Of a stretch of 64,000 nucleotides of DNA, positions 1 through 64,000 are shown one piece after another. The DNA is from Clostridia bacterium (GTDB lineage Bacteria; Bacillota; Clostridia; UBA1212; UBA1255). A program made the translations under genes and the position numbers. The stretch spans positions 137,344 to 201,343 of the forward strand of contig JAEFAM010000001.1 of the NCBI GenBank assembly GCA_016287565.1. The letters are read 5' to 3'. Each line of letters starts with the position of its first letter. Within the stretch, counting starts at the first letter, position 1. The notes beneath the pieces are model-generated. The model did no database searches and had not been told where the DNA came from. It saw only the letters and a program-made list of their open reading frames with translations.

Positions 1-10
1 ATACACCTAC

Positions 11-41
11 AAAAAAAGCAGCCAAAAAGGCTGCTTTTTTT
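11..41. terminator. Intrinsic terminator hairpin (GCAGCC-aaaaa-GGCTGC) flanked by an A-run and a T-run. It could act bidirectionally.
   Basis: Perfect 6-bp stem at 18-23/29-34 followed by TTTTTTT (35-41), preceded by AAAAAAA. Confidence 0.55.
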
Positions 42-127
42 GTGCCGCAAATCCACCAAAGCCATCAAGATTTGCGGCGCCCGTGGCGCGAATGAAACAA
101 GACCCGGCACCGCGGGCAAGGGGAGCT

Positions 128-175
128 TGTGGATTCGAACCTCGACCGGGTGCGAATAGTCCCTTAACATACCAA
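128..175 (+). repeat. Copy 1 of a conserved hairpin motif (GTGGATTYGAACC...GGGTG...GCGAAT...CCTTAAC). Its reverse complement carries a tRNA T-arm-like GGTTCGAATCC, but it does not fold as a tRNA.
   Basis: Close sequence similarity to 2461-2512. The ATTCG/CGAAT inverted repeat is visible. Attempted cloverleaf folding on both strands failed. Confidence 0.4.
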
Positions 176-192
176 AAGCGGGTGGCTATAAT
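164..192 (+). promoter_or_regulatory. Putative sigma-A promoter for CDS 219-677 (-35 TTAACA 164-169, 17-bp spacer, -10 TATAAT 187-192).
   Basis: Hexamers read directly from the sequence. Located about 27 nt upstream of the start codon. Confidence 0.45.
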
Positions 193-218
193 AATACACG
201 TGGTCAACGGGGAGGGAA

Positions 219-677
219 ATGATCGTGGAGCTCGGAAGGAAGATAGCGGACTTGAGAAACAACGTTAATATGTCTCAGCAGACGCTGGCCGAGCTTCTGT
301 TTGTTTCGCGAGACCTGGTCTCCAAGTGGGAGAACGGGAGCAGACGGCCGGATTATACGACGATCGAAAAGTTGGCGGCCATATTCCGGGTGAGCGCGGA
401 CGAAATTGTCAGCAAAAACGACGTGACTTTTAAAGAGCTTGCGGAATGCGTTGATGATGAAACTGAATTGACCGAAGAAGAACTTGCCGGACTGCTGAAT
501 GGATTTTTGGCGGGATTGACCGAAAAAGAAGCGGATATTTTCATGAAACGATATTATTTTTTGATGTCAGCCCCTGAGATCGCGTCGGAATACCGGCTCA
601 GGGATAATCACGTCCGCAGCATTCTGTCCAAGACCCGGAAGAAACTCAAACGATACGTCAGGGAGGCGCTGAACTGA
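219..677 (+). CDS. Small transcription factor: N-terminal XRE/Cro-type HTH fused to a sigma-70 region-4-like C-terminal domain.
   Basis: N-terminus MSQQTLAELLFVSRDLVSKWENGSRRP is the XRE HTH signature. C-terminus TEKEADIFMKRYYFLMSAPEIASEYRLRDNHVRSILSKTRKKLKRY is an ECF sigma region-4-like HTH. GGAGGG lies upstream. The stop overlaps the next start (TGAGATG). Confidence 0.8.
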   Translation: MIVELGRKIADLRNNVNMSQQTLAELLFVSRDLVSKWENGSRRPDYTTIEKLAAIFRVSADEIVSKNDVTFKELAECVDDETELTEEELAGLLNGFLAGLTEKEADIFMKRYYFLMSAPEIASEYRLRDNHVRSILSKTRKKLKRYVREALN

Positions 678-678
678 G

Positions 679-2352
679 ATGAACGGGGAAAAACTGTTTA
701 ATGCGATTACAAAAGTAAACAGTAAATTTATTGACCGCGCCGCTTCAGCCGGAGAAAACGGCATCAATACCGAAACGAAAAGCAGTGCATCCCGCAGTTG
801 GGGCAGCGGCAGGTTCAGGATGCGGCCGGCGTTGGCCGTGGAGGCATTAATCATTTTTATCGCCGTGATCGCGACGATTGTCGCCTTTGTCGCTAAAAAA
901 CAGCGTGGCGAGAGGGTCAATACGCAGCCGACAGATGGAGACGTCACGACGCTCGCCGCGGAAACCACGCCTACCCCCGCGCCGCCGGCCGTCGATCTGG
1001 TCAACGTCAGCCAGCTGATCGGAGACGACCAGCTGGGCAGGGGACTGCTATGGGGCTCAAGAGATAAACACCTGGCTGAGCTGTATGAAGCGTTGTTTGC
1101 CGCCGGCGAGGCGGGCAACACTGGGCCGCTTTATTACGGGTATCCCGTCCTGGATTACAGCCTGCTGGAAAGGATCACCTTTAACGAGGATTACGGATAC
1201 GACGTGAGCAATTTCTTTGAAGAGAAAACGCCGCGGGAAATCGAAGGGCTCGCAAGGGTCTATGTTTGTAAATATCACGGAGAGTTCGATATGATACTTG
1301 CCGGCGGATCGATCTATTATACGCTTGACCGGGCGGAACTAAAGGTCGGTTCGGCAGTACCGTTTGATTACGATAATAACGGCGTCAACGATATCCTGCT
1401 CATGTTTGGTCAGAGGCCATCGCCTTTTTCCGATTTCATAGAGAACGATCCGGATGCGCTTTACTGGAGAGGTTATTACGTACTGGATATGGCCAGGGGT
1501 GAACTGGTGGAGATCTGCTCTGTTACCGCGCCACTCGAACTGCCTTATATACTCAACAGCGGCGGAAAATGCTATATTTATCTGGATTCCAGCCAGATGG
1601 GCGGCGAAGTGAAGTTTGAGGGCGAGCGCTTTACTATCGGCGGAACAGAACCGGAGATATTCGTGAAAGCGATGTATGAAACGCGGCCTGAGCAATTGCC
1701 TTCGGATAAAATTACGGTAAACGCCACGCCCGCGCCCACTGCGGTGCCGCCGACGGAGAAACCGTATGAGGAGTTGCCGACGATGCCTCCGACGGAAGCA
1801 CCGACCGGCCCTACGCCCATCCCGTGGGATGATCCGAACAGCGTTCAGGGGATTGCCGACCACAATTTCTTTATCGAGGTCTGTCAAGAGGGCAGAAATA
1901 TTTCAGGACCGGATTTCAAAGAAGAGTTTTATTATTTTGACGGCAATGAAATGAAAACTTTCAAGTGGTCGCTCGATGCTCAAATCGAAGAAACAATGAT
2001 GCAGATCACTAGAGATATTAAAGAAAAACGTGAATTTTACGCGTATATCAGCGCGGGAAAAGATTTTTCGGTGGCCCACGTGACTGGCGGCGAGATAATT
2101 TCCGTAGATGTTTACGCGGTCAATAACGCGGAAAACTGGGAGCAACTTACGTTCGACCGGGTGGCGACCGGGCTCAGCGAGTCCGAGTTTATGGAGTATG
2201 CCGCGTCGTCAATGCCTTTCCGTCAGGGTTCAAACGGTGAGCTGCTGCCGTGCTTTGCTGTTTTCCACACTGGCATAAACGGTCAATTTATCTCCGCTGC
2301 CGGTGAGTACGAGCGCGTGATCAAGAGCAGTTTAGTAACTTTCGTGCCGTGA
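679..2352 (+). CDS. Membrane-anchored protein (single TM near residue 60, large extracytoplasmic domain with Pro/Thr-rich linkers). Translationally coupled to the regulator. Anti-sigma/sensor-like partner.
   Basis: TM segment ALAVEALIIFIAVIATIVAFVA. PT-rich linkers (TTPTPAPPA, TPAPTAVPPTEKP...PTEAPTGPTP). Start overlaps the upstream stop. Confidence 0.7.
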   Translation: MNGEKLFNAITKVNSKFIDRAASAGENGINTETKSSASRSWGSGRFRMRPALAVEALIIFIAVIATIVAFVAKKQRGERVNTQPTDGDVTTLAAETTPTPAPPAVDLVNVSQLIGDDQLGRGLLWGSRDKHLAELYEALFAAGEAGNTGPLYYGYPVLDYSLLERITFNEDYGYDVSNFFEEKTPREIEGLARVYVCKYHGEFDMILAGGSIYYTLDRAELKVGSAVPFDYDNNGVNDILLMFGQRPSPFSDFIENDPDALYWRGYYVLDMARGELVEICSVTAPLELPYILNSGGKCYIYLDSSQMGGEVKFEGERFTIGGTEPEIFVKAMYETRPEQLPSDKITVNATPAPTAVPPTEKPYEELPTMPPTEAPTGPTPIPWDDPNSVQGIADHNFFIEVCQEGRNISGPDFKEEFYYFDGNEMKTFKWSLDAQIEETMMQITRDIKEKREFYAYISAGKDFSVAHVTGGEIISVDVYAVNNAENWEQLTFDRVATGLSESEFMEYAASSMPFRQGSNGELLPCFAVFHTGINGQFISAAGEYERVIKSSLVTFVP

Positions 2353-2392
2353 GCCTTTTTGTGCGTTGCGGAATGCCTCGAAGAATGATATA

Positions 2393-2447
2393 AAACAGGG
2401 GACTGTTCAGCTGCCTGAAAACAGGTTTTTGAACAGCCCCTTTTTTG
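2393..2447 (+). terminator. Strong intrinsic terminator after the 679-2352 CDS.
   Basis: GGGGACTGTTCAG ... TTGAACAGCCCC stem of about 12 bp with one bulge, followed by TTTTTT. Confidence 0.7.
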
Positions 2448-2460
2448 CGTATAACGCGAA

Positions 2461-2512
2461 GTGGATTTGAACCGGGTGTTAGCGAATCCACAATCTCCCA
2501 TCCTTAACTTAT
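2461..2512 (+). repeat. Copy 2 of the hairpin motif (GTGGATTTGAACCGGGTGTTAGCGAATCCAC...CCTTAAC).
   Basis: Perfect 7-bp stem GTGGATT/AATCCAC. Shares GTGGATTYGAACC, GGGTG, GCGAAT and CCTTAAC with copy 1. Confidence 0.4.
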
Positions 2513-2570
2513 ATCTTTTGCAACAAGCCCAAACAAAAAACTCTACCCGCTCCCGTTTCGCGAAAACCGG

Positions 2571-2599
2571 TTGACTTGCCGCGATCGTCCGTATATAAT
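2571..2599 (+). promoter_or_regulatory. Putative sigma-A promoter for the NPCBM/GH36-like operon (-35 TTGACT, 17 bp, -10 TATAAT).
   Basis: Near-consensus hexamers at 2571-2576 and 2594-2599, about 55 nt upstream of the RBS GGAGG. Confidence 0.55.
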
Positions 2600-2654
2600 G
2601 CAAATGTTATCGGTAACATTTTCAAAACCCAAACAAAAGCGGAGGATCGTGACT

Positions 2655-4415
2655 ATGAAAAAGGGACACACGTCGACTCTCGTATCGACTCTCGTATTGG
2701 CGCTGACACTTGCTTTAACGCTTTTATTCAGCCTGTTGCCCGGCACGGCAGTAAATGCCGCGGAGGAGCAGAACGCCGAGCTGTTTCTGAGCGATCTGAC
2801 TCCGGTCAGCACCGCGCCGGTGGGAAAAGTTGACCCCAATACCGGGGCGCCGGTGGCAGGCTACACCGCGGATTCCGTCATCAACCGCTTTAACGGTTCA
2901 GGCAACACGCTTGTCCTCAACGGCCGGACGTACGAAAAAGGCATAGGCCTCGTTCCGTACGGAGACGATACGAGCGGGCAGGCAGGTTATATAAACGCAG
3001 AAGCCGTTTTCGACATCTCAGGTTACAGCAGCACGTATGACGTGTTTCTGGCAACGGTAGGAAGGCGCGACTGGCCGGAAGATCCGGGACCATACGTGTA
3101 CAGCATGGTCTGCCGGATATACGTCGACAACGTTCTCGCCGCGGAAAGTCCTTCACTCAATTTCGGAGAAGTGTACGAGGCGAAAGTCAGCATCAAGGGC
3201 GCCAAAGAGTTAAAACTGGTCACCACCTGCGGTACGGATACGTACCATTACGACTGTTCGGTATGGGGCAACGCACGGCTGGCCGCCGATAAATCATTCG
3301 CCCCGTCTTCCATAGAATTCACTTCGTTCCCGGCAAAGTCGATCTATGCCGTGGGCGAAGCGCTGAATATGAGCGGAGGCTCGATCACCGTAAAATATTC
3401 CGACGGCAGCACCGCGCAATTGCCTATGTTAGATACCATGTTGACCGGCTACGATCCGCAAACCACAGGCAAACAGCAGCTTGCGATCTCATATTTAGGC
3501 CATCAGGAAGAGTGGATCGTCACGGTGGCAGATCTGGTGTATCTGAGCGATATTGCCCCTAAATCCCTGAATATTCTGGAAAACGAAGTAGATACTTTCG
3601 GCGTCGATACGACCTCGAAGGGCAGCCCGATAATCATAAACGAGATCGATTACAAAAAAGGGTTCGGCGTGCATCCCTTTGAAGACGCTTCCGCGGAGAT
3701 AGAATATGACATCAGCGCGTACAGCGGCGAATACAATATCTTTTACGCGGTGGCGGGCAAGGATAAAACTACCGGCGAGCCCGGTTCCTTCGTGAAAGTG
3801 TACGTTTACGTTGACGGCGTCCAGGCGGCAGAATCGGACTATCTGACGTACGGCGACGAGTTCGTTATTGCCATAGATATTTCCGGCGGGTCAACGCTTC
3901 TGATTGAAGTTTCGCCGACGGAAGACGGCTATCACTGGGACAGCACCTGCTTCGGCGACGCCATGCTGCTAAAGTCGGCAATAGAGAAAAAGGAACTGGA
4001 ACTGCCGGAAAAACTGGAATATGAGAAAGGAAAACTGCTCAACCTCTCCGGCGGGGCGATCGTTTATCATTACGACAACGGTATCGTTTCCCGCGTTCCG
4101 CTGACGGACGAAATGGTGAAGGGATTTGACAAAGATACTGCCGGTACTCAGACGCTCACGGTGGAATACGGCGGCGAAACGGTTTCTTTCGAAGTGACCG
4201 TAAAAGAACCGGAGCCCGATCCCACCGCGCCGCCCACCGCCGAACCGAAAAAGACGGCAGATCCGTCCGAAGCCGGCAATACAGACGCGCCGGACCGCAG
4301 GACCGGCGGCAAAAACAGCTGGATCGCGCCTGTTATTATTGCAGCCGCCGCCATATGTGTTATAATTATTGCCGTCACAGTGATACTGAAAAAGAGCCGC
4401 AAACAGGGGAAATAA
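2655..4415 (+). CDS. Secreted, C-terminally membrane-anchored carbohydrate-binding surface protein with two NPCBM-like domains and Ig-like domains.
   Basis: Signal peptide MKKGHTSTLVSTLVLALTLALTLLFSLLPGTAVNA. Duplicated KGIGLVPYGDD.../KGFGVHPFED... modules typical of NPCBM. C-terminal hydrophobic anchor IAPVIIAAAAICVIIIAVTVILKKSRK. Strong RBS GGAGGA. Confidence 0.8.
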   Translation: MKKGHTSTLVSTLVLALTLALTLLFSLLPGTAVNAAEEQNAELFLSDLTPVSTAPVGKVDPNTGAPVAGYTADSVINRFNGSGNTLVLNGRTYEKGIGLVPYGDDTSGQAGYINAEAVFDISGYSSTYDVFLATVGRRDWPEDPGPYVYSMVCRIYVDNVLAAESPSLNFGEVYEAKVSIKGAKELKLVTTCGTDTYHYDCSVWGNARLAADKSFAPSSIEFTSFPAKSIYAVGEALNMSGGSITVKYSDGSTAQLPMLDTMLTGYDPQTTGKQQLAISYLGHQEEWIVTVADLVYLSDIAPKSLNILENEVDTFGVDTTSKGSPIIINEIDYKKGFGVHPFEDASAEIEYDISAYSGEYNIFYAVAGKDKTTGEPGSFVKVYVYVDGVQAAESDYLTYGDEFVIAIDISGGSTLLIEVSPTEDGYHWDSTCFGDAMLLKSAIEKKELELPEKLEYEKGKLLNLSGGAIVYHYDNGIVSRVPLTDEMVKGFDKDTAGTQTLTVEYGGETVSFEVTVKEPEPDPTAPPTAEPKKTADPSEAGNTDAPDRRTGGKNSWIAPVIIAAAAICVIIIAVTVILKKSRKQGK

Positions 4416-4417
4416 AA

Positions 4418-6541
4418 ATGGACAGATACAGATCAAAAAGGAGGATCATTTCTGTTATGCTGACGTCAACGCTAATTGCCGGCGCATTCGGCTGCGCCGA
4501 TTCGGGGAAAAGCGGGTCGAACGGTTATAAACCGTATTCCTATCAGTATTCGGACGTTTCCGCCGGACTGAATCCGTCGCAGGAAAAGAAAGAAGCGGTC
4601 GTCAACGAATATGAAGGCTTTCTCCGGGATCTTTCTGCGTTGCCGGTCTCTTTCTCCTTCGAAGGAAAAGAATACAAAGGCTTTAACGACAGTTTTAAAG
4701 AGATCGGCCGCGAGACCAGGGACGAAGGAGAGAAGATCGCCACCGATATCGTCCTCAAAAAAGGAGCGCTGGAGGTCAGGATAGATATGGCGGTCTATCC
4801 GAACTATTGCGCGTATGAATGGACGGTTTATTTTACAAATACAGGCAGCGACCGGATCGGTCCCCTTGAGGGAGTCAATTCTGCGGATATATCCTTCGGC
4901 GGAAAGGATCCGTATATTTTTGCCAACGCAGGCGATTATCAGCTGGATCCCGTAACAAAAGCAGAATCGGTAAGATATAATCCATACACCGTTGACCTTG
5001 CCGAGCAGCCTGTATTCGAACAGATCCAGCCTACGGGCCGTTCTTCCGAAGGCGGATTTCCGTATTATAACCTGCAGTACGGCGACGGCGGCGTGATCCT
5101 CGCGATCGGCTGGCCCGGTTCCTGGTTCTCGCGCTTCGATGCTTCTGCAGATGCCGTACGTTTTACCGCGGGACAGGCGCACCTGAACACGTATATCGAC
5201 CCGGGCGAAACGGTAAGGCTGCCGCTGATGGCGTTCGTGTATTACGAAGGCAGGGATATTGACGCGTCAATGAATCTCTGGAGGCACTGGTTTATCGACT
5301 GCAACATGCCGCGGATAAACGGTCAACTTATCAAGCCCATGACGTCCGCCACGTCCGCCACGTATATCAATCTGGCCAGGACTACGGAGAAGGAAGAGGT
5401 CAACGTCCTGAACAAGTACCTGAAAAACGATATTCCCCTCGATTCCTACTGGCTTGACGCCGGCTGGTACTTTAAAACGGGGACAGAGTCCGTTTCCGAA
5501 TGGCTCGAGACCGGCAACTGGAAAGTCGACATTGGCCGTTTCCCCACGGAATTCCAGGCTATTTCGGATATTACCGCGGCGCACGGCATGGACTTTATCG
5601 TGTGGTTCGAGCCGGAGCTGGTCCGGATAAGCAATTCCTGCCTTGACCCGGACGGAATGAAGCCCGAGTGGATCCTGGGCGAAGACGGCACCTGGCGTAT
5701 AGCGAATCTGGGCGAACCCGGGCTGGTAGACTGGGTGTTTGAAAGATTGTCCTCGATAATCGAAAAAGGCGGCGTGACCGTCTACCGTCAGGATTACGGC
5801 ACGGGAAATCCGCTGGGCAACTGGCTGGCGAACGACTCAGCGGATCGCGTCGGAATGACGGAAAACAAGTACGTTCAGGGCTATCTCGAACTTTGGGACA
5901 GGCTGCTTGAACGGTTTCCTAATATGTTTATCGACACCTGCGCTTCCGGCGGCGGGAGGCTCGATCTGGAAACGCTGAGGCGCTCAGTGCCCCTGCACAA
6001 AACCGACTACGATTACGGCGACGTCGACACCAAGCAGTCGATGCATCAGGCGCTTTTCCAGTGGATCCCGTATTTCGGCACGGTGACAACGATAGGACGG
6101 CTGGACTTTACGTCCTATTTCCTGCGGTCGAGCTACTGCTGCTTCCTGGCCGACGGCAACGACACCCGCTACAGCAAATTCGACTGGAGCGCACTGCGCC
6201 GGGCTTTCGATGAATTTCACAGCATAAAAGACTATTATTATTGCGATTATTATCCGCTTACCGAGTGGAATTACGGCCTTACCGAATGGCGTGGCTGGGA
6301 GTTTGTCGACCCCGGAACGCAGTCCGGCTTTATCCAGCTGTTCTGCCCGGAAAAATGCAAAACGCTTACGTACGTAGCGAAACTTTCGGGACTGAAGCCG
6401 GACGCCGTATATCTGTTGACCGACGCCGACGGAAACCTGACCTGCAGCAAGAGCGGCAGGGAACTGATGGAGAGCGGATTGACGGTATCGGTGCCCGAAA
6501 GCAGGACGTCGGTGTTTATAACGTTTAAAAAAGAAGGCTAA
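4418..6541 (+). CDS. Lipoprotein glycoside hydrolase, GH36-like (clan GH-D alpha-galactosidase/alpha-GalNAcase superfamily).
   Basis: Lipobox LIAGAFGC. YWLDAGWY, FIVWFEPE, YRQDYG (nucleophile-region-like) and CASGGGRLD (GH36 acid/base-region-like CSGGGGR) motifs. Separated from the upstream gene by 3 nt. Confidence 0.75.
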   Translation: MDRYRSKRRIISVMLTSTLIAGAFGCADSGKSGSNGYKPYSYQYSDVSAGLNPSQEKKEAVVNEYEGFLRDLSALPVSFSFEGKEYKGFNDSFKEIGRETRDEGEKIATDIVLKKGALEVRIDMAVYPNYCAYEWTVYFTNTGSDRIGPLEGVNSADISFGGKDPYIFANAGDYQLDPVTKAESVRYNPYTVDLAEQPVFEQIQPTGRSSEGGFPYYNLQYGDGGVILAIGWPGSWFSRFDASADAVRFTAGQAHLNTYIDPGETVRLPLMAFVYYEGRDIDASMNLWRHWFIDCNMPRINGQLIKPMTSATSATYINLARTTEKEEVNVLNKYLKNDIPLDSYWLDAGWYFKTGTESVSEWLETGNWKVDIGRFPTEFQAISDITAAHGMDFIVWFEPELVRISNSCLDPDGMKPEWILGEDGTWRIANLGEPGLVDWVFERLSSIIEKGGVTVYRQDYGTGNPLGNWLANDSADRVGMTENKYVQGYLELWDRLLERFPNMFIDTCASGGGRLDLETLRRSVPLHKTDYDYGDVDTKQSMHQALFQWIPYFGTVTTIGRLDFTSYFLRSSYCCFLADGNDTRYSKFDWSALRRAFDEFHSIKDYYYCDYYPLTEWNYGLTEWRGWEFVDPGTQSGFIQLFCPEKCKTLTYVAKLSGLKPDAVYLLTDADGNLTCSKSGRELMESGLTVSVPESRTSVFITFKKEG

Positions 6542-6587
6542 AGCGCGCCGAGAATTGACAATACCGGGGTTCTTTGATACTATTTTG

Positions 6588-6620
6588 CCGTTGCCGCCGA
6601 TGCAGACGGCAACGGTTTTT
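6588..6620 (+). terminator. Intrinsic terminator after the GH36-like gene.
   Basis: CCGTTGCCG...CGGCAACGG 9-bp stem followed by TTTTT. Confidence 0.65.
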
Positions 6621-6635
6621 GATGAGAGGAACAGC

Positions 6636-7721
6636 ATGAAAAGATCGACGATCTACGATATTGCCGAGAAGGCGGGCGTTTCGGTCACCACCGTAACACG
6701 CGCTTTTAAGAAGGACAGCAGTATTAAGCCGAAAACGAGAGAACGGATCCTTAAACTTGCGGAAGAGTTCAATTATACTCCGAGCATAAACGCCATCCGC
6801 CTCTCCAGGAAAGCGATCGTGATCGGCGCGATACTGGACACGTGCTCCGAAGAATTATATAAAGAATTAAAGAAGGGCCTGGAAGCTGCCCATAAAGAGC
6901 TGGCAGGGTTTAAGGTCGAACTGGAGATACGCAGCCTTCCGAAAGATATTGACGGTACGGATCTTTGCGAGAAATTTCTTGAAGAATTGCTCGATTCTGG
7001 AATACACGGACTTATATTGGCGCTTCAGGCATATTCGGAAAGTTTTATCCGGAAGCTCAACGACGCGGTAAACGAGGGGTTAAACCTGGTCCTGCTGATC
7101 AACGACTGCGACGTGATCCGCCAGTCGTTTCATATCCGTACGCAATCAATGCTTAGCGGGAGGGTCGCGGCCGAACTGCTCCGAAACAGTATCTCGGGCA
7201 ATGAAGTGGCAGTCTTCCTCGGCAACCGAAACGTTCCCGTTCACAAGGAGGCCATTGCGGGTTTTGAACAGGAAGCAAGAGCGTTAGGCCTCGTTGTCGC
7301 CGAAGTGTGCGATTTCAAAGAAAATCTGGAATTGTCCAGAAAGCAGGTCAAGGAAGTCGTCGGTAAACATCCCGGTCTCGGCGGCATATTCGTATCATCC
7401 GCCAATTCCGACGCCATTGTCGACGAGCTCGTGAAAAGCGGACTTGCGGGCGGCAGGATCAAGATCGTGACAACGGATCTGTATCCCCGGATAGCGGATC
7501 ATATCGAGAGCGGGGCAATATTGGCTACGATCTACAAAAACCCGTACCAGCAGGCCAAATCGTCTTTTGAATTGCTGTTCAAGCATATAAACGGTACGGC
7601 TGACGATCCGGATGACGTTTACGTCGTGCCTCAGGTCGTTATAAAGGGGAATCTGCCTGCTTATATGCGGGAGAGGGTTTCGCTTTTAGACGAATGCGGC
7701 GAACGCGGCGGAAATAATTGA
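6636..7721 (+). CDS. LacI-family transcriptional regulator.
   Basis: N-terminal MKRSTIYDIAEKAGVSVTTVTRAFK HTH_LacI signature followed by a periplasmic-binding-protein-like sugar-binding domain. The start was chosen downstream of the terminator. Confidence 0.85.
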   Translation: MKRSTIYDIAEKAGVSVTTVTRAFKKDSSIKPKTRERILKLAEEFNYTPSINAIRLSRKAIVIGAILDTCSEELYKELKKGLEAAHKELAGFKVELEIRSLPKDIDGTDLCEKFLEELLDSGIHGLILALQAYSESFIRKLNDAVNEGLNLVLLINDCDVIRQSFHIRTQSMLSGRVAAELLRNSISGNEVAVFLGNRNVPVHKEAIAGFEQEARALGLVVAEVCDFKENLELSRKQVKEVVGKHPGLGGIFVSSANSDAIVDELVKSGLAGGRIKIVTTDLYPRIADHIESGAILATIYKNPYQQAKSSFELLFKHINGTADDPDDVYVVPQVVIKGNLPAYMRERVSLLDECGERGGNN

Positions 7722-7825
7722 TTTGCGGAGCTGTTTTGATCGCAGGAGTTCGATTTTTGTCGTTCGGTTGACGATCTGAGATAGTAGATCAACCGGTCTT
7801 TTACCTGCCGTCCGCGTCATTTTTC

Positions 7826-7854
7826 TTGATTATACCTCGTAAATTTGGTACGAT
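7826..7854 (+). promoter_or_regulatory. Possible promoter of the giant surface-protein gene (-35 TTGATT, 17 bp, extended -10 TGgTACGAT).
   Basis: Hexamers read from the sequence. The -10 is a weak match. Confidence 0.3.
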
Positions 7855-7874
7855 ATCAATGGTGTATTGTGCCG

Positions 7875-7896
7875 TTGATCGATCCATATCGATCAA
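7875..7896. promoter_or_regulatory. Perfect palindrome TTGATCGAT-ccat-ATCGATCAA (9-bp arms) between the putative promoter and the giant gene. Candidate operator.
   Basis: Perfect inverted repeat read directly, about 50 bp upstream of ATG 7945 and immediately downstream of the LacI-family gene. Confidence 0.4.
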
Positions 7897-7944
7897 GACT
7901 ATTTTTGCTGCGGCGATGATTATTTAATAAAGAGGTAGAATATC

Positions 7945-10900
7945 ATGGGCAGGAAACTCATTTCGTTCATTCTTGCATTACTGATATGCGTGAATATAAT
8001 GCCGGCGGGAGTCAACGCAGGTGACGGAGACGCACCCGGCGCGGGTACAGGAAATGTCCCAGATACAGGCACCTCGGGCGCAGGCAACACTTCCGTGATT
8101 AAAAACGGAGGCGAAGATATTTCAGTTGGCGACGCAAAGGCCGGAAGCTACGTCATACATTTTTACCCGCTGGGCGAGGGCGCTGCCGACTATTACGACA
8201 TGGTTGCCACGGTGTGGGACGCGGACGGCAACTCGATCGGCAGGTTCCCGATGGGCGCTTACGGTCTTGATTTGTGGGAGCCCAAGAAGGTCGACGCGTT
8301 TTTTGACGTTGACCCCGCGACGATAAAGATCAAGTGTATGTATAAGCCGGAAGGCGCGGAGACGTACGAGGAGATCACGTTCGAGCATGATTTTGAGGAG
8401 TTCTGCTACGACAGGATCGCGAGCGGCGAACTTCACGTTGTCCAGAACGAAACGGTGGATTTCTGCAAATATACGATTGAGTGCGTCAAACACGACGACG
8501 GGACACTGCCTGGAGTTTTATACGTTGACGCGGACGGTAATCCCCACTACCAGCCGAAATGCTACGGCTTGTCCAACCACGGGTTCACGAACATTCTGAC
8601 CGACTCCAACGAGGAATACGAAAACGACGGCTGGTACAGCCTGCGCGCGGACTACACCGGCGAGAACGGGTACAACGTTCCGATTTACGTAAACGGCGAC
8701 GTAAATCTCGTTCTGTGCGATGGTTCGGCCCTTGAGTCGAGTACGTTCATGCTGATGGATGGTTCGTCGCTCACGATCTGGCAGCAGAGAGAGGGCACGG
8801 GCAAGCTCACGATCGTCGGAGAAAAGGTAACCGGCATCGGGACGTCGAACCAGTACTATCCGGGGATCCAGGTTGAGACCGGCTCGAGCCTGACCATCAA
8901 CGGCGGTATTATCGACGTGACCGGACAGGATTACTGTGCGGGCATCGGAGGCAGATATGAGCATGGAAGCGGAGCCATTACGATCAACGCGGGAACGGTC
9001 ACCGTGAAAGGCGGCACGACTCACAACTCGACCAGCTGGACAGGCGGAGCTGCGATAGGCGGAGGCGGCCATGGCTCAAACGGCCCGATCGTTATTAACG
9101 GCGGAACGGTTACCGCGAAACCGGGTGCCCTGAGCTACGGCGCCGCTATAGGCAGCGGAGATGAAGCGGACGGCGGTCCGATCACCATCAACGGGGGAAC
9201 TGTAATAACGGATGCGACCATTGGCGCAGGTTCTCACAGCAAAAGCGGAGCAGTTACGATCAACGGCGGAACGGTGGAGGTTGACTCAAAAAGCATCGGC
9301 ATCGGCGGTTCCACGAACGGGCCGATAACCATCACGGGCGGAACAGTCAGAGTATATACAACGTATGTACGCACCGCTATAGGAGCGTCGGGTAGCCAGG
9401 AGGATCCGATCATCATCAGCGGCGGAACGGTCATTGCGAAATGCTCCTCGTCAGCCGGGGAATACTCGGGACAGGCGGCGGCGATCGGCGGCGGCGGCGG
9501 GGGCCACGCCGGCAGCGCGGGCGTTATCATAATCAGCGGAAAAGATACCAACGTTATCGCGATTTCCGAGGACGGCGCAGGTATCGGCAGCGGAGGCGTG
9601 GGACGCGACATGAACGGACAGCTCATGGGGGATCCTGCAGAATCTGCGGGGGACATAACAATTGAAGACGGATTCGTTTTCGCGATGTCCACAAAATCCG
9701 GCGCGGGTATCGGCGGCGGCAACGGCTGCAACGGCGGAAAGGTCACTATAAACGGCGGGTACGTTATCGCTTACGGCGGTTCGTCAGCCTACAACTGGTA
9801 CACGGACGGCGCCCAGGACACTGCGGGAAGCGGAACGCCCGGAGCGAGCGACGACCCGATTAACGCGTACATGGAGTCGTTTCTTTACGATCTGATCGCG
9901 GACGCGATCCTCGATCTCATTTTCTCGAATACGTACAGCGCGGCGGGAATCGGCGGCGGCAGCGGCGGAACGGGCGGAACCGTTAACGTAAACGGCGGTA
10001 TCGTCGTGGCGAGAGGCGGCACGAACGAGTGCAGCGCCATCGGCTGGGGCAAAGACGCTTCGACCGTTGCGCTGAGCATCTATAACGGCGCCAAGGTGAC
10101 CTACGGCCACTGGAACGACGGCAACGACAATATCAATATTGACGGCTGGACCACCGGCAACGACAAGGCGCAGAAGGCGCGCGACAACGCTTACGCGAAG
10201 ATCGAGCCCGGCCCGCTTACGGTTAGATTCGACGTGGGCGCACACGGCACGCCGCCGGAGACCCAGGTCGTCACAATGGGCCAGACGGCAACGAGACCCG
10301 ATGATCCTTCGGAGGAAGGGTTCATTTTCGGCGACTGGTACAAGACCAACGCGTTTGACGAGCTTTTCGATTTTGAAGAGCCGATCATGACGAACACGGT
10401 GGTCTACGGCAGATGGCTGACCGCTTTTGATCTAACAGTTAAAAAGATATGGCCTGAGGGTGCGGAGCAGGAGCTTCCCGCTTCGGTTACGGTTAATTAC
10501 ACGAATAAAATCTCGGAGGAGAAGACCGAGACAGGCGCTCTTACGCTGACGGCTGAAAACGGCTGGACGGCGAATATAACGCTCTCGGAGATCAGTATTC
10601 TGACGCTTACAGAGGAGCACGCGGAGGGTTTCGTGGCGGACGGGTGGACGCTCACGTGCGGTTTGGAGTCGCGCGACGTCACGGGTCCGGAAGGCGCTCA
10701 AGGCGGCGGAAAGGGAACGGCGGTGCTCAACCTTCGCGACGCTTCGGCGCTGAATCTTTCCGCGGAGACGCTTGCCGCCCTCAGAAACGGCGGCGGCACG
10801 GTCGCATTAAACAATAAAAAGGCGCGCATATATTCCGCAGAAAAGCGGTGGGATATTCCCCAGAACAACTATAAGCCGGCAACGGTCTCAGTTGTGCTGC

Positions 10901-13900
10901 AGCACAAGAACGGCGGTACCTGGGAGACGGTCGAGACCGTCATACTGAGCGAAGAAAAAGGCTGGAAAGCAGACTTTTCGCCGCTCCCCGAAACCGCGGG
11001 AATGGACGCGGACTACCGCGTTCGCGAGCTTGACCAGGATGGCAACCCCGTTCTTGACGCGGCGGACGAAGGCGGGGCGCAGCAACCTACCGTCACTTTC
11101 GGCATTGAGCCCTGGACAGACACTCATATGGATATGAGCTACAAGGTGTCGTACACTGACGGCGTCAGCGGGAAGACCATTATCAAAAACACCGCGGGTG
11201 AGTACTATTACGTAAAAATAATCTGGCAGAGCAATGACGGCGTCATAGACATGCCGGAGACTGTTACGGTGAACCTTTTCAAGACCGGTTCGTTCGTTGA
11301 CTACCTGACGCTGTCCGCCGCAAACAACTGGGAAGGCGTTTTTCAAGGACAGATGGACAGCGCGGATTACAGGGCACGCGAGGAAGATTGCGACGATAAG
11401 ACGGTGTTTGTTTCCGACCTCGACTCTGAGGCGTTCCCGGGCAGCGATTACGACAAGGCGGTTTATATAGTTGAAAAGGACGGAGCGCAGCGGATCTACG
11501 AATTCGACGTTACCGTGGAGGTTTCCGACAGAGGCCGCACCACCGTTATCACCAACACGAAATCGGGTGTCGTGTTCACGGCAAAGAAGGTCTGGAACAC
11601 GCCGGACGACAGCCTGTGGCCTCAGAGGATCTACAGAGTTTCTGCGGTGCTTCAGAAGCGCGTTACGCCGGAAGGCGAAGACGCGGAGCCGATGTGGCAG
11701 GACGTGGAAAGGATCGACCTCGGCGCGGACATCAGGTGGGAAGGCAGATTCCCCTCCGTGCGGATCGGTCAGGATTTTGACGAAGACAACTACCGGGTGC
11801 GCGAATTCATCAAAAACGTCGCTTACGGGTACTCGAACATTAAAATAGACGCGGGCACGGATGATCCGGAAGCAGAAGGAAGGCTGATGCTTTTGCCCGG
11901 CGACAGCGACAACACAGACCGCAAGCCGGCTCATTTCAGCTGCGAATACAGATATATCAACGGCAGTATGAGCGACTACGAGTACTCCTCGGCGGGGTTC
12001 ACGGTGTCGTACGAACGCGACGAAGACGGCACCTTTGTGATTAAGAACACTCAGGACGGTATCGTTACTGTCGAAAAGAAGTGGACAGACAGCGACGGAA
12101 AAGAGATAAAGGACGGAATTCCTGAAAGCGTTAAAGTCGTTCTTCAAAAGAAAGATAACGGCGAGTGGACGACCGTCGGAGAGGCCTCGGTCCTCAATAA
12201 AGAAAACAGCTGGAGGAAGTCCTTTGACCTGACCGGCGAGCTTGATCTGAACGACATTTCGGCGGACCTTGCAAACTACCGCGTGCGCGAACTTGACGAA
12301 GAGGGAAATATCGTTTATGACGCGGACGACTCCGACAAGCCGGAGGACGCAAAAGGGAAGATCTCGTTTAAGGTGAAGACCGGCAAAGACGACGAGACGG
12401 CGGACGTTTATTTCGCAGCGTCCTACAAGACCGGGAGCGCCGGCGGCAGCTACACCGTCACCAACAAGCTCCTGGGCGGCCGCTTCGTTATCGAGAAGGA
12501 ATGGGACGTCGACCTCGAGAAGACCGACTGCCCCGACAGCGTTGAAGCCGTGATCCAGGCGAAGAACGGCGACGAATGGGAGACGGTCAAACTGATCGAA
12601 CTGAAGGGGAAGGAAGAGGAGTCCGGGAATAATTCCGGGGACAGCTCAGGCAACAACTCCGGAGACGGGAACAACTCCGGAGGCAACTCTGAAAGCGACT
12701 CTGAAAACGAAGAATGGAAGACAGTCGTCTACCTCCCGCTCACCAAAAAAACCGACGACGGCAAGACCGTCAAGATCGAGTACCGCGTAAGAGAACTTCG
12801 CGAAGAGACAGCTCTGGACGAGCTTATGGGCCGTCTGAAGGATTTCATCAAGCAGGGCAAGGATAAGTACGATGAGTGGATCGAAACGCTCAAGACCGAC
12901 GGTTCGAAATATTACAACATGCTTCCCGACGCGATCAAAGAGGCGGCGAATCAGGGTTACGAGCAGCTTCTCGACAAGCTGAACGCCACGCCGAACGACC
13001 TTTACGACAAGCTGATGGAAAAGCTTGATGAGGTCACTTCCGGGAACCGCATCGTTTACGATAAGGACGACCCGGAGGTCAAGAAGGAGGACGGTAAAGG
13101 CGGAGACGACGATGACGGCGACGAAGACGAGAAGCCCGAGACGAACGCGGTCAGATTCCACGTCAAAGAGAAGAATTCGGTCGTTTCCGGCGGCTCTGTT
13201 GATGCGCACGTGACCAAATACAGCGTTGAATACAAGGAAGAGGACGGCACGTTCACGATCACGAACAAGGCGATCCTGGATATCGATCTGATCAAGCGCT
13301 GGCTGGCAATTGGCGTGGAGGAAGAGGATATGCCGGAATCCGCGTGGGTGGTGCTGCTTTTCAAGCCTAAAGAGGGCGCCGTTGACAAAGCGGGCGGCAT
13401 TGCATCGTCGGCAGGCGTTGACATCAGCGGTGTGCTCGACTTTGAGTTCCCGGTCATCAATCCGGAGGACGGCGGCAGGGACCCGGTGAGCATCATCAGC
13501 GAGCTGGTGACAGGCATTGACATTAATATTTTCAGCAGCCTCGAGATCGTTCCGAAGCTGGCGATCGACAAGGTCGACGAGGATTCGAACTGGACGAAAA
13601 CGTACACCGTCAGCAAGTACTACTGCGGAATTCCGATGGAATACAAGGGGGCCGAACTCTCGAGCGAGATCATAAGGCAGATCGTGAAGTACCTTACGGA
13701 CGGTGCCATCGACTCGCCGGTGTCCTACAACCCGTTCGATAACTATTTCAGCATTCCCACTCCTGCGATCCGGACGCTGGCGGGCATTACTGACCCGGGC
13801 ACTTTTCTCGACTTCTCGGCGCTCACGGGCAAATTCCTCGAAAAGGCCAAGTCGTTGACAATGGACGACATTAGAAACTTCGGGCCCGAGACGCTTCTCG

Positions 13901-14346
13901 ATGATTGGCACCTGATGGCCAACGTCATCAACGTGAAGATCGACTGGAACACAGATCCCGGTAAGGCGGGGCTTGTCATCAGCAAGATCGTGGAAGGCGA
14001 AACGGCAGGCAGCAACTTCATTTTTGAGATCGAAAAGGTCGGCGGACCAGGTGAGGAAGACGGCGAAGAAAACGAGCAGGCCGAACCGTTCAGGAAGCTC
14101 ACCGTCATCATCCCGGGCAGCGGCTCCGTAAAGATCGCAGACGTCGCCCCCGGAGTTTACCGCGTTACCGAGATCACGAGCTGGAGCTGGAGATACGACG
14201 CGACAAGTGAAGTTTCCGTAGAGGTCACGATCGAAGGCGAAGATGATGTGACGGTCACGTTCACGAACGCTTTGAACGGCAAAAACTGGCTGAATGCGGA
14301 GACGAGAGCTGACAACTTCTTCTGGCCACAAGAACCGGCCGGCTAG
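7945..14346 (+). CDS. Giant secreted cell-surface protein (2133 aa): signal peptide, about 12 parallel beta-helix-type repeats (x-ITINGGTV...GAGIGGG), a Listeria-Bacteroides (Flg_new) repeat, multiple CnaB/SpaA-like prealbumin-fold domains, and acidic low-complexity linkers.
   Basis: Signal peptide MGRKLISFILALLICVNIMPAGVNA. Repeated INGGTV/AAIGGGG units. GFIFGDWYKTNAFDELFDFEEPIMTNTVVYGRW. Several VxKKWxD...YRVRELDxDGN CnaB-like modules. SGNNSGD and D/E-rich stretches. No LPXTG or TM anchor at the C-terminus. Confidence 0.85.
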   Translation: MGRKLISFILALLICVNIMPAGVNAGDGDAPGAGTGNVPDTGTSGAGNTSVIKNGGEDISVGDAKAGSYVIHFYPLGEGAADYYDMVATVWDADGNSIGRFPMGAYGLDLWEPKKVDAFFDVDPATIKIKCMYKPEGAETYEEITFEHDFEEFCYDRIASGELHVVQNETVDFCKYTIECVKHDDGTLPGVLYVDADGNPHYQPKCYGLSNHGFTNILTDSNEEYENDGWYSLRADYTGENGYNVPIYVNGDVNLVLCDGSALESSTFMLMDGSSLTIWQQREGTGKLTIVGEKVTGIGTSNQYYPGIQVETGSSLTINGGIIDVTGQDYCAGIGGRYEHGSGAITINAGTVTVKGGTTHNSTSWTGGAAIGGGGHGSNGPIVINGGTVTAKPGALSYGAAIGSGDEADGGPITINGGTVITDATIGAGSHSKSGAVTINGGTVEVDSKSIGIGGSTNGPITITGGTVRVYTTYVRTAIGASGSQEDPIIISGGTVIAKCSSSAGEYSGQAAAIGGGGGGHAGSAGVIIISGKDTNVIAISEDGAGIGSGGVGRDMNGQLMGDPAESAGDITIEDGFVFAMSTKSGAGIGGGNGCNGGKVTINGGYVIAYGGSSAYNWYTDGAQDTAGSGTPGASDDPINAYMESFLYDLIADAILDLIFSNTYSAAGIGGGSGGTGGTVNVNGGIVVARGGTNECSAIGWGKDASTVALSIYNGAKVTYGHWNDGNDNINIDGWTTGNDKAQKARDNAYAKIEPGPLTVRFDVGAHGTPPETQVVTMGQTATRPDDPSEEGFIFGDWYKTNAFDELFDFEEPIMTNTVVYGRWLTAFDLTVKKIWPEGAEQELPASVTVNYTNKISEEKTETGALTLTAENGWTANITLSEISILTLTEEHAEGFVADGWTLTCGLESRDVTGPEGAQGGGKGTAVLNLRDASALNLSAETLAALRNGGGTVALNNKKARIYSAEKRWDIPQNNYKPATVSVVLQHKNGGTWETVETVILSEEKGWKADFSPLPETAGMDADYRVRELDQDGNPVLDAADEGGAQQPTVTFGIEPWTDTHMDMSYKVSYTDGVSGKTIIKNTAGEYYYVKIIWQSNDGVIDMPETVTVNLFKTGSFVDYLTLSAANNWEGVFQGQMDSADYRAREEDCDDKTVFVSDLDSEAFPGSDYDKAVYIVEKDGAQRIYEFDVTVEVSDRGRTTVITNTKSGVVFTAKKVWNTPDDSLWPQRIYRVSAVLQKRVTPEGEDAEPMWQDVERIDLGADIRWEGRFPSVRIGQDFDEDNYRVREFIKNVAYGYSNIKIDAGTDDPEAEGRLMLLPGDSDNTDRKPAHFSCEYRYINGSMSDYEYSSAGFTVSYERDEDGTFVIKNTQDGIVTVEKKWTDSDGKEIKDGIPESVKVVLQKKDNGEWTTVGEASVLNKENSWRKSFDLTGELDLNDISADLANYRVRELDEEGNIVYDADDSDKPEDAKGKISFKVKTGKDDETADVYFAASYKTGSAGGSYTVTNKLLGGRFVIEKEWDVDLEKTDCPDSVEAVIQAKNGDEWETVKLIELKGKEEESGNNSGDSSGNNSGDGNNSGGNSESDSENEEWKTVVYLPLTKKTDDGKTVKIEYRVRELREETALDELMGRLKDFIKQGKDKYDEWIETLKTDGSKYYNMLPDAIKEAANQGYEQLLDKLNATPNDLYDKLMEKLDEVTSGNRIVYDKDDPEVKKEDGKGGDDDDGDEDEKPETNAVRFHVKEKNSVVSGGSVDAHVTKYSVEYKEEDGTFTITNKAILDIDLIKRWLAIGVEEEDMPESAWVVLLFKPKEGAVDKAGGIASSAGVDISGVLDFEFPVINPEDGGRDPVSIISELVTGIDINIFSSLEIVPKLAIDKVDEDSNWTKTYTVSKYYCGIPMEYKGAELSSEIIRQIVKYLTDGAIDSPVSYNPFDNYFSIPTPAIRTLAGITDPGTFLDFSALTGKFLEKAKSLTMDDIRNFGPETLLDDWHLMANVINVKIDWNTDPGKAGLVISKIVEGETAGSNFIFEIEKVGGPGEEDGEENEQAEPFRKLTVIIPGSGSVKIADVAPGVYRVTEITSWSWRYDATSEVSVEVTIEGEDDVTVTFTNALNGKNWLNAETRADNFFWPQEPAG

Positions 14347-14415
14347 AATAAAACCGCGGGATTCGGAACGCAGTGCGCCGGGACGATCGAACGATCAGGG
14401 ATCGAGGGGATATTA

Positions 14416-14958
14416 ATGATCGACAACGAAACTATGAAGAGCATACTTGCGCGCAGGAGTTACAAGGTGTTCGACGGCAGGCCGATCGACGACGAGGCGC
14501 TGGAGACGATAGTCACGGCGGGGCTGTACGCGCCAACGGGAATGAACCGCCAGCCGTGGCATTTCACGGTCATCAAAAGCAGGGAAGGAATGGAAAAGTT
14601 CGGCGCAGCGCGGCGTTCGCTCCCGTTGCCACCCGGCATTCCGCCTGAAATTGCCGCAAAATTCGGGGATCCGATGCGTAACGCGCCGGTGATGATACTC
14701 GTGTCCGCGAAAGAAGGCAGCACGTCGCTCGAAGATTGCTGCCTTGCCATGGAAAATATGTTCATCGCTGCGGCGTCCCTCGGCATTATGAGCGGCTGGG
14801 ACCACGCGACGGTTAATGACCTATTCAACCACGCTCCCGAGCTGAAAGCCGAAATGATACCGGAGAGCTACACGCTGTACGCGGCGGCCTTCTTCGGCTA
14901 TCCCGGCCAGACGGTCAAGGATCGCGGCGAGCGCAAAGGCACGGTGGAATATAAATGA
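14416..14958 (+). CDS. Nitroreductase family protein.
   Basis: MKSILARRSYKVF...LETIVTAGLYAPTGMNRQPWHFTVI is the classic nitroreductase N-terminus. RBS GAGGGG. Confidence 0.85.
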   Translation: MIDNETMKSILARRSYKVFDGRPIDDEALETIVTAGLYAPTGMNRQPWHFTVIKSREGMEKFGAARRSLPLPPGIPPEIAAKFGDPMRNAPVMILVSAKEGSTSLEDCCLAMENMFIAAASLGIMSGWDHATVNDLFNHAPELKAEMIPESYTLYAAAFFGYPGQTVKDRGERKGTVEYK

Positions 14959-15065
14959 CCCGTTGACCGGGTGGCCGGATGACCCGTCGACCCAATGACT
15001 CGCTGACCGGTTGACCGGTTGAAAACGCTCGACCGATATTTAGCTTATTCCAGGTGGGACCGATC

Positions 15066-15887
15066 ATGAATAATACGTACCCAGATAACAAGAAAAAAAG
15101 ATTGCCCGTGATCATTGCCGCGGCCGCAGCGGTGGTTATTTTGATGATCGCGCTCGCCGTGCTGCTATCCGGTTGCGGCGGCAATACGGACCGGCCGGAT
15201 ACCGCGACCGGGCAGCCGTCAATAAACAAGGGAGATTGTCCCGTCAAAGGCGAATTGAAAGTCGGGAACGTTGTCACGTTCGGCACATTCGAGCAGGACA
15301 ACGACACTTCCAACTGCGCGGAACCCGTCGAGTGGATCGTTCTGGCGGTGAAGAACGGAAAAGCGCTGCTGCTGTCAAAATACGGGCTTGACTGCCAGCC
15401 GTTCAACAAAGATCACGGCTCCACGACGTGGGAAAACTGCTCGCTTCGCGTCTGGCTGAACGACGATTTTATAAACACGGCATTCAGCGATGCGGAAAAA
15501 GCGTGGATCTCCCTGACTTCTCTCGTAAACCCGGACAATCCGGAGGAGGGAACGAGCGGCGGCAACGACACTGCCGACAAGGTATTCATCCTCAGCCTTG
15601 ACGAAGCCGTCAACACTGATTACGGCTTTTCAAGCGATTACGGCACTGCGGACAAGCTCAGGCAGTGCGCTCCGACGGAATATGCGAAAAACCGCAACTG
15701 CCTGCTCGATGACAACGCATCCAGCGAGTATTACGGCAATTGCCGGTGGTGGCTGCGCACCCCGAGCTTCGATTCCGACGTAATAATCGACGTCGCCGCC
15801 TCGGGGATCATCAAAGTCACCGGCGGGTTCAGCATCGGCGGCTCCATGATCGCGGTGCGCCCGGCAATGTGGATCGACGCGGAATGA
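15066..15887 (+). CDS. Hypothetical lipoprotein (DUF-type, Cys- and Trp-rich extracellular domain).
   Basis: Signal and lipobox ...IALAVLLSGCGG. Long ORF with ordinary codon usage. Start chosen at the ATG preceded by GGTGGGA. Confidence 0.65.
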   Translation: MNNTYPDNKKKRLPVIIAAAAAVVILMIALAVLLSGCGGNTDRPDTATGQPSINKGDCPVKGELKVGNVVTFGTFEQDNDTSNCAEPVEWIVLAVKNGKALLLSKYGLDCQPFNKDHGSTTWENCSLRVWLNDDFINTAFSDAEKAWISLTSLVNPDNPEEGTSGGNDTADKVFILSLDEAVNTDYGFSSDYGTADKLRQCAPTEYAKNRNCLLDDNASSEYYGNCRWWLRTPSFDSDVIIDVAASGIIKVTGGFSIGGSMIAVRPAMWIDAE

Positions 15888-16064
15888 TATTAATTATACT
15901 GTTGGCAGCCACCAAAAAGCGTATTGGAAATGTTCAAAGTGCGGGTATATATGGACTGCCGAGATAAAGACAAGAACAAGCGGATGCGGTTGCCCGCGGT
16001 GTGCCGGGAAAGTTAAAGCGCACTAATTGAAACTTTCAGACAATCGAAAAAGGATCGATAACGC

Positions 16065-18524
16065 ATGACAAAGCCAATCCTCAAAAGAGAATACGCCCAT
16101 CCTGTTTCTTTCCCCCTTCCTCCGCTGTGCGCGCAGGCGCCGCTGGAATTCGAGTGGTTTCCCACAAGGGCCCACTGTTTCGTATTCCGGAATTACGGGC
16201 TGGCGGGCGTTGACCGGCTGGCGGCGGTGCTGGGCTGCGGTCCCGATGAGGTGGAACGGCTGGCAAAAGAGATGGGACTCGGTCCGGAGGATCGGGCGGC
16301 GGAGGGGTTCGAAGAGCGCGGCTTCGTGACGCTGGTGCGCAACAACTGGCACGTGCTCGACTACGACGGACTGGCAGCGCTGCTGGGTATTGACGTGAAC
16401 GAGCTGGCAAAGTTGCTCAGGGAAAGCGATTTTCTTGACGTTAAAATGGGTGGAAGCAAACCTCCGGCGGGCGGGATCGCGGTGGAGCAGCTGAAGCCGG
16501 GCGACGAGGAGAAGCTGGCGCTCATCCGGAGCGTTATGGACGGGATCCGGGACAATTACCGCGAGAAGGCCGCGGAGAGATTCGATTTTTTCAATTTTAA
16601 TTCTGGCGGGCAGGGTGGCTGTCCGGCTGAAGGTTCCGGGCGATCCGGGTCCGCGGAGGGACAATTCGCAGGCCGGTTCAGGAACCGCATGATCTATTCA
16701 TATTCCGCGGTCTTCGGGGACCTGTTCGGCGAAGGGGAGCGCGCCATCGAAAAGGCGTTTCCGGAGGAATTGCTGGCGGAATATTCGCGGCTGGGAATCA
16801 ACGGGTTGTGGGCGCCTGCGCTTTTGAGAGAACTGGCGCCGTTTCCGTTTTTTGGCGATGCGGTTGACGGCGGTCCGGCCGCAAATAACGAGGCTTTTGC
16901 CGCGGAGGTTGCCGGTCAATACCAAAAACGCCTGGAAAATATGCGGAAAACCGTTGACAGACTCGGTCGGTACGGCATCCGGCTGTTCATCTACCTGAAC
17001 GAGCCCCGGAGCCTGCCGGAGGAAGCGTTTCGCGATCATCCGTCAATAAAAGGCGACGTGTCCGGCAGCGACGCGTCCCTGTGCGTTGCCGCGGACGAAG
17101 TGAGAAACTGGCTCAGGGACAGCGCGGAATATATTGTCAGAAACGTGCCCGGCCTGGGCGGGTTCATCACCATCACCGCCTCCGAGAACAAGACGAACTG
17201 CTACAGCGGCTGGATGGGGAAACCTCCCGCAGGGACCGGTTGCCCGCACTGCTCGCGGCTGTCCCGGGAACGTGTGTTCGCGGACGTCAATAACCTGATC
17301 GCGGAGGGTGCAAAGCGCGCGGATCCGAATTTTGAAGTCATTGCCTGGAACTGGGGCTGGGACGCGCCCGGCAGCAGCGAGGCGTCTCTTCGGGCGCTTG
17401 ATTTTCTGGACAACGGGATCTCGGCCATGTGCGTCAGCGAGGGCGGCGCCCGCAAGAACGTCAAGGGCACGGAGACGGTGGTGATAGATTATTCCATCTC
17501 GGTGGGAGGCCCCGGGGAGTGCGCGAGATCGTTCTGGGGCAAGGCCGCGTCGCAGGGGAGGCGGAGTTACGCGAAGATGCAGGTGTCGAACACCTGGGAG
17601 ATCTCAGCGGTGCCTTTTTTGCCTGTTTTCAGGACGGTTTACGGCCACCTGAAGCGGATCTGCGAGACCGGGAGCGTGACCGATCTGATGCTGGGCTGGA
17701 CGCTGGGCGGTTATCCCGGCGACACGCTCAGAATGGCGTCGTTCTTTTACGGAGACGCAGGGGAGAACCGTCGGAGCGCACGAATCGGGCAGGACGGAGA
17801 GAACGGACAGAAATTGCCGGTACCGCCGCTGGAAGAGATATACCGGAAAATGTATCCGGGAGCGTGCGTTGACAGACTCGCCGCGGCCTTTGACGCGTTT
17901 TCCGACGCATTCGACAGCTACCCCTTTTCGCTGGGTACGATCTACACGGCCCCGTTCCAGTACGGCCCCGCGAACCTGCTGTTCACGAAAAAGACGGGTT
18001 ACCGGGCAACGATGGTAGGTTTCCCTTATGACGACGTTGACAGCTGGCGGTCGAATTTTCCCGGGGACACGTTTCGGGCGTGTCTGGAGGAGATGGCGGA
18101 CAAGTGGGAAAAAGGTCTCGAACTGCTTGACGGCGAGCTGGACAATATCCGGAAAACGGTGGATAATTGCAAAAAAAGTGGGGAAAACTGCGAAAAAAGC
18201 GTGGAAAACGTTGAAACGAGTGTGGATACGCTTCGCGTCCTCGAGAGCATCCGGACGATCTCCGAGGCAGTGCTTGTCCATTTCCGGTCGGTGCTGAACC
18301 AGTTCGCGTTTGTGTGCGACAGGGACAGAGGCGTTGTCCGCAGGGACCTTTTGGAGAGCGAATCGGCTCTTGCAATGCGGCTGATCGGCTGCGTCCGGAA
18401 TGATCCGCGCATCGGCTTCGAGGCGTCCAACCACTATTTTTACACGGAGAGAAATCTGGCGGAAAAGATGATCAACTGCGAGTACTTGTTGAGAACGTCC
18501 GGCTGTTCTCATGTGGAAAGGTGA
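16065..18524 (+). CDS. Hypothetical 819-aa protein, possibly a TIM-barrel (clan GH-A-like) glycoside hydrolase.
   Basis: YLNEP motif (clan GH-A acid/base-like), CVSEGG, NWGWDAPG and a Cys cluster CPHCS. No signal peptide. Its C-terminal codons run into a repeat element. Confidence 0.65.
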   Translation: MTKPILKREYAHPVSFPLPPLCAQAPLEFEWFPTRAHCFVFRNYGLAGVDRLAAVLGCGPDEVERLAKEMGLGPEDRAAEGFEERGFVTLVRNNWHVLDYDGLAALLGIDVNELAKLLRESDFLDVKMGGSKPPAGGIAVEQLKPGDEEKLALIRSVMDGIRDNYREKAAERFDFFNFNSGGQGGCPAEGSGRSGSAEGQFAGRFRNRMIYSYSAVFGDLFGEGERAIEKAFPEELLAEYSRLGINGLWAPALLRELAPFPFFGDAVDGGPAANNEAFAAEVAGQYQKRLENMRKTVDRLGRYGIRLFIYLNEPRSLPEEAFRDHPSIKGDVSGSDASLCVAADEVRNWLRDSAEYIVRNVPGLGGFITITASENKTNCYSGWMGKPPAGTGCPHCSRLSRERVFADVNNLIAEGAKRADPNFEVIAWNWGWDAPGSSEASLRALDFLDNGISAMCVSEGGARKNVKGTETVVIDYSISVGGPGECARSFWGKAASQGRRSYAKMQVSNTWEISAVPFLPVFRTVYGHLKRICETGSVTDLMLGWTLGGYPGDTLRMASFFYGDAGENRRSARIGQDGENGQKLPVPPLEEIYRKMYPGACVDRLAAAFDAFSDAFDSYPFSLGTIYTAPFQYGPANLLFTKKTGYRATMVGFPYDDVDSWRSNFPGDTFRACLEEMADKWEKGLELLDGELDNIRKTVDNCKKSGENCEKSVENVETSVDTLRVLESIRTISEAVLVHFRSVLNQFAFVCDRDRGVVRRDLLESESALAMRLIGCVRNDPRIGFEASNHYFYTERNLAEKMINCEYLLRTSGCSHVER

Positions 18525-18599
18525 CAGTGGAACGGTGACAGACTTGAGTTTTCGTGCCGTCAAACGGTTCTCGAACGGGTGACAGACTTGATTTAATTT
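18520..18599 (+). repeat. Dispersed repeat element E1 (modules A+, B+, A+) overlapping the stop codon of the upstream CDS.
   Basis: AACGGTGACAGACTTGAGTTTT / CGTGCCGTCAAACGGTTCTCG / AACGGGTGACAGACTTGATTT. Confidence 0.8.
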
Positions 18600-18676
18600 C
18601 CCGGCTCGGGTAAGATACCGGCGAAGGGCCGTTGACCCAAAACGAGCGGATGCAGTAGATAAGGAGCAAGGCAGAT

Positions 18677-19963
18677 ATGGCGGAAGCAGCGGAGAAACGT
18701 GTTGACCCGGGAGCAGGAGCAGAAGAGCCGAGGCCGGAGCCGAGAGTTGCCCGGTTCGAGCAGCTGGCGTTCGGGATGTTTGTGCATTTCGGGCTTTATT
18801 CGATACTGGGGCGCGGCGAATGGGTGCGCGAGATCGAAAAGATCCCGGCGGACGAGTACGAGCCGCTGGCCGGGCGGTTCGAGCCGGGCAATATGCGGCA
18901 GATCGTCAAGGTCGCGAAGGCGGCGGGCTGTTCGTACGTGACGTTGACAACGCGGCATCACGACGGTTTTTCGTTGTACGATGCAGGCGAAGCGAATGAG
19001 AATGTTTGCGATGCTTTTGACGCGGTCAGGTCAGCCGCCGGGCGCGATCTGGTTGCCGAATTTGTTGACGCGTGCCGGGGCGAGGGGCTGTTGCCGTTCT
19101 TTTATCACACGACGCTGGACTGGCACCGGCGGGAATTTCGCGAGGATTTCCCGGCGTATTTGCGGTATCTGGAGCGGAGCGTGGAGATCCTGTGCCGGAA
19201 TTACGGGCCGGTGGGCGGTTTCTGGTTCGACGGCAACTGGTCGCGAAACGACGTTGACTGGCAGGAAGAGAGGCTTTACAAGCTGATCCGGCGACTTCAG
19301 CCGGAGGCGATGATCATCAACAACACCGGGCTGGAGGCGCGCGGCAAACTCGGGTGCGAGGAAATCGACGCGGTCACCTTCGAGCGAGGGCGGCCTGATC
19401 CGATGGACCGGCGGGGGCAACCGAAATACGTTGCCGCGGAGATGTGCGAGACGCTTTGCGACCATTGGGGCAAGGCGGCGCTTGACGTCAATTTCAAGTC
19501 GGTGGGCCTGCTGATCGAGGAGCTTTGCGAGTGCCGGAAGGTTGGGGCCAATTTTTTGCTGAACGTGGGGCCGGACGGTGACGGTTCGGTGGACGGTATG
19601 CAGCGGGCGACGATGGAGTGCATCGGGCGCTGGATGAGCGTGTATGGAAGGGCGATCCGCAACGGGCGTCCTTTTTTGCGTTATCCTGACCGGCGGGAGT
19701 TCCTGCTCCGCGACGCTTTTGACGACAATGTCGCGTATCTTTTTAAATTTGATCCTTCGAAATATGTGGAGCCGGGGCCGGTCGCGCCGGACGCCAACCG
19801 TCTGGTGCTGGGGCGGATCCCGGGAAAAGTCGCGTCGATCCGCTGGATGGACGGGAAAGAGGCGGCTTTCGAGCAGCGCGGCAACGAGCTGGCGGTGGAG
19901 CTGACGCCTTTTCCGTACGGGACGAGCTTTCCGGTGCGGGTGGCGGAGGTCGTGTTTGAATAA
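18677..19963 (+). CDS. Alpha-L-fucosidase (GH29).
   Basis: FGMFVHFGLYS...AKAAGCSYVTLTTRHHDGFSLYD...FWFDGNW are diagnostic GH29 motifs. Confidence 0.85.
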   Translation: MAEAAEKRVDPGAGAEEPRPEPRVARFEQLAFGMFVHFGLYSILGRGEWVREIEKIPADEYEPLAGRFEPGNMRQIVKVAKAAGCSYVTLTTRHHDGFSLYDAGEANENVCDAFDAVRSAAGRDLVAEFVDACRGEGLLPFFYHTTLDWHRREFREDFPAYLRYLERSVEILCRNYGPVGGFWFDGNWSRNDVDWQEERLYKLIRRLQPEAMIINNTGLEARGKLGCEEIDAVTFERGRPDPMDRRGQPKYVAAEMCETLCDHWGKAALDVNFKSVGLLIEELCECRKVGANFLLNVGPDGDGSVDGMQRATMECIGRWMSVYGRAIRNGRPFLRYPDRREFLLRDAFDDNVAYLFKFDPSKYVEPGPVAPDANRLVLGRIPGKVASIRWMDGKEAAFEQRGNELAVELTPFPYGTSFPVRVAEVVFE

Positions 19964-20094
19964 GCGAGAACCGTTTGACGGCACGCAAAAAGCAAGTCTG
20001 TCACGCGTTCGCACCTCGGAAAAACCAAGTCTGTCACCTGTTCGCTTACCCGTCTAAACGGCTTCGCGTGAATACCTAAATAAGGAAGACAATT
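19964..20094 (-). repeat. Dispersed repeat element E2 (B-, A-, A-, partial C, D). Module D AATAAGGAAG supplies the RBS of the downstream gene.
   Basis: GCGAGAACCGTTTGACGGCACG, two CAAGTCTGTCAC units, TTACCCGTCTAAACGGCTTCGCG, then CCTAAATAAGGAAGACAATT just before the ATG. Confidence 0.8.
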
Positions 20095-21036
20095 ATGAGC
20101 AATATCATTGAAATAAACAGCCTCGACGCACCTGAACTTGACCCGATCCTGCGGCTCACCGGCCGCCAGCTGGTCAATAAATTGCACCCCGACGAGGGGT
20201 CGTTCGTCGTCGAGAGCCCGATCGCTATTGACGCGGCGCTTACCGCCGGGTGCGAACCCGTGGCGCTGCTGGTGGAGGAGCGGTTCATCCGGGGCAATAT
20301 GCAGGGCAGGGCGGCGGAAATCGTTGACCGTGTCGGCAATGCGCCGGTCTACGTGGCTTCCCGGGAGCTGCTTGCGGGAATAACCGGCTTCGAGCTGACG
20401 CGCGGGGCAATGTGCGTGATGCGGAGGCCGGCGGAGCGGGGCTGGCGCGAGGTGATTGCCGGGGCAAGAAGGGTCGCCGTGCTGGAAAATATCGTTGACA
20501 GCACTAACGTGGGGGCAATTTTTCGCTCTGCCGCGGGGCTGGGCATTGACACGGTGCTGCTGACGCCCGAGTGCTGCGATCCGCTGTGCAGGCGTGCGGT
20601 GCGCGTGAGCATGGGGACGGTGTTGATGGTGCCTTTTGCGCGGATCTGCGAGGAAGCGGAAAACAGGCCGCGAACGGGGGACAGACTTGGGTTTTCGCCG
20701 GCGCGAACGGGGGACAGACTTGGGTTTTCGCCGCCGCGAACGGGTGACAGACTTGAGTTTTCCGGGTCCGGCTGGCCTCTTCCGGCGATCGACGAATTGA
20801 AAAAAAGCGGGTTCAAACTGGCGGCAATGGCGCTTCGCGACGACTCTCTGGCGGTCAACGACCCTGCCCTTCGCTCGGCGGAGAAGCTGGCGATCGTTCT
20901 GGGCACGGAGGGTGACGGACTTCTGCAGGAGACGATCGACAATTGCGATTACACGGTCTGCATTCCCATGGCGGGGCGGGTCGATTCATTGAACGTCGGA
21001 GCCGCAGCGGCCATCGCATTTTTCGAAATGGTTTAA
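20095..21036 (+). CDS. TrmH/SpoU-family RNA 2'-O-methyltransferase (RlmB-like), carrying an in-frame 33-aa insertion derived from the repeat element.
   Basis: SpoU motifs VLENIVDSTNVGAIFRSAAGLG, LAIVLGTEGDGL, CIPMAGRVDSLNVGAAAAIAF. An inserted (RTGDRLGFSPA)x3 segment sits between conserved blocks. Confidence 0.85.
   Translation: MSNIIEINSLDAPELDPILRLTGRQLVNKLHPDEGSFVVESPIAIDAALTAGCEPVALLVEERFIRGNMQGRAAEIVDRVGNAPVYVASRELLAGITGFELTRGAMCVMRRPAERGWREVIAGARRVAVLENIVDSTNVGAIFRSAAGLGIDTVLLTPECCDPLCRRAVRVSMGTVLMVPFARICEEAENRPRTGDRLGFSPARTGDRLGFSPPRTGDRLEFSGSGWPLPAIDELKKSGFKLAAMALRDDSLAVNDPALRSAEKLAIVLGTEGDGLLQETIDNCDYTVCIPMAGRVDSLNVGAAAAIAFFEMV
20668..20765 (+). repeat. Three tandem 33-nt copies of repeat module A inside the TrmH-family CDS (in-frame).
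   Basis: CGAACGGGGGACAGACTTGGGTTTTCGCCGGCG x2 plus CGAACGGGTGACAGACTTGAGTTTTCCGG. Confidence 0.85.
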
Positions 21037-21043
21037 GTCAGGT

Positions 21044-21208
21044 GCGAACAGGTAACAGACTTGAGTTTTTGTCCTACCTCATTTAAAAACCAGCGAGAAG
21101 CCGTTTAGACTGGTAAGAATTTTGTCTTTCCAAAATTCGTGCCGTCAAACGGTTCTCGTGCGAACAGGTGACAGACTTGAGTTTTTCCCTTGAGTTTTTC
21201 CTCTTTCC
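21044..21208 (+). repeat. Dispersed repeat element E4 (A+, C-, B+, A+, partial tail).
   Basis: GCGAACAGGTAACAGACTTGAGTTTTT ... CGAGAAGCCGTTTAGACTGGTAAGAATTTTGTCTTTCCAAAATT CGTGCCGTCAAACGGTTCTCG TGCGAACAGGTGACAGACTTGAGTTTTT. Confidence 0.8.
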
Positions 21209-21257
21209 TCATAAAAAAACGCCGTTTGCCTATATAACAACCAGACCATTTATGCTA

Positions 21258-21266
21258 TAATGTTGA
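21258..21266 (+). promoter_or_regulatory. Extended -10 element (TGcTATAAT) upstream of xylA.
   Basis: TGCTATAAT lies 35 nt upstream of the xylA ATG. No clear -35. Confidence 0.35.
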
Positions 21267-21300
21267 CACCAACTGCAAAACCATCAACGGAGGATCGATC

Positions 21301-22617
21301 ATGGGCAGGTTTTTTGACTCGGACAAAATCACCTACAGAAGCGGCGCAAAAAGAGAGTTCCTTTGGTATGACCCGGAGCGGGTCGTCCTGGGCAAAACGA
21401 TGCGCGAGCACCTGAAATTTGCCGCGTCCTACTGGCACACGTTCGTTGCCGAGGGAGCGGATATGTTTGGCGTCGGCGTGCTGGACAAAAAGTTCGGCGG
21501 CGTTGACCCGTTCGACGTTTACCGGCGGAAGGCGGAAGCGGCGGCGGAGTTTATGGACATTCTGGGCATTGATTATTACTGTTTCCACGACCGCGACATT
21601 GCCCCGGAGGCTGCGACGCTGGCGGAAACCAACAGGAATCTTGACGAACTCAGCGATTATCTCGGAAAAGTGATGGCGGATCACGGCAAAAAACTGCTTT
21701 GGGGCACGGCGAACCTGTTCAACAACCCCCGTTATATGCACGGAGCCGGAACGTCGCCGTCGGTCGACGTGTTCGCGTTTGCCGCGGCGCAGGTCAAAAA
21801 GGCGCTTGACGTGACGGTCAAGCTGGGCGGCAACGGGTACGTTTTCTGGGGCGGCCGTGAAGGTTACGAGACGCTGCTCAACACGGATGTGGGTCTGGAG
21901 CAGGACAATATGGCGCGGCTGCTGTGGATGGCGGTTAATTACGGGCGCAAGATCGGTTTCAAGGGCGATTTCTACATCGAACCCAAGCCGAAGGAGCCCA
22001 CGAAGCACCAGTACGACTTCGACGCGGCAACGGTCATCGGATTTTTGCAGAAATACGGGCTTCAGAACGAGTTTAAGCTCAATATCGAGGCCAATCACGC
22101 CACGCTTGCCGGGCACACGTTCCAGCACGAGCTCAATATTGCCCGCGTCAACGGCGCGTTCGGTTCGATCGACGCGAATCAGGGCGACCTGCTGCTGGGC
22201 TGGGACACGGACCAGTTCCCGTCTGACCCCTACGAGGCAACGCTTTGCATGCTCGAAGTGCTGAAAGCCGGCGGCTTTACCAACGGCGGCCTCAATTTCG
22301 ACGCCAAGATACGCCGCGGCTCCTGCCGTCTGGACGATATGCTTGACGGGTACGTTCTGGGCATGGACACTTTCGCGCTGGGCCTGCTCACCGCCGCCCG
22401 TATTCTGGAAGACGGCAGATTGGAGGACCTGCGCGCGGACCGCTACGCTTCCTGGAACGGCGAGCTGGGGCAACGCATCCGTTCGGGCAATTCTTCTCTC
22501 GAGGAGCTGTCGGATTACGCTCTCGCGAAGGGCGATGTCCTGTCAAGTGTGGAGAGCGGCCGACAGGAGTACCTGGAGCACATGGTCAATCAGTTATTGT
22601 TTTCTTCTGATAAGTGA
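21301..22617 (+). CDS. xylA: Xylose isomerase.
   Basis: 438 aa. [23 protein letters not shown] and FEPKP..., full-length class II XylA pattern. Confidence 0.9.
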
Positions 22618-22640
22618 CGAGCGAAATAACGAAGGCAGAT

Positions 22641-22664
22641 GCGGGCGAAGGCCCGCATTTGTTT
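22641..22664 (+). terminator. Intrinsic terminator after xylA (GCGGGC-gaag-GCCCGC followed by ATTTGTTT).
   Basis: Perfect 6-bp GC stem followed by a T-rich tract. Confidence 0.55.
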
Positions 22665-22722
22665 GAGCGGTTCGCGGAAAAACTTGGGTTTTAATCCCGC
22701 CCGAAGATAAAAAGGAGTCGAC

Positions 22723-24300
22723 ATGAAAAAATTTTTAGGCATCGAACTGGGATCCACGAGGATAAAATCCGTCCTCACCGACGAACGGGGGACAGTGATC
22801 GCGAAAGGCATATTCGACTGGGAAAACAGGCTTGTCCGGGGGCTGTGGAGCTACGACCTGGACGAAGCGCTGCGAGGCCTGGCGGAGAGTTACAAAGAGC
22901 TCTCGGAGGAATATGCGAAAAAAACGGGAGAAACGCTGAAAAAAGTTGACGCGGTGGGAATTTCCGGCATGATGCACGGATATCTGGCGCTGGACGACGA
23001 AGACCGGCAGGTGGGGATATTCCAGACGTGGCGCAACACCCACACGGAAGCCGCGGCGACGGAATTGTCCGAGCTGTTCCGGTTCAACGTGCCGCAGCGG
23101 TGGAGCGTTGCCCAGTATTACCAGGCGGAGCTGTCCGGCGAGGACCACGTCAGGCATGCGGCGAAGCTGTTCACGCTGGCGGGGTACGTGCATTACAGGC
23201 TCACGGGCAACCACGTGTCGGGCGTGGGCGAGGCGTCGGGCATGTTTCCGGTGAACGGGAACGATTACGACGGAACAATGATCGAGGCGTTCGACAGGCG
23301 GCTGGCCGAGCGGGGGCTCCAGGTGCGGTTCCGTCAACTGCTTCCGAGGATCCAGATGGCGGGCGAGATCGGCGGCTATCTGACGCCCGAAGGCGCGAAA
23401 CTGATCGATCCCAGCGGCGAGCTGCTGCCGGGAGCGCCGCTGTGCCCTCCCGAAGGCGACATTCAGACCAATATGGTCTGCGCCAACTCCATCGCGGCGG
23501 GCGCGGGCAACGTTTCTGCCGGCACTTCCTGCAATCTGGTTGCCGTGCTGGACAAGCTTCCGGCCACTTACAGCCCCGACATCGACATCGTTTCCACGCC
23601 CGACGGATTGCCCGCGGCAATGATACATTCCAACAACTGCACTTCCGAGATCAACGCCTGGATCAACCTTTTCGGTGAATTGACCGCGCTTTTCGGACGG
23701 GAAGTGCCTAAAAACGAGCTTTTCCGGCAGCTTTTCCGCCATTCGCTGGAGAGCGACGGCGACGTGGGCGGCCTCGTGGGGTACAACTACCTGGCGGGCG
23801 AGGCCATTGCCGGGTGCGAGACCGGCGCCCTGACCGTCTCCCGCAACCCCTCGGGCAAGCTTTCTCTTGCCAACTTTATGCAGATGCAGATCTATTCCGC
23901 GCTGGGTGCGCTGTCTCTCGGCGTGGACAATCTTCGTTCCATCGGGGCCAACATCCGTTTCGTTACGGCGGCGGGCGGCTATTACAAGACCGAGTTCGTG
24001 GGGCAGAACGCTACTTCGTCAATGTTTGGCGTTCCCGTGACGGTGATGGCGGGCGCGGGCGAGGGCGGCCCCTGGGGCATGGCCCTGCTGGCGATCTATA
24101 TGTTCGTCGCGAACGGGGGACAGACTTGCGTTCGCGGCGGTGAGCTGACGCTGGCGCGGTTCCTGGACGACGTCTTTGCCGACGTGGAGAAGACTACCGT
24201 CATGGCGACGCAGGAGGAGATCGACAAGTGCCGCCGGTTTACCGAGAGGTACAAGAAGTGCCTTGACGCGCAGCGCAGGATGACGGAGCTTATTCGATAA
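22723..24300 (+). CDS. FGGY-family carbohydrate kinase (putative xylulokinase) with a 9-aa in-frame repeat-derived insertion.
   Basis: GIELGSTRIKSV N-terminal ATPase motif. About 525 aa. Follows xylA. RBS AAAGGAG. The NGGQTCVRG segment is encoded by the repeat. Confidence 0.8.
   Translation: MKKFLGIELGSTRIKSVLTDERGTVIAKGIFDWENRLVRGLWSYDLDEALRGLAESYKELSEEYAKKTGETLKKVDAVGISGMMHGYLALDDEDRQVGIFQTWRNTHTEAAATELSELFRFNVPQRWSVAQYYQAELSGEDHVRHAAKLFTLAGYVHYRLTGNHVSGVGEASGMFPVNGNDYDGTMIEAFDRRLAERGLQVRFRQLLPRIQMAGEIGGYLTPEGAKLIDPSGELLPGAPLCPPEGDIQTNMVCANSIAAGAGNVSAGTSCNLVAVLDKLPATYSPDIDIVSTPDGLPAAMIHSNNCTSEINAWINLFGELTALFGREVPKNELFRQLFRHSLESDGDVGGLVGYNYLAGEAIAGCETGALTVSRNPSGKLSLANFMQMQIYSALGALSLGVDNLRSIGANIRFVTAAGGYYKTEFVGQNATSSMFGVPVTVMAGAGEGGPWGMALLAIYMFVANGGQTCVRGGELTLARFLDDVFADVEKTTVMATQEEIDKCRRFTERYKKCLDAQRRMTELIR
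24108..24136 (+). repeat. Single repeat module A (palindromic CGCGAACG-GGGGACAGACTTG-CGTTCGCG) inserted in-frame in the FGGY kinase CDS.
   Basis: Identical 27-nt core to the copy at 39299-39327. Confidence 0.8.
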
Positions 24301-24302
24301 AG

Positions 24303-24450
24303 ACGCGAACCGTTTGACGGCACGAAGCGCGAACCGTTTGAGGGCACGAATTTTGGAAAGACAAAATTCTTACCCGCCTAAACGGCTTCGCGCGGGTTTT
24401 AAATAAGGAAAGAATTGCCCGAAACCCAAGTCTGTCACCTGTTCGCGGGC
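24303..24450 (-). repeat. Dispersed repeat element E6 (B-, B-, C, D, A-).
   Basis: GCGAACCGTTTGACGGCACGAA x2, AATTTTGGAAAGACAAAATTCTTACCCGCCTAAACGGCTTCGCG, TTAAATAAGGAAAG, CCCAAGTCTGTCACCTGTTCGCG. Confidence 0.8.
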
Positions 24451-24474
24451 GGCGAACGGCGGGCGCCTATTAAG

Positions 24475-24503
24475 TTGACACGTCCGGGCAACGCTTTTAT
24501 AAT
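24475..24503 (+). promoter_or_regulatory. Consensus sigma-A promoter (TTGACA, 17 bp, TATAAT) for the downstream lipoprotein gene.
   Basis: Perfect hexamers and spacing read directly. RBS GGGAGGG before ATG 24531. Confidence 0.6.
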
Positions 24504-24530
24504 TACTGCATTCCCTGGGAGGGCAGCAGA

Positions 24531-26378
24531 ATGAAGAAAAGAACGCGCATAACAGTATTGACGCTCGCACTGGCGCTGGCCGCGGCGATATTGACCGGGC
24601 TCAGTTCCTGCGGAAAAACGGGCGGTGACGGAGATCCCAACCGGTTGTCGCGGGAGGACCAGGCGAGGGCGGAAAAACTGTTGTCCTCGGTGAGCGTGTC
24701 GGAGGTCCCGGCCATCAAAAACGAGAAGGTCGCCGCGGCGCAGGAGGATCCGGACATTTCGGTGTGGTTCGACCATTCGTTCCGCAACACGCCGGCGGAG
24801 GACGTGACGCCCACAGATTTCGACGCGTACCAGATCAAGCTGGCGAAAAACGAGATCGAGGGGTGCCACTTTATTGTCGCCTCGAAAACGGCGAAAACCG
24901 ATATTTCGCTCTCGGTATCGCCATTCATTGACGCTGCGGGGCACGTTCTGGACTGCGAGGTGTGCTACGGCTGGTATTTCGAGGGCGTCGAGGGCAAGAC
25001 CGTCGCAGATCCGATCCCGGTGCTGGAGCACAGCTTCGATCTGGCCGCCGGACGCAGCCAGATGTTTATTATCAAGGTCAAATCTACCGCCGAAACGAAC
25101 GCGGGTCAATATTCTGCCGTGGTGACGTTGACGGACGGCGCGGGCAAGGAGCTGAAAAAGGCCAACGTTTATGCATTCGTATGGGATTTTGCCCTTCCCG
25201 CCGCCTCCAGCTGCAAGACGCTCAGCGACCTCAACGAATGGAGCGTGATCGTGGGCGCCAACCGCGAAGAGACCACCGTTGACGGTCTCGAAGACGATCT
25301 TTACGCGCTTTATTACGAATATTTGCTGGAAAATAAGATAAATTGCTACACTTTGCCCTACGCGAAACGGGGCCAGTTTTGGGACGAGCGGGTGGAGCAG
25401 TACCTGGACGACCCGCGGCTGACGGCGTACACGCTGTGCTGGAAGATCCATCCGGAAGCCACTGCCAGCGACGACAACCTGAAAGCGTACCTCCAGGCGG
25501 CCTACGACCGGGTCTCGAAGAAGCAGGAGTGGCTGGACAAGGCATATTTTTACCCCAACGAGGGGGACGAACCGCTCACGCAGGCGACTCTGGACCTCAT
25601 AAAAAAGTACGATTCCATGTACACTGCCGTTTTCGGCAGCCACAAACTGATAATTCCCGTTCATTACGACACGGTACTGCCCTCCGGCGACGATTTCTTC
25701 CGCTATTTGGAGGATGCGGTCAACGTCTGGTGCCCGAAAACCTACTTTTTTAACACCGCGGCGGACAAAAAATACAACGATCAGCTCTACACGGAGTTCT
25801 ACGGACCCGAAATGGAGAGCAATTTCGGCCTGTTCAAAGACCGGATGGCCGCGGCCCGGGCGGACGGCGACGAAGTGTGGTGGTACGTCACCCGCTTCCC
25901 CCACGACCCCGAGATCACGTTGTCCATCAGCGACGAATCCGTGAAGCACCGCCTGCTGTTCTGGCAGCAAAAGCTGTACAACGTTGACGGATTTTTGTAT
26001 TACATGGTCAACGACTGGGAAAATGCCAAACAATGGACGAAAAAGTATGAGAGCGACGTCATGGGGACGACGGTCAACACCTACGGCAACGGCGTGCTGA
26101 TCTACCCGGGCGGGGCGCTTCAGGAATATATCGACAAGTACGGGAGCGACGGCTACCCGGGCCCCATCGGTTCGCTCAGGCTGGAGTCGGTGCGCGACGG
26201 GGTGGAAGATTACGATTATTTCACGATCCTCGATCAGCTTTACGGCGAAGGAACGTCAACCCTGCTGATCAGGCAGATCACCACGTCGCTGGGCTCTTAC
26301 AGCACGGACACGGAACTGTTCGACAGGCTGAGGACGGCGGCGGGGGACCTGATAGCGAAAAAGACTGCGCGAAACTGA
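24531..26378 (+). CDS. Lipoprotein with a DUF4091-like putative glycoside-hydrolase domain.
   Basis: Lipobox LTGLSSCG. 615 aa. VWDFALP and other blocks recalled as DUF4091-like. Assignment is from memory and is moderate. Confidence 0.7.
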   Translation: MKKRTRITVLTLALALAAAILTGLSSCGKTGGDGDPNRLSREDQARAEKLLSSVSVSEVPAIKNEKVAAAQEDPDISVWFDHSFRNTPAEDVTPTDFDAYQIKLAKNEIEGCHFIVASKTAKTDISLSVSPFIDAAGHVLDCEVCYGWYFEGVEGKTVADPIPVLEHSFDLAAGRSQMFIIKVKSTAETNAGQYSAVVTLTDGAGKELKKANVYAFVWDFALPAASSCKTLSDLNEWSVIVGANREETTVDGLEDDLYALYYEYLLENKINCYTLPYAKRGQFWDERVEQYLDDPRLTAYTLCWKIHPEATASDDNLKAYLQAAYDRVSKKQEWLDKAYFYPNEGDEPLTQATLDLIKKYDSMYTAVFGSHKLIIPVHYDTVLPSGDDFFRYLEDAVNVWCPKTYFFNTAADKKYNDQLYTEFYGPEMESNFGLFKDRMAAARADGDEVWWYVTRFPHDPEITLSISDESVKHRLLFWQQKLYNVDGFLYYMVNDWENAKQWTKKYESDVMGTTVNTYGNGVLIYPGGALQEYIDKYGSDGYPGPIGSLRLESVRDGVEDYDYFTILDQLYGEGTSTLLIRQITTSLGSYSTDTELFDRLRTAAGDLIAKKTARN

Positions 26379-26441
26379 AGTCTGTCACCCGTTCGAGAAC
26401 CGTTTGACGGCACGAAACTGAAGTCTGTCCCTCGTTCGGGG
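26378..26441 (-). repeat. Dispersed repeat element E7 (A-, B-, A-), starting at the stop codon of the upstream CDS.
   Basis: GAAGTCTGTCACCCGTTCG AGAACCGTTTGACGGCACGAA ACTGAAGTCTGTCCCTCGTTCGGGG. Confidence 0.8.
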
Positions 26442-26463
26442 GGCGTCAAGGAGGTCGGTTTTT

Positions 26464-27234
26464 ATGAAAATTGGTGTTTGCTGCAGTCCGGAGATGGCCG
26501 GCAGAGCGGCGGCCGCAGGCGCGGAGTATATTGAGCCGGCAATGGCGGCGATGCGCGGGAAGACCGACGCGGAGCTCCTGGAATACAGAAAAACGGCCGA
26601 AGAAGCCGGGATAGCAGTTGACGGATTCAACTGCTTCTTCGGAGGCGGAATATCGCTCTACAACGACCCGGAAGAAGTTGTGCGCGCTTATATCGAGCGA
26701 AATTGCGAGATTGGGCGCATCCTGGGCGGCAAATATTGCGTTGTGGGAAGCGGCGGACTCCGAAGGATCCCCGACGGCGCGGACCGGAAGGCCTGCGAGG
26801 CGAAATTCATCGAGATCGCGGACTGCATCGGCACCGTGGCGGCCGGGTACGGGCTGGAGATATATCTGGAACCGCTTTCCAGGGCCGAGACGAACCTTAT
26901 GAACACGGTCAGGGAAGGGCTGGCTTTCGCCGAGGCGGTGGGCAATCCCAACGTGGGCATAGTGGTGGATTTCTTCCATTTCTTTGTCAACGGAGAGCCT
27001 CTTTCCGATCTGGATCAGCTGCGTCAAGGCCAGCCGGGGCACGTGCATATTGCCCGGCCCGATCCGGACCGCAGAGCGCCGACGGCGAAAGACGTTGACG
27101 CAATGAAAGTATGGAGCGAAAAATTGAAAAAAGCGGGATACGACGGCAGGATCTCTCTCGAATGCACCTGGGGCAAAGACCCCGCGGCCGAGTGGATGGA
27201 AGCCGTTCCGCTGGTGCGGAAATTATTCTCGTAA
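26464..27234 (+). CDS. Sugar phosphate isomerase/epimerase (xylose-isomerase-like TIM barrel).
   Basis: MKIGVCCSP...YLEPLSRAETNLMNT...VGIVVDFFHF pattern. RBS AAGGAGG. Confidence 0.8.
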   Translation: MKIGVCCSPEMAGRAAAAGAEYIEPAMAAMRGKTDAELLEYRKTAEEAGIAVDGFNCFFGGGISLYNDPEEVVRAYIERNCEIGRILGGKYCVVGSGGLRRIPDGADRKACEAKFIEIADCIGTVAAGYGLEIYLEPLSRAETNLMNTVREGLAFAEAVGNPNVGIVVDFFHFFVNGEPLSDLDQLRQGQPGHVHIARPDPDRRAPTAKDVDAMKVWSEKLKKAGYDGRISLECTWGKDPAAEWMEAVPLVRKLFS

Positions 27235-27355
27235 AAGCCGAGAAAATTGACCGGACCGCAGCGGCGAAAATTGCCCGAACGGAAACGATTAAACGATTTT
27301 ATAATTAAACAATTGAACGATCAAACGATCAATTAATTAAACAGGAGTGAAAACG

Positions 27356-28525
27356 ATGGCAGTATTGACGCCCGACGACACAGTAAGAGAAAATTTGCTA
27401 AACGTTACCGGATATGAAGTGCTCGGCAAGCTTCCGGATCCCTTCGTCATGGACGACGGGCGGCGCATCAGCGACCCTTCCGAATGGGAAGCCCGCCGCG
27501 CCGAAATCTACCGCACCGCTGTGGAACTGCAGTACGGCCATCAGTTCCCTGAGCCGGAGTTCGTGGACGTCGAGCTGATCTGTTATTCGCACGTAATAAC
27601 GTACCTAATCCACACCGGCACACGGGAAAATCCGTTGACCTTCCGCATGCAGCTCATAAAGCCGGACACGAAAGAAGAAAAATTTCCCGTGATCGTTGAC
27701 GGAGATATGTGCTGGCGCTACCACATGGACAAAGAATTCCTGAATGCGGCGCTGGACAAGGGCATCGGCTGGGCGATATTCGACCGCACCGAGCTTGCCC
27801 ACGACGTCAACAACGAGGGAAGGGGCAAGGGCGCGATCTACAAGACTTATCCCGATTGCGACTCCGGCGCGCTGGGCGCCTGGGCCTGGGGCTACTCGCG
27901 AGTTGTCGACGCCCTTGAAAAACTGAGATTGCCCATCGATCTCGACTGGATCGCTTTCACCGGACACTCCCGGGGCGGCAAGACAGCCGCGCTGGCCGGA
28001 GCGCTTGACAGACGCGCACGCATCGTCAACCCCAACGAGACCTGCGCCGGTGCCTGCGGCTGTTACCGCATCCATATGAAAGGCTTCTGCGAAGGGTATC
28101 CCGAGCAGCGCAGCGAGACGCTGAACGACATCTACCACATGTTCCCGTTCTGGTTCGGCACCGGAATGGAAAAATATATGACCTGCGAAGATCAATTGCC
28201 CTTCGACACCCACTATCTCAAAGCGATGGTGGCGCCCCGCACGCTGTTCGTCTCCGAAGCCTCCGCGGACATCTGGTCAAACCCCATCGGTTCCTACCAG
28301 ACGACGGTGGCAGCGGGAGAGGTCTTCAAGTTTCTGGGCGTCCCGGACAATCTTTTCTGGTATTTCAGGCCAGGTTCCCACGCTCACGCGCTCTCCGACG
28401 TCAGAATGCTGGTCAATTTGATCAGGCACCAGCGGAACGGCGAGGAATTGAGCGACCATATGTTCAAGCTTCCTTTCGCAGCGCCTGAAAAAATATACGA
28501 CTGGAAAGCTCCCGGGACCGTTTAA
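27356..28525 (+). CDS. Alpha/beta-hydrolase carbohydrate esterase (CE15 glucuronoyl-esterase-like or CE7-like).
   Basis: GHSRGGKTAALAGA nucleophile-elbow motif, intermediate between CE15 GCSRxG and CE7 GxSQGG. RBS AGGAGTG. Confidence 0.65.
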   Translation: MAVLTPDDTVRENLLNVTGYEVLGKLPDPFVMDDGRRISDPSEWEARRAEIYRTAVELQYGHQFPEPEFVDVELICYSHVITYLIHTGTRENPLTFRMQLIKPDTKEEKFPVIVDGDMCWRYHMDKEFLNAALDKGIGWAIFDRTELAHDVNNEGRGKGAIYKTYPDCDSGALGAWAWGYSRVVDALEKLRLPIDLDWIAFTGHSRGGKTAALAGALDRRARIVNPNETCAGACGCYRIHMKGFCEGYPEQRSETLNDIYHMFPFWFGTGMEKYMTCEDQLPFDTHYLKAMVAPRTLFVSEASADIWSNPIGSYQTTVAAGEVFKFLGVPDNLFWYFRPGSHAHALSDVRMLVNLIRHQRNGEELSDHMFKLPFAAPEKIYDWKAPGTV

Positions 28526-28549
28526 GCCGTCGGGAATTATTTCAAAAAC

Positions 28550-28660
28550 CGCGGGAAATATTACGAAAATCATATATTTCCCGGGAAATAGCATCAACCG
28601 CCACGTATTATTACCCGGGAAATATCCCGAACGTTCCGAATTTTCCCGGGGAATAACGAG
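28550..28660. repeat. Cluster of TTTCCCGGGAAA-type palindromes (GGGAAATATTAC, ATATTTCCCGGGAAATAG, TTACCCGGGAAATATC, TTTTCCCGGGGAATAAC) upstream of the metal ABC transporter operon.
   Basis: Read directly. The same motifs recur at 38443-38560. Confidence 0.6.
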
Positions 28661-28685
28661 TTAACAAACGAAAAGAGGTGCCGCC

Positions 28686-29456
28686 TTGGCCCTGATAGAA
28701 TGCGTAAACCTTACGCTGGCATACGAAAAAAACATTGTCCTGGAAAATCTTACCTTTCAGGTAAATTCCGGCGATTATCTTTGCATAATCGGTGAAAACG
28801 GTTCCGGAAAGACCACGCTCATGAAAGCCATACTGGGGCTGAAAGCGCCCCTGAAAGGCGATATCGTGCTGGGCGACGGACTCCGCCGCAATGAGATCGG
28901 ATATCTCCCGCAGCAGACGGGAGTTCAGAAAGATTTCCCGGCTTCGGTCACCGAAGTGGTGTTGTCCGGCTGCCTTAACCGGTCCGGCCTGGTGCCATTC
29001 TACACAAAAGCCCAGAAGCAGCGGGCCCTGGACAATATGGCCAAATTGAACGTCACGTCCCTCAAAAACGCCTGCTACCGGGAATTGTCCGGCGGACAGC
29101 AGCAGAGGGTGCTCATTGCCCGCGCCCTGTGCGCCACCGGAAAGCTCCTGTTGCTTGACGAGCCCGTGACCGGCCTTGACCCGGACGCCAGCGCCGAACT
29201 TTACGAGCTCATCGACCACCTGAACAGGGCCCACGGCATCACGGTCATAATGATAACCCATGACACCGCCGCGGCGCTTCCGCGCTGCACCCACGTGCTT
29301 CACCTGCACAAGGATATGAATTTCTTCGGAAAAAGGGAAGATTACGGAAAATGCAGCGTCTGCGCCGTTGCCCTGGACGAAGAGGGCCATCTGGCAACAC
29401 CCGGAGGAAAGGAGCGCGTGCACCATGAATGCTGCGATAATCACAGACATTTTTAA
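28686..29456 (+). CDS. Metal (Zn/Mn-type) ABC transporter ATP-binding protein, ZnuC-like. Apparent TTG start. Cys/His-rich C-terminal tail.
   Basis: Walker A GENGSGKTT, signature LSGGQQQRV, Walker B LLLDEP. Tail CSVCAVALDEEGH...HHECCDNHRHF. RBS AAAGAGGTG is 8 nt before the TTG. Confidence 0.8.
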   Translation: MALIECVNLTLAYEKNIVLENLTFQVNSGDYLCIIGENGSGKTTLMKAILGLKAPLKGDIVLGDGLRRNEIGYLPQQTGVQKDFPASVTEVVLSGCLNRSGLVPFYTKAQKQRALDNMAKLNVTSLKNACYRELSGGQQQRVLIARALCATGKLLLLDEPVTGLDPDASAELYELIDHLNRAHGITVIMITHDTAAALPRCTHVLHLHKDMNFFGKREDYGKCSVCAVALDEEGHLATPGGKERVHHECCDNHRHF

Positions 29457-30321
29457 AACGGTATTCAGTTACGGCTTCGTTTTCCGGGCAATGCTGGTGG
29501 GCGTCCTGATCTCGGTCTGCGCGGCGCTGCTCGGCGTCAGCCTGGTGCTCAGGCGCTGCTCCATGATCGGAGACGGGCTGTCCCACGTAGGCTTCGGAGC
29601 GCTGGCGGTCGCCGCGGCGCTGGGGGCCGCTCAATTGTGGGTGGCGCTACCGGTGGTCGTGGTGGTGGCTTTCCTCATAATAAGGCTGGGAGACGATTCC
29701 AAGCTCAGCAGCGATTCGGCCATTGCCCTGCTTTCCAGCGGCGTCCTTGCCCTGGGCGTCATGATCGTGTCGCTCACCGGCTCCAACACTAACCTCAGCG
29801 ACTTCCTGTTCGGATCGGTTTTTGCCCTCGGGGAAGCCGACGCGATCCTCAGCCTGGTGCTTTCCGTCATCGTACTGGCGCTTTTCGTGCTGTTCTACAA
29901 CAAGATCTTCGCAGTGACTTTCGATGCCGCGTTCGCCCGGGCGACCGGTACCCGCGAAGGTTTTTACAATACTTTCATCGCGCTGCTCACCGCCGTAACC
30001 GTGGTGGTCGGTATGCGTCTCGTTGGCGCCCTGCTCGTGACGAGCCTGATAATTTTCCCGCCGCTCACGGCAATGAGGGTCTGCAAGAAATTCCGCTCCG
30101 TGGTGATCTGCTCCGGCGTGCTGTCCGCGCTCAGCTTCGTCATCGGAATGATGATCTCCCTGGGCGTGCGCTCCGCTCCCGTGGGCGCCAGCGTCGTGCT
30201 GGTCAACGTGGTGTTTTTCCTGCTTTTCCTCTGCGCAGGGAAGGTCAGGTCAATGATCCGTACCCGGACCGACGGGGGCCGGGATGGTACGGATCCGCAG
30301 CCGGGGGACCGGGGACAATGA
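29425..30321 (+). CDS. Metal ABC transporter permease (ZnuB/MntB-like).
   Basis: MNAAIITDIFKTVFSYGFVFRAMLVGVLISV... polytopic ABC-3 permease pattern. Overlaps the znuC-like stop. Confidence 0.8.
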   Translation: MNAAIITDIFKTVFSYGFVFRAMLVGVLISVCAALLGVSLVLRRCSMIGDGLSHVGFGALAVAAALGAAQLWVALPVVVVVAFLIIRLGDDSKLSSDSAIALLSSGVLALGVMIVSLTGSNTNLSDFLFGSVFALGEADAILSLVLSVIVLALFVLFYNKIFAVTFDAAFARATGTREGFYNTFIALLTAVTVVVGMRLVGALLVTSLIIFPPLTAMRVCKKFRSVVICSGVLSALSFVIGMMISLGVRSAPVGASVVLVNVVFFLLFLCAGKVRSMIRTRTDGGRDGTDPQPGDRGQ

Positions 30322-31457
30322 CCGTTTCAACGGCCGTCCCGCCGGGCGCCCCTGCCGGAGAGGCGTCGTGTGCCCCGTCCGGCGCCCCGTCCTGCGCCCC
30401 GGCCGCCGCTGTTGCTCCTTCTTTCGGTCAACGCCTGAAGGCGGAATTCGGCCGGAAAGTTTACAAATTGTCCCTGGATATCGGCTGCACCTGCCCCACC
30501 CGCGACGGCACCAAAGGCACGCGCGGCTGCATTTTCTGCTCTCAGGCCGGCAGCGGCGACTTCGCCGTACGGTTCACCGGCAAACAGGAAGAACTTGACC
30601 TGGCCAAATCCCGTCTCAAAGGCAAGATCGACACGGACAATGCCGGTTTTATCGCTTATTTTCAAAATTTCACCAACACGTACGCTCCCGTTACGTACCT
30701 GGAGACGCTTTTCACCGCCGCGCTGAAAGACCCGTCGGTTGTGGCGTTGTCGATCGCCACGCGGCCCGACTGCCTCGGGAGCGACGTCATCGAAATGATC
30801 CGACGGCTGTGCCTGCGGACAACCATTTTCGTGGAGCTTGGCCTTCAGACCATCCATCCTGCCACCGCGGCTTTCATCCGCCGCGGCTTCGACCTGCGCG
30901 AGTACGACGATGCGGTGGTCGCGCTTCACGGCGCCGGCGCCAGGGTGGTGACCCACCTGATATTCGGGCTGCCTTATCCGGTTGCCGGACGCAAGTCTGT
31001 CCGAGAACCGTTTGACGGCACGAATTTTGGAAAAAACAAAATTCTTACCCGTCTAAACGGCTTCTCGCTGGTTCCGAACAAGGAAAGGAAGCAGGAACTA
31101 AGGCCTGTTATTTGTTCGGCTGAAACGGAACTGGCCCTCGAGTCGAGGGAAATGATGCTGGGATCGGTAAGATACGTTGTCCGCGCCGGAACGGACGGAG
31201 TGAAATTTCAGCTGCTCCACGTACTTAAAGGGACGGACCTGGCGGACCTGTACCTGCGAGGCGCGTTCAGAACGTTGACCTTCGACGAATACAAGGAAAT
31301 AATAAAAGAGGCAGCCGAGCTGCTGCCTCCCGAAATCGCCATTCACCGCCTCACCGGCGACCCGCCGCGAAAACTGCTGATCGCGCCACAATGGTGCACC
31401 GACAAAAAGCGGGTATTGAACGAGATCAATCGAAAAATTCTTCGTAAAGCGCCTTGA
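30318..31457 (+). CDS. TIGR01212-family radical SAM protein (YhcC-like), carrying an about 36-aa in-frame insertion encoded by a composite repeat element.
   Basis: GCTCPTRDGTKGTRGCIFCSQ radical-SAM Cys motif typical of TIGR01212. 379 aa against about 310 aa typical. The inserted segment VAGRKSVREPFDGTNFGKNKILTRLNGFSLVPNKERKQ maps onto repeat modules A-, B-, C. Confidence 0.8.
   Translation: MTVSTAVPPGAPAGEASCAPSGAPSCAPAAAVAPSFGQRLKAEFGRKVYKLSLDIGCTCPTRDGTKGTRGCIFCSQAGSGDFAVRFTGKQEELDLAKSRLKGKIDTDNAGFIAYFQNFTNTYAPVTYLETLFTAALKDPSVVALSIATRPDCLGSDVIEMIRRLCLRTTIFVELGLQTIHPATAAFIRRGFDLREYDDAVVALHGAGARVVTHLIFGLPYPVAGRKSVREPFDGTNFGKNKILTRLNGFSLVPNKERKQELRPVICSAETELALESREMMLGSVRYVVRAGTDGVKFQLLHVLKGTDLADLYLRGAFRTLTFDEYKEIIKEAAELLPPEIAIHRLTGDPPRKLLIAPQWCTDKKRVLNEINRKILRKAP
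30986..31091 (-). repeat. Composite repeat element E8 (A-, B-, C, D-like) lying entirely inside the radical SAM CDS, in-frame.
   Basis: CGGACGCAAGTCTGTCCGAG AACCGTTTGACGGCACGAA TTTTGGAAAAAACAAAATTCTTACCCGTCTAAACGGCTTCTCG ...AACAAGGAAAGG. Confidence 0.8.
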
Positions 31458-32781
31458 CCGCCGGCTTGGCGTCCGCATCCTCCACGCCGAACATGATGCT
31501 GACCTCGCTGGAGCCCTGGTTGATCATATTGATATTGATCCCGGCCCGGTTGAACGCCTCGGCCGCTCTTGCCGCGATACCGACAGATTTGGTCATGCCG
31601 CGTCCCACCAGCATCACGATGGCCTGATTATGGACAACGTTGACGGAATTCACGTTCAGCGTGGCCCGGATCTTTTCAGTGACCCGGTCCAGCTTGTCTT
31701 TCGGGCAATTACTTTCGCGTATTATCACGGAAATGCTGTCGATGCCGGAAGGCGTGTGCTCGTAGGAGATGCCCTCTTCTTCGAGGATCTGCAGCAGCCT
31801 GCGTCCGAAACCGATCTCGCGGTTCATCATGTATTTGTAAACGTGGATGGTCAGGAAGCCCTTGTCCGCCGCGATGCCTACCACGGGGAAGGTGGATTTG
31901 GGAGCTTTGTCGTCGGCCACTATAAAGGTGCCGGGAGCGTCCGGGTTGTTGGTGTTGCGGATGTTGACCGGGATCCCCAGGCTGTAGACCGGAGCCAGCG
32001 CCTCTTCGTGGAGCACGCTGAAGCCGCCGTAGGAAAGTTCCCGCATCTCCTCGTATGTGAACAGCGGGATGGGGAAGGGTTTGTCAACGATGTGCGGATT
32101 TGCGGCGTAAACGAAGTCCACGTCGGTGAAGTTTTCGTAAACGTCCGCGTTCAGCGCTGCGGCAAGTATTCCGCCGGTCACGTCGGAACCGCCCCGGGAG
32201 AAGGTCACCACGTCGCCGTCTTTAGAGTATCCGAAGAAGCCGGGAAAAATGATCAGAGTCTTTTTCTCCAGCAGCTTTTTCAGCAGAGCGTATGATTCGG
32301 GAAGCACCTGGGCGTTGCCGAACTCGGTGGTGAGGTAAAGCCCCGCGTCCTTGGGATTCACGTATTCCGCGTTCTGGCCGCGGCTCTTAAGGTACGCCGC
32401 CATCAGCTTGGCGGAATTGTCCTCGCCCGCCGCCTTCATAGAGTCGAGAAATTTGGGATACTCCTCGTTCCTGTTGGCGATGCGGCTTATGATGTCCGCG
32501 CGGATCGTGAAAACGATTGACCGGTCAAGTTTCAGGTCCTTGGCGATCGATTCGTACCGCGACACAACTTCGTCGATGCCCTCGCCGATGTCGCCGCCGT
32601 CTCTCACGGTTTCCGCCAGAGATATGAGCATATCCGTCACTTTAGTGTCGTTCTCGCCGCGCTTGCCGGGGGCGGAGACCACCACCACTCTGCGCTCGGG
32701 GTCGGATATCACGATGTTGGCAACTTTTTTGAACTGCTTGGCGTCCGCCATGGAACTGCCGCCGAATTTGATGACTTTCAT
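31426..32781 (-). CDS. lysC: Aspartate kinase.
   Basis: MKVIKFGGSSMADAKQFKKV... full-length aspartokinase with C-terminal ACT domains. 3' end overlaps the radical SAM gene by 32 bp (convergent). Confidence 0.9.
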   Translation of the reverse strand: MKVIKFGGSSMADAKQFKKVANIVISDPERRVVVVSAPGKRGENDTKVTDMLISLAETVRDGGDIGEGIDEVVSRYESIAKDLKLDRSIVFTIRADIISRIANRNEEYPKFLDSMKAAGEDNSAKLMAAYLKSRGQNAEYVNPKDAGLYLTTEFGNAQVLPESYALLKKLLEKKTLIIFPGFFGYSKDGDVVTFSRGGSDVTGGILAAALNADVYENFTDVDFVYAANPHIVDKPFPIPLFTYEEMRELSYGGFSVLHEEALAPVYSLGIPVNIRNTNNPDAPGTFIVADDKAPKSTFPVVGIAADKGFLTIHVYKYMMNREIGFGRRLLQILEEEGISYEHTPSGIDSISVIIRESNCPKDKLDRVTEKIRATLNVNSVNVVHNQAIVMLVGRGMTKSVGIAARAAEAFNRAGININMINQGSSEVSIMFGVEDADAKPAVKALYEEFFD

Positions 32782-32883
32782 ACGTTTTTTCTCCTGTGAC
32801 CGGCACCCTTCGCGGTACCTGTTGTTTTAATTCCTGCTGCGCCTCGATGCCTGCTGCGCCGCCTTGCGCCGCGCCCCGGAAAC

Positions 32884-34140
32884 TCAGTCCAGCACTTTCA
32901 GCGTCAGTTTCAGCTTCGCGCCAAGCGCTGCGAGCGCCTCGATCTTCTCAGGCAGCTCCTCCGGAAGGTATGCCGGAGTGATGACGCCGCCGGTGGATTC
33001 CAGATTGATCTCTTCCCAGGGATCCCGCTCGTCTTTAGAGTAGAGGCAAAGCGTATCCTCGCCGAAAATGTCGATCAGCGTGCCGGCGGACAACTGCCTG
33101 AACGACCTGAATCTCAGATAGTAGCGGGTGGGCCGGTCGTCGGGGGCAACTACCGCTTTTTTGTCGACGAATTCCGGCAACGACGGCAGGCGGGGAGTTC
33201 CCAAAAGCTCCACGATGTCGCCCACGACGGCGCTGGCGGTGGCTTCCTTGCCGGCGCCCTGGCCGTAAAACAGCGAATCGCCCGTGAAATTGCCCTTCGT
33301 CAGGATGGCGTTGTACACGGAATTGACGTCGGACAGCAGGTGGCCCTTGCGCACCAGCTTGGGCTCAACGCTGATATACACTTTTCCGTCCTCGAACCGG
33401 CTGCCCGCGATAAGCTTCAGGGTAAAACCGGCCTTGTCCGCCAGTTCGTGGTCCACAAGGGCAACGTTCCTTATGCCCATGCAGGGCACGTCCCGGTAAT
33501 CCACGAAGGCACCGTATGCGATGGAGGACAATATGGCTATCTTCCTGGCGGCGTCGTATCCGTCAACGTCGGCGGAGGGATCCGCTTCGGCGTAGCCCTT
33601 CTTCTGTGCCCTGGCCAGCATCTCGTCGAAAGAAGCGTGCCTGCGGTACATTCCCGTCAGCATATAGTTGGTGGTGCCGTTCAGGATGCCCTGGATCTCG
33701 GTGATGTCGTTGGCGAACAGGCAGATGTTCAACGGCCTGATGATGGGGATGCCGCCTCCCACGCTGGCCTCGTACATGAAGCGCCTGTCCTTCGAGAAAG
33801 CCAGTTTTTCCAGCTCCGGACCGTACGCCGCCACCACCGCTTTGTTGGAAGTGACCACGTGCCGTCCCGCTTTCAGCGCCCGGAAACAGTAATCCGCCGC
33901 CAGGTCGAGGCCGCCGATGGTGATGACAACCACTTCCACTTCCGGATCCGCCAGGATGCTGTCAAGGCTTTCCGCTTTATACTCTGCGTAGGGCGTTCCC
34001 GTCAGGTCGCGTATGTCAAGCACGTACGCCAGACCCACCTCGCGGGCGGCCCTTCTGCTAAGCTTTTCTTTCTGGTATATCAGGGCGTCGCACACGCCCG
34101 ATCCTACGACTCCGCAGCCGCACACAGCGATCTTATACAT
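32884..34140 (-). CDS. hom: Homoserine dehydrogenase.
   Basis: MYKIAVCGCGVVGSGV... NAD-binding N-terminus, catalytic and ACT domains. 418 aa. Confidence 0.9.
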   Translation of the reverse strand: MYKIAVCGCGVVGSGVCDALIYQKEKLSRRAAREVGLAYVLDIRDLTGTPYAEYKAESLDSILADPEVEVVVITIGGLDLAADYCFRALKAGRHVVTSNKAVVAAYGPELEKLAFSKDRRFMYEASVGGGIPIIRPLNICLFANDITEIQGILNGTTNYMLTGMYRRHASFDEMLARAQKKGYAEADPSADVDGYDAARKIAILSSIAYGAFVDYRDVPCMGIRNVALVDHELADKAGFTLKLIAGSRFEDGKVYISVEPKLVRKGHLLSDVNSVYNAILTKGNFTGDSLFYGQGAGKEATASAVVGDIVELLGTPRLPSLPEFVDKKAVVAPDDRPTRYYLRFRSFRQLSAGTLIDIFGEDTLCLYSKDERDPWEEINLESTGGVITPAYLPEELPEKIEALAALGAKLKLTLKVLD

Positions 34141-34145
34141 ATATT

Positions 34146-35720
34146 TCAGTTCCTTTCCGCGCCGGGATCCTCTCTGAGGAGGAATTCCAGCACCGCGTCC
34201 TTCATTTCGTCTTTATCGCATACTCCCGTGTGGAGCAGCGGCTTTTTATCGAGGCCTCTGAGGGGGAGAGGTATGTCAAGTCCCGTCATTTCCGAAAGCT
34301 TCTGCTGTACGGCAAATTCGCTTGAATCCTTCGGGCAGTCGAATATGGATTCCGCCACGCTGCCGTTGAACTTGAACGGGCTGGCCGTGGCAACGGCAAC
34401 GGTGGGAGTGAGGTCGCCGGTGGATATGACGTACTTGTCGAATACGTTGACGCCTACCGCCGTGTGAGGGTCGATAAGATAATCGTACTGATTCCATACG
34501 TCGGAGATCGTGCGGCGGGTCTCTTCTTCCGTTGACGAATCCGACCAGAACAGGCTGGATATGCCTGAGAGCGTGCTCCTGTCAACGTTGTAGCATCCCG
34601 CGCTGCTCAGTTCGGCCATCAGTTTAGACGTGGTCTTTTCGTCTTCGCAGGACATATCGTACACGAGGCGCTCCAGGTTCGAGGAGATCAGTATGTCCAT
34701 GGCGGGGGAGATGGTCACTTTGAATTCCCGGTTGGCGTTGTAGAATCCGGTGTGGATGAAGTCCGACACCACCGAATTGGAGTTGGTTGCGCAGATCAGG
34801 CGGCCGATGGGCAGCCCGTTTTTGTACGCGTAGTACGCTGCCAGGATGTCGCCGAAATTGCCCGTGGGGACAACGAAATTCACCGGAGCGCCCAGGTTTA
34901 TCCGCTCTGCGCGGACAAGGCTGAAGTATGCGTGGAAATAGTACACCACCTGGGGGATCAGGCGGCCGATGTTTATGGAATTGGCGGAGGACAACCGGTA
35001 TCCGCACTCTTTGAGGAGCGCTTTGAACTCGTCGTCGCCGAATATCTTTTTTACGCCTGTCTGGGCGTCGTCGAAATTGCCCCTGACCGCCGCGACCCGG
35101 ACGTTTTTGCCTTCCTGGGTCTGCATCTGGGTGCGCTGCATCTCGCTGACGCCGTTTTCGGGGAAGAATACCATTATGTCGATGCCCTCGGCGTCGCGGA
35201 AACCTTCCATTGCCGCCTTGCCGGTGTCGCCGCTGGTGGCGGTGAGGATGGCGATCTTTTCATTGGCGAAGGGAGCCGCGCCGTTCTGGGCGGTGGAGCC
35301 GGATGAGCCGCCGGCATTGTCCTGCCTCTTTTTGAGAGCCACCGACATAAATGCGGGCAGCACCTGCAGCGCCATATCCTTGAACGCCGCCGTGGGTCCG
35401 TGCCACAGTTCCAGCACGCTGAGCGTTTCGTTGAGCCGCGTCAACGGCGCCGGATCCCTGCCGTCGAACCTGCTGCCCGAACCGTACGCCCGGTCAACGC
35501 AGTATTCGATCTCGCCGTCGGTGAGATCTTCCGCGTATCTGCGGAAAATATGGGCCGCCAGCGCCTTGTAGTCCATCTCGCACATCTCGGCCAGTTCGAG
35601 AGAATCGAACTTTATATCCTGCTCGGGCACGAAGAGGCCTCCGTCCGCGGCAATGCCTTTCAGCACCGCTTCCGAAAAGCCGATCCCTTTTTCTCCGCCC
35701 CTTGTGCTCTTGTAACTCAT
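34146..35720 (-). CDS. thrC: Threonine synthase.
   Basis: MSYKSTRGG N-terminus, PLP-fold motifs (SGDTGKAAMEGF, PTGNFGDILAAYYA). The ORF extends to 35786 (TTG), but the conserved STRG N-terminus favours ATG 35720. The start is uncertain. Confidence 0.85.
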   Translation of the reverse strand: MSYKSTRGGEKGIGFSEAVLKGIAADGGLFVPEQDIKFDSLELAEMCEMDYKALAAHIFRRYAEDLTDGEIEYCVDRAYGSGSRFDGRDPAPLTRLNETLSVLELWHGPTAAFKDMALQVLPAFMSVALKKRQDNAGGSSGSTAQNGAAPFANEKIAILTATSGDTGKAAMEGFRDAEGIDIMVFFPENGVSEMQRTQMQTQEGKNVRVAAVRGNFDDAQTGVKKIFGDDEFKALLKECGYRLSSANSINIGRLIPQVVYYFHAYFSLVRAERINLGAPVNFVVPTGNFGDILAAYYAYKNGLPIGRLICATNSNSVVSDFIHTGFYNANREFKVTISPAMDILISSNLERLVYDMSCEDEKTTSKLMAELSSAGCYNVDRSTLSGISSLFWSDSSTEEETRRTISDVWNQYDYLIDPHTAVGVNVFDKYVISTGDLTPTVAVATASPFKFNGSVAESIFDCPKDSSEFAVQQKLSEMTGLDIPLPLRGLDKKPLLHTGVCDKDEMKDAVLEFLLREDPGAERN

Positions 35721-35851
35721 CCTCAGCTCAGATCCTTTCGTCCGGACCCGGCGCTCTTCCGCCTGTCCGGGCTTTCGCGACGTCAACGCCTCCGTTGCGG
35801 CATTAACTGAATAATACTATATCATTTAAGCTGGAAATTCAAGAGGGTGCA

Positions 35852-36057
35852 GCAGGGGACAGAGGAGCAACGGGGGACAGACCCCGGTTGCCGATGCCGG
35901 AAACGCAAGTCTGTCCGCGAATCGTTTGACGGCACGAATTTTGGAAAGACAAAATTCTTACCCGTCTAAACGACTTCGCGCCGGTTTTGTAATAAGGAAA
36001 CAGAAGTCTGTTCCTCATTTCCTGGCGGGGAAACAGAAGTCTGTCCCTCGTTCGCGG
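35852..36057 (-). repeat. Dispersed repeat element E9 (partial A+, A-, B-, C, D, A-, A-).
   Basis: ...CAACGGGGGACAGAC; GGAAACGCAAGTCTGTCCGCG AATCGTTTGACGGCACGAA TTTTGGAAAGACAAAATTCTTACCCGTCTAAACGACTTCGCG ...TAATAAGGAAACAGAAGTCTGTTCC...CAGAAGTCTGTCCCTCGTTCGCGG. Confidence 0.8.
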
Positions 36058-36138
36058 TTGAAGACAGCGGGCCTTATGTGGTATATTATTGGAAGAATAT
36101 TGACCCTGTTGACGCGGACGACGCGGGAGGGAGCAGAA

Positions 36139-36906
36139 GTGGAACGCAAAAAAGAGAGTGTTGACCGGAAGAGCGGAGCAGGCGGGGAGAAACTGCCTGT
36201 GGTCGCCGTCGTTCTTGCCGCGGGCAAGGGCAGGCGCATGGGGACGGCGGTCCCGAAGCAGTTTGCCGAAGCGGAAGGGCGGCCGGTGCTGGCCTATACT
36301 GTGGAAAAGTTCCAGGAACACCCGGAAGTTGACGGGATCATCGTGATATGCGGCCGCGGAAGCAGGAAAATTGTCACCGAAATATGCAAAAAAAGCAATT
36401 TCTCGAAAGTCAAGCGCGTTGCCGCCGGAGGAAGGACCAGGCGCGAGTCCTCATACAAGGGGGTCAAGGCCGCCGAAAAGCTGTACGGCGACTGCGTGGT
36501 TCTGATCCACGACGCGGCGAGGCCCAACGTGACCGGGAGCGTGATCTCGGACAATATCCGCCTGGCAAAGAAGTTCGGCGCCTGCGTAACGGCGGCCAGG
36601 GCCGTCGACACGGTAGTGACCAGCGTCGACGGGCAGCTGATTTCGGGCCTCATCCCCAGGGACACGGTCTGGACGGTCCAGACGCCCCAGTCCTTCCGGC
36701 TCGGCGTGATCCTGAACGCCCACGAACTGTACGAACAATCGATCGCCGCAGGAGAAAACGTCCCCGATATCACCGACGACGGAAGCCTGGTGAGGTTTGC
36801 CGGCGGCGAAGTTGCCATCTGCGAATCCGGCCGCGACAATTTTAAATTGACGGTTCCCGCCGATCTGGAACTGTTCCGGGCGATGCTGAAAAGAGGGAAA
36901 ACGTAA
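36139..36906 (+). CDS. ispD: IspD/TarI-family cytidylyltransferase (2-C-methyl-D-erythritol 4-phosphate or ribitol-5-phosphate cytidylyltransferase).
   Basis: LPVVAVVLAAGKGRRMG...PKQF...HDAARP...VQTPQSF. GTG start preceded by GGGAGG. The ORF frame extends upstream into the repeat. IspD versus TarI cannot be distinguished from the sequence alone. Confidence 0.7.
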   Translation: MERKKESVDRKSGAGGEKLPVVAVVLAAGKGRRMGTAVPKQFAEAEGRPVLAYTVEKFQEHPEVDGIIVICGRGSRKIVTEICKKSNFSKVKRVAAGGRTRRESSYKGVKAAEKLYGDCVVLIHDAARPNVTGSVISDNIRLAKKFGACVTAARAVDTVVTSVDGQLISGLIPRDTVWTVQTPQSFRLGVILNAHELYEQSIAAGENVPDITDDGSLVRFAGGEVAICESGRDNFKLTVPADLELFRAMLKRGKT

Positions 36907-38427
36907 ATGAAGAACCCGCAAAATTATTTAAGATCCGGCAATTCCGAACGTTCCCGGTTGAAACTGTCCGAAAACGCCAAGACCGCCCTGCTGGCCACCA
37001 TCAGCAGCCTGCTGTTCCTTGTCCTCATCTTCGCCACTTACGGCAAGGCAGGCTCCGACGCCTATAAAAAGCACGGTTCCTTCGACAGCTACACGCTGCA
37101 GGCGCTGGCATGGCGCAGAGGCGAGGCCAAACTTGACCAGAACTATCCGCACCTGGAGCTGGCGATCATCAACCGGGAGTGGCTGGCGACCCACGACAAG
37201 GACGACTATATGGCGTACCGGGAGACCTTCGGAGACGTGAACGCCCCGATCCAGCACGTTGAGGGCAACGAATATTACGTCAGTTTCCCGCCCACGCCCT
37301 CTGTCCCCATGCTGTTGCTCAGCTTCATTTTCGGCCGCCAGACGCCGGACAATTTCATGACCATATTGTACGTGGTGGGTTCCTTCGCCCTTGCCATCTT
37401 AATAGGCAGGCGGCTCAAATACGGCTGCATCGCCTCGCTGGCAGGAGGGTTGCTATCCTGCGCAGCCTCCGGAGCCTTCTTCCTGGCGGCCGACAAATAC
37501 GCCGGAGGCCCCTGGTTCGCCGCCCAGACGCTGAGTATGCTGTTGACGCTGGCCGCGTTTTACACCATGCTGAGCGAGCGGAAGATAGGCATGTACCTGG
37601 CCTTCGCGTTCCTTGCCCTGGCCGTGGGCTGCAGGCCTTTCCAGATAATCTACTTCGTGCTGCTGGCATACGTTGCCGCGAAAAAATACGATTTCAAGAT
37701 CTTAAAAACGTGGAAATATTACGTGGCTCCGGCGCTCATCGGCGGGGCCTATATGTGGTACAACTACATCCGCTTCGGCAATATCCTGGAATTCGGCCAC
37801 AACTACCTGCCTGAATTCATGCGCACCGAATACAGCAAATTCGCTCTGGAAAACGTGAAGGGCAATATTTCCCCGTATTTCAAGACTTTTCCCACGTACA
37901 ACAACGGAAAACTGGAATTTTCCCAGTACGGATTTACGTTCTACGTTTCAAACGTGATATTCATTCTGGCCGGACTGGCGCTGCTGCTGTTCGCCGCCTA
38001 CGCCATACTGAGATTCATTGACCTCCGCAAAAAGGGAGGCGGTCCCGGCAATGCCGTCGGAGAGGCGATCGCACTTCCGGACACGGTGGAAACGGCAAGG
38101 AAATTCTCCGTCTTCCGCGACACTCCCGTAGTGGAAGTTATTATTTTGACGGTATGCGGGGCGATCGAACTCTTCCTCCTTATGATGCACCGCACCGCCG
38201 GCGGATGGCAGTTCGGCATGCGCTACACTGTGGACATCGTTCCCGCAGCGCTGCTTCTCATCGGATATTCCGTCAAACCCTTCTTCCGCAAAGTGAAATG
38301 TTACGGCCCGGACAAAACGTCTAAATTCGCCCTTATGGCCCGTGGCGCCCTCGTTTTGCTGGGAGCGGTCCTGGTGGTATTCGGCATGTGGCTGAATATC
38401 TACGGATCGTATCTGTTGCTGAAATAA
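36907..38427 (+). CDS. Polytopic membrane protein, possibly a GT-C-fold glycosyltransferase. Start abuts the cytidylyltransferase stop (TAAATG).
   Basis: About 12 predicted TM helices with an extracytoplasmic loop after TM1. 506 aa. No specific family recognised. Confidence 0.65.
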   Translation: MKNPQNYLRSGNSERSRLKLSENAKTALLATISSLLFLVLIFATYGKAGSDAYKKHGSFDSYTLQALAWRRGEAKLDQNYPHLELAIINREWLATHDKDDYMAYRETFGDVNAPIQHVEGNEYYVSFPPTPSVPMLLLSFIFGRQTPDNFMTILYVVGSFALAILIGRRLKYGCIASLAGGLLSCAASGAFFLAADKYAGGPWFAAQTLSMLLTLAAFYTMLSERKIGMYLAFAFLALAVGCRPFQIIYFVLLAYVAAKKYDFKILKTWKYYVAPALIGGAYMWYNYIRFGNILEFGHNYLPEFMRTEYSKFALENVKGNISPYFKTFPTYNNGKLEFSQYGFTFYVSNVIFILAGLALLLFAAYAILRFIDLRKKGGGPGNAVGEAIALPDTVETARKFSVFRDTPVVEVIILTVCGAIELFLLMMHRTAGGWQFGMRYTVDIVPAALLLIGYSVKPFFRKVKCYGPDKTSKFALMARGALVLLGAVLVVFGMWLNIYGSYLLLK

Positions 38428-38442
38428 ACGCTTTTTAAACGG

Positions 38443-38560
38443 TAATATATTTCCCGGGAAATATTACACGGCGTCGGGAAATAACCGTAAATTTCGAAAA
38501 ACGCCGCGTAAATTCCGGAAAATTACGGAAAAACCCGGGAAATTCCGGGAAAAGTCCGGC
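38443..38560. repeat. Second cluster of TTTCCCGGGAAA-type palindromes (ATATTTCCCGGGAAATATTAC; AACCCGGGAAATTCCGGGAAAAG) upstream of GH36-like gene #2.
   Basis: Same motifs as 28550-28660. Confidence 0.6.
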
Positions 38561-38597
38561 AATGCCGGCGAACAAAAGGAAATCAGGAGTTGTTGTT

Positions 38598-40643
38598 ATG
38601 AAACCGTCAAAAACAGATCTTGCCCTCGGAAAATATCTGCCCCGCTTCACCGAAAGCGGCATCGTCCCCTTCAGCTACAAGCTCGACGGAGTTGCCTATA
38701 ATGGCATCCCCGCGGAATTTTCGCCCAAAGCGGAAACGCGTAAGATCGACGCCAACATCATCTTCTCGGTGATCACCGGCAGGACGCCCGCGGGCCTGGA
38801 GCTCAGGGCCGAATGCAAAGAATATATCGATTATCCCGTGACCGAATGGGTCATGTCTATGACGAACACGGACTCCGCGAATTCGGCGGTGATAACCGGC
38901 TGGCAGGCAGAAGCGGAATTTCCGTTGACGCCATTCAACGAGGAGGCTCCGGAGCCGCGGGACGGGAAAAATAACGCGAAACTTCTCCACGGCAACGGCG
39001 ACAACGTCACCGATCAGGGCTACTCCTGGTTCGTTGACGCGCTGTGCCCCGAGCCCCTCTGCATCGCGCCCTCGGGAGACGGGACCTCCTGCAACGGCGC
39101 ATTCCCGTACATGCGGCTGATCCTGGACGGGTACGACGTCAATATCGCCGTGGGCTGGACCGGGACCTGGCAGCTGACCGCCTCCGAGAGCGGCGGGACC
39201 GTCAAGATCGCTGCGTCTCAGAAGCGTTTCAACACCTACCTCGAACCCGGTGAGACGGTGCGCACCCCGCTGCTGGTGCTCCAGACCGCTTCCGACTGCC
39301 GCGAACGGGGGACAGACTTGCGTTCGGCCGGATGCGACCAGGACGCTGCCCGCAACCTCTGGCGCAGCTGGTACATCGACCACGTGCTGCCCAGGCAGGA
39401 CGGCAGACCCCTTCAGCCCAAGCTGGTGCTCCACACGTTCATGATAGATGGATTGCCCGAATTTTGCGGCGTCACCGAAGAAAACCAGCTAAAAGCGATA
39501 CAGACGTATATTGACCGCCGCCTCAAACCGGACATCTGGTGGATCGACGCAGGCTGGTACCCCTGCAACAACAACTGGCCCACGGGCACCGGCAACTGGT
39601 TCCCGAACCCGGATCATTTCCCCGACGGCATGCATAAGGTCGGAGAAATATGCAAGGCAAACGGCATCGACCTGCTGCTCTGGTTCGAGCCGGAGCGCGT
39701 CTACCGTAACACGGAGCTTTGGAACGACCACCCCGAATATCTGATCTTCGGTGCCCCCGAGGACGACAACGCACTCCTGTTTCTGGGCGATCCCGCCGCC
39801 CGCAGGTGGATCACCGACCGTGTGGACAACGTCATCAAAGAGGCCGGGGTCAATGTCTACCGCCAGGATTTCAACTTCGCGCCTGCGAGCTACTGGGCCC
39901 GCGGCGAGGCGGACAACAGGCAGGGCATTCACGAAAACCTGCATATCCAGGGCTATTATGCATTCTGGGACGAGCTGCTCAGGCGCAACCCCGGGCTCTG
40001 GATCGACTCCTGCTCCTCCGGCGGCCGCCGCAACGACATAGAAACCATGAAGCGCGCCGTGCCCCTCCACTACACCGACATCGGCTACGGCCACCATCCC
40101 ACCAAACAGAAGCAGCACCGCCAGATGTTCGAGTGGATACCATATTTCCGCGCCCACAATATGAGCTGGGACAGGCCAGACGGCACCTACGGCGGCAATA
40201 TGCCCGTTGACGAGTTCGCGTACCAGAACGCCCTCACGCCCTCCGTCACCTCGATGATAGAGTGGAACGACCCGGAGGAGCGGTTCGAGATCGGCCGCGC
40301 GTTCCATCCCATCTGGCGAAAAGCGGCCGAGATCATGCTCCGCGCCGATTACTACCCGTTGACCGAGACCAACGCCAGCCCCGCCGACTGGTATGCCATG
40401 CAGTTCTACGATCCGGAGCGCCGGGACGGTTTCGTCCAGGTGATACGTAATATTGCCGTCGAGGATGGCCGGACGACGCTTTTCGGCTTCGTTCCGGAGG
40501 AAAATCTCCACAGGATCTACCGGTTCTACGACCCGGTCTCCAATCAGGTCTGGACCATGTCCGGCGAGAATTTCCGCTCGGGCGGCTTCGAGGAGACGCT
40601 CCCGAAACGCAGCGGCAGGATCTGGTTCTATTGTGTTTTGTGA
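38598..40643 (+). CDS. GH36-like glycoside hydrolase, cytoplasmic paralog of 4418-6541, carrying a 9-aa in-frame repeat-derived insertion.
   Basis: WWIDAGWY, LLLWFEPE, YRQDFNF, CSSGGRRND motifs. RBS AGGAG. CRERGTDLRS is extra relative to the paralog. Confidence 0.8.
   Translation: MKPSKTDLALGKYLPRFTESGIVPFSYKLDGVAYNGIPAEFSPKAETRKIDANIIFSVITGRTPAGLELRAECKEYIDYPVTEWVMSMTNTDSANSAVITGWQAEAEFPLTPFNEEAPEPRDGKNNAKLLHGNGDNVTDQGYSWFVDALCPEPLCIAPSGDGTSCNGAFPYMRLILDGYDVNIAVGWTGTWQLTASESGGTVKIAASQKRFNTYLEPGETVRTPLLVLQTASDCRERGTDLRSAGCDQDAARNLWRSWYIDHVLPRQDGRPLQPKLVLHTFMIDGLPEFCGVTEENQLKAIQTYIDRRLKPDIWWIDAGWYPCNNNWPTGTGNWFPNPDHFPDGMHKVGEICKANGIDLLLWFEPERVYRNTELWNDHPEYLIFGAPEDDNALLFLGDPAARRWITDRVDNVIKEAGVNVYRQDFNFAPASYWARGEADNRQGIHENLHIQGYYAFWDELLRRNPGLWIDSCSSGGRRNDIETMKRAVPLHYTDIGYGHHPTKQKQHRQMFEWIPYFRAHNMSWDRPDGTYGGNMPVDEFAYQNALTPSVTSMIEWNDPEERFEIGRAFHPIWRKAAEIMLRADYYPLTETNASPADWYAMQFYDPERRDGFVQVIRNIAVEDGRTTLFGFVPEENLHRIYRFYDPVSNQVWTMSGENFRSGGFEETLPKRSGRIWFYCVL
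39299..39327 (+). repeat. Single repeat module A inserted in-frame in GH36-like gene #2.
   Basis: CGCGAACGGGGGACAGACTTGCGTTCGG. The paralog at 4418-6541 lacks these codons at the aligned position. Confidence 0.85.
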
Positions 40644-40756
40644 CCGGTTATGCTAAGATTCGTGAGTCCGCGGGCGTCTTTTTCAGGCGTACGGCGGGAC
40701 AATAAATCGCGCGGCCCATCGGCGAAAACGCAGGCGGGCGCGGCGGACAACGAGAT

Positions 40757-42088
40757 ATGAACGGCAGTTTTGACGACGACAACGACGTAGAGATCAGAAA
40801 GTTTGACGGGCAGGAGTCCGGCTTCGGGTCCGCGCGCCCTGAAGAGGGGAGCAGGGGGTCCGGCAACGGCGTTGACGGCAGTTACGCAAACTCCGACGGC
40901 GACGGCATTGGCCCGGCCGATAATACCGTCGATCCCAACGATCCCGCGCAGCCCAAAAAGAAAAAGCTGCCCCTGGGCGCTAAAATTGCCCTCATCGCCG
41001 TGATCGTCATCATCGTCATTGCCGCCGGCGCCTTCATCTTCGTAAATTGCACCGTTGACCGGTACATCGACAAGATCAACTACACCCACGACCCATACGA
41101 CCCCTTCGACACGGCGCCGATCCCCATCGACACGCTGCCCCCAGAGCTCGATCCCTGGTACGACGAGACCGACGAGCCGGATCCCACCGCCACCCCCGAA
41201 GCCACCGGAGACGTGCCAGGCACCGAAGTTCCGGCGGGATACACGCCCACCGCGGTACCCACGGCCACGCCGACGCCCACGCCCATACCCACCTCCGACG
41301 TTGACGACGAGGCGGATCTTCTTATGAGCGACAAAGTGTACAACATTCTGGTGATCGGCACCGACACAAGGGACGTTGACACGTTCCGGGGCAATTCCGA
41401 CGTCATCCTGCTTGTCTCTTTCAATTCGGCAACCAAAAAGATCTGGCTCACGTCCTTCCACCGGGACAGTTACGTGGAGATCCCCGGCGTCGGGCACAGA
41501 AAGATCAACAGCGCATACGCGTACGGAGGTGCCCGGCTGCTCCAGAGGACGCTGCAGGAAGACTTCCTGGTGGTGGCGCCCAACTATTGCATAATCAACT
41601 TCGACAGCTTCACGAAAGTGATCGACGCCGTGGGAGGCGTTGACATCACCATCACCAAAGAAGAGGCGGAGAAGGGCACCGTGCGCGGCATAAAAGAACC
41701 GGGCACCTACACGCTGAACGGCAAACAGGCGCTTGCGTACGCCAGGGAGAGGCACCTGGAGGGCGACGACTGGGGCAGGACCCAGCGGCACAGAAACGTG
41801 GTCTCCGCCCTCATCAAAAAGTTCAAGAACCAGAGCGTCACGCAGCTGTTGTCAACGATGGACGTGCTCCTGCCGCTCGTCACTACCAACATTCCCAAAA
41901 ACGAGATCAGGTCCCTGATCTACAAGGCGCCCGAGTACGCTCAATATTCGGTCCACGAGCTGAGCCTGCCCAGATCCGGCACCTGGCACAACGCCTACCT
42001 GAAGAGGACCCAGGAGACCGTCGTCATCGACAGCTTCTGGAGGAACGTGGTGGCGATCCGGGACAACGTCTACGCGGGAGCCCTGTGA
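40757..42088 (+). CDS. LytR-CpsA-Psr (LCP) family cell-envelope phosphotransferase with an acidic, disordered N-terminal region and one TM.
   Basis: VLVSFNSATKKIWLTSFHRDSYVEIPGVGHRKINSAYAYGG...ALAYARERH...RQRNVVSAL LCP motifs. TM IALIAVIVIIVIAAGAFIFV. Confidence 0.8.
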   Translation: MNGSFDDDNDVEIRKFDGQESGFGSARPEEGSRGSGNGVDGSYANSDGDGIGPADNTVDPNDPAQPKKKKLPLGAKIALIAVIVIIVIAAGAFIFVNCTVDRYIDKINYTHDPYDPFDTAPIPIDTLPPELDPWYDETDEPDPTATPEATGDVPGTEVPAGYTPTAVPTATPTPTPIPTSDVDDEADLLMSDKVYNILVIGTDTRDVDTFRGNSDVILLVSFNSATKKIWLTSFHRDSYVEIPGVGHRKINSAYAYGGARLLQRTLQEDFLVVAPNYCIINFDSFTKVIDAVGGVDITITKEEAEKGTVRGIKEPGTYTLNGKQALAYARERHLEGDDWGRTQRHRNVVSALIKKFKNQSVTQLLSTMDVLLPLVTTNIPKNEIRSLIYKAPEYAQYSVHELSLPRSGTWHNAYLKRTQETVVIDSFWRNVVAIRDNVYAGAL

Positions 42089-42196
42089 CGCTGTGACGCC
42101 TCCCGCACCGTCCGGAGGATCCGCGCAGTTCGCAGATCACAAAAAAGCCGTAAAACGCCTCGAAACAACGTCAAAACGACGTAAAAATCAGCAGAT

Positions 42197-42231
42197 CCGG
42201 CCCCGGCAGACCACCGGGGCCTTCGTTTTTT
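42197..42231 (+). terminator. Intrinsic terminator after the LCP gene.
   Basis: GGCCCCGG-cagaccac-CCGGGGCC followed by TTTTTT. Confidence 0.65.
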
Positions 42232-42241
42232 GCCATGCTGT

Positions 42242-42271
42242 TTGACTTCCCCGCCTCCCCGGTGATATAAT
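42242..42271 (+). promoter_or_regulatory. Putative sigma-A promoter (-35 TTGACT, 18 bp, -10 TATAAT) with an about 115-nt leader before the symporter gene.
   Basis: Hexamers read directly. Confidence 0.5.
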
Positions 42272-42386
42272 CCGGGATACCTCGGAACGGAGGCCTGTCA
42301 TCCGGCGCCCGAACTCCGGAGTATTTATCACAAAAGCACGTCAGTGACTCAGAACCATTGCAATCACAGAACGGGAGGACGGTAGT

Positions 42387-43913
42387 ATGGTAGTAAAGAT
42401 TGCCTGTATTCTGGTATTTGCGGCGGTGACGGTGATCATCGGCATCGTCAGCAGTAAAAAAGTGCGGGGCGTAGGAGATTTCGTACTGGGCGGCAGAAAC
42501 GTAGGCCCCTGGTTTTCCGCGTTCGCCTTCGGCACCTCTTATTTCTCAGCAGTTATTTTCGTAGGCTACGCCGGCAAGTTCGGCTGGAGCTTCGGCGTTT
42601 CCGCCACCTGGATCGGCCTGGCCAACGCCCTCATCGGCAGCTGCCTGGCCTGGCTCGTTTTGGGCCGCAGGACCAGGATCATGACGAAGCACCTGGAAAC
42701 ATCCACCATGCCGGAGTTTTTTGAAAAACGCTACGGCAGCAAGGCCCTGAAGCTCACGGCCGCCATAATCATTTTCGTATTCCTCGTGCCCTATTCCGCG
42801 TCAATCTATAAAGGCCTTTCCGGCATATTCGAGATGGCGTTCAACATCAAATTCGAATACTGCATAATTGCCATGGCGGTATTGACCGCGGTGTACGTCA
42901 TACTCGGCGGATACGTTGCCGCGGCGCTCAACGATTTCATACAGGGCATCGTGATGCTCATCGGCATAGGCATCGTGGTCTATAAAGTGCTGGCGGGGCA
43001 GGGCGGATTCACCGCGGCCCTGGCGAAGCTTTCCACTCAGATCGCGGAGACTTCCGGAGGCACGCTGAACGGCGCTTTCGTGTCCTTCTTCGGGCCGGAT
43101 CCTCTGGGCCTGATCGCGGTCATGATATTGACCAGCCTGGGCACCTGGGGCCTTCCTCAGATGGTGCACAAGTTCTACTCCATAAGCGACGAGAAGGCCA
43201 TCAGAAAAGGCACGATCATATCCACGCTGTTTGCCGTGGTAGTCGCAGGCGGCTCATACTTTATGGGCGGCTTCGGGCGGCTGTACGTAGAGGCGGACGC
43301 GGCAACGGGCAATCCGGTCACCGGCTTTGACAGCATCGTTCCCACTATGTTGTCCGGCGCCCTTTCCGACCTGATGATCGGAATAATCGTTGTCCTGGTG
43401 TTGTCCGCGTCAATGTCCACGCTCTCTTCGCTGGTCATCTCTTCGTCTTCCACCGTTACGCTGGACCTGATCAAAGGGTTCATTGCCCCGAAGATGAGCG
43501 AGAAAAAACAGATGTGGACCATCCGCATACTTTGCGCCTTCTTTATCGTGCTTTCCGTGGTGCTGGCCATGGACAAAGGTTCTCTCATCTCCAACCTGAT
43601 GGCCATCTCCTGGGGCGCTCTTGCAGGCGCGTTCCTGGCGCCTTTCATGTACGGCCTGTTCAGCAAACGGGTCACGAAGGCGGCGGTCTGGGTCAGTTTC
43701 ATCGGAGGCGTGGGACTGGTGGTCTCGAACCTCATATTCAAATTCACGGACGGAACGGTGGCAGGCGCCCTGGCAATGGTCGGTACCCTCGTTATCGTGC
43801 CGCTGGTAAGCCTTATCACGCCGCGGATGGACAGGGATTACGTGGACAAATGCTTCGCCTGCTACGAGGAGCGCGCTGTTACCAAAGTCACGCACTCGCT
43901 GGAAGATCTGTGA
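42387..43913 (+). CDS. Sodium:solute symporter (SSS family) transporter.
   Basis: GRNVGPWFSAFAFGTSYFSAVIFVGYAG SSS signature. About 13 TM. RBS GGGAGGA. Confidence 0.85.
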   Translation: MVVKIACILVFAAVTVIIGIVSSKKVRGVGDFVLGGRNVGPWFSAFAFGTSYFSAVIFVGYAGKFGWSFGVSATWIGLANALIGSCLAWLVLGRRTRIMTKHLETSTMPEFFEKRYGSKALKLTAAIIIFVFLVPYSASIYKGLSGIFEMAFNIKFEYCIIAMAVLTAVYVILGGYVAAALNDFIQGIVMLIGIGIVVYKVLAGQGGFTAALAKLSTQIAETSGGTLNGAFVSFFGPDPLGLIAVMILTSLGTWGLPQMVHKFYSISDEKAIRKGTIISTLFAVVVAGGSYFMGGFGRLYVEADAATGNPVTGFDSIVPTMLSGALSDLMIGIIVVLVLSASMSTLSSLVISSSSTVTLDLIKGFIAPKMSEKKQMWTIRILCAFFIVLSVVLAMDKGSLISNLMAISWGALAGAFLAPFMYGLFSKRVTKAAVWVSFIGGVGLVVSNLIFKFTDGTVAGALAMVGTLVIVPLVSLITPRMDRDYVDKCFACYEERAVTKVTHSLEDL

Positions 43914-44013
43914 CGCGTTCGCGCCGGGAGCCTGACGCTTGCGCCGCAGCTCCGACCGAAATAGACCTTACTTTCGCCGGCGTTCCTGCGCCGAGCTGTT
44001 CCGGAGGTAGTAT

Positions 44014-45822
44014 ATGCTAAAACTGTTATTGGGAAACGAAGCCGTTGCCCAGGGCGCCTGGGAAGCGGGAGTGCACGTGGTGTCGTCCTATCCGGGCACG
44101 CCCAGCACCGAGATCACTGAAACGCTGGCAAAAATGAGCGGCGTGTATTGCGAATGGTCGCCCAACGAAAAAGTCAGCGCCGAAGTGGCCATAGGAGCTG
44201 CCATCGGAGGCGGACGGGCAATGTGCTGTATGAAGCACGTGGGGCTCAACGTGGCGGCAGACCCGCTGTTTACGTCATCCTACGCAGGCGTCAACGGAGG
44301 TCTGGTATTCGCGGTTGCCGACGATCCCGGCCTGTTCAGCTCACAGAACGACCAGGATTCACGGTTCTACGCGTTGTCCGCCCACGTTCCCATGCTGGAA
44401 CCCTCCGACAGCGCAGAGTGCCTGGAATACGCTAAAAAGGCCTTCGAGCTCAGCGAAAAATACGATACGCCCGTCATATTGAGATTGACCACCCGCGTGT
44501 CTCACTCCAGGAGCCCGGTAGAAGCGGGAGAAAGAACGCCCGTACCGAAAAAACCCTATAAAAAAGACATACAGAAGTACGTAATGATGCCCGGAATGGC
44601 AAAAAAGCGCCAGGCCGTCGTCAAGGAGCGCGACCGGATCCTCACGGAAACGGCCAACGAATGGACGCGGCTGGAGAATCCCGGCCGGAAGCTGGGCATA
44701 ATCACCTCCGGCATCTGCTACCAGTACGTAAAAGAAGTGTTCCCCGAGGCTTCCGTGCTGAAACTGGGCATGATATATCCGCTTCCGGAAAAGGCCATCA
44801 GAGACTTCGCGGCAACCGTGGAAGAACTGCTGGTAGTGGAAGAACTGGAACCGTATATCGAGAATTTCGTCAGGCAGCTGGGCATCACCGGCGTGGAGGG
44901 CAAGAAATATTTCACTCCTCTGGGGGAACTTGGCACCGAGAAGATCAGGCAGGCATATTACGGCACAGTCACTCCCGCAGCGAAAACCGGCGAAGAGTCC
45001 GGGCTCAGCCCCGATGACGCGCCCATGAGGCCTCCTACGCTCTGCCCCGGCTGTCCTCACAGAGGCGTGTTCTATACGCTTTCCCAGCTGAAGCTCAGGG
45101 TCACCGGCGACATCGGCTGCTACACTTTAGGCGCCGCGGCCCCTTATAAGGCTATGGACGCCTGCATCTGCATGGGCGCTTCGATAGGCATGTCCCACGG
45201 CATGGAAAAGGCCGAAGCGGCTGCGAGAGCGGAAGCGGCGGCAGCGGAAGGCGCGGGCGCAGGAACTTCCGACGGAGAGGACAACGTTCCGGGCACCGTG
45301 GCGGTCATCGGCGACTCCACCTTTATGCACTCCGGCATAACGGGCCTGGTCAATATCGTTTACAACAAAGGCGCATCCACCGTCATCATTCTTGACAACT
45401 CCATCACCGGCATGACGGGCCATCAGCAGAATCCCACCACTGGCAAGACGATCCGCATGGAGGACACGTATCCCGTTGACCTGACGCTTCTGTGCAAGTC
45501 CGTGGGCGTGAACCGCGTGCGGGTGGAAGACCCCTTCGACCTTAAGAAGTTCCGCAAAGCGGTGCAGGAAGAGATCGCCGCGCCGGAGCCCTCCGTCATT
45601 ATCGCACAGAGGCCCTGCGCGTTGCTGAAAGGCGTAAAATACGGGGCGCCTGTGTTTATCGACACGGAAAAATGCCGTAAATGCGGTGCCTGCATGCGCG
45701 TGGGCTGCCCGGCCATCATAAAGGGCGAAAGCGGCATGCGCATCGACCGCTCATTGTGCGCAGGCTGTGAATTCTGTTCGCAGATGTGCGCTTTCGGCGC
45801 CATCCGGAAGGAGGCAGAGTGA
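44014..45822 (+). CDS. iorA: Indolepyruvate:ferredoxin oxidoreductase alpha subunit.
   Basis: MLKLLLGNEAVAQGAWEAGV...SYPGTPSTEI TPP-enzyme N-terminus. C-terminal 2x[4Fe-4S] CRKCGACMRVGCP...CAGCEFCSQMC. Confidence 0.85.
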   Translation: MLKLLLGNEAVAQGAWEAGVHVVSSYPGTPSTEITETLAKMSGVYCEWSPNEKVSAEVAIGAAIGGGRAMCCMKHVGLNVAADPLFTSSYAGVNGGLVFAVADDPGLFSSQNDQDSRFYALSAHVPMLEPSDSAECLEYAKKAFELSEKYDTPVILRLTTRVSHSRSPVEAGERTPVPKKPYKKDIQKYVMMPGMAKKRQAVVKERDRILTETANEWTRLENPGRKLGIITSGICYQYVKEVFPEASVLKLGMIYPLPEKAIRDFAATVEELLVVEELEPYIENFVRQLGITGVEGKKYFTPLGELGTEKIRQAYYGTVTPAAKTGEESGLSPDDAPMRPPTLCPGCPHRGVFYTLSQLKLRVTGDIGCYTLGAAAPYKAMDACICMGASIGMSHGMEKAEAAARAEAAAAEGAGAGTSDGEDNVPGTVAVIGDSTFMHSGITGLVNIVYNKGASTVIILDNSITGMTGHQQNPTTGKTIRMEDTYPVDLTLLCKSVGVNRVRVEDPFDLKKFRKAVQEEIAAPEPSVIIAQRPCALLKGVKYGAPVFIDTEKCRKCGACMRVGCPAIIKGESGMRIDRSLCAGCEFCSQMCAFGAIRKEAE

Positions 45823-46403
45823 TGAATATCGACGATCTTAACATTCTGATAATCGGCGTCGGAGGCCAGGGAACGCTGCTGGCGTCAAGGTTTTTAGGCG
45901 ACGTTGCCCTCAGGCTGGGCAAGGACGTGAAGGTCTCCGAGGTGCACGGCATGTCCCAGCGCGGCGGCAGCGTGGAGACCTGCGTGCGCATCGGCAAGAA
46001 CATCGCTTCTCCCATAATCGACCGGGGCATGGCCGACGTGATATTGTCCTTCGAGAGCGTGGAGGCGCTGCGGGCGCTGGATTATCTGAAGCCCGGCGGC
46101 CTGGTGATAATGAATACGCAGGAGATATTGCCTATGCCCGTGGTGTCCGGAACGGCAACTTATCCGGAAAACGTGCCCGAGCGCCTGAAAGGCGGCAATT
46201 TCCGGGTCACGGCGCTGGACGCGTTGTCCGCCGCCGAAAAATGCGGCAGCGTGAAATGCGTCAACGTGGTGCTCCTGGGCGTGTTGTCCGCGGCAATACC
46301 CGAGATCCCCGCCGAGGTCTGGAACGAGGCCCTTTTAAGCGTGGTCCCGCCGAAACTGCTGGACGTGAACAAAAAGGCGTTCGAACTGGGACGCGGAATA
46401 TAG
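45822..46403 (+). CDS. iorB: Indolepyruvate:ferredoxin oxidoreductase beta subunit.
   Basis: MNIDDLNILIIGVGGQGTLLASRFLG POR gamma-like domain. ATG overlaps the iorA stop. Confidence 0.85.
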   Translation: MNIDDLNILIIGVGGQGTLLASRFLGDVALRLGKDVKVSEVHGMSQRGGSVETCVRIGKNIASPIIDRGMADVILSFESVEALRALDYLKPGGLVIMNTQEILPMPVVSGTATYPENVPERLKGGNFRVTALDALSAAEKCGSVKCVNVVLLGVLSAAIPEIPAEVWNEALLSVVPPKLLDVNKKAFELGRGI

Positions 46404-46432
46404 TGTGGGATTTGGCGTACTATAATTAAAGA

Positions 46433-47155
46433 TCACCCTGCGGACAGCCGCTCCAGCGCCTCCGAGATCCGGCTTTTGACCAGCTCGGCCACCTCTTTGG
46501 GCTTCAGCCCGCGATATTCTTCATAATAAATGGGGTCAAGATATTCGATCGCGCAGGTGACGCGCCGGAGCCCTTTGGCGTTGAACGGCTTGTACGTGTC
46601 GTACAGGCAGACCGGCACGATGGGGCAGCCGGTGTTAAGCGGGATCCGCATGCAGCCAGAGTGAAATTTGTACAGAGAATTGCGCTTAGAATCGTCGTAG
46701 ATCCCTTCCGGGAAAATGATATAATTGCGCCCTTCCGTCACTGCGGTCTCGATCTCGCTGATGGCCTTAAGCGCCGCGCGCCTGTTGGTCTTGTCGATGG
46801 GTTTCGCGTCAAGCGCCTTGAAAACGCTGTTTATTGGGAACACGTTCTCCCGCTTCGCGTCCGGCGCGAAGGACAATGGCCTGTCTGAGGACGCCAGGAT
46901 TCCTATCCCGTCGTACCGCCCCTGATGGTTGGCGAACAGCACGAACCCGTCTTTCTCGGGCAATCTCTCCATCCCGCTCGATTTCAGCGTGATCCTCGAT
47001 TTTTTACTTATAACGAACGCCGCCCGCCTTGCCGCCGAGTACCTCTTTTCCAGCGGGACTCCCGGTTTCGCCGTCTTTTTTATGCTGAAATAGAGTATAA
47101 AAACCCAGTGCAAATTAAACACGAACAAAAACACAAATCTGGTCAACGAGGTCAC
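46433..47155 (-). CDS. plsC: Lysophospholipid acyltransferase (PlsC-like).
   Basis: FANHQGRYDG (HX4D-type) and FPEG motifs. N-terminal TM. The exact start is uncertain. Confidence 0.7.
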   Translation of the reverse strand: MTSLTRFVFLFVFNLHWVFILYFSIKKTAKPGVPLEKRYSAARRAAFVISKKSRITLKSSGMERLPEKDGFVLFANHQGRYDGIGILASSDRPLSFAPDAKRENVFPINSVFKALDAKPIDKTNRRAALKAISEIETAVTEGRNYIIFPEGIYDDSKRNSLYKFHSGCMRIPLNTGCPIVPVCLYDTYKPFNAKGLRRVTCAIEYLDPIYYEEYRGLKPKEVAELVKSRISEALERLSAG

Positions 47156-47418
47156 CTTCTTCCGGCGCGTTTTCGGGCAATGGCTGCTCCGCCGCGGCTA
47201 CGGCGTATTTTATAGAAAAAGCGGAACGATTTCAAGAGCGGAACGGTGGACAGGTTTCCGTGGCATCCGTTTCATACTTAACCGTCGGGCAGCATTGTCC
47301 ATGACGGACAAAATCGTGACTGCCGTTCATTTTGTTTTTCCTGAAGTCCTGTGCTATAATTCACCCAGACCGAATCCGCAAAGGAAACAGACAGAACCCG
47401 CAAAGGAGATTGCCGCGT

Positions 47419-49713
47419 ATGAGTCATTGGATCCGCACCGTATCAAAACCGGTTGACACACATTTTTACTATTTCAAAAAAGAGATCGAGCTGGACTTCG
47501 AGCCGTTGTCCGTCCGGTCGGTCTGCATCAAGGTCTGCGCAGATTCACGCTACCGCCTGTACGTAAACGGCGCATTCGCGGGAGAGGGACCTTGCCAGGG
47601 CTCGGAATATTCCAGGTATTACGAGACTTACACCGAAAAAGAGATATTGCCGCTGCTCCGGCGCGGAAAAAACGAGTTCTGCCTGAAGGTCCTGCATCTG
47701 GAAGAAAATTCGTTTATCTCCATATATAAAAGATCTCGGCCCGCGATGTGGCTCGAAGGCGAGATAAATTACGTTCTCGACTGTCAGGAGAGTCCGGGAA
47801 ATACCGGGAAATATGATTTCGGGTCCGACGACAGCTGGACCTGTATGAGGGACGACAGCGTTACTTTCCGCCATTTCCCCGGGATACACATTTCCGTTGC
47901 CCCGGGAGAAGAGCATTGGGGAGACCCGAAGCTTGAGCCGGAGGCGATACAGCGGTTCGAAACGCCTTCGCCGGGAGGCTACAACATTTTCGGCCTGGCG
48001 GACGCATATCCGCTGGAAGAAAGGCCGGTGCCCCAGCTGGAATACGGCGAAGAAAAAGAATTTGCGCTTGCCCGGAAAGGCGAGAATTTCGAAGAATACG
48101 ACGCGGGAGTGTACACCACGGCATTGCCCACGCTTAAGCTGAGAGGCACGCCCGGGGCAACGGTAAAGCTCACATACAGCGAGAGCTACCTTGTCCGCAA
48201 CGAAAAAGGGGAGCTCTATAAAGGCCTCAGGGACGCGGTATATACCGATCCGGAGGCGGTGTTCAGCGGCGACAGAGTGGTGTACGACGTTGTCCATATA
48301 CCCGAAAGCGGCGCGGCGGAATTTACGCCTTTCTGGTACAAGGCCTTCAGATTCGTACGGCTGGACGTCAGCGGGGGAGAGATAAGCGTTGACCGGTTCA
48401 GCTACCGGCCCTGCTTCTACCCGTTCCCTCAGGAAGGTTACTTCAGGAGCTCCGACGACCGCTTTGAAGAGATGTGGAAGGTCAGCGTGAACACCGTCAA
48501 ATGCTGCGCCCACGAGATATACGTCGACTGCCCCTATTATGAGCAGCAGGAATACGACATGGACAGCTGCCTCGAAATGCTGTTCACCCAGCGCATGATC
48601 TCCGACCCCAGGCTCCCATTAAAAGGCGTCACCGACCTGGCCAGATCACAGATATTCAACGGCATGCTGCAGGCCAACTATCCTTCCACGATGACCCAGA
48701 TCATCCCTAATTTCACGCTGTTCTGGGTGATAATGCTGCGCGAATACGTTAGATACGCACCGGCCACTGCGGCAACGGTCCGGCAGGTCTCTTCTTTCCT
48801 CGGCACCGTGGACAAGGCTCTGGAGGCCTTCGAGATATTCAGGGACCGGGACAATTACGGCCTGGCAGGCGCCAATCCCTACTGGAACTTCGTTGACTGG
48901 GTCCCCGGCTGGCCCGTCGGCATCACCCCCGGAGGCCTCGAAGGCGAACCGCTCACGGTATCGTCAATGATGTTCACCGCCGCCCTCAGAAACGCCGCCG
49001 AGATCGCCGAATACTGCGGCCGCTCCGCCAGAGCCGCCGAATACAGGAGCAGAGCCGAAGAGATGGCAGCCGTCATCCGCGAAAGATGCTACGACGCCGA
49101 AGCCGGTCTGTTCCGCAACACGCCGTCCAGAAGAGAATTCAGCGAACACACCGCGCTCTGGGCCGTGCTGGCTGACGTGGTCACCGGCGAAGATGCAAGA
49201 AAACTGATGGAACGCACGCTGGAAGACCGCCCGGATATGGCCAGATGCAGCTTCTCTATGGGATTTTTCCTGTTCCGGGCGATCGAAAAAGCAGGCGTTT
49301 ACGACAAATACGCTCCGAAACTCCTTGCCGGCTGGCAGCGGATGCTGGACAACCACTGCACCACCTGGTGCGAGAATCCCGACAGCCCCCGCAGCGAATG
49401 CCACGGCTGGAGCTCCGCGCCCGCCTACGAACTTTCCGCCCTGGTGCTGGGCGCCTTCCCGGCGGAAGACGGCTACAAAAAGCTTCGGATCCGTCCCCAT
49501 CTGTTCACATACGGTACCGAATGGGCCGAAGGCGCCGTTCCCACGCCATACGGCCTTGTCCGCATCTCCCTTCGCAGGGAGGCTGCAGCGGAACAGGAAC
49601 CTGAATCTGGCGCGGCGAAACGGTTTTCTATCGACGTAAAGTTCCCCGACGGCAGCACGTTCGGCAAGAGCGGCTGCGTTGACGGAGACGAATTCCTGTT
49701 CCGGCTGGGCTGA
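47419..49713 (+). CDS. Six-hairpin glycosidase, alpha-L-rhamnosidase (GH78)-like.
   Basis: N-terminal bacterial-rhamnosidase-like block (SVCIKVCADSRYRLYVNGAFAGEGP) and VDCPYYEQQEY in place of GH78 DCPxRE. Family assignment is tentative. Confidence 0.65.
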   Translation: MSHWIRTVSKPVDTHFYYFKKEIELDFEPLSVRSVCIKVCADSRYRLYVNGAFAGEGPCQGSEYSRYYETYTEKEILPLLRRGKNEFCLKVLHLEENSFISIYKRSRPAMWLEGEINYVLDCQESPGNTGKYDFGSDDSWTCMRDDSVTFRHFPGIHISVAPGEEHWGDPKLEPEAIQRFETPSPGGYNIFGLADAYPLEERPVPQLEYGEEKEFALARKGENFEEYDAGVYTTALPTLKLRGTPGATVKLTYSESYLVRNEKGELYKGLRDAVYTDPEAVFSGDRVVYDVVHIPESGAAEFTPFWYKAFRFVRLDVSGGEISVDRFSYRPCFYPFPQEGYFRSSDDRFEEMWKVSVNTVKCCAHEIYVDCPYYEQQEYDMDSCLEMLFTQRMISDPRLPLKGVTDLARSQIFNGMLQANYPSTMTQIIPNFTLFWVIMLREYVRYAPATAATVRQVSSFLGTVDKALEAFEIFRDRDNYGLAGANPYWNFVDWVPGWPVGITPGGLEGEPLTVSSMMFTAALRNAAEIAEYCGRSARAAEYRSRAEEMAAVIRERCYDAEAGLFRNTPSRREFSEHTALWAVLADVVTGEDARKLMERTLEDRPDMARCSFSMGFFLFRAIEKAGVYDKYAPKLLAGWQRMLDNHCTTWCENPDSPRSECHGWSSAPAYELSALVLGAFPAEDGYKKLRIRPHLFTYGTEWAEGAVPTPYGLVRISLRREAAAEQEPESGAAKRFSIDVKFPDGSTFGKSGCVDGDEFLFRLG

Positions 49714-49732
49714 GCGGCGGAGGAGAAAAAGG

Positions 49733-51073
49733 ATGTCCCAGACGTTGTCCGTGATAATAAAAGTGTTGAGCGTCATATCCACGGTGGTGACGGTACTGTA
49801 CCTGCCCAAAGCCCTGTATATGATCGTGGGCTTTTTCAAGACACGCAAATTTCCCCCTGCGAAAAACCTGCATAAATACGCCATACTGATCGCCGCCCGG
49901 AACGAATCCGCGGTGATCGGCAGCCTCTTGGACAGCATTAGGAAGCAGGATTATCCGGAAAAAGTGCCCGTGTTCGTGGTGGCGGACAACTGCACCGACG
50001 ATACGGCCCGGATCGCCAGGGAAAGTGGCGCGATCTGCTACGAGCGCACGGACCCGGACCACCGCACGAAAGGCTACGCGCTCCAGTTCCTGCTGGAAAA
50101 CATATACAGAGACTACGGCCGGGACGCCTTCGAGGGTTATTTCCTGTTCGACGCGGACAATCTCCTGCGCTCCGATTACATCTCCCGCATGAACGACGCC
50201 TTCGACGCCGGGGAGAAGATCATCACCTCATACCGCAACACCAAAAATTACGACGACAACTGCATTTCTTCTTCCTACGCCATCCACTGGATGCGCACGA
50301 TCCGCAACACCAACAGGGGCATCTCCGTGCTGAAACTCACCACGCGCCTCCAGGGCACCGGCTTCCTGTTCGCCGCCGAGGCCATCGAAAAGCGCGGCTG
50401 GACCTACACCTCCCTTACCGAGGACAGGGCCTTCAGCGCGGACGCGGTAAGCGACGGATTCAGGATAACCTACCAGAACGACGCAGAATTTTACGACGAA
50501 CAGCCTACGGTGCTCAGGCAGGTGCTGCGCCAGAGGATCCGCTGGGCCAAGGGACACATCCAGGCCTTTTTCGAGACCGGCGGCAAGCTTTTCCTGAACG
50601 TCTTCCGGCGACCCTTCTCCGTCAAGAATTATTGCAATTACGATATGCTGCTGACCGTGTTTCCCCGGGAGCTTTTTTCCATTTTCAGAAAGCTTCTGGT
50701 GTTCATATTGCGGATCGTCATCATAGTGCTGGCGGGATTCGCCTGGGGCCCGGTATGGGGCGTACTGGGAGGCATCGGCATCAACTTTCTGACCTCCTGG
50801 GGCACGGGTATGGCAATGGCGGCGTACGTCGTCATTATAGAGCACAAGCACATACCGAAATTGCCCTGGTACCGCCATCTGTGGCACATATTTATGTTCC
50901 CGCTTTTCGAGGTCATCGGCAAGTGGTCGATGATCATTGCCCTCTTTATGAAGGTGGAGTGGAAGCCCATCTACCATAACAGGAACATAAGCATCGAAGA
51001 GGCGGCGGGGGGCAATGCTGCCGGGTCCGGAACCGGGGCGGACAAGGGCGAAGGCAAAGAGGATCACCGGTAA
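49733..51073 (+). CDS. Membrane-embedded family-2 glycosyltransferase (processive, cellulose-synthase-like architecture).
   Basis: N-terminal TM, then YAILIAARNESAVIG...VFVVADNCTDDT, FDADN, QRIRWAKG (QxxRW) motifs. C-terminal TM bundle. RBS GGAGGAG. Confidence 0.8.
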   Translation: MSQTLSVIIKVLSVISTVVTVLYLPKALYMIVGFFKTRKFPPAKNLHKYAILIAARNESAVIGSLLDSIRKQDYPEKVPVFVVADNCTDDTARIARESGAICYERTDPDHRTKGYALQFLLENIYRDYGRDAFEGYFLFDADNLLRSDYISRMNDAFDAGEKIITSYRNTKNYDDNCISSSYAIHWMRTIRNTNRGISVLKLTTRLQGTGFLFAAEAIEKRGWTYTSLTEDRAFSADAVSDGFRITYQNDAEFYDEQPTVLRQVLRQRIRWAKGHIQAFFETGGKLFLNVFRRPFSVKNYCNYDMLLTVFPRELFSIFRKLLVFILRIVIIVLAGFAWGPVWGVLGGIGINFLTSWGTGMAMAAYVVIIEHKHIPKLPWYRHLWHIFMFPLFEVIGKWSMIIALFMKVEWKPIYHNRNISIEEAAGGNAAGSGTGADKGEGKEDHR

Positions 51074-51152
51074 AAAGCATTTCAATTTGCGCGGTTTTAC
51101 GCTATAATAATACGCGTCGATAATATTTAACGATTTCACGGAGGTTGTTCAT

Positions 51153-51500
51153 ATGTCTAAAGGTTTCAGAGGCGGATTCGGTCAGAGGAGCGGCAGCGGC
51201 GGCAACAATATGCAGAAAATGATGCAGCAGGCCCAGCAGCTTCAGCGCGAGATGGAAAAGGAGCAGGCTGAACTTTCGGAAACGGAGTTCGAAGGAACCT
51301 CCGGCGGCGGAATGGTGAAAGTGACCATGACCGGCGCACATAAAGTCACGGCAATCGAGATCAAGCCCGAAGTGGTTGACCCGGACGACGTGGAAATGCT
51401 GGAAGATCTTATATTGACCGCCCTCAACGATTGCGGCGAGAAGATCGACGAAGCGAATCAGGAGAAGATGGGCAAGTACACACAGGGACTTCCTTTCTGA
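51153..51500 (+). CDS. ybaB: YbaB/EbfC nucleoid-associated protein.
   Basis: 115 aa. ...MQKMMQQAQQLQREMEKEQAEL...GGGMVKVTMTGAHKVTAIEI pattern. Confidence 0.85.
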   Translation: MSKGFRGGFGQRSGSGGNNMQKMMQQAQQLQREMEKEQAELSETEFEGTSGGGMVKVTMTGAHKVTAIEIKPEVVDPDDVEMLEDLILTALNDCGEKIDEANQEKMGKYTQGLPF

Positions 51501-51529
51501 TGCCGCGATAGGGGCGGCAGGGTGCTGCG

Positions 51530-52126
51530 ATGAGCGTTTACGGTGCGTCTGTAACAAAATTGATCGAAAAATTCGAATCCCTGCCCGGCGTGGGACACAA
51601 AAGCGCCGAGCGCATGGCGTTCTATCTTATGCGCAAGAGCGAAGAAGAAGTTAAAGACTTCGCCCAGGCCATATACGACGCCAGAAAACAGCTGAAATTC
51701 TGCACTGTCTGCCAGAATATGTCCGACAAGGACGTCTGCGACATATGCGGCAACGCCTCCCGCAACAAAAGCATCATCTGCGTGGTCCAGGACCCCAAGG
51801 ACGTGCAGGCCATCGAGCGGTCGAGGGAGTTCAACGGCACATACCACGTGCTCCACGGAAAGATATCGCCCATGAGCGGCGTTGGCCCCGACGACATACG
51901 CATCAAGGAGCTTCTGGCAAGGCTGGACGGAACGGTTAAAGAAGTGATCGTTGCCACCAACTCCGACGTGGAAGGGGAGGCGACGGCAATGTACATCGCC
52001 CGGCTGGTCAAACCCCTCGGCGTGACCGCCACCCGCATCGCCCGGGGCCTTCCCGTGGGAGGCGACCTGGAGTACGCGGACGACGTGACGCTGGGCGCGG
52101 CAATAGAGCATCGCGTGGAGATCTGA
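51530..52126 (+). CDS. recR: Recombination protein RecR.
   Basis: LIEKFESLPGVGHKSAERMAFYL HhH. C4 zinc finger CTVCQN...CDICGN. Toprim domain. Confidence 0.9.
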   Translation: MSVYGASVTKLIEKFESLPGVGHKSAERMAFYLMRKSEEEVKDFAQAIYDARKQLKFCTVCQNMSDKDVCDICGNASRNKSIICVVQDPKDVQAIERSREFNGTYHVLHGKISPMSGVGPDDIRIKELLARLDGTVKEVIVATNSDVEGEATAMYIARLVKPLGVTATRIARGLPVGGDLEYADDVTLGAAIEHRVEI

Positions 52127-52135
52127 GGTCCCTGA

Positions 52136-54235
52136 ATGAAAAAAGCGATTATACCATATGAGATGAACGGCAGGCCTCTGAAGCTGATACACGGCTTCGG
52201 ATACGGCAGAAACGACGGTCCCGAAAAGAGGCAGGAGACCGTCGACCGGACGCTGGAGCGGCTGTACAGGCTGGGATACGGCGGGATCGTCACCAACGTC
52301 GATTTCGACCGGTACCTTGAGAGCCCCGAAAACTGGGAGACGCTGAGATATACGTTAAAAAAGGCCAAGAGCATGGGCTTCAGGCTGTGGCTCTACGACG
52401 AGCACGGCTATCCCAGCGGCGGCGCCGGAGGCATCACGCTCCGGGATCATCCTGAATACGAGGCAAAAGCGCTGGTGCAGGTCACCTGCGAAGGGTTGCC
52501 CGGGGAGAGCGTGCGGATAGAGCTTCCCAGGGGGCACGAAAAATTTGTGCGGCCCGAAGCGGCGCCTGGAGAACCCGTCGCGGTCAATGCCGGGGAAGAC
52601 GGCGTTGCCAGGGCTTACGCGATAAAGCGCCTTTACGAAGGCACCCACGCGGAGCACAACGTGCACGAATCCCGCAGATATATCAACGTGCTGGATCCTG
52701 ACGCCGTAAGGGCGTTCATCGAAAACACCTACGAAGCATACCGCCGGGAGCTGGGTAATCTTTTTGATGATATAGAGGCCATATTCACCGACGAGCCCTC
52801 TATAATGGCCGCTTATCTGAACGCGGGCCTGTACCCCGGAAGAGTCCGGGACGAATTCGACGACACGCTCCCGCTGCTGCCTCTGGTGGTCTGGGACGAC
52901 AGGCTTCCCGGCAGGTTCGAAGCAAAATGGGGCAATGAGCTTCTTCCTTTATTAGACGATCTTTTCGGGCCTCCCACGGACGAAAACAGGGACACCCGTT
53001 TTAAATTTTATTCCACCACTTCCGAGATGTACGAAGAGGCGTTTTTCACTCAGCTGGGAGGCTGGTGCGACGCCAACGGCACCAATTTTTCCGGCCACGT
53101 GCTCCTGGAAGAAGAGATACTTCACCATCCGCTTTTCGAGGGCAATATCTTCCGCTTCGTCTCTCATATGGGCGTTCCAGGCATCGATATGCTGACAACG
53201 ATCCCCGAAGGCGTGCTGCGCCAGGCTCCCACGCCTAAACTCGTTTCCTCTTCCGCCATATGGCACGGCAGAGACGAGGTGATGTCGGAGGTCTCCGGCC
53301 ATATGCAGGGCGGCAAATACGGCCTTGCTGAAATGAAAGGCGCGGTGGCGCTCCAGAGGGCGCTGGGCGTGACGGCGTTCCCCTCCTATTACAGCGACAC
53401 CCTGGTCTCGGAGCAGGAATTCAAGGACTTTTGCGATTTTACCGCCAATATCTGCCGCCTTCTGGAGCCGGAAGTTTCCGCAGCTGTCTCCCATATGGCG
53501 AACAGGGTGCTTTTGCTGTATCCTGTCGAAGCGGCCTTCGCCTCCTCTTTCGGGTCCGATTCCCAGCTGTGGGCGCGCGAGCACGCCGAAGACGAAAAGC
53601 GGCTGGAGCGGTCATGGCAGGAGCTGAACAGAGCGCTGCTGCTCTCCGGAGTGGGGTACGAATGCGTTGACGTACGCACGCTGCTGGAAAGGACGCACAT
53701 CGAGAGCAGGGGCGTGTATCACGCTGACAATTGCTACAGGGCGGTCGTATTGCCGTATATGAATTATCTGACGCCGGAAACGATCAAATTAAAAGAAAAG
53801 CTCGAAGCCGCAGGAGTCATCACCGTGACGGACCCGGGCGGCAAAGGATCTGCCGCAGATACCGTGAACGAGCTGATCTCCGAACTTGCCCGTAAGGAAG
53901 GCATTTATCCATTTGGCGAGCTTGAAGCCGCTCCGGCCGGCGAGAACCCCCTGGTGATCTCGTCGTATTTCGACACGCGCTATTTCCGGCTGGCGTTCCT
54001 CATCGTGAACTACACGGATTCGCCTGTAAAGGGCAATATAAAACTGGACGTCCCGGACTGGTGGACCGGCGTCAATGAAAACAGCCGCGTCCATGCGGTG
54101 GATCCGGACAACGGCATTTTCACCAAAGCCGGAGGCTGCTTCAGCCGAACCGGCAGCGGAAAAGATTCGAGGCTCACCTACGAGTTCCCGGCGGACATCC
54201 GTCCCATGGGCGCCGTGGTGGTGGGATTCAGATAA
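52136..54235 (+). CDS. Hypothetical 699-aa protein, possibly a glycoside-hydrolase-like TIM barrel.
   Basis: Long ORF with ordinary codon usage. GYGGIVTNVDF, FRLWLYDEHGYPSGG. No family recognised. Confidence 0.6.
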   Translation: MKKAIIPYEMNGRPLKLIHGFGYGRNDGPEKRQETVDRTLERLYRLGYGGIVTNVDFDRYLESPENWETLRYTLKKAKSMGFRLWLYDEHGYPSGGAGGITLRDHPEYEAKALVQVTCEGLPGESVRIELPRGHEKFVRPEAAPGEPVAVNAGEDGVARAYAIKRLYEGTHAEHNVHESRRYINVLDPDAVRAFIENTYEAYRRELGNLFDDIEAIFTDEPSIMAAYLNAGLYPGRVRDEFDDTLPLLPLVVWDDRLPGRFEAKWGNELLPLLDDLFGPPTDENRDTRFKFYSTTSEMYEEAFFTQLGGWCDANGTNFSGHVLLEEEILHHPLFEGNIFRFVSHMGVPGIDMLTTIPEGVLRQAPTPKLVSSSAIWHGRDEVMSEVSGHMQGGKYGLAEMKGAVALQRALGVTAFPSYYSDTLVSEQEFKDFCDFTANICRLLEPEVSAAVSHMANRVLLLYPVEAAFASSFGSDSQLWAREHAEDEKRLERSWQELNRALLLSGVGYECVDVRTLLERTHIESRGVYHADNCYRAVVLPYMNYLTPETIKLKEKLEAAGVITVTDPGGKGSAADTVNELISELARKEGIYPFGELEAAPAGENPLVISSYFDTRYFRLAFLIVNYTDSPVKGNIKLDVPDWWTGVNENSRVHAVDPDNGIFTKAGGCFSRTGSGKDSRLTYEFPADIRPMGAVVVGFR

Positions 54236-54293
54236 AGCGTTCCGGGAGCGTTCCGGAAGCGGTTTGAAAAGGCAAAAACAGGGAGCAAAACGT

Positions 54294-54959
54294 ATGGGGA
54301 TTCTTGACGGCCCCGAAGTCCGGGGCAGGATCAGGGCGATAATATTCGACATGGACGGCGTGTTGGTGGATTCCGAACCGGCCATGTACAAGGCGTCCAT
54401 AGAAGGGCTCCGGGAGTTCGGCATCGAGGCCAGGGCGGAAGATTTCAGGCCTTTCGTGGGAACCGGAGAAAAGAGTTTCATCGGAAACGTTGTCCGGCTC
54501 CACGGGGGCGTGTACTCCGACGAGATGAAGGACAGGGTGTACGAGATATATTGCCGGGACGTGGACAGGGAGATCGTGAGGTTTCCGGCGGTTGTCCCCA
54601 CGGTGCGCAAATTGAGAGAAAAGGGCTACCTGCTGGCCGTTGCCTCCGCCGCCGACGCGGTCAAGGTCAATGCCAACATTCGTGCTTCGGGCCTTCGCGC
54701 TTCCGATTTCGGAGCGGTGGTCAAGGCGGGCGACGTGGTCAATCTCAAACCTGCGCCTGACATTTTCCTGAAGGCCGCGTCGTTGCTGGGAGTTGATCCT
54801 TCTGAGTGCATAGTGTGCGAAGACGCGGAAAACGGCGTGCGCGCCGCAAAGGCGGGAGGAATGTACTGCCTGGGCATCACCAGCACGTTTTCGGACGGGC
54901 GGCTGAAGGAGCTGGGCGCGGATTGGACCGCGGCGGACATAGGGGCACTGACGGATTGA
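54294..54959 (+). CDS. HAD-superfamily hydrolase (beta-phosphoglucomutase-like).
   Basis: IIFDMDGVLVDSEP (DxDGxL), ...GITSTF.., CEDAENGVRAAKAGGM motifs. Confidence 0.8.
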   Translation: MGILDGPEVRGRIRAIIFDMDGVLVDSEPAMYKASIEGLREFGIEARAEDFRPFVGTGEKSFIGNVVRLHGGVYSDEMKDRVYEIYCRDVDREIVRFPAVVPTVRKLREKGYLLAVASAADAVKVNANIRASGLRASDFGAVVKAGDVVNLKPAPDIFLKAASLLGVDPSECIVCEDAENGVRAAKAGGMYCLGITSTFSDGRLKELGADWTAADIGALTD

Positions 54960-54987
54960 AGCGCCCGGAAACAGGGAAGGTGAACGT

Positions 54988-56091
54988 ATGAAAATTTCCG
55001 ATATCGACAGCAATCTGAGAGTGGCGGAAACGCTGGAACTGCCGGACGTACAATGGTTCGGCGCAGGCAGCGATATTTTCCGGGTCTACGGTACGTCGGG
55101 AGACTGCGGCAGCGGCCCGTTTAGAAGGGTGCCCGAAGACGTTGCAGCGGCAACCAGCGAGGCGGTGGCGTATCTTGCCACCAACACGGCGGGGATCAGG
55201 CTTAGGCTGCGCACCGATTCGCCTTACGTTGCAATCCACGCGGAGTGGCATTGCCAGTGCCAGTTCCCGCATATGGCCGTGACGGGCGTCAGCGGATTCG
55301 ATCTGTACCGCATTTCCGGCGGCGCCTCCGGCAACGGCGTCCAGGAATTTGCGGGCACTTTCATCCCGCCTTTTATTTCGCCTCACGGGTACGAGAGCGT
55401 GCTGCCCACGCCCGGCGGCATGCAGGACCTGGTGATATATTTCCCGCTGTACAACGACGTTTCCAAGCTTTACGTAGGACTTCAGGCCGGGGCGAAGACG
55501 GAGGCTCCCGGGACGTATTCATATAAATTGCCCGTGGCGTTTTACGGGTCGTCCATCACCCAGGGAGGATGCGCTTCGAGGCCCGGCACGGCGTATCAGG
55601 CGATGTTGTCCCGGGCGCTGGACGTGGATATAGTGAACCTGGGCTTTTCGGGCAGCGCGCTGGGGGAGACCGCCATTGTCCGGTATATCGCGTCGCTTCC
55701 CTTGCTGGCCTTCGTGTGCGATTACGACCACAACGCCCCCACGCCGGAGCACCTGGAACGCACCCATTATCCGCTTTACAAAACGGTCAGGGAGGCGCAG
55801 CCGGACCTGCCCATATTATTCCTTTCGAAGCCCGACGGCCGGAACATAAATCCGGACGCGGTCAATATCAACCTCCGCCGCGCGGCGATCATCCGCGAGA
55901 CATACGACCGGGCGGTTCGCGAGGGGGACAATAACGTCTATTATATCAACGGCTTTTCTCTTTATGAGGAAGACGTGACGATGGCGGCAAGCGTCGACGG
56001 CTGCCATCCCAACGACCTGGGCTTCTATTTCTTCTTTAAGGCGCTGCTGCCGGTGCTGAAGTCGCTGCTCGGAGGGAAAGTGGGCGCCTGA
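54988..56091 (+). CDS. SGNH/GDSL hydrolase with an N-terminal beta-sandwich domain.
   Basis: FYGSSITQG block I and DGCHPND block V of SGNH hydrolases. Confidence 0.8.
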   Translation: MKISDIDSNLRVAETLELPDVQWFGAGSDIFRVYGTSGDCGSGPFRRVPEDVAAATSEAVAYLATNTAGIRLRLRTDSPYVAIHAEWHCQCQFPHMAVTGVSGFDLYRISGGASGNGVQEFAGTFIPPFISPHGYESVLPTPGGMQDLVIYFPLYNDVSKLYVGLQAGAKTEAPGTYSYKLPVAFYGSSITQGGCASRPGTAYQAMLSRALDVDIVNLGFSGSALGETAIVRYIASLPLLAFVCDYDHNAPTPEHLERTHYPLYKTVREAQPDLPILFLSKPDGRNINPDAVNINLRRAAIIRETYDRAVREGDNNVYYINGFSLYEEDVTMAASVDGCHPNDLGFYFFFKALLPVLKSLLGGKVGA

Positions 56092-56222
56092 GCTTGCTCC
56101 GGGGCCGTTGCTGTGAGGAAAAACCGGGGCCTGAGCTTGCTCCGGGGCCGTTGCTGTGAGGAAAAACCGGCGCCTGAGCTTGCTCCGGGGCCGTTGCTGT
56201 GAGGAAAAACCGGCGCCTGAGC
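56087..56222 (+). repeat. Tandem direct repeat, 43-bp unit x about 3.1, beginning at the SGNH gene stop codon.
   Basis: CCTGAGCTTGCTCCGGGGCCGTTGCTGTGAGGAAAAACCGG(G/C)G repeated at 56087, 56130 and 56173, with a partial unit at 56216. Confidence 0.85.
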
Positions 56223-56325
56223 CCGCGCGGCCGCAGTTGACGCAGGGACAGGCGTGAGGAGATCGACGGAATGACGGATCACGGCGGTTTTTTAACGAAA
56301 AATAACGAAAAATAACGAAAATTTC

Positions 56326-56354
56326 TTGCCATTCCGCCCGACAAGGAGTACAAT
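56326..56354 (+). promoter_or_regulatory. Putative promoter (TTGCCA, 17 bp, TACAAT) for the DUF4870 gene, preceded by (AACGAAAAAT)x3.
   Basis: Hexamers read directly. Confidence 0.45.
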
Positions 56355-56437
56355 TACAGCAAATAATATCCTGCGGCTCCGCCGCGGGAAAAAATAACAG
56401 ATCTCAACCAAAATCGTTTCAAAAGGAGAGGTTTACA

Positions 56438-56827
56438 ATGGCAGATTTTGACGAGAAATTAAAGAATCTCAACAATACGGCTGATCATACCGAAGAGATG
56501 GATCCTGCCGATATTGAGGGCAACAAAGTTATGGCGATACTCGCCTACATCGGCATCCTGGTACTTATCCCGCTGCTTGCGGCGAAAGATTCCAAATTCG
56601 CCCGCTTCCACTGCAATCAGGGCCTGGTGCTCTTCATCGCGGAACTCATCATTAGTATCGTTTTAGGTATCCTTGGCGCGATCCCCAAGATCGGATGGAT
56701 CTTCGGAATCCTCGGTTCCCTGGTAGGCATCTGCTTCCTTGTCCTCGTCATCATCGGCATCATCAACGCCGTCAACGGCAAGGCGAAGGAGCTTCCTCTG
56801 GTTGGCAAATTCAAGATCCTGAAATGA
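56438..56827 (+). CDS. Small membrane protein, DUF4870-like.
   Basis: VMAILAYIGILVLIPLL...FARFHCNQGLVLFI signature. RBS AAAGGAGAGG. Confidence 0.75.
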   Translation: MADFDEKLKNLNNTADHTEEMDPADIEGNKVMAILAYIGILVLIPLLAAKDSKFARFHCNQGLVLFIAELIISIVLGILGAIPKIGWIFGILGSLVGICFLVLVIIGIINAVNGKAKELPLVGKFKILK

Positions 56828-56911
56828 TCTGAAACAGACAGGCAGCCGTCAACGCGTTGACCGGTCCGGTTCTCGGGCGGGACAATGACGGCGTGGCGGT
56901 CAGGTAAAAGT

Positions 56912-56951
56912 CCGGCGGCTTTCTTTTGCAGCAAAGCCGCTGGTCTTTTTT
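56912..56951 (+). terminator. Intrinsic terminator after the DUF4870 gene.
   Basis: CCGGCGGCTTTC...CAAAGCCGCTGG imperfect stem followed by TCTTTTTT. Confidence 0.5.
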
Positions 56952-57015
56952 CGTTCCGTCAACGTTGGCAGGAAGGTGCGTGCAGCGGAGGAAAGCGGAA
57001 GAGAGCGGAGTTCGC

Positions 57016-57470
57016 GGGCGTTTCGCGCTCGTTTTGGGCAACAGGTAGCGCGGCCTTCTTTCAAACGCCCAGAAATCCGGGTTAAGAGGTAAAAGTTAGG
57101 CGTTTCGCGCTCATTTCCGGCTTTGAGGCAGCGCCACTTTCTTTCAAACGCCCAGAAATCCGGGTTAAGAGGTAAAATGTGGGCGTTTCACGCTCGTTTC
57201 CGGCTTTGAGGCAGCGCCACCTTCTTTCAAACGCCCAGAAATCCGGGTTAAGAGGTAAAATGTGGGCGTTTCACGCTCGTTTCCGGCTTTGAGGCGGCGC
57301 CACCTTTACGAAAACGCCCAGAAATCCAGGTTAAGAGGCAAAATCAGGGCGTTTCTCGCTCATTTTAATCCTCGAGGCGGCGCCACCTTTACGAAAACGC
57401 CCAGAAATCCGGGTTAAGAGGTAAAATGTGGGCGTTTCACGCTCATTTCCGGCTTTGAGACAGCGCCGCG
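57016..57470 (+). repeat. Tandem array of about 5.5 units of an 82-84-bp repeat upstream of rpsO. Each unit contains the inverted repeat CAAACGCCC...GGGCGTTT.
   Basis: Units start at about 57016, 57098, 57181, 57263, 57347 and 57430. Unit: GGGCGTTTCACGCTCGTTTCCGGCTTTGAGGCAGCGCCACCTTCTTTCAAACGCCCAGAAATCCGGGTTAAGAGGTAAAATGT. Confidence 0.85.
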
Positions 57471-57711
57471 CCGCTTGCCGACGGGTCGCGGCGCTCCTCC
57501 GATCCCAATTGCGTTGTCCGTCGCAGGATCGGGAGGTGTTTTTAAGGCGTATGCCGCCATCGTTGTGGAAAATTGCCGGATACCTCAAAAAAATACTGTT
57601 GACACCGTTCCTTGCGTTGTGATATCATTCCCCCGTATGCCGCTTCCCGGATACAGGACTCTCCGACCTCTTCCCGGATGCTGGTGAATTAAAAAACAAG
57701 GAGAAAAAATC

Positions 57712-57975
57712 ATGACAAAGGAAAGAAAACAGGAAATCATCAAGACCTACGGCCTCAAGGAAGGCGACACCGGATCCCCCGAGGTCCAGGTCGCTCTGCT
57801 CACCGAGCGCATCAACGAGCTCAACAAGCACCTCGAGTCCCATAAGAAGGACCACCACTCCAGACGCGGCCTGCTCATCATGGTCGGTCACAGACGCGGC
57901 CTCCTTTCTTACCTTCAGAAGATCGACGTAGCGCGCTACCGTTCGCTGATCGAAAGACTTGGTCTGAGAAAGTAA
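57712..57975 (+). CDS. rpsO: 30S ribosomal protein S15.
   Basis: 87 aa. ...[24 protein letters not shown]...HHSRRGLL... Confidence 0.95.
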
Positions 57976-57990
57976 TCTTTTGGCACAATG

Positions 57991-58019
57991 GCGAGGCTCC
58001 CTACCGGAGTCTCGCTTTT
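57991..58019 (+). terminator. Hairpin plus U-tract between rpsO and pnp (attenuator/terminator, the classic position of the RNase III site).
   Basis: GCGAGGCTCC-ctacc-GGAGTCTCGC followed by TTTTG. Confidence 0.5.
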
Positions 58020-58205
58020 GTAAATAAATATTTTAAAAGAAGTTGCGGCTGTAGGGCGTAGATTGTACGCTCGGGCGCCGGACGGCCTGAAGGCGGACAA
58101 CGGGGGATAGATCCCAAGGCGGAAATTGCCCCGTAACAGGCCGGCCACGGACAACGCGGAGCGCAGAATCTACATGCTACCGCCCCGGCTTCGGAAAGGA
58201 ACGAT

Positions 58206-60290
58206 ATGTTCAGAACGTTTACAACACAGCTTGCCGGCAGGACCCTCACACTCGAATTCGGAAAGATGGCCCAGCTGGCCAACGGCGCCTGCCTCGTCCG
58301 CTACGGAGACACAGTGGTATTGTCCACCGCCACCGCTTCCAAAGAGCCCAAAGAGGGGATCGATTTCTTCCCCCTCAGCGTCGACTACGAGGAGAAGCTC
58401 TACTCCGTAGGCAAGATCCCCGGCGGATTCATCAAAAGAGAGGGCAAGCCTTCCGAAAAAGCGATCCTGACCTCCCGCGTCATTGACCGCCCCATTCGCC
58501 CCCTGTTCCCGAAAGATCTGAGGAACGACGTGGTGGTCATCAACACGGTTATGTCGGTGGACCAGGACAACTCCCCTGAAATTGCCGCTATGATCGGTAC
58601 TTCCGCCGCGCTGGCAGTCTCCGATATTCCGTGGGGCGGCCCCATCGGCGGCATCGTGCTCGGCCTCGTTGACGACCAGGTCGTCATCAACCCCAACGCC
58701 GCTCAGAGAGAGCGCAGCAAAATGTACGTCACCCTGGCCGGTACCCGCGAGAAGATCTGCATGATCGAAGCAGGCGCCCAGGAAGTTCCCGACGACGTGA
58801 TGCTGAACGCCATCATTAAAGGTCACGGCACCATTAAAAAGATCTGCGAGTTCATCGAAGGCATCCGCGCCGAGATCGGCAAAGAGAAGTTCACGTACAA
58901 ATCCGCTGAAGTTCCTCACGAGATCTACGACGACGTGAAGGCGCTCGTATTCGACGAGCTGAAGGCTGCCGTGTACACCCCGGACAAACCGGAGCGCGAC
59001 GCCAAGATCGACGCCATCACCAAGCGCACCGCAGAGGCGCTGGCCGAGAAATATCCCGATTCCAAGGCAAAGATCGGCGAAGCCATCTACAAACTTGAGA
59101 AGAGCATCGTACGCGAAGGCATCCTGCGCGACCACAAACGCGTTGACGGCCGCGGCCTGTACGACATCCGTCCTCTCAGCGCCGAAGTAGGCATCCTTCC
59201 CAGGACCCACGGTTCGGGCCTGTTCAAGAGAGGCCTCACTCAGGTGCTGACGATCGCCACCCTCGGCCCCATGTCCGACATCCAGAAGATGGACGGCATC
59301 GACCTGGAAGACTCCAAGCGCTACATGCATCACTACAACTTCCCGGCTTACAGCGTCGGCGAAGCCAAGACTTCCAGAGGCCCCGGACGCCGCGAGATCG
59401 GCCACGGCGCGCTGGCTGAAAGAGCTCTCGAACCCGTTATCCCCTCCGAGGAAGAATTCCCCTACGCCATCCGCCTCGTTTCCGAAGTGCTGATGTCCAA
59501 CGGATCCACCTCTCAGGGCAGCGTTTGCGGATCCACTCTGGCCCTTATGGACGCCGGCGTGCCCATCAAACGCCCCGTCACCGGTATTTCCGCCGGCCTC
59601 GTCACCAACCCCGATGACGAGAACGATTTCGTCACCTTTATGGACATCCAGGGCATCGAAGACTTCTTCGGCGACATGGACTTCAAGGTGGCCGGTACCG
59701 AAAAAGGCATCACCGCCATCCAGGTAGATATAAAGGTCCAGGGACTTTCCTACGAGATCATCCGCCAGGCCTTCGAGCTCACTCATAAAGGCCGCGACCG
59801 CATCCTCAACGAGGTCATGCTTCCCTGCATCTCCGCTCCTCGCGATCATCTGTCCAAGTACGCTCCCAAGATGTACCAGATGAAGATCGATCCGGACAAG
59901 ATCCGCGACGTCATCGGCTCCGGCGGCAAGGTCATCAACCGCATCATCGACGAGACCGGCGTCAAGATCGACATCAACGACGACGGCACCATCTACGTTG
60001 CAGCCGTTGAAGAGGAAGCGGCCAATAAAGCCATGGACATCATCAAAGGAATCACCGGCGACATCGAAGTCGGTACCGTCTTCGAGGGCAAGGTCACCAA
60101 GACGATGGCCTTCGGCGCTTTCGTGGAATACCTGCCCGGCAAGGAAGGCATGGTCCACATCTCCAGGCTGGCCAAGTACCGCGTGGAGCACACCGAGGAC
60201 GTGGTCAACGTCGGCGATATCGTCAAGATCAAATACATCGGCCTTGACAAGCAGGGCAGGATGGATTTCTCCATCAAGGACGTGGAATGA
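58206..60290 (+). CDS. pnp: Polynucleotide phosphorylase.
   Basis: 694 aa. Two RNase PH domains, KH (IRDVIGSGGKVI) and S1 (GTVFEGKVTKTMAFGAFVEY) domains. Confidence 0.95.
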   Translation: MFRTFTTQLAGRTLTLEFGKMAQLANGACLVRYGDTVVLSTATASKEPKEGIDFFPLSVDYEEKLYSVGKIPGGFIKREGKPSEKAILTSRVIDRPIRPLFPKDLRNDVVVINTVMSVDQDNSPEIAAMIGTSAALAVSDIPWGGPIGGIVLGLVDDQVVINPNAAQRERSKMYVTLAGTREKICMIEAGAQEVPDDVMLNAIIKGHGTIKKICEFIEGIRAEIGKEKFTYKSAEVPHEIYDDVKALVFDELKAAVYTPDKPERDAKIDAITKRTAEALAEKYPDSKAKIGEAIYKLEKSIVREGILRDHKRVDGRGLYDIRPLSAEVGILPRTHGSGLFKRGLTQVLTIATLGPMSDIQKMDGIDLEDSKRYMHHYNFPAYSVGEAKTSRGPGRREIGHGALAERALEPVIPSEEEFPYAIRLVSEVLMSNGSTSQGSVCGSTLALMDAGVPIKRPVTGISAGLVTNPDDENDFVTFMDIQGIEDFFGDMDFKVAGTEKGITAIQVDIKVQGLSYEIIRQAFELTHKGRDRILNEVMLPCISAPRDHLSKYAPKMYQMKIDPDKIRDVIGSGGKVINRIIDETGVKIDINDDGTIYVAAVEEEAANKAMDIIKGITGDIEVGTVFEGKVTKTMAFGAFVEYLPGKEGMVHISRLAKYRVEHTEDVVNVGDIVKIKYIGLDKQGRMDFSIKDVE

Positions 60291-60328
60291 GTTTCGGAAG
60301 AGACGCCGCGTAATTGACAGTGTCGAGG

Positions 60329-60362
60329 CAGAGCGGAAGGCGATTCCGCTCTGTCCTTTTTT
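60329..60362 (+). terminator. Intrinsic terminator after pnp.
   Basis: AGAGCGGAA-ggcgat-TCCGCTCT followed by GTCCTTTTTT. Confidence 0.65.
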
Positions 60363-60945
60363 AATACAAAAACTGCGCGTCAGCCGCGTGATGCGCTGTC
60401 TGATTTGGTGCAGGACGTCATTTTTCGAGGGATTTTGACTGATTTGTTATTTTTCCTCGAACTCTCCTTTTGCGTGCGCTGTCTGTTTTTGCTCGACGAA
60501 GCGAAAAGTCGAGGGCTTTCGCAAGTTTTCGGTTTTCCCTTGAAACTTTGTTCGACCTGCGCTGTCTGTCGAGATAAGATCTCGTGTTTAACGTAGCTCC
60601 GCTCCTCAAAATGAGCAAGAACGTCAGGGATTTTTCGAGAATCATTATTTTCCCTCGAAATATTGGCGGAAAGAAAAAACGCCTCCGCTGAAATGAGCGA
60701 GAGCAACGAGGATTTTATCGTTTTTGTCTGATTCCCTCGAAAAACCTGTCTGATGCGCCGAATGCGCCGCACAAATGAGCAAAAAAGGCAGTTTCGCTCG
60801 TTTGGCGAAATGCCTTCGGCAAAAAGAGGAGAAGGGCCGTTTCGCCTGTTTGCCGAAACTCCCGGTAAATCGTGGAGAAAGGTGGCTGCGCCTGTCAGCG
60901 ACTTCACTTTTTTGCGTGTTAACGCCGCCGGGCGGGGGAGAAGGC
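60363..60945. repeat. About 580-bp noncoding region with degenerate dispersed short repeats (TGCGCTGTCTG x3; TTTTCGAGGG/CCCTCGAAA inverted copies x5; AAATGAGC x3).
   Basis: Motifs read directly. Only short low-complexity ORFs are present. Confidence 0.5.
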
Positions 60946-60949
60946 GCGC

Positions 60950-60978
60950 TTGCATTGGCGCGAGCAAAATGGTACAAT
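60950..60978 (+). promoter_or_regulatory. Putative promoter (TTGCAT, 17 bp, TACAAT) for the ABC-2 transporter operon.
   Basis: Hexamers read directly. Confidence 0.45.
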
Positions 60979-61149
60979 GAAATGGTGGATTTGTGCCCGA
61001 AAAAAGACACAAATGTCTGGTAATATTTTGACCCGGTCACAGCGCGTACCCGCAAAGGAGCGTTGACGCGGCGGCAGCGTACGGCCACGGGCCGGCGGCC
61101 TCAGGCCCGCGGACGGATGGAAATGTACCATACGGAGGTATCAGGAAAT

Positions 61150-62127
61150 ATGATCGAGATCAGGAATCTCACGAAAAAGTACGGCCAGTTCCTTGCCCTG
61201 GACAACGTCTCTTTCGACGTTAAGAAGGGCGAGATAATGGGCTTCCTGGGGCCCAACGGCGCCGGAAAATCAACAACCATGAACATTCTGACGGGATACA
61301 TCCCCTGCACGTCCGGCACCGTAAAGGTAGGCGGCTTCGAGATAATGGAAAACCCGAAGGAAGTTAAAAGTCAGATCGGTTACCTGCCCGAGATCCCGCC
61401 GCTCTACGGCGACATGACGGTGGATGAATACCTGAAATTCATTTTCGAACTGAAATCCGTGCCCCTCAACCAGCGCAAAAGACAGATGGACGACATCCTT
61501 TACCTGGTGAAGATCGGGGACATGAAAAAGCGCCTTATAAAGAACCTCTCCAAAGGATACCGCCAGCGCGTGGGATTTGCCCAGGCCCTCGTCGGAAATC
61601 CTCCCGTGCTCGTCCTCGACGAACCCACGGTGGGACTTGACCCGAGCCAGATCGTTGAGATCCGCAAGCTCATATCTTCCCTGAGGCACGACCACACCAT
61701 AATACTCAGTACACATATATTGTCCGAGGTCAACGCCGTGTGCAGCTCCGTCGTAATGGTCAACCACGGCAGGATCGCGGCCAAAGGCAGCGTCTCCGAC
61801 TTTACCGCCTCCGAAGGCTCCGTGAACAAGTTCATCATCAGCGTCGTGGGCAATAAAAACGCAATCCAGAAGACCATCTCCGAGGTCAGCGGCGTCAGGA
61901 ACGTCACTTTCCTCCGGGTGGACAAGGACGCCGCGCTGTTCAATGTGGAATCGTCCAGGAACGTTGACGTCCGCCGCCCGCTGTTCAACGAACTTGCCCG
62001 AGCCTCGCTTCCCGTGATCGAACTGAGGCCCGTAGGCAGGTCCATGGAAGAGATATTCATTGACATCGTAAACAACGACAAATACGTTTCCGAGACCGCG
62101 GGAAACGAGAGAGGGGAGGAAGACTGA
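61150..62127 (+). CDS. ABC transporter ATP-binding protein (ABC-2/GldA-like).
   Basis: Walker A GPNGAGKSTT, signature LSKGYRQRV, Walker B VLVLDEP. Start chosen at the ATG with upstream GGAGGT. The ORF extends to 61063. Confidence 0.8.
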   Translation: MIEIRNLTKKYGQFLALDNVSFDVKKGEIMGFLGPNGAGKSTTMNILTGYIPCTSGTVKVGGFEIMENPKEVKSQIGYLPEIPPLYGDMTVDEYLKFIFELKSVPLNQRKRQMDDILYLVKIGDMKKRLIKNLSKGYRQRVGFAQALVGNPPVLVLDEPTVGLDPSQIVEIRKLISSLRHDHTIILSTHILSEVNAVCSSVVMVNHGRIAAKGSVSDFTASEGSVNKFIISVVGNKNAIQKTISEVSGVRNVTFLRVDKDAALFNVESSRNVDVRRPLFNELARASLPVIELRPVGRSMEEIFIDIVNNDKYVSETAGNERGEED

Positions 62128-62834
62128 TGGGCACTATCTATAAAAGAGAAATGAACGCGTACTTCCGTTCTCCCGTGGCATACACCATCATCGCGCTGTT
62201 CATGCTGATGGTGGGCCTGTTCTTCTGGGTTCGGAATCTGCTGTACGCCTCCACCGACTTCTCCGGCGCCCTTTCCATGACGTCAACGTACCTCACGTTC
62301 CTGATGCCCACGCTCACCATGAAGCTCCTTTCCGACGAACGCAGGAACGGCACCGAAGTGCTGCTGCGCACTTCACCCACGCCGATGTGGAAAGTTGTAG
62401 TCGGCAAATACCTGGCCGCCCTTACCCTCTACGGCATAATGGTGGCATTGACGGCGATCTACCCCATCGTGATGACGTTCCTTTCCGAAACCGGCATCCC
62501 CGTGGGCAAGACCTTCGGCGGCTACGTAGGCTTCTTCCTGCTGGGCGCCACCTATCTTGCCATCAGCCTCTTCGCCTCCTCCTTCACGGAGAGCCAGGTG
62601 GTGGCCGCGATCTCCGGCATCGTGGCGCTGCTGGTGCTTTACTATATGCAGTCCATAGGCGCCACCATAGGAGGCACCTTCGGATCCATACTTCAGTGGC
62701 TCTCTCCGCTGAAGCGCTATTCCGACTTCTCGCTGGGCGGCTTCAACATCGCCTCCCTTGTATTCTATCTCACGTTCTCCGGAATGATGGTGTTCCTCTC
62801 CGTGCTGAACGTGGAGCGCAGACGCTGGCAGTGA
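62127..62834 (+). CDS. ABC-2 family transporter permease (GldF-like).
   Basis: 235 aa, 6 TM. ATG overlaps the ATPase stop (TGATG). Confidence 0.8.
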   Translation: MGTIYKREMNAYFRSPVAYTIIALFMLMVGLFFWVRNLLYASTDFSGALSMTSTYLTFLMPTLTMKLLSDERRNGTEVLLRTSPTPMWKVVVGKYLAALTLYGIMVALTAIYPIVMTFLSETGIPVGKTFGGYVGFFLLGATYLAISLFASSFTESQVVAAISGIVALLVLYYMQSIGATIGGTFGSILQWLSPLKRYSDFSLGGFNIASLVFYLTFSGMMVFLSVLNVERRRWQ

Positions 62835-62847
62835 GGGGGTGTGTGAA

Positions 62848-64000
62848 ATGAAGAAAAAGAACGAACTTGATTATTTCGAGGCCCTCGAGAAAACGGAAGA
62901 TCCCGGAAACGGGACCGAAAAGAAAGAACGCATTTCACAGACGCTCCGCAGGCGTTTCCGCTACGGCAGCAATATGATAGTGTTCGCCATACTCGCCATA
63001 GTAGTGTTCATCGTGCTGAACGTGGTGCTGGAAAGATTCTCCACGCCGTTGACCATCGATATGACGTCTGAAAAGCTCTATACCATCGGCGACGTGACGA
63101 AGGAGAATATGGAGGGCCTGGAGAAGGACGTGGAGATCATTGCCCTTTACGACCGCGTGAAGGGAGAGGCCGACACCCAGAAGATGTCCATAATCAAGAT
63201 ACTTGACCTGTACGACCGGTTCGAAAAGATACACGTGTCCTACGTCGACCCGGACGCCAACCCCAACTTTATCCTTGATACCGTGGGCAAGATCAACGCC
63301 AATTCCTATTCTTCCGGCGACTACATCGTCAAATGCGGCGACAAGACCCGGCGCCTGGCGGAGAGCGACATGTACGTGACAACGACTCAGACGTACAATA
63401 GTATGTATTCGTACCAGGTCCAGAGCGGCATGCAGGCCGAGAAAAAGCTGACCACCGCAGTGCTCTATGTTACCGCGGAAGTGTCTCCCGTGGTCTACTA
63501 CGTTACCGGCCACGGCGAGGAGGCCATCGAATATTACTCCATGCTGCTCACGTATATCGAAGGGCTGGGCTGCGACGTTAAAGAACTCGATATGGGAAAG
63601 ATCACCGAGATGCCCGAGGACGCCGCGGTGGCCATAATGATGGGCCCCAAATTCGACATTTCTCCCTCCGAATCCGTCATGATCAGGCAGTGGCTTGAGC
63701 AGAAGGCCGGACAGCTGGCGGTGGCAGTGGATCCCCTGCAGAGCGGCACGGAATTTGCCAACCTGAACGGGCTTTTAGAGAGCATGTTCGCCATCACGCT
63801 GAACAACGACCAGGTGTCCGACGACGAATACAGGATCGCCGCCGCGGGCAACGCATTCTCCTTCCTGGGACAATCCGTTTCCAACGGCCCCATCGAGAAT
63901 TCCAGCGTATACCAGGTGCCCATCTTCAACTCCCGCTCCGTCAACGTGCTGAACATCGACGAGACTTCCGCCGGTATAACCCACTATCCCATCATCCAGA
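62848..64000 (+). CDS. GldG-like ABC-transporter auxiliary protein (N-terminal TM plus large extracytoplasmic domain). 3' end truncated by the window edge.
   Basis: Open frame from ATG 62848 (RBS GAGGGGG) to the window end, read by hand. MIVFAILAIVVFIVLNVV TM. ...EKLYTIGDVTKENMEGL...VEIIALYDR pattern. Confidence 0.7.
   Translation, partial: MKKKNELDYFEALEKTEDPGNGTEKKERISQTLRRRFRYGSNMIVFAILAIVVFIVLNVVLERFSTPLTIDMTSEKLYTIGDVTKENMEGLEKDVEIIALYDRVKGEADTQKMSIIKILDLYDRFEKIHVSYVDPDANPNFILDTVGKINANSYSSGDYIVKCGDKTRRLAESDMYVTTTQTYNSMYSYQVQSGMQAEKKLTTAVLYVTAEVSPVVYYVTGHGEEAIEYYSMLLTYIEGLGCDVKELDMGKITEMPEDAAVAIMMGPKFDISPSESVMIRQWLEQKAGQLAVAVDPLQSGTEFANLNGLLESMFAITLNNDQVSDDEYRIAAAGNAFSFLGQSVSNGPIENSSVYQVPIFNSRSVNVLNIDETSAGITHYPIIQ

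What the first reader, a model, noticed from the sequence alone, without database searches (positions are those of the whole stretch)
30986..31091. About 106-nt composite element (A-, B-, C, D-like) read through in-frame inside a TIGR01212 radical SAM gene
The radical SAM protein is about 379 aa against about 310 aa typical for this family. The excess corresponds to ...VAGRKSVREPFDGTNFGKNKILTRLNGFSLVPNKERKQ..., encoded precisely by repeat modules A(-), B(-), C and the AAGGAAAGG tail. A multi-module element of more than 100 nt with no stop in the host frame is a striking case of a mobile repeat being exapted as coding sequence.
Basis: partly seen in the sequence, partly recalled or inferred. 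Interest (0 to 1): 0.85.

Follow-up and report, generated by a model that had tools for sequence, protein, structure and literature searches.

The report
Intergenic hairpin repeat inserted in-frame in gene
A 135-base copy of this bacterium's own intergenic hairpin repeat sits in-frame inside a tRNA-modification (radical SAM, MnmL/YtqA) gene, adding a 45-residue predicted floppy loop that the closest relative lacks; this kind of event is already well known from Rickettsia, and here it turns up in a different bacterium.

Summary
The host ORF (30318-31457, 379 aa) is a clear TIGR01212 MnmL/YtqA radical SAM protein. A syntenic relative (L001, about 94-95% nt identity) has the empty site. The insert is a composite: truncated A module, 66-nt B-loop-C hairpin, RBS-like linker, degenerate A module. 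The same composite lies in intergenic regions of the window and of relatives, where copies are presence/absence polymorphic. The gene copy is stop-free because it carries a one-base-longer loop variant and an altered linker. Flanking codons remain under purifying selection (dN/dS about 0.1). AlphaFold keeps the radical SAM core and models the insert as a low-confidence loop between the invariant GLP and E275. A sister lineage carries an independent 144-nt insertion of a different repeat in the same loop. Three other genes in the window carry 33-nt A units in-frame, with copy-number differences from L001. Best reading: a tolerated, probably translated selfish-repeat insertion, like Rickettsia palindromic elements. 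"Exaptation" is not shown. The insertion mechanism is unresolved: no target-site duplication and no transposase in the window. This is a new member of a known kind.

The parts
30318..31457 (+). Host gene: TIGR01212 MnmL/YtqA-type tRNA-modification radical SAM protein, 379 aa including the insert
   Evidence: All family-invariant residues are kept. The model's closest solved fold is the Elp3 radical SAM domain.
30987..31121 (+). Inserted composite repeat, 135 nt = codons 224-268 (GRKSVREPFDGTNFGKNKILTRLNGFSLVPNKERKQELRPVICSA). It is absent from the orthologous site of L001.
   Evidence: GC 0.47 and GC3 0.49, against 0.60 and 0.72 for the rest of the gene.
30987..31002 (+). Left, truncated A module (GGACGCAAGTCTGTCC)
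   Evidence: The same A-to-hairpin junction (AAGTCTGTCC|GMGAAYCG) occurs in the intergenic copies at window 35.9 kb and L001 0.7 kb.
31002..31067 (+). B-loop-C hairpin: outer stem 31002-31018/31049-31067, inner stem GAATTTTG/CAAAATTC. The loop is 1 nt longer than in most copies.
   Evidence: MFE -30.6 kcal/mol, z -5.7. 25 pairs, 97.5% paired across 8 copies, 3 pairs with compensatory changes. The loop length keeps the TAA of GTCTAAACGG out of frame.
31068..31091 (+). Linker CTGGTTCCGAACAAGGAAAGGAAG. It corresponds to the intergenic GGTTTTTAAATAAGGAAAG tail (U-run, stops, SD-like AAGGAAAG), but here the T-run and the TAA/TGA are replaced.
31092..31121 (+). Right, degenerate A module (CAGGAACTAAGGCCTGTTATTTGTTCGGCT, about 67% like intergenic A units).
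   Evidence: alignment; coordinates
21093..21159 (-). Intergenic full hairpin copy, flanked by two A modules (21045-21062 and 21161-21178)
24327..24393 (+). Intergenic full hairpin copy, preceded by a solo B (24304-24327). The whole block 24322-24426 is absent from L001.
35915..35981 (+). Intergenic full hairpin copy in the same A'-hairpin-linker-A arrangement as the gene insert. Its left flank CCCCGGTTGCCGATGCCGGAAACGCAAGTCTGTCC resembles the gene junction.
19965..20068 (+). Split copy: the B and C arms enclose two A modules instead of the inner hairpin. The tail AAGGAAG lies 7 nt before the ATG at 20095.
20667..20762 (-). Three tandem 33-nt A units read in-frame inside the SpoU methyltransferase gene 20095..21036 (PRTGDRLGFS x3). 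L001 has two.
24108..24140 (-). One A unit in-frame inside the FGGY kinase gene 22723..24300 (ANGGQTCVRGG). L001 has two.
39300..39332 (-). One A unit in-frame inside the melibiase gene 38562..40643 (RERGTDLRS). L001 has two, and L073 has about five units of its own A variant at the same site.

Best explanation
This genome and its relatives carry an undescribed family of mosaic intergenic repeats. The modules are a 33-nt A unit, a 66-nt B-loop-C hairpin and an SD-like linker. They are gained, lost and reshuffled between close relatives. After the split from the L001 lineage, one 135-nt composite block (A'-hairpin-linker-A) was copied into the mnmL/ytqA-type gene. The insertion point, CCGGTTGCC|GA, resembles the 3' end of an A module (CCYGTTCGC|G). 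The insert persisted for three reasons: its length is a multiple of three, this variant is stop-free in the host frame, and it lies in a loop of the enzyme that tolerates extra residues. It is most likely transcribed and translated as a 45-residue, basic, disordered excursion between the conserved GLP strand and Glu275. The enzyme stays functional, so the insert is a tolerated selfish passenger, as with Rickettsia palindromic elements. Shown: the insertion polarity, its repeat origin, the open frame, purifying selection on the flanks and the predicted loop location. Inferred: translation, retained activity and neutrality. The insertion route is also inferred: either microhomology or template switching, or an unknown enzyme that prefers A-like ends.
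For: Empty site in the syntenic relative, and absence from all other homologues. Repeat identity to intergenic copies. Presence/absence and positional polymorphism of hairpin copies between the window and L001 at three or more sites. The same composite lies in another relative with a different A variant. The hairpin is conserved, with compensatory changes. The long-loop variant and the altered linker explain the open frame. dN/dS is 0.14 upstream and 0.09 downstream of the insert; on the window branch there are 3 amino-acid changes against 11 synonymous changes. An identical 379-aa protein is found on 6 contigs in NCBI and JGI. In the AF2 model the core has pLDDT above 90 and the insert 39-56. 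The loop is variable in this clade, and an independent 144-nt repeat insertion sits at the same site in L072/P0121 but not in L073/L074. A units lie in-frame in three other genes. The phenomenon is documented for RPE, BRE, BOX and REPs (PMC3184786, PMC10969869, PMC3733652).
Against: There is no expression or proteomic evidence. The insert splits the family-invariant GLPxE segment. From general knowledge of radical SAM enzymes this segment lies at the SAM-binding end of a beta strand, so activity could be impaired. There is no clean target-site duplication, no identifiable donor copy, and no transposase or RAYT in the 64-kb window. The linker and right A module are far more diverged (about 67%) than the hairpin, which a single recent neutral insertion does not explain. 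The dN/dS values cover both branches since divergence, and the counts are small.
Confidence: 0.72

Rival explanations
1. Adaptive exaptation. The inserted peptide, or the mRNA hairpin, has acquired a function. Candidates are an extra basic tRNA-binding loop, or an intragenic RNA structure that modulates translation or mRNA stability.
For: The peptide is basic: 10 K/R against 4 D/E, pI 10.5, in an enzyme expected to bind tRNA (family name; bioRxiv 10.1101/2023.12.21.572861). The hairpin is almost unchanged while the linker lost its stops and U-run. The same loop has acquired repeat inserts twice.
Against: The insert is predicted to be disordered. Its base composition is unameliorated. The equivalent insert in the sister lineage changes at 6 of 48 residues, against 9 of 318 elsewhere. 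The relative without the insert is otherwise nearly identical. No protein representative shares the peptide. Recurrence at one loop is equally explained by permissiveness.
Confidence: 0.12
2. Gene inactivation in progress. The insertion has crippled the enzyme, and the ORF is an intact-looking young pseudogene.
For: The insert separates the invariant P219 and E275, which are one residue apart in typical family members. dN/dS of the gene (0.09-0.14) is somewhat higher than that of its neighbours (0.03-0.06).
Against: There is no frameshift or stop. The window branch has 3 non-synonymous against 11 synonymous changes. Clade members naturally carry 10-40 extra residues here. AF2 restores the GLP/E275 geometry through a beta-hairpin stalk, residues 219-226 and 270-274.
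Confidence: 0.1
3. The segment is ancestral coding sequence that was deleted in relatives, or it is an assembly artefact.
For: The boundary is ambiguous by about 3 nt, and there is no target-site duplication to prove insertion.
Against: The segment is 88-98% identical to non-coding intergenic repeats. Every homologue examined lacks it, apart from the identical P0001. The identical protein was recovered on 6 contigs from two sources.
Confidence: 0.03

Closest known systems
Rickettsia palindromic elements (RPE; Ogata et al. 2000, as summarised in PMC3184786 and PMC10969869)
   Same: Both are palindromic repeats of about 100-150 bp, dispersed in intergenic regions and inside unrelated housekeeping ORFs. 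Both insert in-frame without stops, at positions compatible with the protein fold. No transposase is known for either.
   Different: No sequence relationship was tested or is expected, because the host is a different, roughly 57% GC bacterium whose relatives come from ruminant-gut metagenome assemblies. The insert here is a mosaic of several modules rather than a single RPE unit. A second module type (the 33-nt A unit) forms in-frame tandem arrays with copy-number variation.
REP/BIME mosaic elements and intragenic REPs (Di Nocera et al. 2013, PMC3733652)
   Same: Both form clusters of short structured repeats combined with other motifs in variable mosaics. Both lie mostly just downstream of stop codons between co-directional genes, with occasional copies inside genes.
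   Different: The hairpin is 66 nt, not 20-40 nt. No conserved unpaired GTAG or CGTC tag flanks the stems. No RAYT was seen in the window.
MITEs with ORF fusions (ERIC, BOX, Nezha, BRE; Delihas 2007/2011; Hot et al. 2011, as cited in PMC3184786)
   Same: All are small non-autonomous repeats that fold into long hairpins. Filled and empty sites occur between relatives, and in-frame fusions with host ORFs are known.
   Different: There is no target-site duplication at the gene site. The inverted arms are internal to the inserted block rather than terminal. No cognate IS was identified.
MIRU/VNTR-type tandem intergenic repeats of mycobacteria (as described in PMC3184786)
   Same: The A units form tandem arrays whose period preserves the reading frame, with copy-number polymorphism between close relatives and an open frame across units.
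   Different: Here the arrays also sit inside enzyme domains (SpoU, FGGY, melibiase) and associate with a separate hairpin module.

Membership tests
TIGR01212 MnmL/YtqA radical SAM (host gene) | Score above the curated NCBIfam cutoff | tested here: met
   274.3 bits against a cutoff of 180, E 1e-81. Pfam Radical_SAM and Radical_SAM_C both match.
TIGR01212 MnmL/YtqA radical SAM (host gene) | Conserved cluster cysteines and other family-invariant residues are intact | tested here: met
   C59, C71, C74, G217-L218-P219, E275 and the other invariant columns are retained in alignments of 21 and 78 sequences.
TIGR01212 MnmL/YtqA radical SAM (host gene) | tRNA xnm5(s2)U-related activity | not testable with these tools
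   The function is known only from literature on family members (bioRxiv 10.1101/2023.12.21.572861; 10.64898/2026.05.18.725915).
RPE-like in-frame palindromic repeat insertion | Multi-copy palindromic element of about 100-150 bp | tested here: met
   135-nt composite with a 66-nt hairpin. There are four or more full copies in the window, three in L001 and one each in L075 and L076.
RPE-like in-frame palindromic repeat insertion | Copies inside ORFs that keep the reading frame open, with an empty site in relatives | tested here: met
RPE-like in-frame palindromic repeat insertion | Insertion at a position compatible with the protein fold | tested here: met
   Met at prediction level only. The AF2 core has pLDDT above 90 and the insert is a low-confidence loop. 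The loop varies in length across the clade.
RPE-like in-frame palindromic repeat insertion | Sequence homology to the Rickettsia RPE families | not tested
   No RPE consensus is available in the tools. Rfam gives no match.
MITE | Target-site duplication flanking the insert | tested here: not met
   Filled site CCGGTTGCC[135 nt]GAAACGG against empty site CCGGTTGCCGAGACGG: no clean direct duplication.
MITE | Terminal inverted repeats at the ends of the mobile unit | tested here: inconclusive
   The B and C arms are inverted repeats, but the inserted block extends beyond them with A modules in direct orientation.
MITE | Cognate IS or transposase with matching ends | not testable with these tools
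   No transposase domain was found in 30 window ORFs scanned. The whole genome is not available, and the genome-contig scan gave only chance hits.
REP/BIME (REPIN) | Unpaired GTAG or CGTC tag at one end of a 20-40 bp palindrome (PMC3733652) | tested here: not met
   The flanks of the 8 aligned hairpins share no such tag, and the stem-loop is 66 nt.
REP/BIME (REPIN) | Mosaic clusters combining the palindrome with other short motifs, mostly extragenic | tested here: met
   A-B-A, A-BC-A and B-A-A-C arrangements occur, mostly directly after stop codons.
REP/BIME (REPIN) | Associated RAYT transposase | not testable with these tools
   None in the window. The rest of the genome was not seen.

The most novel reading that the evidence does not exclude
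This lineage, whose relatives come from ruminant-gut metagenome assemblies, hosts a repeat system that routinely colonises coding sequence. Four of about 46 genes in the window are affected, all within 20 kb. Four different reading frames are used, the units have 3n periods, and copy number differs between near-identical relatives. The same loop of MnmL was hit independently by two different repeats. That would make it a much denser counterpart of the Rickettsia RPE phenomenon, and the first in a bacterium that is not an obligate intracellular one. The modules and the host target share a CCGTT(Y)G core, which may point to a still unknown site-preferring insertion or recombination enzyme.
Probability: 0.3. 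Interest if true: 0.7.

Novelty: new member of a known kind. Interest (0 to 1): 0.5.

Why it matters
In-frame colonisation of housekeeping proteins by selfish repeats is best documented in Rickettsia, where it raises the question of how proteins tolerate, or come to use, random peptide inserts. This locus offers matched filled and empty alleles of a tRNA-modification enzyme. It also has a second independent filled/empty pair at the same loop, and three further genes with copy-number-variable in-frame units. Together these form a compact natural experiment on loop permissiveness, on repeat mobility without an obvious transposase, and on gene annotation (over-long ORFs, domain models split in two). 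It also defines a repeat family absent from Rfam.

Tried and rejected
**Searches that gave nothing**
- Rfam: no family at gathering threshold in the window, and only sub-threshold hairpin look-alikes over the insert.
- Genome-contig scan with the B module: 70 single hits, all chance matches of 18-20 nt. The source species is not represented.
- The search for homologous proteins with the insert peptide, once alone and once with other frames concatenated: nothing. The scan did not even recover the identical P0001, so this negative is uninformative.
- Exhaustive phmmer of the 46-aa peptide against 1.84 billion representatives: 0 hits.
- PDB sequence search for the FGGY kinase at E 1e-10 gave nothing.

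**Ideas considered and rejected**
- Intrinsic-terminator reading of the hairpin: the scan does not call the copies as terminators, and only some copies have a U-run.
- Internal promoter: a weak TTGACG-18-CAAAAT lies inside the hairpin, but the spacer is 19 in the gene copy. Not pursued.
- Intein, intron or translational bypass: the insert is too short for an intein or a group I/II intron. The frame is open throughout, and there are no matched take-off and landing codons.
- Internal restart from the SD-like AAGGAAAGG: the nearest in-frame ATG is about 60 nt downstream.

Full report
**1. Observation**

The window contains an ORF at 30318..31457(+) of 379 aa. It matches NCBIfam TIGR01212, "tRNA modification radical SAM protein MnmL/YtqA", at 274 bits against a cutoff of 180. 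The match comes in two stretches, the first ending at residue 220. Pfam finds Radical_SAM (68-219) and Radical_SAM_C (293-374). Homologues are mostly 288-312 aa long.

BLAST of 30941-31160 against the window gives:
- 95.8% identity over 72 nt to 21088-21158 (E 4e-27)
- 91.8% over 85 nt to 35903-35986 (E 2e-25)
- 91.3% over 69 nt to 24331-24398 (E 3e-18), plus shorter module hits

Pattern counts for the three modules far exceed dinucleotide-shuffled expectation: A 18 against 0.8, B 8 against 0.1, C 5 against 0.01. GC content drops to 0.46-0.50 across the segment.

**2. True extent and polarity**

The nearest homologue after the identical P0001 is P0002 (334 aa, 92% identical over aligned columns). 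It lacks exactly 45 residues between YPV and AETEL. Its contig (L001, an ENA metagenome scaffold of 201 kb) is syntenic with the window over at least 21 kb at about 92-96% nt identity.

At DNA level the empty site reads TATCCGGTTGCC|GAGACGG. The window has 135 extra bases there, at 30987-31121, with the boundary ambiguous by about 3 nt. No other homologue among 120 listed, 77 of them aligned with the window protein, carries this sequence. An insertion in the window's lineage is therefore the parsimonious reading.

The 45 aa also explain only part of the excess length. The rest is a 34-aa Ala/Pro-rich N-terminal extension and a clade-specific loop of about 10 aa, both shared with L001.

**3. 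Anatomy**

Alignment with intergenic copies resolves the insert into four parts:
- a truncated A module (30987-31002)
- a 66-nt hairpin made of the B arm, an inner GAATTTTG/CAAAATTC stem-loop and the C arm (31002-31067)
- a linker (31068-31091) that corresponds to the intergenic GGTTTTTAAATAAGGAAAG tail
- a degenerate A module (31092-31121, about 67% like intergenic A units)

The same order, A'-hairpin-linker-A, is seen at 35.9 kb and 21.1 kb in the window and at three sites in L001. It also appears in two JGI metagenome contigs (L075, L076) from a relative whose A variant is different.

The hairpin folds at -30.6 kcal/mol (z = -5.7). Across eight copies, 97.5% of the 200 pair cells form standard pairs, and three pairs show compensatory double changes. 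The sample is small and the sequences are related, so this is supportive rather than conclusive. No Rfam family matches.

**4. Why the frame is open**

Most intergenic copies, read in the host frame, hit the TAA inside the C arm (GTCTAAACGG). The gene copy, like L001:15420-15487, has a loop one base longer. That shifts the frame so the arm reads CGT CTA AAC GGC.

In the linker, the intergenic TTTTAAATAAGG is TCCGAACAAGG in the gene. This change removes both the stop codons and the U-run. Either a favourable variant was inserted or the stops were purged afterwards. The contrast between a near-intact hairpin and a strongly diverged linker and right A module is unexplained. One possibility is a two-step history: an A unit inserted first, with the hairpin nested into it later.

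**5. Is the gene still working?**

dN/dS between the window and L001 is 0.14 upstream and 0.09 downstream of the insert, at dS of about 0.16. For comparison it is 0.03 for aspartokinase and 0.06 for the ABC ATPase. With L073 as outgroup, the window branch carries 3 amino-acid changes against 11 synonymous changes. All family-invariant residues are present. The identical 379-aa protein is recorded on six contigs in NCBI and JGI, which argues against an assembly artefact.

An AlphaFold2 model built from 78 sequences has mean pLDDT 82.7, with the core above 90. Its closest solved folds are Elp3 radical SAM domains. Ten-residue block means across residues 231-270 range from 39 to 56. Short strands at 219-226 and 270-274 form a stalk that brings E275 back next to G217-L218-P219.

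In typical family members P219 and E275 are one residue apart (GLPxE). From general knowledge of radical SAM enzymes this segment lies at the cofactor end of a beta strand, so an effect on activity cannot be excluded. However, members of this clade naturally carry 10-40 extra residues at this point.

**6. The repeat family is dynamic**

Between the window and L001:
- the hairpin block at 24322-24426 is present only in the window
- a hairpin block at L001:5910-6000 is present only in L001
- in the thrC-ispD intergenic region, both genomes have a hairpin but at different positions

Modules occur in several arrangements: A-B-A, A-BC-A, and B-A-A-C (19965-20068). Copies usually begin directly after a stop codon. 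At 20068-20095 the SD-like tail sits 7 nt before a start codon.

No transposase domain was found in the 30 window ORFs scanned, and the gene site has no target-site duplication. The host target (CCGGTTGCC|GA) resembles the 3' end of A units (CCYGTTCGC|G). It also shares 11 nt (CCGGTTGCCGA) with the left flank of the 35.9-kb copy. This suggests either microhomology-mediated copying or an activity that adds units next to A-like ends. That step is inference.

**7. The case is not isolated**

- In a sister lineage (genes about 73-81% identical in protein), L072/P0003 and P0121 carry an independent 144-nt in-frame insertion at the same loop. It is made of about 30-nt units of a different repeat, which also occurs intergenically at L073:18445-18534. 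L073, L074 and P0004 have the empty site at 98.6% gene identity.
- Between P0003 and P0121, 6 of 48 inserted residues differ, against 9 of 318 elsewhere. This indicates relaxed constraint on the inserted peptide.
- Within the window, 33-nt A units are read in-frame in three other genes, each in a different frame:
  - the SpoU methyltransferase: three units, two in L001, splitting the Pfam domain match
  - the FGGY kinase: one unit, two in L001
  - the melibiase: one unit, two in L001, and about five units of its own A variant in L073

**8. Comparison with known systems**

In-frame insertion of palindromic repeats into housekeeping genes is established for several families:
- Rickettsia RPEs
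- Bordetella BRE
- pneumococcal BOX/RUP
- ERIC
- some REPs (PMC3184786 section 15; PMC10969869 section 4.2; PMC3733652 abstract)

The present case behaves like an RPE. It fails or cannot complete the membership tests for MITEs (no target-site duplication, arms not terminal) and for tagged REPs (no GTAG or CGTC tag, stem-loop too long). Homology to RPEs was not testable. It is best filed as a new member of a known kind, in an undescribed repeat family.

The organism could not be named. The genome-contig scan returned only chance hits. The relatives come from assemblies whose names suggest ruminant-gut studies, which is my reading of the sample labels.

**9. Verdict**

The "mobile repeat read through in-frame" part is supported. 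"Exapted" is not demonstrated, and a tolerated, probably translated passenger is the best-supported reading (confidence about 0.7). Interest is moderate. The phenomenon is known, but two features make this a good system for studying it. One is the density of in-frame repeats here: four genes within 20 kb, with filled and empty alleles and copy-number variants between near-identical genomes. The other is the double hit on one loop.

Noticed in passing
L072:995-1138 versus L073:10001-10954 (also P0121): An independent 144-nt (48-aa) in-frame insertion lies at the same loop of the orthologous TIGR01212 gene in a sister lineage. It is built from about 30-nt tandem units (GAAAAGMTTTRCGCRGRAGARTTTTYCCGGG) of a different repeat. 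That repeat also occurs intergenically at L073:18445-18534. The empty-site allele is 98.6% identical.
   Followed up: yes
window 20667-20762 (SpoU methyltransferase gene 20095..21036): Three tandem 33-nt A units are read in-frame (PRTGDRLGFS x3) and split the SpoU_methylase Pfam match. L001 has two units.
   Followed up: yes
window 24108-24140 (FGGY kinase gene 22723..24300): One A unit is in-frame (ANGGQTCVRGG). L001 has two tandem units (ANGGQTCVSDG ANGGQTCVHGG).
   Followed up: yes
window 39300-39332 (melibiase gene 38562..40643); L073:19232-19501: One A unit is in-frame (RERGTDLRS). L001 has two. L073 has about five units of its own A variant (CACCTGTCCCCCGTTCC) at the same site, giving 746 aa against 693-695 aa. 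This suggests concerted evolution or repeated reinsertion.
   Followed up: partly
window 24322-24426; L001:5910-6000; window 35845-36054 versus L001:15422-15704: Hairpin elements differ in presence/absence or position between the window and the roughly 95%-identical relative. Solo B modules (18553-18570, 24304-24327, 26394-26417) occur with identical A|B|A junctions.
   Followed up: partly
window 30318-30420: The N-terminal 34 aa of the radical SAM ORF are Ala/Pro-rich, contain a 12-nt tandem repeat (30372-30409), and are highly divergent from L001. The start overlaps the upstream ABC-3 permease stop (ATGA).
   Followed up: no
window 57043-57467 and 56083-56222: Two unrelated tandem arrays, of 83 nt x 5.1 and 43 nt x 3.3, lie in non-coding DNA upstream of rpsO (57712..57975) and pnp (58206..60290). 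Neither has an Rfam match.
   Followed up: partly
window 14956-15022: An 8-nt tandem repeat (TGACCCGT x 8.4) lies between the nitroreductase and DUF6273 genes.
   Followed up: no
window 21119-21148(-), 35926-35955(+): The hairpin contains a weak sigma-70-like TTGACG-18-CAAAAT. The linker carries TAA stops plus an SD-like AAGGAAAG, which at 20068-20095 sits 7 nt before a start codon. This recalls the Neisseria REP2 promoter/RBS cassettes described in PMC3184786.
   Followed up: no
L008:7276-7293, L029:1888-1905: The B-module 18-mer also occurs once each in two Kiritimatiellia MAGs, apparently inside coding sequence (HEPFEGTPG / EPFDGTPA). There is no flanking repeat similarity, so these are probably chance matches.
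   Followed up: partly
tool behaviour: The word-indexed protein search did not retrieve P0001 with a 45-aa query that is an exact substring of it. Negative results from that tool for short or unusual peptides should not be trusted.
   Followed up: yes
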